A stretch of 34,171 bases of DNA from Neoconidiobolus thromboides FSU 785 (taxonomy: Eukaryota; Fungi; Entomophthoromycota). The stretch is from NCBI GenBank assembly GCA_025603075.1, contig MU626462.1, positions 1 through 34,171 on the forward strand, given 5' to 3'. Below, one piece after another: positions 1-34,171 of this stretch. The notes under the pieces were generated by a model, which had not been told where the DNA came from, searched no databases, and saw nothing but the letters and a program-made list of their open reading frames with translations. Each line of letters starts with the position of its first letter. The first letter of the stretch is position 1. A program made the position numbers and the translations under genes.

Positions 1-410
1 CACTATAAGTCGAAAGGTCTTAGTTTATGTGACTAAGATAGACTTGAATTATGAAGAATAACATGTAATAGGTTACGGACTATGTAAGACAAATAAAATA
101 AACAATACTACTGCAAAATCTGTGTAAAATATTACCAGAAAGATTTAGTAGCTTTATTGAAAATACAACATCAGAGAGTAATTTAGTTAAAAAATCTCGA
201 GCTACTATGTTCTAAAATTTACTTTATACACTAACAAGTATGAATAGTCAAAACAGAAGATAAGTTCCTTTAGAACCACATGGCAGAAATTCTCGCAGTA
301 AATCAAAATAAAAGACTCGGAATTGATTGTGTCTAAACTCAAGAACACAACAACTTAAGTGATGTTATGTTACAATCAATCATAGATCTGACAAAGCGAC
401 ATTTCGCAGT
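1..410 (+). mobile_element. Decayed MULE/Mutator transposase fragment (copy A), truncated by window edge
   Basis: 7..~408 aligns by eye with the reverse complement of ~11250..11645. Stop-riddled frames read RKVLVYVTKIDLNYEE*HVIGYGLCKTN and FTLYTNK...WQKFS, resembling the MULE 'LLxAVGIDxN...VAYAL' and 'TFISD...HRFC' segments. Confidence 0.55.
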
Positions 411-482
411 TATAAAAAACGTTATAAAAAAAGCTAATTAAAAAGCAAAAAACATATATAAATTATATTTACTTTTATATAT

Positions 483-575
483 GGGGCTATTTTTTTAGTT
501 TCATTATTTTTCCATTTTTTAAGCGCTATTTGAGCGGAAAGATTGTAGTAAAATTCTTTAAAAAAATACACCCCC
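483..575 (+). mobile_element. MITE-like element, copy 1 (defines + orientation)
   Basis: GGGGCTATTTTTTT...AAAAAAATACACCCCC flanked by ATAT (479-482) and ATAT (576-579); shared core GCGCTATTTGAGCGGAAAGATTGTAGTAAAATTCTT. Confidence 0.8.
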
Positions 576-948
576 ATATACATGTTTTTTAAAATAATTT
601 TTTGGCTTGTTTTTTTAGATATTCTAATTAAAATATAACTTAACTTTTCTAATTTTTTCAATATTTAAAAATACAAGCTTATTGTATAAAACTTAATCTA
701 TAGTATAAAACAAATAGTTTGAATTATTTATAAAAGTGACTGCATTTTTATAATTAAATTAATAACAATTTATATAATTGATTTAATTTAAATGATTGGA
801 TTATTAAAACTAAGTATATAAATTTGTATATAATTAATTTATTATTTTTATTACTTAAATCCGTTACAAAAAATTTTATTGTCATATTTTAAAAACTATA
901 TTTAATAATTATAATATCTTATTATAACAAATAATGTTTTGTATATAT

Positions 949-1047
949 GGGGGTGTTTTTTTTGGTCTCACTACTTTTTCCATTTTTTAAGCACTATTTG
1001 AGAGGGAAATTTGTTAGTAAAATTGTTAAACACAAAAACACATCCTC
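949..1047 (+). mobile_element. MITE-like element, copy 2
   Basis: GGGGGTGTTTTTTT...AAAAACACATCCTC, flanks ATAT/GTAT; core GCACTATTTGAGAGGGAAATTTGTTAGTAAAATT. Confidence 0.8.
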
Positions 1048-1311
1048 GTATTGTACTTCAATACAAAATATAACAAAACATTTTGTCATAATTTTTTTTG
1101 AATTTTATTTTATTTGTTTTACTAGAACCTATTAGTTTTTTGATTGTTTTTATCTTTTTATTAATTCTTCATAAAACTTGCTATTTATTGTATATTATTT
1201 TTTTATTTCATAAATTTATTTTAACAATTAAGACTAAAATTTCTTGATTTATAAACAATTAATTCAAAAAGCTATCATTTTTTTATTAAACATCAAACTT
1301 CATGTTATGTT

Positions 1312-1363
1312 TAATAGTATATATATAGTTTTAATAATAGTATATATATAGTTTTAATAATAG
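1312..1363. repeat. Tandem duplication of a 23-bp unit (2 full copies plus 6 bp)
   Basis: TAATAGTATATATATAGTTTTAA at 1312-1334 and 1335-1357, then TAATAG. Confidence 0.8.
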
Positions 1364-1431
1364 CATTGATTTAAAGACTAAAAAAGTAATTTTTTGTTTT
1401 AAAATATTCTTTAAACTTGTAAGTGATATAT

Positions 1432-1530
1432 GGGAATGCATTTTTTCGTTTAAGAATTTTACTAACAACCTTTCTGCTCAGATAGCACTTAAAAAAAAGG
1501 GAAAAGTGATGAAATCAAAAAAGCATCCCC
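1432..1530 (-). mobile_element. MITE-like element, copy 3 (inverted)
   Basis: GGGAATGCATTTTTT...AAAAAAGCATCCCC flanked by ATAT/ATAT; core TTAAGAATTTTTACTAACAACCTTTCTGCTCAGATAGCACTTAAAAA is the reverse complement of the core in copies 1 and 2. Confidence 0.8.
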
Positions 1531-2309
1531 ATATTTAAAGCTAGAAATTTAAATAATTAGTAATATTTTACTTGAATTAAATAAAGCAATTTTTCACTAT
1601 TATTTTGATATTTTAATGATACTATTAAATTTATTTTTTGAAAATTTTAATAATCTTTGAATATCTTGTGTTTATAGTTGACTCACAAAAACTACTAATT
1701 TAATAATTTTGAAACTTTTCAATATATTACATCTTCATAGATTATGCTTGCAAAAGGTCAGCTTTCTAGCATTTTTCTAACTTTATTATTCTTCAAACTT
1801 TTTGACTTAACCTTGTATTATATACTTTATAAAGAAAAGATATATAAAGTATAAATTAATACAATCTCTTATTTATGAAACAAATTAACTAAAAGTAACT
1901 ATCCTTAACAAAAATTTTACTAATACTTTTTTTATAACTCCTTACAAAAAATGGTATTTTGTTAAAACACGCCCCCTGAAGCCTTTCTATATCTCGGATA
2001 TGGGGTACCTGTATTAGTTTGAAACTTTATATGTGTCCTATTTGAAAAATATACAATAGATTCATGTAAAGAGTTTCCATTCAAATCCCCCCTAACTCCT
2101 TCACTCCATGAACTTTTTGAGTTCTTCTGATAATATAATGATAGATTTTTATAACTTTTATAAAAGCAATATACATCACCTCAATTTTTCTAGTCAAATC
2201 CTTCTAAGCTACGTAATAGCTTGAATTCAAAAAACTAAACTATATTTCAAAAAAAATTCAATTATTCTAGTCTTTAATTTTTATCCTTATTTCCAACTTT
2301 TATCAAAAA

Positions 2310-5300
2310 ATGGTGGAAACAATTGAAGAACGATTAAAATTATCTCCAATTAATATTGAAGATATTGAGGAAGAAAACGATATTGAAATCTATACCAGCA
2401 CTGATTATACAAAAAAATATGCCAATAGGGAACAATCTATAGTATTCGATTTAGGTTCTCAAAATTGTCGAGTTGGATGGAGTGGGGAAGAAAAACCACG
2501 ATGTAAGTTTAAGCAGTGAATTTAGAAAAATATAAAACTGGATCTATATCTTTGAATACTAATAATAACAATAAATAAAATAGATAACTTTGATTCCTTG
2601 GTATCGAAATATAAGGAACGTGCCAACAAAGGTGGTATTGCAGGAAAAAGTCAATTAAATGTAGGAAATACAGTCCATAGTACACTATTATCAAAAGCCA
2701 ATATAAGATCTCCATTTGACTTAGATATTATTAATTCAATTGAGCATGTGGTAAATGAGTCAATACTAAAATATAAGGTCAATATTTTGTTAATGCTCTT
2801 TGAAAATTATTTAGGAATCAATTATGGATTATTCGTTTCTTAACCTTGGTATTGATACTGAGTCTATTAATCATAATATTGTATTTACAGAACCTGCTGG
2901 AAATTTAATTTATAGTAGAAATAGTGAGTTACTCTTTTTATTACTCTTTGATTTAATTAATATCAAACTCTTCCTCTCTTAGTGGTCACTGAATTAATCT
3001 TTGAATGCTATCAAGCGCCTTCATTAACATATGGAATTGATAGTCTATTTAGTTATTACCAAAATAATAATAGTTCATTAAATAATGATGGATTGGTAAT
3101 TTCATTAGGTCATCACTCGACAAATGTTATTCCTATTTATGATGGTAGAGCTAGGGTAGATCAAGCCACCAAGTAAGTAATTTTGTTCTTCTAATTTTTA
3201 AGGTTAAGCTGATTTTTATTCTATAATTTAAGAATCTCTTATGGTGGTAACTCAGCTACAGATTATATGTTAAAAAGTATGCAATTAAAATACCCCACGT
3301 TTCCAGTAAAAATGAGTAATGGACAAGCTAGAGTAAAATTGACAATATTTAACACTATCTCCATTTTAACAATTCAAATAGTATTTAATGGAAAATTGTA
3401 CCTTTGTAGCTAGTGATTATTTAAAAACATTAAGTAAATTATCAGCTATTAATGATTTGGAATTTTTTAACGCAGTGGATGTGACGGTACAATTTCCTTA
3501 TACAGAACCAGTAAGTTTATTTTTATATAAATAGATAAAAATGAGTGAATATTTATTTATTATTATAATAGACAGCGGAAGAAAAATCTCATGAAGAATT
3601 AGAACGTATAGCATTAAGGCGTAAAGAACAAAGTGAACGATTAAGGGAGCATATAGCTAAAAAGAAGAGGGAAAAAGTAAAAACCATATATAATAATCAT
3701 TGTCATAACAAAATTTATACTATTCAATTACTCTTAGGTAATTCAACGAGAACAAGAATTAGAAAGTTTATTAGAACTAAAAGCTAGTAAAAAAGTAACT
3801 ACGAAATCTTCTTTTTTAAAATTATTGGAAGACTATGATTTAAACAATGAAAACGAATTGGAGATTGCTATTAAAAATGCGGAAAAAGCATTACAAAGAG
3901 CTCAAGAAAAAGCAATGGGTATTGAAGTAGTGGAAGAAAAGGTAAGAAATAAAAGATTTTTATTTGTAATAGGAACGATAAGAGAAAGAGGGGGAAAGTA
4001 TGAAGATTAATGATTTTTTGTAGGTTATACCAGAATTTACATTGGTTGATATACCCGATGATGAATTAAGTGAAGATAGTAAAAGAGAAAAGAAAAAACA
4101 AAGGTTATTAAAAGCAGGATTTGAAGCTAGAGAAAGGATGAGAAAAGCTAAACAAGAAGCTGAAGAACAAAAAGTAAGTTCAGTTTAGATTTACAGTAAG
4201 CTTTTTGTTAACTTAGTTTCTTTTATTAAAAATAGGCTGAATTAGCGCGTCAAGATGAAGAATATCGATTAAAAGATTTTAAAGGTTGGTTAAGTAATTT
4301 AAGAATGAAACATGATGTAAATATTATTTAGTTAATTAGAGTGTTTATTTTAATATTAATCATTTGATAGGAATTAAATGATAAAATACAAAGTAAAAAG
4401 AAAATCAAAAATCAATTGAATGATCGTCGATCCCAAGCTAGTCAACAAAGAATGAAATCTATTGCTATGTTAGCTAGAGAAGATAAAAAAAACAATAGTA
4501 AAAGAAACAGAAATAAAAACGGGATAGATGGTAAGATAAATCATAGCATATATGATAATAGTATGATTCACTTATAATAATTTTAGATGATGGTTTTGGT
4601 GCGGATGATAATGATTGGAATGTTTATAGGGAAATAGTAAATTTTAATAAGAAATAGGCAGTAGTTTTTAATTTTTAACTTTGAATATTAATAGAAAAAT
4701 GATGAAGATAGTGAAGAAGAAGAAGATGCCAATTTACTTGCTGATTATGAAGCACAACTTTTAGAATTTGATCCTACGTTTCAAACAGAACTTGAAGCAA
4801 GAAATGAATCACATGGTTTTAATCCAAAAAATTCATTTTTACATCGATTTCAATTTGGTACTAAATTCAATTCTTGGGAAGATATGGATGATATTAAATA
4901 CCATCATCAATTGCATGTGAATATTGAAAGATTTAAAATTCCAGAAGTATTATTTCAACCTAGTATATTAGGTATTGATCAAGCAGGATTAGAGCAAACA
5001 TTACAGGCTATGTTTCAAAGAGTAGGAAAAGAAAAACAACAGGGATTGATTAAGGTATATTTTATTATAGAAAATATTTTTATTTATTTAATTGAATTCT
5101 TTAATTTATTTTAGAATGTTTTATTAACTGGGGGATTTAGTAAACTATCTAATTTAAATGAAAGAATAGAATTATTATTAACAAAATTAAGTCCAAGTGG
5201 TAGTAAAATTAAAGTAAAATTAGCTGAAGATCCCTCTTTAGATGCTTGGAAAGGAGCAGCTAATTTTGTTAAAAATGGAGGACTAAAATTGACTAATAAT

Positions 5301-5378
5301 TCTATACTTACAATTGAGCAATATAGTGAAGTTGGACATGATTATTTGATTGATCATGGGTTAGGGAATTGGGTTTAA
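2310..5378 (+). CDS. ARP5: Actin-related protein 5 (INO80 complex subunit), about 14 exons
   Basis: Spliced peptides: SIVFDLGSQNCRVGW, VTELIFECYQAPSLTYGIDSLFSY, ISYGGNSATDYMLKSMQLKYPTFP, charged insertion (ELERIALRRKEQSERLRE), HQLHVNIERFKIPEVLFQPSILGIDQAGL, NVLLTGGFS, DPSLDAWKGAA; stop TAA 5376-5378. About 13 short GT-AG introns. Confidence 0.92.
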
Positions 5379-5486
5379 AATAAAATAATTACAATAAAAA
5401 AGGAAGTTCTACAAAATATAATATACTTCTTTATTTTATTTAATTTTATTTAATTTTATTTTATAAAAAGAATAGTTTTATTTTTC

Positions 5487-8400
5487 TTAATTATTATTTA
5501 AAGTTAACCAAATTGGATCTAATTGAATAAAATCAATTAATTTTAAACAATGATAGCAAAAGTTGTCATGCTAAAAAAAATTATAAATAAAATTAAAATT
5601 GTAACAATAAAGTATCTACCTCATTTATAAATTTTTGATTCAATTGAGATGTTACTTTTAATAAAACTTGTTTTGCCATATAAAATAAATTAGTTATAGA
5701 TTTTAATAAATTGAGATTATAATTCTGGTATAATTTTGATTTATATGAGTTATAATCTAAATTAGATTGAAATTTTGGAAATAATGGATGTTGTTTGATT
5801 ATCTAATAGAAATTAAAATAAATTATAATTCTGTGTTATAATAAAACCTACAAATAATGCCTTCTCCAATTCTCCTTCGAAATAAGCCACAATAAACTCG
5901 AATAATTGTTGATTTTCTATTACTTGTTGTTTAACATCTATTGAAATTCGATTTTCGAAACAAGAATTATTAATCAAAGGATCAATAAAATTACGCTTAT
6001 TATAATATTCTAACTTTAATTTGTTTAAAGAAAACTCTGTTATAGTATTCATTTGATTGGATGATTTATAAATCAAATCATTTAATTGATTTATATAAAT
6101 AAGTAAATTACTTGTTATTGGCTATAAATAGAAAAATAAAAATAAAAATAAAAATATATTAATATAAATATATATAATATACTAAAATAATAAACTTACA
6201 TTTACTTGATTATTTTCTAAAATTGAATGATTTAGACTCCATTGATTTACTTTAATATCCAATAAAGGTAATAGTCTAAATACATTCTCTTCATTTCTTA
6301 ATTGAATTTCATTGCCAATTTTTAATATTAAATGATTAATATATTCCTCTTTAACGTTTTCAATATTAAAATAATTAAGATAATTTATCAATTGATTTTC
6401 CTAATAATAAAACATTAATTGTATTAACTTTTTTTATTTATAGTTACCTCATTAATATTATTCCAACTACCAAAATAAATTTCTAATTCATTTTCCTTAA
6501 TACTTAATGTCTTTTGCCATAATAATTGTTGAATGAATTTCTTTATCAATAAAGTATTAAATGATGCTAAAAATTTTAAATAAATTATTGGTAAATCAAA
6601 ATCGTTGATATTAAAATTCAATATAATTGATTTTATAATTGTTATAAAATTTAAACCATTATCAATTTCATTATCACTAGTCTCATTCTTATTTGATTCT
6701 AATTATTATTATTATTATTATTATATTAGTTATATATATATACTATTTAGATTATTTACCTTTTGACAATTTATTATCTTTAGTCTCTGTATATTTAATT
6801 AATTCATAATTAAAACAACATAAAGCTAGATTTAAAGCATGAAGTTTGTAATTTGGATATGAAGCTAAAGAATAAATAACCTAGAATAAAAAGATCAGTT
6901 GTTTTTTCTTTACAAATAGAAAATTCAATTCACTTACTTCTGAAAATTGATAAGACAACATATAAGCTTTGATTAATCCAAGTGGATTTGTATTTTGATA
7001 GCATTGAATTAAATCAATACTTTGAATTAATTTAAAGGCTTCATAAGGTTCCCATAAACTTTTTATACCCTGTGTATCATTGTTTTTACACATCATAAAC
7101 TATAAAATCATTTAAGGTTAATGATATTCTACTTTACTTTTAGGATATTATATTAAATTACTTGGAACCATAATAATTCTTCAAATGTATTTAATATACT
7201 ACTATTAACTCTTTTAGGGTCAATACACCCCATTATACGTAAGACCATTAGTTTATACTTATTTACTCCTTTAATATCTTTTCTTATTGTTTCATTATAA
7301 TATTTTATAAATTTATCACGTTGTTGAATTGATATTCTAAAATTGATATTAATTATTTAATTATCATCATTGCTATATCCTCACCTAAAGTTTTTTTCTT
7401 TCAAAAATGCTTCCAATGTCTTAACAATCTCCATATCAAATGCATCCAAGCTATTGGTATTTTTCTTAATATATTCCAAACTCTGCTTATAACATCCACT
7501 TCTTAAAAGATAATAAACTACAGTCCAAATAAAATATGGGTTATTATACTTAAAAAACAAAGTTAGCTTTAATAAATATTCTTATAATATCTTACTTCAT
7601 TTTTAGTATAAAATGAATGATTAAATTTCAATTTCACATATTTTTTAATGATATCGATTTCTTCATTATCTTCTATAATATTATCTAATTTTATGTTTTT
7701 TTTTAAAGTGTTTAAAAACCTAATTCAAAGAATTAAATATAATTTAAAAAATAACTTTTAAAGATAATTACTCTTGTTCCAAATATTTCCTTACGCTTAA
7801 AAAATAAGTACAAATAACAGTATCTTTTTTGTCAGTGACATCAAAATTAAGCTTAGGTTGATATCTCGGATTTATTTCTTGTTGCAGTTTCATATAATTA
7901 TTAATTAATACACTAAATAGCTTCCATACACTTTGAATATTATTATCCTATATTAAAGATTGATGTTAATATTAATACTTTATTTCAATTTGTTATATTA
8001 TTAATTCTTTACCTCATTAAAATTCAACTCTACTATATTAATAAATTCCTTTATTAAGTTGGGTTGATGTTTGAATTGTTGATTACTATCATACATATTA
8101 TTGACTACATTACGATAAATAAAAAATTCTTTAGGAATATACATATCCGGTCTATTTTCCTTAGCATCAAACCCATTATAATTAGATTGATATAAATCAT
8201 TATCCTTTTTCTAATTAAAATAGAATATTAAAAATGACCATTGTTATTTTATATTTATTATAAATAACCTACTTGATTTAAATAATATTGATTAATTCTA
8301 TTTAAATATGGAGCTATGATGTTGTTGATGGTTTTATTTTTAATTGGCAATGTATTACTATTCATTTCAAAATTAAACAACAACTTATCTATACTATTGG

Positions 8401-9561
8401 TATTTGTATTCATTTCTTTTAATGCTAATTTATTACTCATTTTAATATTCTCTTTGTTCTCTTTAATAGCTACTTCTTCCACATTATTGTTAGTATTATT
8501 AATACTATTATGCTAAGTGAATAATTAATACATTACTGAATATACATACAATAAAATTCAACTCACCTCCTTTGCTATTAAATCATTTAGTTTTTCACTC
8601 AAATTCAATAATTGATGTTTTGGTATTTCGTTCTTAACTTTATCATCTATTGGTTTTACATAATATTGATCATAAAATGTTTTTCTTTCAGTTTTATTTT
8701 CTTTAATAAATTTAAACTTCTTTAATCCTTTTGTTATTGGATTTTGTTGATATTCACTTTCATTTATCTTTGGTTTTTTAAGTAACAAAGAATAAATATC
8801 AATACCTGATTTAGAGATCTCTTTAAATCTAACGAAATCAAATTAATAATATTAGAAATTTTCAAAAATGAATATCTTTTTTACCCTTTAGTATCCATTA
8901 ATTTTTTAATGTTTTCCAATTCAGGGTCTTTACTCCTTTCAAGCTCTTCTCTTAAAACATGATCATTTTTAACTGCATCGATAATATAATTCTTCAACAA
9001 TTCTTCTTTATTCCTTTCTTTATCTAACCTATCCGCCACTTCTTCCCATATCTCTTTTTTCTTTTTAATTTTATTCTCTTCTTTGTCATGACCGAAGCTT
9101 TCACTAATTTCTAATTTAGAATATGCTTTTAACTCACTTTCCAATCTTTGTTTCATTATGAGCCTTTCTTCTTCGGTTAAATCTAAATAAAAAAAGGTAT
9201 CATCTTTTCTTTTTACCCCTTCAGTAGCCATTTTTTTTCTCTTATCTTCACCCTTCCCTCCTAAATTCTTTCCAACACTGTTGTTGTCCTCCATAAACCC
9301 ATTTATACCATTTTCACCCTCTCTTTCATTTACTGGTAAATATTCTAAAGTTTGATTCACTAATTCAAGAAATTTCTTTCTTTCTTCAAAAGTAAACTCA
9401 ATGACTGGTTTGTTATAAATGAATTTTTTGGGATCTGTAAAATAGGTCTCATTAATACTACCAGTCGGTGTAAATAATTCATTGATTAGGTTGAATTCGT
9501 GCTGGCGAATGTAATTTATAAGGCGAGCATCAACCTCCTCGATATTGGTTAAATTTCTCAT
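5487..9561 (-). CDS. NIC96: Divergent nucleoporin Nic96/Nup93 family protein, multi-exon, with expanded N-terminal region
   Basis: Spliced peptides YFIWTVVYYLLRSGCYKQSLEYI (cf. Nic96 PIWALIFYLLRAG), KYKLMVLRIMGCID...NTFEELLWFQ (cf. PYRLAVYKLIGRCD...SIEDWLWMHL), KLHALNLALCC (cf. DAVHLAI), APYLNRINQY. Exon 1 (9561-8885) joins exon 2 in frame via GT..AG intron 8884-8829; last exon ends LTLNNN-TAA at 5489-5487. Confidence 0.72.
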
Positions 9562-10385
9562 CTTTTATTTTCAATTTAAAAAAACAATGACTATAAATGA
9601 TGCCCCAATCCTTTTTTAAAAATCCTAATTTTTGGAATTCATAATAGATGTTGGTTTAAAAGGGATTTTATTGGCTGAGGTTTTTTTTATAAAATTGATA
9701 GAACCAAGTGCTAAATAATAATTACATTTAACCTTTTTACTTTATACAGGTGTACTTTTTTCCCAATTCATATCTCACCTTGGTTGTCTCTATTCTTATG
9801 CTTATAAGTGCAAAGTAATAAGGTTCCTTTCAATGTTTAAAATTAGATCACCAGAAGTTGAACTTCAGCTCTGCTACTTGGTTTTATGTTCCGACATATA
9901 GGAATGTTTTTTGTTTACTAAGCCCTTTTTGCTACTATTTTAAAATCTAGAAAATCGACTTTAATGTAGCTGTTTAAGTTTGAATGTGTGCTGGCAGTAG
10001 TGAGTTTTATAACCAGTTGTTTTTCATACTATACTAGTTTGAGGCTTATTGATTTGGGCTTTATTTCAAAATGAACGGTTAGCTAGTACACAGTCAAGCT
10101 TGAATAGAGCATAATTATTAATTTCTAAATTTAAGTAATAGATAATTGATAAAAAATGTCCTTATATTTTTTATAAAAAGCAACCGTTATTGGTTGCAGC
10201 ATCAGATAACTTTGTCCGTTATAATGGTAGATTCTAGATTTTTTAGGTATTTTAGTTATTTACTTTTACCTTAGTCCATTAGCTATAAAAGCGTAAAAAT
10301 TCTCTTAGTTTCTTTTAACTATACTCACTTTTACACTAGTTCAATTTTTAAATACTTACACTACCACAAATATCAGCCATATTAT

Positions 10386-10483
10386 GAGGATATGTTTTTG
10401 TGTTTAAGAATTTTACTAACAATCTTTCCACTCAAATAGTGCTTAAAAAATAAAAAAAGTAACGAAATTAAAGAAACATCTTC
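10386..10483 (-). mobile_element. MITE-like element, copy 4 (inverted, eroded TIRs)
   Basis: GAGGATATGTTTTTGTGTTTAAGAATTTTACTAACAATCTTTCCACTCAAATAGTGCTTAAAAAA...AAACATCTTC; flanks TTAT/ATAC. Confidence 0.75.
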
Positions 10484-10663
10484 ATACACTATCATTTATA
10501 AATAATTTACAAATTTTTCTAAAGTTAGTATTATTAAAAAAAGGGATATAGTAAAATAATAAAAAGTAAATAACAATACTTTAAGCAATTAACTTAAAAA
10601 ATAAGCTATTTTACTATTTATTATTTATTATTTATTATTTATCTATTATCTTTGCTAATAAAT

Positions 10664-10761
10664 GGGGATATTTTTTCGTGTTTAAGAATTCTACTAACAA
10701 ATTTTCCGCACAAATAGCGCCTAAAGAGTGAAAAAAGTGATGAAGCCAAAAAAACACCCTC
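10664..10761 (-). mobile_element. MITE-like element, copy 5 (inverted) with non-palindromic AAAT target duplication
   Basis: GGGGATATTTTTT...AAAAAAACACCCTC flanked by AAAT (10660-10663) and AAAT (10762-10765). Confidence 0.82.
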
Positions 10762-10810
10762 AAATATTATTTAGCAAATTAATATATAAAATTAAAATTA
10801 TTAAAAGACT

Positions 10811-10847
10811 GGGGGTTATTGCTTTTTTTAAACACAAAAATACACTC
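10811..10847 (+). mobile_element. Possible internally deleted 37-bp MITE derivative
   Basis: GGGGGTTATTGCTTTTTT fused directly to TTAAACACAAAAATACACTC, i.e. both MITE ends without the core; flanks GACT/GATT. Confidence 0.35.
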
Positions 10848-10966
10848 GATTTTAATAAAAATTAATTTTTCAAAAGCTTTTTCAACTATACTTTGTAAAA
10901 CTTTTATAATATAAAACATACGACTAGGCCTTAAAAAAAGTAAACTCGTTTTTCTAATCCTGATAT

Positions 10967-11063
10967 GGGGCTGTCTTTTTTAGTTTCATTATTTTTCCAT
11001 TTTTTAAGCACTATTTAAGTGGAAAGGTTGTAGTAAAATTCTTAAACACAAAAATACATCCCC
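10967..11063 (+). mobile_element. MITE-like element, copy 6
   Basis: GGGGCTGTCTTTTT...AAAAATACATCCCC flanked by ATAT (10963-10966) and ATAT (11064-11067); closely resembles copy 1. Confidence 0.82.
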
Positions 11064-11161
11064 ATATGATGTCAATTAAATTAAATTTAAGATTTGGAAT
11101 TTTTGTTTTTTTGAAACAAATATAAATAGTTTATACATATTAAATATTAAATATTAAATAT

Positions 11162-11243
11162 AGGAATGTGTTTTTTTATTTTTAAATGCTATTTAAGTGG
11201 AAAAATTGTTAATAAGATTAGTGAATTAAAAAAGTATGTTCCT
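11162..11243 (+). mobile_element. MITE-like element, shorter AGGAA-terminated variant (copy 7)
   Basis: AGGAATGTGTTTTTTT...GCTATTTAAGTGGAAAAATTGTTAATAA...AAAAAAGTATGTTCCT flanked by ATAT/ATAT; shares the GCTATTTAAGTGGAAA core. Confidence 0.65.
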
Positions 11244-11942
11244 ATATGAAATATCGCTTTTTCAACTTCATGGTTGAGTATAGTATAATAATCACTTAAG
11301 TTGTTGTGCTCTCGAGTTCAGAGACAATCAACCCCATGCTCTTATTTTGATTTGCTATGAGAACTTATGTCATATGATTCCGAAGGATATTGTCTCTCCG
11401 CTTTGATATCCATACTTGTCAGAGTATAAAAGAGTTTTCAGAGTATAGTAGCTCAAGGCTTTCTAACTGAATTATTCCTTGATATCTCGAACATTTAATA
11501 AAGCTAAATTTTCTTAATAATATTTTACGTAGATTTTACATTAGTATTGTCTATTCTATTTATCTTACATAGTCTATAGCATATTACGTGATATTCTTCA
11601 TAATTCAAGTCTATTTTAGTCACATAAACTAAGACCTTTCAACTTACAGTATAGTCAATTAGGCAACAGCTGTTATTGACTCCAATCACTGAGTACCAGA
11701 TTTCATACCTAATACTTTAGTTTGCCTTAAAAAATCGTATTAACTTAAACATAAATAAGTTGTTGAGTAAGTATTATAAAGTATTAAAAAAGCAGATTTA
11801 TAAAAGCAAAGCTTTTACTATAAAAATATTATTAGTTTATTAAAAAAAATACAATGAGACAGATTATAATAAAAAAGCCTTATTTTTTAGCTTTCTTTAT
11901 TAATAAAAAAATTGTATATTTTTGCTTGTATTATTATTATAT

Positions 11943-12041
11943 GGGGATGTATTTTTATGTTTAAGAATTTTACCAACAAACTTTCCACTTAAATAGTGCT
12001 TAAAAAATGGAAAAAATAACACAGTCAAAAAAAACACTCCC
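11943..12041 (-). mobile_element. MITE-like element, copy 8 (inverted)
   Basis: GGGGATGTATTTTT...AAAAAAACACTCCC flanked by ATAT (11939-11942) and ATAT (12042-12045). Confidence 0.82.
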
Positions 12042-12546
12042 ATATGGTATATTGGTTCTATTAAAACTTGATCTCCACATTGCTCCAGTCAACTACAGTT
12101 CCTTATTTTAAATATTTTTTGCTCAGATTTTTACTTTTGTATCTTAGATATTTTTAATTTTTGGTGGCCTTACTTCAGCTCTATCAAGAACTATTAAAAG
12201 ATTACTGCTTAAACCACTTTCCAAGTTGTTTGATTACAGCTCTTTCAAGGATATTGGCTTTATGAAAGTTATACGTCAGCTCTTTTTTTAAAACTTCAAT
12301 TATTATTGAAAATGTAAATAGTCATGATTAAGTTTTACTTGCTTTATGAAAAATTGGAAGTACCTATTATTTTCTACAATTCAATTTATAAATCAGAAAG
12401 TTCAAATATTAATTTTCAATTCAAAAATATTAGTTTTATAAAAACTCGATAGTTTAATTCATTACAAAATTATACAAAACCACTTCAATGTGTTAGACAA
12501 AAATTTTCTTAATTCGAGATTGAATTAAACTAATACTTTAGATTCA

Positions 12547-15500
12547 TTAGTTAGATGCTTGTATGACATATTTAAGACGGGGGAGGTTAACTTGAGGTGG
12601 ACAGAATTTTTCAACCTCTACATTCTTTCCAGAAAAGTGAGCTCTAAAATCAATGGGTATACGGAAGGGTAATGTTTCTAAAAATAATGTATCATTCTTT
12701 TCCGATATTGCCGCTCTCCTAGCTACCTCTTTAACAATTTCGATTGGAATTGGATTCTCAAACTCAGTCAAATAATAAATTGAAATTAATTTCTTAATTT
12801 GGCCTGTATTTAACAGGTGGCATACCTCATACAAGATGTCCAAATCTTGTAATGAATTCTTTTGAAGCTGTAAGAGTTTAGCGGCTTGCATTAACTGCTC
12901 TAGATTCGTTGCTTCTTGCTCAATTCCCTTTCCAGTACACCATTCTTCAATTCTTGTTACATTGTATTGGATTTGCATTCCTCTTTTCCAAGAGCAGAAA
13001 TTTTTCCTAAAAAATTTATCAATAGCTGTTGTTTTATCAAATAATAAAATTTTACCTCATAATAATATGATTGAAAGACAAAACTCCTATAAAGTTTAAC
13101 AAATGCTCCAAGATATGTTCAGTGACTATTTTATCAACAAAATAATAGTTCAAGGTATTGGTTAAGATAGAGAAAAAATTAATGGCATGATCAATAGTGA
13201 TAGAGCTCTGCGTTTGGCCAATAAGCTTATTAAAGAATCCAGTTTCATTTGATACAAAACCAGGTAATGATTGATTTTCCACAACCGCAGGTATTGTAAT
13301 TTTACCCAATCGTTTTTGAAGCTCTTTGAGCCAAACAGCTGTAATTTCAGAAAGTAGAAGATTTAAGCCTTTGACAGCATCCCCAATCACTTGCTGTGGA
13401 TCCAATCGATCTTCGTTATCCATGGCTTCTGACTCTGAGCTGACTTCCATATCATTACTAGCAGTAAGTAAAATGGTGAGCAATTCTGACATGTTTGAAA
13501 ACCAAAAGGCAAATATAAAATCACCATCTCCTTTTTCTATTATGCCTCGAATTGAAAACATTACATCAGAAACTAAACCGCTGATTTGATTTGTCAAATC
13601 ATACTTATACATTTGTATAATACACATTCCTATCATATGAGCAGGGAATAATATTTCTTGAGAACTACGTGGATTTTCAAAGTTTGGAAGTGGGATATTT
13701 AATTTGTCAATAAGTCCTGAAACGATTTCTTCAACAAGTGTTTCACTTTCAAGAACTGTTTGTAATGTTTCCCCATTCTCTGGCTTAATATCAATATGCT
13801 CTTGTGGTGGTGTGAAAAAGGAAGTGAGAGGGTTCCAAGAATTTCTATTAGCCCTTAAATCAATTGACCTTACAGATGAACGATTCAATCTCTTTTTCAT
13901 ACTATTTGGTGACAAAAGAGGCTCAGGAACTTGACCTTGACCACTTCCAAATCCTAAGGTCTCTGATCTTCGATGATTAGTCATATTATAATAGTCTCCA
14001 GTACCTTCAATCATTGTAACTGTGCTACTCTTACTGCTAAGTGTAGCATTTGTAGGCATCTCTCTAATTTGGCGGGCTCTACGGGTTTCTTCGAGTACAT
14101 CTTTAAGTTCACTGATTTCCATCTTAAGTTTTAAAACCTCTTCTGAATCTCCGTTAACTATAGGGGTTGATTTCAACTCTTCTATTGAAGCTTGGTTTTG
14201 TTCTAAAACTGTATTTAATTCCTTAATTTTATTTTCTTTCTCTTCAAGTTCTTTTTGGGCCGCTTGTTGTTCCTGTTGGAGTCTTAGGTTTTCTTGCTTC
14301 ATAAGCGCTAATTCTTCATCCTTTTTAATAAGCATGTCACTCTTAGTTATCAACTCTTGATTGCTTTCAATGATCTTTTGATATTTACTCTTCCAAGAAT
14401 CAATTTCATCTTCTAAAATATTGGCTTTATTTGTCATTTCTTTCAAGTCTGAATCTTTGGCTGTAAGTTGTTGACTTATACTTATGATCTTATTTTCTAA
14501 TTTAGACGATGTATCTTTAAGATGTTTGACTGATTTAGCCTCAACTTTAAGCACCCTAAGCTCTTTTTTTGCCAAAACACGTCTGTAGCATGATTGGATA
14601 AGTATAATAAGTTGGATCTGTCTCTTGTACTTAGTACGCGAAATACTAAATATTGGTTAAATTATTAATAATTTAGGATGGAAAAAATCTTACTATCGCT
14701 TACAAAGAGCTTGAATTTTAGAAGCCATTGTGTTTTCTCTAAACGCTTTGTAACTAACTCTTGAAATATGACCACGGATACCTAAATAATGAGCATAGTT
14801 CGCTATAACAATACAAAAACTTACGGCTCTGAAGTAAGATAACAGAGGATCGACGAGCTTGATATTGCTTCTTTGCAAGGTAGGCACGAGAAAGGGTTTG
14901 AATGGATTTAATAGCTTGAGATTTCTGGAATAAAATTTTAAGCTTATTGGCTACTTTATAAACATTGATTGCTTTGCTGACAATTGAAGAGAACCTCAAT
15001 CTTAAATAGTGCGTACGGCAAAGCATTCTTCGAACATTTTTTTGAATGAATATAGCACAGTTATTGATCTTGTCATTTCTCATTTTTTCGAGGTAAGCAA
15101 GCTAATAAAAATGTCAGCTAATTTAAAGATAATGGTTTTTAAATTACTTGTCCAGCTCTAAAGAAAACTTTAGTTGCACCAATTTGGAACTTGTCTGGGT
15201 CAACAAGGAAATCTTCTAAAATCAATTTACATGTTTTCATCACATCATCATTCCATTTACGATATGGCAATATTATATAATATCTTCAAAAATTAACATT
15301 GATTTTAATTTTATGCTAACAGATTACCTTTGAACAAATTCTTCAATAGCCCTTCTAGAAGGGTAGCCGCTACATGAGATTCTAATGGTTTCTAGGACAC
15401 CACAAGCTCTAAGTTGAGAAAGTACCATTTTATTATCAAATAACCAAGGCTCTTTTGCTTCATTCGGTTTGATACAACGAATATAATGGACATTTGTTTT

Positions 15501-17854
15501 ACTAATTGTTTCCATTAAACTATTCAAAGAAAGCTAAAAATCACTTAAACTTGATTAAAATTAACGAAAATATATTATTTACTTTAAATACAGAACCAAG
15601 GGTTTGTTTTTTGGAAGCTGCCTGTCTAGACCCTGTTGGTTTCCCGATAGTTTTCTAAACAAAGGTTAATTATTAGCATATCAATGAGATGCTAAACTTA
15701 CTGGCTCAGGAATTGGTGAAGTAGTGTCAGGAAGGATATCCTTAATAAACTCACTCTTTGAATTTTGGAAAACGGCCAAGATTTCGTCTGGCACTGTGTC
15801 TCGATTCTTTTCTAAGAAACCTTCTGATTCATAAGTTACATCATGGGCATAATGAGAAATGGTAAAAGCAGTAGTTCCAAATCGAGGTTTACTAAAGTAT
15901 TTTTCATTTGCTGGGATAGCTAAATTCTCATAAAGCTTTCCAACAAAGCCTTCATCAGACCCAGATGGAAGTCGACTCTGTTCATCCAACAAAGAAAGCA
16001 CACCAAGTTTGCTTTCTATTATTTCAATACAAGGCTTATTATCACTGAATTCAATAAAAGTCCAATTGATTTGTTCTTTTACATATTCTTCTTGTTCAAG
16101 TTTAAACACATGTTGATTGAATTGTTGTTGTAATTTTTCATTAGCATAATTAATACAAAACTGTTCAAAGGAGTTCTTTTGAAAGTGCTCAAAACCATAA
16201 ATATCTAAAACTCCAATAAAAGAACGGATTTGAGACTCATCTGTGTGACTAAGTTTTTCATTAGTGCGTTTAATAAGCCAATCAAAAAGATTGGAATAAA
16301 GGAATTTTGCTGTTGAATCCCTTACAACTGTGGATTGAGATAGAGATAAGTTGGAAATAATTTTATCGTTCCTTGTAATAATTTGTTTTTTCATTAACCA
16401 CTTACGGAACTCAGCTTTCGCTATCTGTAACAAATCACACACTATATTTAATGCTGAGTCGCTATCTGATATATTGGCTCCACTTTTATCACTTCCTCCA
16501 ATCACAATGTTACCCATATGTAATAAAGCTGCACAAAGTTGATAAATTTCCCATTGGCTATTTTCATCGATTCCTACAACACCTAATGCTTCGCTGGTAA
16601 TTTTAAACTCTTCTTTGTCATCCACTCCATTGATGGTAAATTGACCACCTTGTTTTAAGTAATGGTAATCTTCTGCATTGGTTAAATGGAATTGTTCTTT
16701 TTTATCCGCTGGCGCTCCTGAGCAAAGCTAAAAATAAATAATTTGATATAAAATAAATGAAATGAATTACCTGATAAAAAATATGATAATTTCTTTCTGT
16801 TTCTGGTTGAAATATCAACCTTGATCTTTCTAAAAGATAAGTTCTTATCTTTGCACCTCTAATATTGATATCTTTATCGAATTGAATCTGTAATAAAAAG
16901 AATAAACTTGTGATATAATAAAATAAGTGAATAAAATTACTTCAATGTATTTACCAAATCGAGATGAATTATCGTTTCTGGTTGTTTTAGCGTTACCAAA
17001 AGATTCTAAAATAGGATTGGTAGCTAATATCTGTCTTTCAGTTTCACTCATCCCAGAGTCGCCTAATCAAATGTCAATTTATTTTTATTTTGGTTTCAAC
17101 TTTCATTACCTGACTTGACTGAATTAACATCCAAATTAACTGAAGCAAAATACCTCATAATAAATTTGGCACTAACTGTTTTACCTGCTCCGCTATAAAA
17201 ATAATCCGCTTTTAAAACTTAGTTAAATGAAAAAAGCAAATAAATTACGATTCTCCAGAAACAATTACGGTTTGGTTGACACTGTCTTTAATCATACAAC
17301 GATAAGCATCTTCGGCAATAGCAAACAGATGGGGCTCCATGTCACCCCTGTCTTTTCCAGAATAAGCTCTAATAACCTCTGGAGAATAAAGATTGACCTT
17401 TTGAAACGGATTGGTGGCAATCAAAACAATACCGGAATAGGTATAAATGTTATTTTGAGCATAACGAACACCAATGTTATGCAAAACTTTAAAAATAAGT
17501 TGAATGTTATATTTAATAGAATCTTTTTACCAGCTGGTTCGTGTAGATAACTTAAATTGGTTAAATCATCAATTCCCTCTAAAAGTGGTGGATTTTTTAA
17601 ATGCGGAAGATCCTCTTTTCCTATCCTCACTTGGCGCGAAATAGCCTCTCCTTCCTCATCTACCAAAGTAAAAGTTGCTACGTCATTCTCTACTACTTTA
17701 CTTTCAATGGTTGCTGCCTTCCAGCCTATCTCTTTATCCTCTAACCAAACTTTGGTATCCTAAATGAAATGAAATTGTAAATTTAAAATTTTATTCAATC
17801 CTGTTTTTTACTCACTTTAACGTAGACATCCAAAGATACGGAATTATTAGACAT
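12547..17854 (-). CDS. MYO2: Class V myosin heavy chain (Myo2-like), multi-exon
   Basis: ATG 17854 ([13 protein letters not shown]); [13 protein letters not shown]; [15 protein letters not shown]; P-loop GES|GAGKT split by an intron; [16 protein letters not shown]; [28 protein letters not shown]; HYIRCIKPN; six IQ positions; coiled coil; DIL-type tail ([13 protein letters not shown]); stop 12549-12547. Confidence 0.95.
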
Positions 17855-18069
17855 ATAAAAAACCTAAATAATATGATAGATTGATTAGGTATAAATTTAA
17901 ACTCCATCAAGTATCATACCTCTATTTTAAAAAACCAACTTTAATTTTTAATTTACAATGTTAATAAAATCTCTTGTTGAGAGTACTATTAGTTTTTAGA
18001 ATTAAAGCTTGTTCACTATATATATTTTTAAAAAAATAGATGACAATTAGAATTTATTTCTACAAATTA

Positions 18070-18300
18070 ATTGGAACATTGAGATTGAGTTGCCAATTTA
18101 AGACTTAAACCAATCAATTGGTAACTCACTGTTCGTTAGTTTTTTAGATTGCAAACGTTGATTGGTTTATGAAGCCAATCTTTCATTTCTCAAAGTTGGT
18201 TTTTAATTTATAGTAGAACTTGGTTCATTCTTTTCATTTATTTATTCCGATTTCTCCATGTTTTTGTCCCTTCTAGAAGAAATTATAGTGACTTGATTGG
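18070..18300. promoter_or_regulatory. Cluster of CCAAT/ATTGG motifs upstream of the myosin V gene
   Basis: ATTGG at 18070, 18117, 18161, 18296; CCAAT at 18093, 18110, 18175. These lie 216-446 bp upstream of the myosin ATG. Confidence 0.4.
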
Positions 18301-18900
18301 CTAAATAAAAAGTTTATTTTCACCTATTCTTTTGTAAAAACTAATACTGTAAAAATAAACAGAAGTTTATTAATAGTATCTATTATTAAGAATAATATTT
18401 TAAGTATAACTTTTGTCATTATTGTTGTATGTCAAAAGTAAAAGGACTCACAATAAATTAAATAATTTTGAATAGTGCTTGATAAAAAGACTTTTTACTT
18501 TTTATCGGTAATAAAAATCATATTTAATTTAGTAATAACATTATTATAAGTTTAAATTAATATAGTAGGAGTAAAAAAAATTAGATATACAAGAAATTTG
18601 ATAAATCATTCTTTAAATAGGATAAATTAATATTATAAAGACGTTCTATATAAGATACTAAAAAATAAACTATATTGGGAAATTTATTTTAATTTTTTTG
18701 AAATGTTTACAAAATTGGTTAAATAAGTAAAGATTCGGACCATATTAATGAAAGTAATTCATTTTGTTCGAATAAAAATGTGTAATATTTCAATTGCAGT
18801 CATACCAACATTAATAGTCAATATCTTAAATATAAATAACAATCACAGATTTTGGCCATGTCTTAATTTTTATTTGGATAATAATACACTAGAATAAGCT

Positions 18901-19902
18901 TTATACAGCTCCATTTGGAGTTAGAAAAGCAGCCCCTAAACAATAAATAAATAAAATAAAAATAAGAATAAAACTATACCATTAGCATAACCATAGCCCT
19001 AGACAAAATAAACAAATGATTTTAATAAACTAAATTGAAACTTACTTTAGGTCCAAACTCTCTTGAATAACATTGTTTACAAAATATTTCGTTATTATGC
19101 TCATTTAAGTTACTGTTTTCAATCCTTTTATTGCACTTGAAGCATCGACTACAATCTAAGTGGTATTTTTTATTGCCCACTGTTAACTAATTTTGTTTAT
19201 ATTATATTCTGTTTGCTCTCAAATAAATAAACCTACCATCTCATTCATGTAAACATTTTTATTGCACTTTACACATGTATCAGACTTGACAATAAACCTT
19301 TTGGCTACTGGTGATGGGTTTCTAGCAAAAATAGAAGGTTTTGGTGCTGGAATAAACTCTTCCTTCTTAAAACTTGAAACTGGGGAACTAGGTAATACAT
19401 CTTGATTTATTAGTTCTCTACTTTGTATAAAATTGTTTGGTGTTTGAATCATAGGTGAGTTTTCAATTGAGTCAATATCATTGTTTATACTCATTGAAAT
19501 ATTGTTAGTATCATTGCTAGTATTGGTATCATTTATGTCATCTGTTTTGTAAACTCCTGTTGTTAAAAAGGAGCTTCCATTAGCAAACCCATAACCTAAT
19601 GAATATTAAATAAATCAAATAATAAATAAGTAAGTTATTACCCTTTGGTCCGAAATTTTTAGCATAGCATGCTTTACAATAAATCTAACAAAATAAATAT
19701 CACTTTGTTTTCTATAATAGAAATAACTTACTTCTGAGTTTTTTTCGGTTAGCAGAGTTGAATCCAATTTTTTCTTACATATAAAACATTTGAAGCACTG
19801 ATCATGATAAATTAAGCCTCCAGGTCCAATAACTTGCTCCACATGGTATACGCTCTTTTTACACTTACAGCATTTGGGCGATTCTGGTACTTTAAATCCC
19901 AT
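18901..19902 (-). CDS. Two-LIM-domain cysteine/glycine-rich protein (CRP/CSRP-like)
   Basis: LIM1 CCKCKKSVY...YHDQCFKCFICKKKLD...[21 protein letters not shown]; Asn/Pro-rich linker; LIM2 CVKCNKNVY...YHLDCSRCFKCNKR...IFCKQCYSREFGPKGYGYANG; 19-nt micro-exon 18998-18980; stop 18903-18901. Confidence 0.88.
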
Positions 19903-20263
19903 TGCTTAATAAAATTATATAAAATTAAAAACTATTTCGTGCAATTTTCTAGTTTTTATACCTTTTAATTTTTATTATGCTAAGAGTTTATTGCTTCATT
20001 TTCCCGCTTCAATTACCAAATTTAGACAGTACCTTGGCAAAGGCTTGAATCATTTTAGCATCATTTTATGTGAAATAAATTAAATTATTTTAATTAAATC
20101 CAAATAATTTATCACTAATAAGCTATTTGAACATAATAATTATATTTAAGAAGAGAAAATAATAGGCTTTAAGCATATTGGTCGATTAAAAAATTATTTC
20201 ATCAAAATTTAAACGAATAAATTTTATTATTAAATTAACGAAGATAAGCTGAGATCCTTAATA

Positions 20264-21015
20264 TTATTCCACGTTACATTTTACACCCCCAGTTTTTGTA
20301 TTCAAAATCAATGCTACAATAAGCCCGTACAAACCTAAAACTTCAGCGAAAATTAAAATTAAAACCATGGTTACAAATAACTTGGGTTGTTTGGAATATC
20401 CACGTACACACTAAAGTATTTAAGCAGTTATTTTTCAAAAAAAATAAATATTATTACCGCATCTCCCACAATTCCTATACAATAACCTGCTGCTAAGCCT
20501 GTGAAACCAACGGATAAACCGGAAGCTAAGTGGACCAATCCGCTATAGAAATGTTATAATCAAAACCTAATCTAAAATAAGAAATATTTACGCATAAAGA
20601 GAATAGTCAACACTAGGACCCACTAGAATAAAAATTTAACCAATATCACATGATACAAAAAATAACTCACTGTCTCCAGCAATTAAAACGGAAGCAACTA
20701 AACCATAAACTGCAATGATACCCGCCATCACGACTGGGATTAAACTCTAGTTTAAAGTCATTAGTATAAATTTCTTATTTCTACTTTAATCGTCGCTTAC
20801 TTTCATAATAATATCTGGCTTAAAAGTACCTACACCAGCAATTCCAATACCTGCTTTAGCAGTTCCATAAGCAGCTCCAACGGCTATAATTAAAGGGAAG
20901 AGGGTTAAAGGAATTAAATAATAGATGCCAATTTAAACTTACAACTCAAAACCATAGCAGCGGTAATACCTGCAAACCCAAAGAACGGGGCATAAACTGG
21001 ACATAGGTTGGTCAT
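20264..21015 (-). CDS. VMA11: V-type H+-ATPase 16-kDa proteolipid, most similar to subunit c' (Vma11), 6 exons
   Basis: [24 protein letters not shown]...[24 protein letters not shown]...[16 protein letters not shown]...[22 protein letters not shown], with the proton-binding Glu intact. GTFKP..IMKSLIPVVM is Vma11-like. Includes a 31-nt exon (20622-20592). The c versus c' assignment is less certain than the family call. Confidence 0.85.
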
Positions 21016-21295
21016 CGTTTTATTCTTTTTATATGTTTTAAAATGTAGTTTGTAATTTATAAAATTCAAAAAAAATTTAAGTGATTGCTTTTTAGCCACT
21101 CAGGTGTTTACTCTGAGTTTTTCTATTTTTGATAAAATGGCATGTTATTTGCTGTTAAAATCTACTTGATTGGCAGGTTTTGTTGCAAAATCGTAATGAG
21201 CCCTTGGAATGAAGATTAGAATATAATTTTGTAATTTTATACCATAAAAATAATAGCGAAACAGCACGATAATATAATAAATATTTCTATTTTAT

Positions 21296-22307
21296 TTAAT
21301 TAATTTTTAACAATTGGCGAACTTTTGTATTACGGAATAACAAATTTTGGACTAACGAAAAATTAGCTGACGTTAACCAATAGACGGATAAGGCCTAATA
21401 AGAAATTATTAAAAGCTACAAACTGAATTAAAGTAGTATTACTGAAGGAGACACTATAGCTACTGGGATCATGACTAAAGCCATCCCCCTCAACACATAG
21501 TTAATATATTTTTCGTTTTTATTTACTACTGCTTTTAAGAATAGTTGATTAACCTAATTACAAAAACGTTAAAAAATATTATGTAAGTACGTGATTAATC
21601 TTACTTCAATATTTAACAAATGTGTAGCACCGATCAATATGGGCAAAATATTGGTAGGATCTGGCGCTATTAAGTTTGAAAACCAAGAGTAGCCTCCAAT
21701 GGAAAACTCTTGTAAATGAAAATTATCTAAATCTAAGTCAAATATGGGGTAACCACAAATGGCACGCAACGAGAGGGACATGACTACGAAAAATGGAATT
21801 TGTATTATTGGTAATAAATATATGCTTGCTGGGGAATAATTATATTGCTTATAGATACTTTGGATTTTTGTTTTGTACTAAATATTTAGTAGTGTTAATA
21901 TTTATAATACCATTCTATATAATAATAATACTCACTTCGCTCTTAATAAACCTTTGCATGTTAAATAAATAACCAATTTCATTGACTTTAGCGGTCTGAT
22001 ATTCTTTTTTTAATGTATTTCCCCAGCTTACTAACAATGGCTTCAACTGTCTATATTTTTGGTATTGCTTTTGTTGATAGATAGCTATCGGTAAAGTAAT
22101 AGTAGTACGTAACAATATCGTTGATACACTTATTGTCAACCACCAAGGTAGGTGGGTCATACTTTGTATGTTTTGTAGCAATAGTTGGTTGACGGCTATT
22201 GTGCTATTTAATACAGTTTCTATTGTTGTATATTTTCTAACTTGCGCTTTGTTAGGTATGCTTATTCGACTTGTTGTTCTTAATAGTTGATATGATATGC
22301 GACTCAT
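21296..22307 (-). CDS. COX18: Mitochondrial inner-membrane insertase Cox18 (Oxa1/YidC family), 4 exons
   Basis: Basic presequence-like N-terminus; LPWWLTISVSTILLRTTITLPIAIYQQ; LLPIIQIPFFVVMSLSLR; GGYSWFSNLIAPDPTNILP; ALSVYWLTSANFSLVQN; stop 21298-21296. Confidence 0.82.
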
Positions 22308-22499
22308 TTTTAATTTAATACTGTTGGTTATTTTGGTTAGTAATAGTAATAAAAGTAAACAATAAAAGTAACTGGAAGTGAGATTTGGTTATTTAGGCTT
22401 GAAATCAAAAATTGTATTTTTGCAAATATTACCATTATGAAAATAATAGTTTGTCCAAATTTGGGCCCTAATTCAAAAAAACTTAAATTTTGACTAGGT

Positions 22500-22830
22500 T
22501 TTGAGCTTACCTGGTTATCTTCTCATAGTTAAAATAGGATACTATCTATTATGCAGAGTAGTATTGATACCAACCAAGTCTTCAAAAACACTAACTCGCT
22601 AGTTAAAATATTTTCATACCTTTTAATGATCAGTTTTTGAGCTAAGAACTAAAGGAGCATGGATTTGCATTTAGTTTTTAAGAGCTTGCTTTACAGCTTC
22701 TATAAAAAATTGTTTCTTGCTAGCTTATTTAATAAACTTGGTTATATCAAGACTTTTCACTAGCTTTCAGTTTCACATGTTTGTATTTACAAGGCTAATG
22801 TTTTGAGAAGCCCAAGAAGTTACGTTAGCC
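22500..22830 (-). pseudogene. Possible decayed FAR1/FHY3-type MULE transposase fragment
   Basis: Minus-strand frames NANPCSFSS*LKN*SLKGMKIF*LAS and (after a frameshift) VFEDLVGINTTLHNR*YP resemble 'ENPNFFY..QLD...NVFWAD...FGDVVSFDTTY..N.Y..P'. Confidence 0.35.
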
Positions 22831-23393
22831 CCTGCTCCCTTTTGTTTATTTATTTATTTTGAGCCTTTAATATTTTAAACCCCTTTGTTTTTGTTCCTTC
22901 TTTTTTAAAGTACCATAATAGCATTTAAATAGGGTTGATTGAATAAATTTATGTATAATATTAACTACTAATTCTCTTTTTTTATTCATGTTAAATATGT
23001 AGTAATATAGGAAGTTAACATGTTTAATGAAAAGTGCAATACAAGCTTTTTATAAATAGTATTTGAACATAAATTGAATAGTTAAAAACCTAAACTTGAA
23101 GGTATTTATAATTATTTTTTAACAAAAGAACATGATAGAACATTAAAAGTTTTCTTTATTATTTAATTAAAATCAAACTTTTGTTACAATAATAGTTGTT
23201 ATAACCATGAAATTTATACAGCCAATTTTAAATCAAAAATAATTTATTTTTGCAGCCTTTATTGTCAATTCGCAGATTTTATAATAAAGAAATGATAAAA
23301 AATTAAGTGAGAAACACTTTATACTTATTAGATCCGAATACTGTGTGAGCTATAAATTTTTCCAAGTATTCTGGATATATAAAGTTCAGTAAA

Positions 23394-25634
23394 ATGGAAG
23401 TGGAAACCAATAAAATTAAAAAGGAGGTGAACAAAATAAAAACAGCTCCCATCAGGGTAAAGCCAGATAATCAAAACAAACAAAATGGAAATAATGTAAA
23501 GATGAATCTCAATAGTGTGAAGTCGAATAGAAACAATCAAAAAGGCAGCAAAAAAAATGTTAACTTCAAAAATAGAACAATAAATAATAATCCCATGTTG
23601 CGGCTATCAAATAATCAAAAGAAACAAAAGGGAGATAAGGCACAGATGAATCCGATTAGCACTAAACCAAATAACCAAAGCAATCAGAACAACCAAAAAA
23701 GCATTAAAAAAGATGCTATTTTTAATAGCAAAACAGTAAAAAATAATAAACCTACACCGCAGCTATTAGAAGAGAGATTAAGTGCCAAAAAAAAGGCACA
23801 TGAAAATCTCAAGAAAAAGGCATTAGAATCGCGTAAAAAGAAAACCGAAAAACTCAAGCCTAAACTCAAAAGACAGAAATACAACAAGAAACGTGTAAAC
23901 ATGGAACAAAAAATTTTAGCCGCTCGTTACAACTACTCTCAATATCAGATCTCATTAACAAATTATAGATTCTACGACTTTAACCAAAGTTTATTAGCTC
24001 ACGCTGGGAACTACCCTGAAAACTTATATCTCTTAAGTAATGTTGATGACTTGCAGACACTCAAAAACCGAAGCTCCGAGTTTGAAGCATACTATAAGAT
24101 GAAGGGGAGTCGATATTACTATACTAGGTTTGGGTATTATAATGGAGAGGTATGGAACTCGACAAAAAGGTGTTTCATGGATGAGAATATTAAAGGATTC
24201 TTGCCAGTGAACAATCTGAAAGTTAAAGATGTGATTTATCAAGTACCAGTAAAAGCAAATGACATTAATGGGTTAGAATTTACATCGTGGGCATTTGAGC
24301 ATCTCATGGATACCTCTAGTATTCTAGATGCCTCGAAAAGCACTATATTAAGGGGCTTGTATGTTGTTGAGGATAGTGAGGCTATTTTGGTAACTCATTT
24401 TTGTGATATCAATGTTTTTTATTAATAGTCTTCTTAGAGTGCTAATCCAAGTTTCATAAAGTTTATTCATCAACTAGAAACCAGAAATGAGACAGTAATT
24501 ATTATACTACCCAATGATGACAATGAAAAAAATGACACGCCATTAGTTAATCAGTTAATTAATAATTATGAGAAAATTGAATATCAATCAGATAAAGCGA
24601 TTGAGTTATATCAAAAAGAATATAGACAGCACGGCCACGAGGAAGAGTATATAGAAGATGGCGTTAAAATGATATGGTTAAAAAAATTTAGAGGAATAAT
24701 AAGATATTATGAAATGGAGTATTTTAAAAAACAAAACTATAGTAAAATATTATGTCCTTATTATATTATCAAATTAATATTACAATTTATTAAAATTACA
24801 AGTAATCAGACTGATAAAGAGATGATAGTTAGTTTACAAGGGATTATAAAAGATAGTTTATCAGTATTAAAAAATTCAACCACACCAAATGACAAAACAG
24901 AAATGAGCAAAATGTTAATTTATCAATTAACCCCTATTCTATTCTTCCACAGAAAGCAATCGAACCGATCCGCGAAAGCTTATCTAATCAAACATCAACA
25001 TTATGTTGAATTCCTGGACAGTTTCAAAGCTTTAAACATCCCAATCTCAATCGTATGTCCCAAATCTATGCTTCATTTTACTATCTATTCCGATGGTTCG
25101 GCATGGGAATATACAAACTCTAAAGAGTATGAAAAATTCCAACGAAACTTGGAAGGAGGGGACGCTGGTACATTTTCTGGAGCTTTAGTTAGTAGCACCC
25201 AGCACATAATCACGAGTTGGAGGTACCGCATTGAAAGGATCGTGAGGGACTCGAATGGTACCGAGTTGTATGGACTACTTTTTGCTCTATTGGTAGTCAA
25301 ACAAATGAAGGTACCAATGTGTATCCGTAGTGATAACTTGTATGTGTTAAAGGTAATTGATGGACTGATAAAGCAGGGCTTAGAGCATCCTTATGTCAAA
25401 CAGTGGATTAAAATTGATTACAAAGTTAAACAATTTTTTAAGGCAATAGTTGAGATGCCAGAGATCCATGAAATTCAGTTGGAATGGATCCGATCCCACA
25501 CTTCGTTCGCAGCTAATGTAGTGGTCGATCGATTCACCAAACTGGCGTATTTTACAGCAGATATTGTACACTTTGATAGGTTTATGAGAGAGAGTAAAAA
25601 AGTTGCAGGTGAAGTTAAAGAAAAAGTATGCTAA
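23394..25634 (+). CDS. ~730-aa protein with a basic N/K-rich N-terminus, uncharacterised middle and C-terminal RNase H1-like domain; 2 exons
   Basis: The two ORF-track ORFs are in the same frame and are joined by a 48-nt phase-0 GT..AG intron (24390-24437); the frame is open from 24438 to the stop. RNase H motifs: TIYSDGS (D 25092), NGTELYG (E 25263), IRSDNLYV (D 25332), LEWIRSH (H 25497), ANVVVDRFTK (D 25527). Confidence 0.8.
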
Positions 25635-25962
25635 CTAAATAAAAAATAGAATTTTGAAATATATAATATAATTTTTATGTGATTAATTTATTATTGTGTA
25701 TTTATCAATGTGATTAAAATATGAGATAATATTGTTTTATTCTTTATTACTGACTTTATTGTGATCCTTGTGGATTTAGTAGTTTTGTTTGTGAACATGA
25801 TGTTATGATTAGACTAAAAGGTAGGTTTTCACTAATGAAGTTTTAAACGTATACTTAATAATCTTTTTTGTTTCAAAAGATGTATATCCATTTTGAATGT
25901 GATATATTTTATAATTAGTTTGTTTCAATTAAATGTAGGTTATGCTAATTTAAATAACATAA

Positions 25963-26060
25963 AGGGATGTATTTTTGTGTTTAAGAATTTATTAACAGTT
26001 TTTTCACTCAACTAGTGCTTAAAAAATAGAAAAAATAATGAAGTCAAAAAAAACATCCTC
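25963..26060 (-). mobile_element. MITE-like element, copy 9 (inverted)
   Basis: AGGGATGTATTTTTGTGTTTAAGAATTTATTAACAG...AGTGCTTAAAAAATAGAAAAAATAATGAAGTCAAAAAAAACATCCTC; flanks ATAA/ATAT. Confidence 0.78.
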
Positions 26061-26466
26061 ATATTTTTCTCAACAATCGTAATATTATTATTATTTAAAT
26101 CTAAGGGATAAAAATCACATGGTTTAATTTTTATAAATCGGGTATTCGATATTTAGATTATTCTTTTATGGTCTCGATCGGTGCGAATATCAAAGATTAT
26201 GAATGAATCCAATAAAAGGAACTACACTTCTGCTTGGAATTAGCTGTATAATATGCAACTCTAAAATTAAATAAAACTTGAAAATTTATCGTCATTCCAA
26301 CCGGACCATTGAATTTATCCAAATGACAGCTAATCCCTAAAAAATCGAAATCAAGGGAGGAAACAAAGGGAGGAGAAATATTTTAAAAATGACGTAGATT
26401 TTGAATTGTTTATAAAAAGGCTCATGCTCATCTCCTTGACTCAATTTTTAGTTTTTAATCAAAAAA

Positions 26467-27674
26467 ATGTCTAACTGGTACGAACAACTTGTTGACTATG
26501 GTATTGTTCCCGATTACGCTATACGCTTAGGTATCCGTATGCTTACTCAAATACGTGTAAAGATGATTACCATGCCTAACTATACAGAACAGACCCAAAC
26601 CAAGATTGATTTGATCAAAGAATTAAAGCAGCAAGCAACAATAGCAGAAGCTACAGACAAAGCCAATGAGCAACATTATGAGATCCCTACTTCTTTTTTT
26701 CAAGCTTGTTTGGGTAATAGATTAAAGTACTCCAGTTGTTATTACAAAAATGGTAAGTTATCGATTTGAATAGGGGTAGAGATGAGATATTAATTTTATG
26801 TTATAGATAGGGAGACCTTAAGTCAGGCAGAAGAGAATATGTTAGAATTGTATTGTGAGCGTGCCCAACTTAGAGATGGTTTGAAGATGCTAGATTTAGG
26901 ATGCGGATGGGGTAGTTTGAGTTTATTTTTAGCTGAGGTAATTTTTTCTAATTTTGATATTCTTTCTAGAGTTTACTTTATATAATAGAAATACCCGAAC
27001 TCAAGTATCTATTCGTTTTCTAATAGCTCTACTCAAAGAGAACATATTGAATCTGAAGCAGTAAAGAAAGGTTTAAAGAATATTAAAGTGGTCACAGGTG
27101 ATATCAATACATATGAGTTTGTCGGAGAATATACTGGATTTGATCGTATTTTAAGCATTGAGATGGTAGAACATTTAAAAAATTATCGTATGCTTTTAAA
27201 GAAAATGAATGACTTATTAAAAGATGAACAAAGTTTATTGTTTTTACACTTTTTCTGTCATAAGTCAATCCCATACCCTTTTTTAACAGAGGAGGATCAC
27301 TCATGGATGGCAAAATACTTTTTCACTGGAGGGATGATGCCATCATTTGACTTATTCTTATACTTTCAAGAAGACCTTAACGTTGTTGATCATTGGTATG
27401 TCAATGGAAAGCATTATTGTAAGTTTTTTTATTAAAATTTTAAACTGAAATGTTAACTAGTATTATAAATATAGCAAAAACATGTGAAGAATGGCTTAAA
27501 AATATGGATGGAAACAAAACATTTATTTTAGAAGAGTTCAAAAAGAATTATGGTAAAAATAGTTTTATTTGGTTCCAACGTTGGCGTTTGTTCTATTTAG
27601 CTTGTAGCGAAACATTTAATTATAACCAAGGAGAAACTTGGGGTGTAGCTCATTTCCTGTTTAAAAAGAAATAA
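26467..27674 (+). CDS. SAM-dependent methyltransferase of the cyclopropane-fatty-acyl synthase / (S)-coclaurine N-methyltransferase-like family, 4 exons
   Basis: [23 protein letters not shown]; [15 protein letters not shown]; motif [14 protein letters not shown]; [12 protein letters not shown]; [14 protein letters not shown]; [15 protein letters not shown]; [13 protein letters not shown]. Introns restore the frame; stop 27672-27674. Confidence 0.9.
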
Positions 27675-27682
27675 AACAAGGA

Positions 27683-30600
27683 TTAGGATAGTAGTAATAT
27701 GTATTGTTTAATAATAACATCAATTAAGTTTAACGTATTAATTCTCTGTTGATTATTTGGGACAATGGATTTTACTTTGGCCATTAAATCTGAGAATCGA
27801 GATTTAAAGGAAGTTTTAAAATGGCTATTATTACTCACTAGTGACTTGAAAAAAGTATAAAACTGGTATTGTATTGGAATATTATTTAAAATTAATTCAT
27901 TCTTATTTACTGCTATAAATTGGTCTTTAGCTGTATGTGGCAAAATCATAAAACAAAGTAATATTAAATTATTAAATATTGAATCCAAATCCAAATTGAA
28001 ATTTAATAACCAAATGTTAAAATACTTAATTAAAAAATTAAGCTGATTTTCTATATTACTATTATAAATGGTATTAGTTAAGATATCTTCTAACATTATT
28101 AGCTTCATATTATTATTTAACTTATCATCGTTAATGTCCTCAAAGTCCATTATAAACTCGTCTAATAAATATTGAATAAATAAATCCAGCTTATTATTAG
28201 ATTTAATAAATGAATTAAAATAAGCCAACTTATAGTAAACATTCTCTTCTTCAGATAATCTAGTAACATAATCATTTATATTAAAATCTGCCAATACACA
28301 AGTAGAATGTATTAAACTCAAATTTAATTTTGTATTTTTCCTATTGAACTCTAATTGAAACTGTTTCTTACATATAACCTCCTTCATCAAATCACTAATC
28401 TCTTGTCTAATTTTAATCAGTTCATATTTGATGGAATGATCTTCACTAATAGCAAATAAATTATTATTTAAAGTTTGTATTAAATTTAATAACACAAGTT
28501 GAATATTATTATTTTCGATTAAACTCATTAAATATGCTAATAATTGAATGACTAATTTAGAAAACAGTTTGATATCTAATTCAATTTTGGTTAAGATGGT
28601 ATTAAAGGATCCCATATTATTATTTGTGGTTCCACTGCTATTAGCATTATAACCAACCAATTTACATAAGGTTCCAATATACTGTTGGCTCATAATTAAT
28701 TCTTGAATGTTAGTAGGATAGGTAGCCAATGCGGATGTATTTTGTTGTAAAATAAGGATCAAAAATGACATTAATGAATTTGAATAAGGAACAAACTTGA
28801 GAGCAAATTGGATTATTAATAACAGGTGATGTTCATTCGTATTACTTTTCTTATATAAAACATATAAAGTGTCTGTCCAATAATAAGGTGGTAAGGGATA
28901 ATTAAGCTGATAGAAGGAGTTTAATAAGATGAAACTTAAATTTAATTTATTGTTTTTGCTGCTTGTTATTAATAAATCCAAAGCATTTCTCAAATAAGAA
29001 TTAATATTAAATCTAGAATAATCAGCAGGCTCATTAATAATAATACGATTGTTATCATTATTAGATAAAGTAAAATAATTATTATAATTAAATTCAATTA
29101 AAATAAATTGATTGAACAAATAATCATATTCAACTTTAGCACTATTATATATTTGATGCAATAACAAAGTAGTACTTAATATATTGAATTTGACTAAATT
29201 TAAATTATTACGTTGATAATTATCATTAATACTTGTAAGTCTTTGACTATATTTCTCAATATTATGTTTTATATTATTGTCCTTATTCAATAAATAATAG
29301 CTTCCATTTTCGTTAAAATAATCGCAGCCTAATAACCCCATAAAGCGAAGATACGATGAATCACAATTGCTTTCGCTTTTATCTAATAATGCTTGGTAAT
29401 CCTTATTGATCAGTTTATTATAATGAATCAAGGTGCCACTTGGACATTGAACAACTACTCTATTGTGTAAATAAATACCGTAATAATAATTTAGTAATTG
29501 ATTTCTTATATTACTGTTATAATAATAACTATTCTTATTATTTATGTCTTCATTATTTATCATCAATTCAAAATAATGAATGATCTTTTGATCAATTTCT
29601 AATTCTACTTTCTTATCTTCGGTAAAAAAAGGTATAAATTTAGCTAAATAAGGCAATAGAGCCATCTTATATGAATTATTAACACTATCATCATCATTTT
29701 CAATGGAATCCACAATTAATTCCATTGTGTGCTTTAAATTGACTATTGCTAATAAATCTATTGTATCAGCTGCATTGTTTAACTTATCATTACTATACTT
29801 TGATAGCATTATCTTAATTTGACTTGTATATCCCGCCAATTTAATAATACTAAATTTATTGTTATTATCTTTACTATTGTTTTCATCATCCAATAACTCT
29901 AACAAATCAAAATCTAAATTCAATTCTTCTTCTATTAATAATAATAGATCTACAATCTCTTCTTTTTCTTCCCTACTACTATTTAAATTACATAATAACG
30001 CATCATAGATAATTGAATAATGATAATTAACTGCATATTGAATCCAATCAGATACAGCTGTTTGATCTTTCCAATCTTTGAATAATTTTAATATACTCTT
30101 GATAGCTACATAATCTTGAAATTTCAAATATTTGATAAGTTGACTTAAGCCAATAATTTGACTCAATTTAACTTCCATGTTATTCTGATTTCCCTTTAAT
30201 AAATACTCTTCAATCTTTTTGAGATAACTTAACGCCAAACCTTCTTTACCTAGATTATGCAATGCACATATTAAGCCACTTAAAGCTAATATGGAATTTG
30301 ACATTAAGATAGGTTTAATACTATTTACTAAAATATCAAATAATTCATGAAATAAAGTATTTAACATATCATAATCATAAATTATATTACCACCATCATT
30401 ATCAGTACTACTATACTCAATTGAGCAAGTTAAAAAGAAATTAAAATACGCCTGAAACCATTGATTAAACAAAAATATATCTTCACCAACTAATATAGTA
30501 TTTAGCCCATCCATCAACTGTTGTTTACTTTGTGTCTTTCTTCCACTCGTTAAGTTACAAAAGTTTAAATTTAATGTTTTAATTATATTAATCAGTTTTA

Positions 30601-33235
30601 ACCCTGGGTGTAATTGCTCTTTTAAGACACTTTCTTTTAGCCCATTAAATTTCTGTTGAATTGATTTAATATAGTCCACCTGTTGAGCATTTACATTATT
30701 ATGGCTGTTGTGGCTGCTACCTTTGAATGTGGTACGCGCCATGGATTTTATCTCTTCTTCATACAATTTACAAAACAATATTGACCATGATGGATAATCC
30801 ATGTTGTTCTCGTTGATCTTATCGAAAAATTCGCTAGTGTTTTCTGGTAAAATCAACTTAATAAACTGAATTGGGAAAGATGAATACAAAGACAAACAAG
30901 GTTCATAAATTTCATACGAATATGATATATTTTCATTGGCCGGAAATAGTATTGGTTGTATAAATTCCATGACAATTTCAGTTAAAATAATCTCATACTC
31001 TTCACTTTGATCGTATTTTTTGATTAAGAGTTTTAAAAATTGAATTAACTGCAAATAGATTGAATACTCATTATTGATACCTACTTTATAAATTGAATAA
31101 TAATAATCTTTCCATAACTCAACAATATTTTCAATACCATCCACTTCTAACATAATATTAATAGCTGTTAAAATCTTAGTTAATGAGCTCAAATTAATCT
31201 TTTGATATTTGATTAAATTCAACAGATCTGGGAAAATAGCTTCACTGCACTGCATGGGCTTCTCCTTACTCAAGTCCACAATAATATCAAATACAACAGT
31301 TTCCAGTTCATTTGGTATCTGTGACATTGTTCTCTTTTTTAATAGATAGTCTTGCTTATACTGTTTAATATAATTTAGCAAACTATTCCTAAGGTACTTG
31401 AAAATTTTATTGTGTTTTAAATAACTTCTGTATAGTATTTTCAGCCCCATAGTTGATAGATAAGCATCTCTATTATTATCTTCACTTTTATTAAACGTTG
31501 CAGCTATTTTTAATACTTTAGATATTATTAAATCGTCTTTACTTTGAACTAGTTGGATCATACTTTCTATTAACAAATATTCTTTATATTGTTCGTCTTT
31601 TTCCTCTTTAACCAATACCATAACAAATCCAAATAAATCCATGGCTTCTGTTTCAATATTATGTTGTGTCATCAAATGCGATAACCATGCTTTACGCTTT
31701 TCAATATTACCAGTAAATGTAAATGGTAAGTGGCAAAATAAAGCGATATTATTATCTTTATTTATTTCAGCCCCAAACGTCTCCTCTAAGCTATAATAAT
31801 TAATATAATATAACAACTCATTAATTTTACCATCCACTAGATAAGTAATGCTTTGGAATTTGTTATCCATCGTTAATACATTGTTATTAATTATTAGTTT
31901 ATTTTTAATCTTTAATTGATTGTACCTGTTCTTTTCTTTATCCAATATACTCAAAATACTCTCACATTGTTGCTTAATTTGATTGTCTTTATACTTATAG
32001 TATATCTTTAATGTTGGATAATACCCATACAGTTTATAAGTTAATTTTAATTTATAATCTTGACTTAACACAAAGCCAACAAACGGTAATAGTAATTTAA
32101 CTTCAGCTGTTGAGTTGGAACTAAATAATAAATAGCAGATAGTAACAAACAATAAAGGCTGATTCAAATGTTCCCACTGTTTAGTGATATATTGGATTCC
32201 ATTTCTTACCCCAGCCAAACAATTTAACTGTTTAAAGTAAGCTTGATCTTCCCTTGAGTTAACAATTAGGCTTAAGTACTGTACTGCAACAAATTGAATT
32301 AACTTTAAATAATATTCACTATCCGATAACATTTTATTCTTATCCACAAATTTTTTCAATGTATCTAATAGTGTACTACGTAAATAGAGTTTCATTAATG
32401 GTAGCTGAATAATGCTGTTGGCTACAGTGATTGTTAATAGTTGAAAATAATCACTGGTGGGTATTGGGAGACTAGTATTGTATTGAAATGAGTCAAAGTA
32501 CAAATTCAAAAAAGATAATAGCAACATAGAAAACTCCTCTTCCTTAGTTAAATAGTTCATCAGTGGTATAAAACAGACCAAGTGACAATGAAAATAATGC
32601 TCATTTTCCTGTGTTAATTCAACATGAAACTCAGTATAAAATAGATCCAAGATCATTTTGAACACCAAGTTTTTCTTTTTCTGGTCATCTTTGACCGCTT
32701 TTAATAATCTAACATACGGTAACATTTCTTCCCAGTCTGGTGGCAAATAAGAGGTTAGTGGTTGAATGGAGCTTGGTTTTACTCTAGTTAAGTTATTGAC
32801 CACTACTTTTAACAAATTATGTATACCATGTACCATTATCTCCAATAGTTCATATTTATCTTCTAAATCCTCAGTAATTAAAACCTCTATAATACTTGTC
32901 ACTTTTTTTATACTATCTACTAACTCAAAAGCTTGATATTTAATCCCAACCACCAAATGATCAAAATAACAAGATATCAATAATATATCATATGATTCCT
33001 TATTTATTCCTTTTTGTAATAGATTGAATAACTCAGTTTTGATTATGCTTTCTTCACTGCTTTTTAGATTTACTAATTTGCCATCGCTTTTGTATTTTTT
33101 TTGAATTAGGATGGTAAATAGTTGCTGCAAACCATCCAGCCTGACTGAACTGAATTTATTCGTGAGTTTGATCAATTGAGCTTCAATACTACTCGCTATA
33201 TCTCGCTTGGATTTCACTTGATAATTGGTTTCCAT
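27683..33235 (-). CDS. 1850-aa alpha-helical solenoid protein, focadhesin (FOCAD/RST1, DUF3730)-like; uninterrupted ORF
   Basis: A 5553-bp stop-free ORF in very AT-rich DNA must be coding. Length and segments resemble focadhesin as recalled (ELFNLL...DHLVVGIKYQAFELVDSIKKVTSII...IMVHGIHNLL; ILMSNSILALSGLICAL). The family call is by eye only. Confidence 0.6.
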   Translation of the reverse strand: METNYQVKSKRDIASSIEAQLIKLTNKFSSVRLDGLQQLFTILIQKKYKSDGKLVNLKSSEESIIKTELFNLLQKGINKESYDILLISCYFDHLVVGIKYQAFELVDSIKKVTSIIEVLITEDLEDKYELLEIMVHGIHNLLKVVVNNLTRVKPSSIQPLTSYLPPDWEEMLPYVRLLKAVKDDQKKKNLVFKMILDLFYTEFHVELTQENEHYFHCHLVCFIPLMNYLTKEEEFSMLLLSFLNLYFDSFQYNTSLPIPTSDYFQLLTITVANSIIQLPLMKLYLRSTLLDTLKKFVDKNKMLSDSEYYLKLIQFVAVQYLSLIVNSREDQAYFKQLNCLAGVRNGIQYITKQWEHLNQPLLFVTICYLLFSSNSTAEVKLLLPFVGFVLSQDYKLKLTYKLYGYYPTLKIYYKYKDNQIKQQCESILSILDKEKNRYNQLKIKNKLIINNNVLTMDNKFQSITYLVDGKINELLYYINYYSLEETFGAEINKDNNIALFCHLPFTFTGNIEKRKAWLSHLMTQHNIETEAMDLFGFVMVLVKEEKDEQYKEYLLIESMIQLVQSKDDLIISKVLKIAATFNKSEDNNRDAYLSTMGLKILYRSYLKHNKIFKYLRNSLLNYIKQYKQDYLLKKRTMSQIPNELETVVFDIIVDLSKEKPMQCSEAIFPDLLNLIKYQKINLSSLTKILTAINIMLEVDGIENIVELWKDYYYSIYKVGINNEYSIYLQLIQFLKLLIKKYDQSEEYEIILTEIVMEFIQPILFPANENISYSYEIYEPCLSLYSSFPIQFIKLILPENTSEFFDKINENNMDYPSWSILFCKLYEEEIKSMARTTFKGSSHNSHNNVNAQQVDYIKSIQQKFNGLKESVLKEQLHPGLKLINIIKTLNLNFCNLTSGRKTQSKQQLMDGLNTILVGEDIFLFNQWFQAYFNFFLTCSIEYSSTDNDGGNIIYDYDMLNTLFHELFDILVNSIKPILMSNSILALSGLICALHNLGKEGLALSYLKKIEEYLLKGNQNNMEVKLSQIIGLSQLIKYLKFQDYVAIKSILKLFKDWKDQTAVSDWIQYAVNYHYSIIYDALLCNLNSSREEKEEIVDLLLLIEEELNLDFDLLELLDDENNSKDNNNKFSIIKLAGYTSQIKIMLSKYSNDKLNNAADTIDLLAIVNLKHTMELIVDSIENDDDSVNNSYKMALLPYLAKFIPFFTEDKKVELEIDQKIIHYFELMINNEDINNKNSYYYNSNIRNQLLNYYYGIYLHNRVVVQCPSGTLIHYNKLINKDYQALLDKSESNCDSSYLRFMGLLGCDYFNENGSYYLLNKDNNIKHNIEKYSQRLTSINDNYQRNNLNLVKFNILSTTLLLHQIYNSAKVEYDYLFNQFILIEFNYNNYFTLSNNDNNRIIINEPADYSRFNINSYLRNALDLLITSSKNNKLNLSFILLNSFYQLNYPLPPYYWTDTLYVLYKKSNTNEHHLLLIIQFALKFVPYSNSLMSFLILILQQNTSALATYPTNIQELIMSQQYIGTLCKLVGYNANSSGTTNNNMGSFNTILTKIELDIKLFSKLVIQLLAYLMSLIENNNIQLVLLNLIQTLNNNLFAISEDHSIKYELIKIRQEISDLMKEVICKKQFQLEFNRKNTKLNLSLIHSTCVLADFNINDYVTRLSEEENVYYKLAYFNSFIKSNNKLDLFIQYLLDEFIMDFEDINDDKLNNNMKLIMLEDILTNTIYNSNIENQLNFLIKYFNIWLLNFNLDLDSIFNNLILLCFMILPHTAKDQFIAVNKNELILNNIPIQYQFYTFFKSLVSNNSHFKTSFKSRFSDLMAKVKSIVPNNQQRINTLNLIDVIIKQYILLLS

Positions 33236-33869
33236 TTTGTATATTTTTCAATAAAATGAATTATGTTGATGAGTTGGGTAGATTATTTAAAATAAAAGTA
33301 ATCATTTGATTGGCTATTTGCTAAAAACCAGATCTTGGTTTCTGATGTAAAAGAGTAGCATTATAAAGTTTTGTTGTTATATATAGTTTCAAAACTTTAT
33401 CGCCAGTGAGCTATTTTGGTGATTATGCAGTATTTATTTTAACATCTATATGTTCTGGCTATGGGTCTCATATTTTAGCTGAAGGTTTGATTACAAATTT
33501 TACAATGGTATTCAATAGAAGTTACAGATTTTTTTAGCTATAATTCTAATTTTTAAGGTCTTTTTTTTTGTAATCCTATTTTAAAAATAATTTAATGCTT
33601 TAGCTTATAATGAGTTATTAAAGTAAATATTAATAACCATAGAATTTTAATATAACTTAGGGTTATATTATTTATAAAATGATTTCTAAAAGAATAAATT
33701 TATTTAACAGTAGGTGATTTAAAAAAAATAGAAACAATTGAGAGTAAAGCTACAAATGTTGGTGAAATTATATAAGATCACATTTTTTTGCTACAATGAA
33801 AGAATAAAATAATAGATAAGGCTGTAAAGTCTCAAATGTATACTAATTTATTAAGCAATTTCAATTATT

Positions 33870-34171
33870 TTAAAGATCGGTAATTTTTACTGAAGCTTTA
33901 CCAAAATTTCTACCTTCTAACATATCAATAAAAGCAGTTGGCAGATTTTCAATACCTTCAGTAATATGTTCTTTGTATTTCATCTTACCTTCACCTAAAT
34001 ATTTCCCAAATATCTCAAATACTTTTGGATAAAGATCCATTCTATCACTTACAATAAATCCTTCAAGACGTATTCTTTTACCAATAATTTGAGTCAAGTT
34101 GTGTATTCCATCACTTTGTTTATCTTTATTATATTGTGAAATCATACCGCATACTGGAATACGACATTTAT
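33870..34171 (-). CDS. NADP-dependent oxidoreductase (MDR family, 2-alkenal/prostaglandin reductase-like), 3' end only
   Basis: RIPVCGMISQYN...IIGKRIRLEGFIVSD...GKMKYKEHITEGIENLPTAFIDMLEGRNFGKASVK; runs off the window edge. Confidence 0.88.
   Translation of the reverse strand, partial: KCRIPVCGMISQYNKDKQSDGIHNLTQIIGKRIRLEGFIVSDRMDLYPKVFEIFGKYLGEGKMKYKEHITEGIENLPTAFIDMLEGRNFGKASVKITDL

Follow-up and report, generated by a model that had tools for sequence, protein, structure and literature searches.

A divergent RNase H domain joined to an orphan middle region in a spliced gene of Neoconidiobolus thromboides, member of a small family so far seen in Entomophthorales fungi

In eukaryotes, the removal of RNA:DNA hybrids is generally attributed to a single RNase H1 together with the RNase H2 complex. 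A 34,171-nucleotide stretch of the insect-associated entomophthoralean fungus Neoconidiobolus thromboides FSU 785 (contig MU626462.1, positions 1 to 34,171; hereafter the window) contains at 23394-25634, on the forward strand, a locus that an initial annotation, made from the letters alone, had read as encoding an atypical RNase H1-like protein with a possible degenerate hybrid-binding domain (HBD) and a large unrecognised middle. The question raised by this locus is whether it is the ordinary RNH1 of the fungus, a nuclease left by a retroelement, a protein that has kept the RNase H fold for another use, or an additional RNase H of distinct architecture.

The AT-rich eukaryotic DNA of the window has a G+C content of about 27% and comes from an assembly of 24.6 Mb in 799 contigs. 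Open reading frames at 23394-24425 and 24669-25634 divide the gene in two, and the proposal that they are parts of one gene joined by a 48-nt intron was borne out by transcript contigs and by a public protein record. The frames are linked by a phase-0 GT..AG intron at 24390-24437, giving coding exons at 23394-24389 (codons 1-332) and 24438-25634 (codons 333-730 and the stop; 398 codons), and a product of 730 amino acids. Contigs of public runs that carry the label "RNA?" (a guess) were placed on 23000-26000. A contig of run X1 (record 1, 2611 nt) lies without mismatch on 23346-24388 and 24437-26000, skipping 48 nt with GT..AG borders, and the same joint is present in contigs of runs X2 and X5, which have a study and organism label other than that of X1, as well as in an X2 contig (record 11) of a variant about 93% identical to the window. 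Because the intron is skipped exactly, the contigs are taken to be RNA-derived, and it follows that the two exons are co-transcribed and spliced, a point on which the initial reading had been made to stand or fall. The intron is covered by one X5 contig of low depth, which shows that an unspliced form is present as well; retention of the intron would truncate the protein ahead of the nuclease, at a TAA at 24423. The transcript spans at least 23346-26000 (+), its first ATG is that at 23394, and it has a 5' UTR of about 48 nt and a 3' UTR of at least 366 nt that reaches into a MITE. Rfam and tRNA scans of the locus gave no matches. The correct gene model is already public as the 730-residue hypothetical protein K502DRAFT_352201 of N. 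thromboides FSU 785 (KAI9292243.1, here P0001), in which exon 2 accounts for residues 333-730 at 100% identity and exon 1 for residues 1-332. First searches were carried out per exon (23394-24389 and 24438-25631), and residue numbering is taken from P0001.

What can be recognised in this protein is at its C-terminus, a type-1 RNase H domain (aa 538-715; 25053-25586, +) that is divergent but has a complete predicted active site. Pfam PF00075 (RNase_H) matches residues 253-369 of exon 2 with E 1.1e-7 and 32.6 bits against a cut-off of 25.8, and an NCBIfam ribonuclease HI family matches with E 5.7e-5. Searches of PHROGs and PADLOC likewise found the RNase H domain and nothing further.

Relatives of the protein are few. 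An exhaustive HMMER search of 1.84 billion protein representatives (E <=0.001) found four proteins, i.e., P0001 itself, KAI0242076.1 of Massospora cicadina (P0002; 494 aa, E 3e-20, with query residues 61-391 aligned), the N. thromboides paralogue KAI9298845.1 encoded on contig 4 (P0003; 431 aa), and a 183-aa protein from a 1804-nt Logan contig of transcript or metagenome origin (P0004). A profile search, which covered proteins of 100-320 aa and thus left aside long RT-linked proteins of ORF2 or pol type, added Entomophthora muscae DSO57_1026002 (P0005; E 2e-48), followed, at 44-52 bits, by stand-alone RNase HI proteins of bacterial type. PF00075 is matched by P0003, P0004 and P0005 as well. 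No relatives were found in the IMG/VR and JGI metagenome contigs scanned, and a full-text literature search found no paper on such a family; a word-index search with exon 2 also found nothing, since the relatives lie outside its length window or have too few words in common with the query. The family is tiny, and so far has been seen only in Entomophthorales fungi, the order to which all of its named members belong.

In a maximum-likelihood tree that took in cellular-type stand-alone RNases H, among them one encoded on contig 15 of the same genome, and left out the genome's HBD-bearing RNase H gene (contig 364, see below), the five proteins formed a clade with support of 100/100 on a long branch, separate from the stand-alone enzymes. 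The clade comprises a long-form branch, made up of the present protein and that of M. cicadina, and a short-form branch of the contig 4 paralogue, the E. muscae protein and P0004, which cluster with support of 92/88. In the Massospora gene, a phase-0 intron of 702 nt occupies exactly the homologous place, after the residues DIL, and the middle region, RNase H domain and intron position held in common argue for vertical descent from a common ancestor. The short forms KAI9298845.1 and DSO57_1026002 have the invariant residues of the family and its FSGVL and W.Y signature, but differ from the present protein in having neither the insertion described below nor a basic low-complexity tail. The upstream regions of the Logan contig and the E. 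muscae locus are homologous to each other and weakly homologous to the N-terminus of P0003. In hhalign, the N-terminal region of the short forms KAI9298845.1 and DSO57_1026002, of about 260 aa, shows no detectable relationship to the long-form middle (probability of 0.1%).

Alignment of the five family members (A3) defines the putative catalytic center. Pairwise identity among them is only about 20-28%, and yet D551 (25092-25094), E608 (25263-25265), D631 (25332-25334) and D696 (25527-25529), the predicted catalytic carboxylates, and H686 (25497-25499) occupy invariant columns in all five, all on the forward strand. They correspond to D10, E48, D70, D134 and H124 of E. coli RNase HI, and the stretch from E48 to D134 is covered in alignments to both the E. 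coli and HIV enzymes. The four acidic residues and the histidine of type-1 RNase H that had been recognised at the outset are thus retained. An insertion after the first Asp, put earlier at about 15 residues, proved to be of 16 (aa 553-568; 25098-25145, +). It distinguishes the long subfamily from the short paralogues, with a similar insertion in Massospora, and lies in the beta1-beta2 hairpin, where model confidence is low (model residues 278-293). Positioned beside the first catalytic Asp, it could influence substrate binding. A family-specific feature is the signature FSG.L...W.Y.

Single sequences of both exons retrieved nothing meaningful from the PDB; with a profile of the family RNase H domain, matches to HIV-1 RNase H and to E. 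coli RNase HI appeared, with E between 3e-6 and 1e-5. An AF2 model built from a four-sequence alignment is of moderate quality as a whole, with a mean pLDDT of 57 and values of 65-92 in the nuclease part; a single-sequence AF2 model of exon 2 reached only 35.7. Structural comparison of the nuclease part of the model gave VIA Z scores of 13.9 for Halobacterium RNase H1 (4e19), 13.4 for LC11-RNase H1 (3u3g), 13.0 for foamy-virus RNase H, 12.9 for HIV-1 RNase H, 12.2 for human RNase H1 (2qk9) and 12.1 for E. coli RNase HI (1goa), with HERV-K RNase H also among the matches; the foamy-virus, HIV and HERV-K enzymes, at Z 12-13, are level with the cellular ones. Foldseek matched the model to E. coli RNase HI with E 6e-6.

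Compared with cellular type-1 RNases H (E. coli, human, Halobacterium/Sulfolobus, LC11), the domain is alike in its PF00075 match, in the D-E-D-D plus His order and in predicted fold (Z 12-14). The third carboxylate and the His are 55 residues apart here and 54 in E. coli RNase HI by our own count, a spacing that leaves room for a helix-C "handle". The differences are an identity of only about 11-20%, the beta1-beta2 insertion and the family signature, and the approximately 540 N-terminal residues fused to this one, which are not known from any other RNase H. Retroviral and retroelement RNases H (HIV-1, foamy virus, MLV, HERV-K; LINE ORF2) show profile and structural similarity comparable to that of the cellular enzymes. 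The C-terminal His is common to the retroviral enzymes and the present one, and non-LTR retroelement RNases H also have it. In sequence and in modeled structure, the nuclease domain thus appears equidistant from cellular and retroelement RNases H.

That the nuclease domain is under strong purifying selection is seen by comparison with the variant of about 93% identity, which is carried by contigs of runs X2 and X6; the X6 contigs show no gap against the gene in alignments of 515 and 1153 nt. All 17 of the differences listed within 25199-25523, in the RNase H domain, are synonymous. For 25166-25409, where 13 of a contig's 17 differences are listed, dN/dS is 0.07 in the worst case, i.e., with all four unlisted differences taken as non-synonymous. 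Among the differences listed for the middle region (24488-24871), 11 are synonymous and 10 non-synonymous, which, with about four times more non-synonymous sites, suggests a weaker but real constraint. These figures are partial, with 40 of 139 nucleotide differences listed, and outside the bounded segments they are to be read as rough estimates only.

The N-terminal half of the protein has a quite different character. Residues 1-170 (23394-23903, +) consist of 24% Lys and 19% Asn with a pI of 10.8, carry a stretch of about 46 aa that self-alignment shows to be duplicated internally, and include an NLS-like basic run at aa 140-167 (23811-23894, +), in agreement with the Lys/Asn-rich stretch and NLS-like runs first described. 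This region has no Pfam or NCBIfam family match and no counterpart in the Massospora homologue, and looks like a fast-evolving disordered tail. The following residues, 171-284, are conserved among close relatives only. They contain the motif at aa 241-269 (24114-24200, +) in which a degenerate HBD had been suspected. It resembles the HBD pattern loosely (YY..G...G..W...C....KGF, as compared with the HBD encoded on contig 364), and it was said to lack the conserved Trp of that domain; a Trp (W254) is in fact present, although out of register with the Trp of HBDs. PF01693 (Cauli_VI, the HBD family) matches neither exon, and with the threshold relaxed to E 5 it still finds nothing in aa 160-340. 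When exon 1 was aligned locally to the two HBD exons of the RNH1 of this genome, the scores did not stand out from those of shuffled sequences (p 0.15 and 0.40), and p was 0.075 for the second HBD half when the target was limited to aa 225-300. The corresponding stretch of the Massospora homologue has no HBD-like motif, and the assignment of a degenerate HBD was consequently not upheld.

A search for PF00075 across the whole assembly found four loci, namely this gene, the contig 4 paralogue, and genes on contigs 15 and 364. Contig 15 has a strong stand-alone RNase H in a 200-aa ORF. On contig 364 is a multi-exon gene with PF01693, found there only, just upstream of the RNase H exons; its HBD reads as typical and is split by an intron. 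As judged from this domain content, the contig 364 gene is the canonical RNH1 of the genome. A separate canonical RNH1, the existence of which had been proposed as a check, is therefore present, and together with the restriction of the family to Entomophthorales this bears out the earlier view of a lineage-specific RNase H-domain protein distinct from cellular RNH1. With eukaryotic RNH1 the present protein has in common a C-terminal nuclease and a long N-terminal extension that probably aids targeting; it differs in the absence of the HBD, in its confinement to one fungal order and in its length, RNH1 proteins being much shorter than 730 aa.

Between the N-terminal part and the nuclease lies a conserved middle (aa 285-537; 24246-25052, +, spanning the intron), defined by tblastn and phmmer comparison with the Massospora protein and locus (P0002/L017), to which it is about 23% identical. 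When P0001 is compared with the Massospora locus by tblastn, the homology also takes in aa 257-332, encoded by exon 1, and becomes clear at about aa 285. This stretch has no match in Pfam, NCBIfam, PHROGs, PADLOC or the ESM Atlas, and a profile of the region found nothing in the PDB. Searches of the ESM Atlas by features with the middle of P0001 and of P0002, with a low-confidence model of the Atlas itself and by shape with the AF2 model gave no usable match, returning only RNase H-domain clusters or matches with TM <0.4. The stretch noted at the outset as unrecognised thus remains so after these searches, in both family and fold. AF2 predicts it to be mostly helical, with pLDDT mostly below 50 and a short beta-alpha-beta unit at aa 320-360 (pLDDT about 70). 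Matches of helical bundles to residues 155-231 of the model (Z up to 9.8) and an Argonaute PIWI match (Z 7.8) were set aside, as both are within the noise that the tool itself states for helical or low-confidence parts.

Several explanations may be weighed against these findings. Were the gene an ordinary RNH1 orthologue with a degenerated HBD, of which aa 241-269 would be the remnant, the loose likeness of that motif to the contig 364 HBD would be accounted for. Against this are the silence of PF01693 at E up to 5, the shuffle tests, the absence of the motif from Massospora, the presence elsewhere in the genome of an RNH1 with a good HBD, and the long branch that sets the family apart from stand-alone RNases H (in the tree drawn without the contig 364 gene), so that this reading is very improbable. 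Somewhat less so, and still improbable, is a pseudo-enzyme in which the RNase H fold would no longer catalyse and would serve to bind nucleic acid or protein. The strong divergence of the domain (i.e., its 32.6-bit Pfam score and the failure of single sequences to match the PDB) and the 16-residue insertion beside the first catalytic Asp would be expected of such a protein; invariance of the five active-site residues in 5/5 members that are otherwise so dissimilar, and strong purifying selection on the domain, would not.

An origin by domestication, in which a non-LTR or other retroelement would have supplied the RNase H domain, and possibly the middle as well, to an ancestor of the Entomophthorales where they became a host gene, is on balance unlikely. 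It is a proposal about origin and does not conflict with the same biochemistry. It draws on the family profile, with which HIV-1 RNase H scores as high as E. coli RNase HI, and on the equal standing of viral and cellular enzymes in structural comparison; on the paucity of introns, of which the 2.2 kb here contain one and the contig 4 paralogue none, in a genome otherwise rich in them; on the patchy taxonomic distribution; and on a decayed MULE just upstream, as read in the initial annotation. The surroundings of the gene speak otherwise. It is single-copy at the DNA and protein level in the 24.6-Mb assembly, and within 23300-26010 only a short element past the stop codon is repeated. Neither LTRs or TIRs within 9 kb nor direct or inverted flanking repeats were found, neither exon has an RT or integrase family match in Pfam, and no PF00075-type RNase H was found in a retroelement context elsewhere in the genome. 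The early observation that no RT, integrase or LTR is visible was correct, and in place of a multi-copy gene within a retroelement, which had been named as a refuting outcome, there is a single-copy, spliced host gene under purifying selection outside any retroelement. In the profile search of proteins of 100-320 aa, moreover, the next matches beyond the family are bacterial-type stand-alone RNases HI. Any capture would have to be old, the intron position being common to Massospora.

The reading preferred here, with a probability of roughly two in three, is that of a single-copy transcribed nuclear gene that joins a basic N-terminus and an orphan middle to an active, lineage-restricted RNase H. 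The protein would then have three parts, a basic and probably disordered N-terminus, a conserved, mostly helical region at aa 285-537 and the C-terminal RNase H domain, the last presumably an endonuclease that needs metal ions and cleaves the RNA strand in RNA:DNA hybrids. From its composition, the basic tail may serve in nuclear targeting, in holding on to nucleic acid, or both, and substrate or partner specificity would be provided by the orphan middle and not by an HBD. Some of the fungal genomes most swollen by transposons, such as those of Massospora and Entomophthora, belong to this lineage. A more specific and decidedly speculative proposal, for which the odds are low, is that the middle is a new module targeting the nuclease to a class of RNA:DNA hybrids, for example retrotransposon reverse-transcription intermediates, which would make this an Entomophthorales-specific family of genome-defence or genome-maintenance nucleases.

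In summary, the designation of this locus as the best candidate for an undescribed system in the window was an overstatement, as a single gene and not a system is involved, and its catalytic domain is a known one placed in a new architecture. What is new is that architecture together with its restricted distribution; the catalytic domain is ordinary and no new mechanism is implied, and since the gene model was moreover already public as a hypothetical protein, the value of the finding is in architecture and distribution rather than mechanism. A fungal order retains, beside the canonical RNH1 and a stand-alone RNase H, two additional and very divergent genes of RNase H1 type, each fused to a different orphan N-terminal region. 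If active, these proteins would show how RNase H can be re-targeted in nature with no hybrid-binding domain, and the conserved middle of about 250 aa in the one described here would be a candidate for a new nucleic-acid- or partner-binding module.

Within the low-complexity N-terminus of the 730-aa RNase H-domain protein lies a tandem duplication of approximately 46 aa (window 23436-23740), in which residues 24-66 align with residues 72-118 at a local alignment score of 98.

N. thromboides carries further RNase H genes. The paralogue on contig 4, KAI9298845.1 (L002:715-2010; contig region 235309-235809), is a protein of 431 aa encoded without introns; it has all of the RNase H active-site residues, and its N-terminal region of about 260 aa is an orphan sequence different from that of the 730-aa protein. 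A stand-alone RNase H of 200 aa is encoded on contig 15 (L004:1378-1980; PF00075, 89.5 bits), with a short, basic, Cys-containing N-terminus and no hybrid-binding domain.

Among the relatives, the Entomophthora muscae protein P0005, annotated at 274 aa, seems to be truncated. Directly upstream are about 280 more residues (L019:4398-5770, QTSX02005829.1), homologous to the upstream ORF of L018, the Logan contig of P0004; because these residues fall in two frames, an intron or a frameshift is suggested at this locus. The public model of the Massospora cicadina homologue begins far upstream, at position 6001 of its locus L017 (JAKSZP010005482.1; region 6001-6850), and the rest of the sequence coding for its N-terminal part is placed from about 6544 onward. 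Where this homologue really begins is doubtful, and the absence from it of the Lys/Asn-rich basic tail is therefore insecure.

Two forms of the gene were observed across window 23927-25409 in the runs labelled organism B (X2 and X5), one near-identical to the window, with 0-1 mismatch per contig, and the other of approximately 93% identity. Splicing of the 93% form is seen in X2 record 11; not every joint-spanning contig was attributed to one of the two forms. The two forms could come from separate strains or haplotypes, or from a mixed culture.

Lastly, a MITE-like element of about 105 nt (window 25950-26063), having terminal inverted repeats of roughly 11 nt (consensus TATGGGGATGT...ACATCCCCATA), is located within the 3' UTR of the RNase H-domain gene or immediately beyond it. 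At least 40 copies are scattered across the N. thromboides assembly, and the element is present within many transcript contigs of high coverage.
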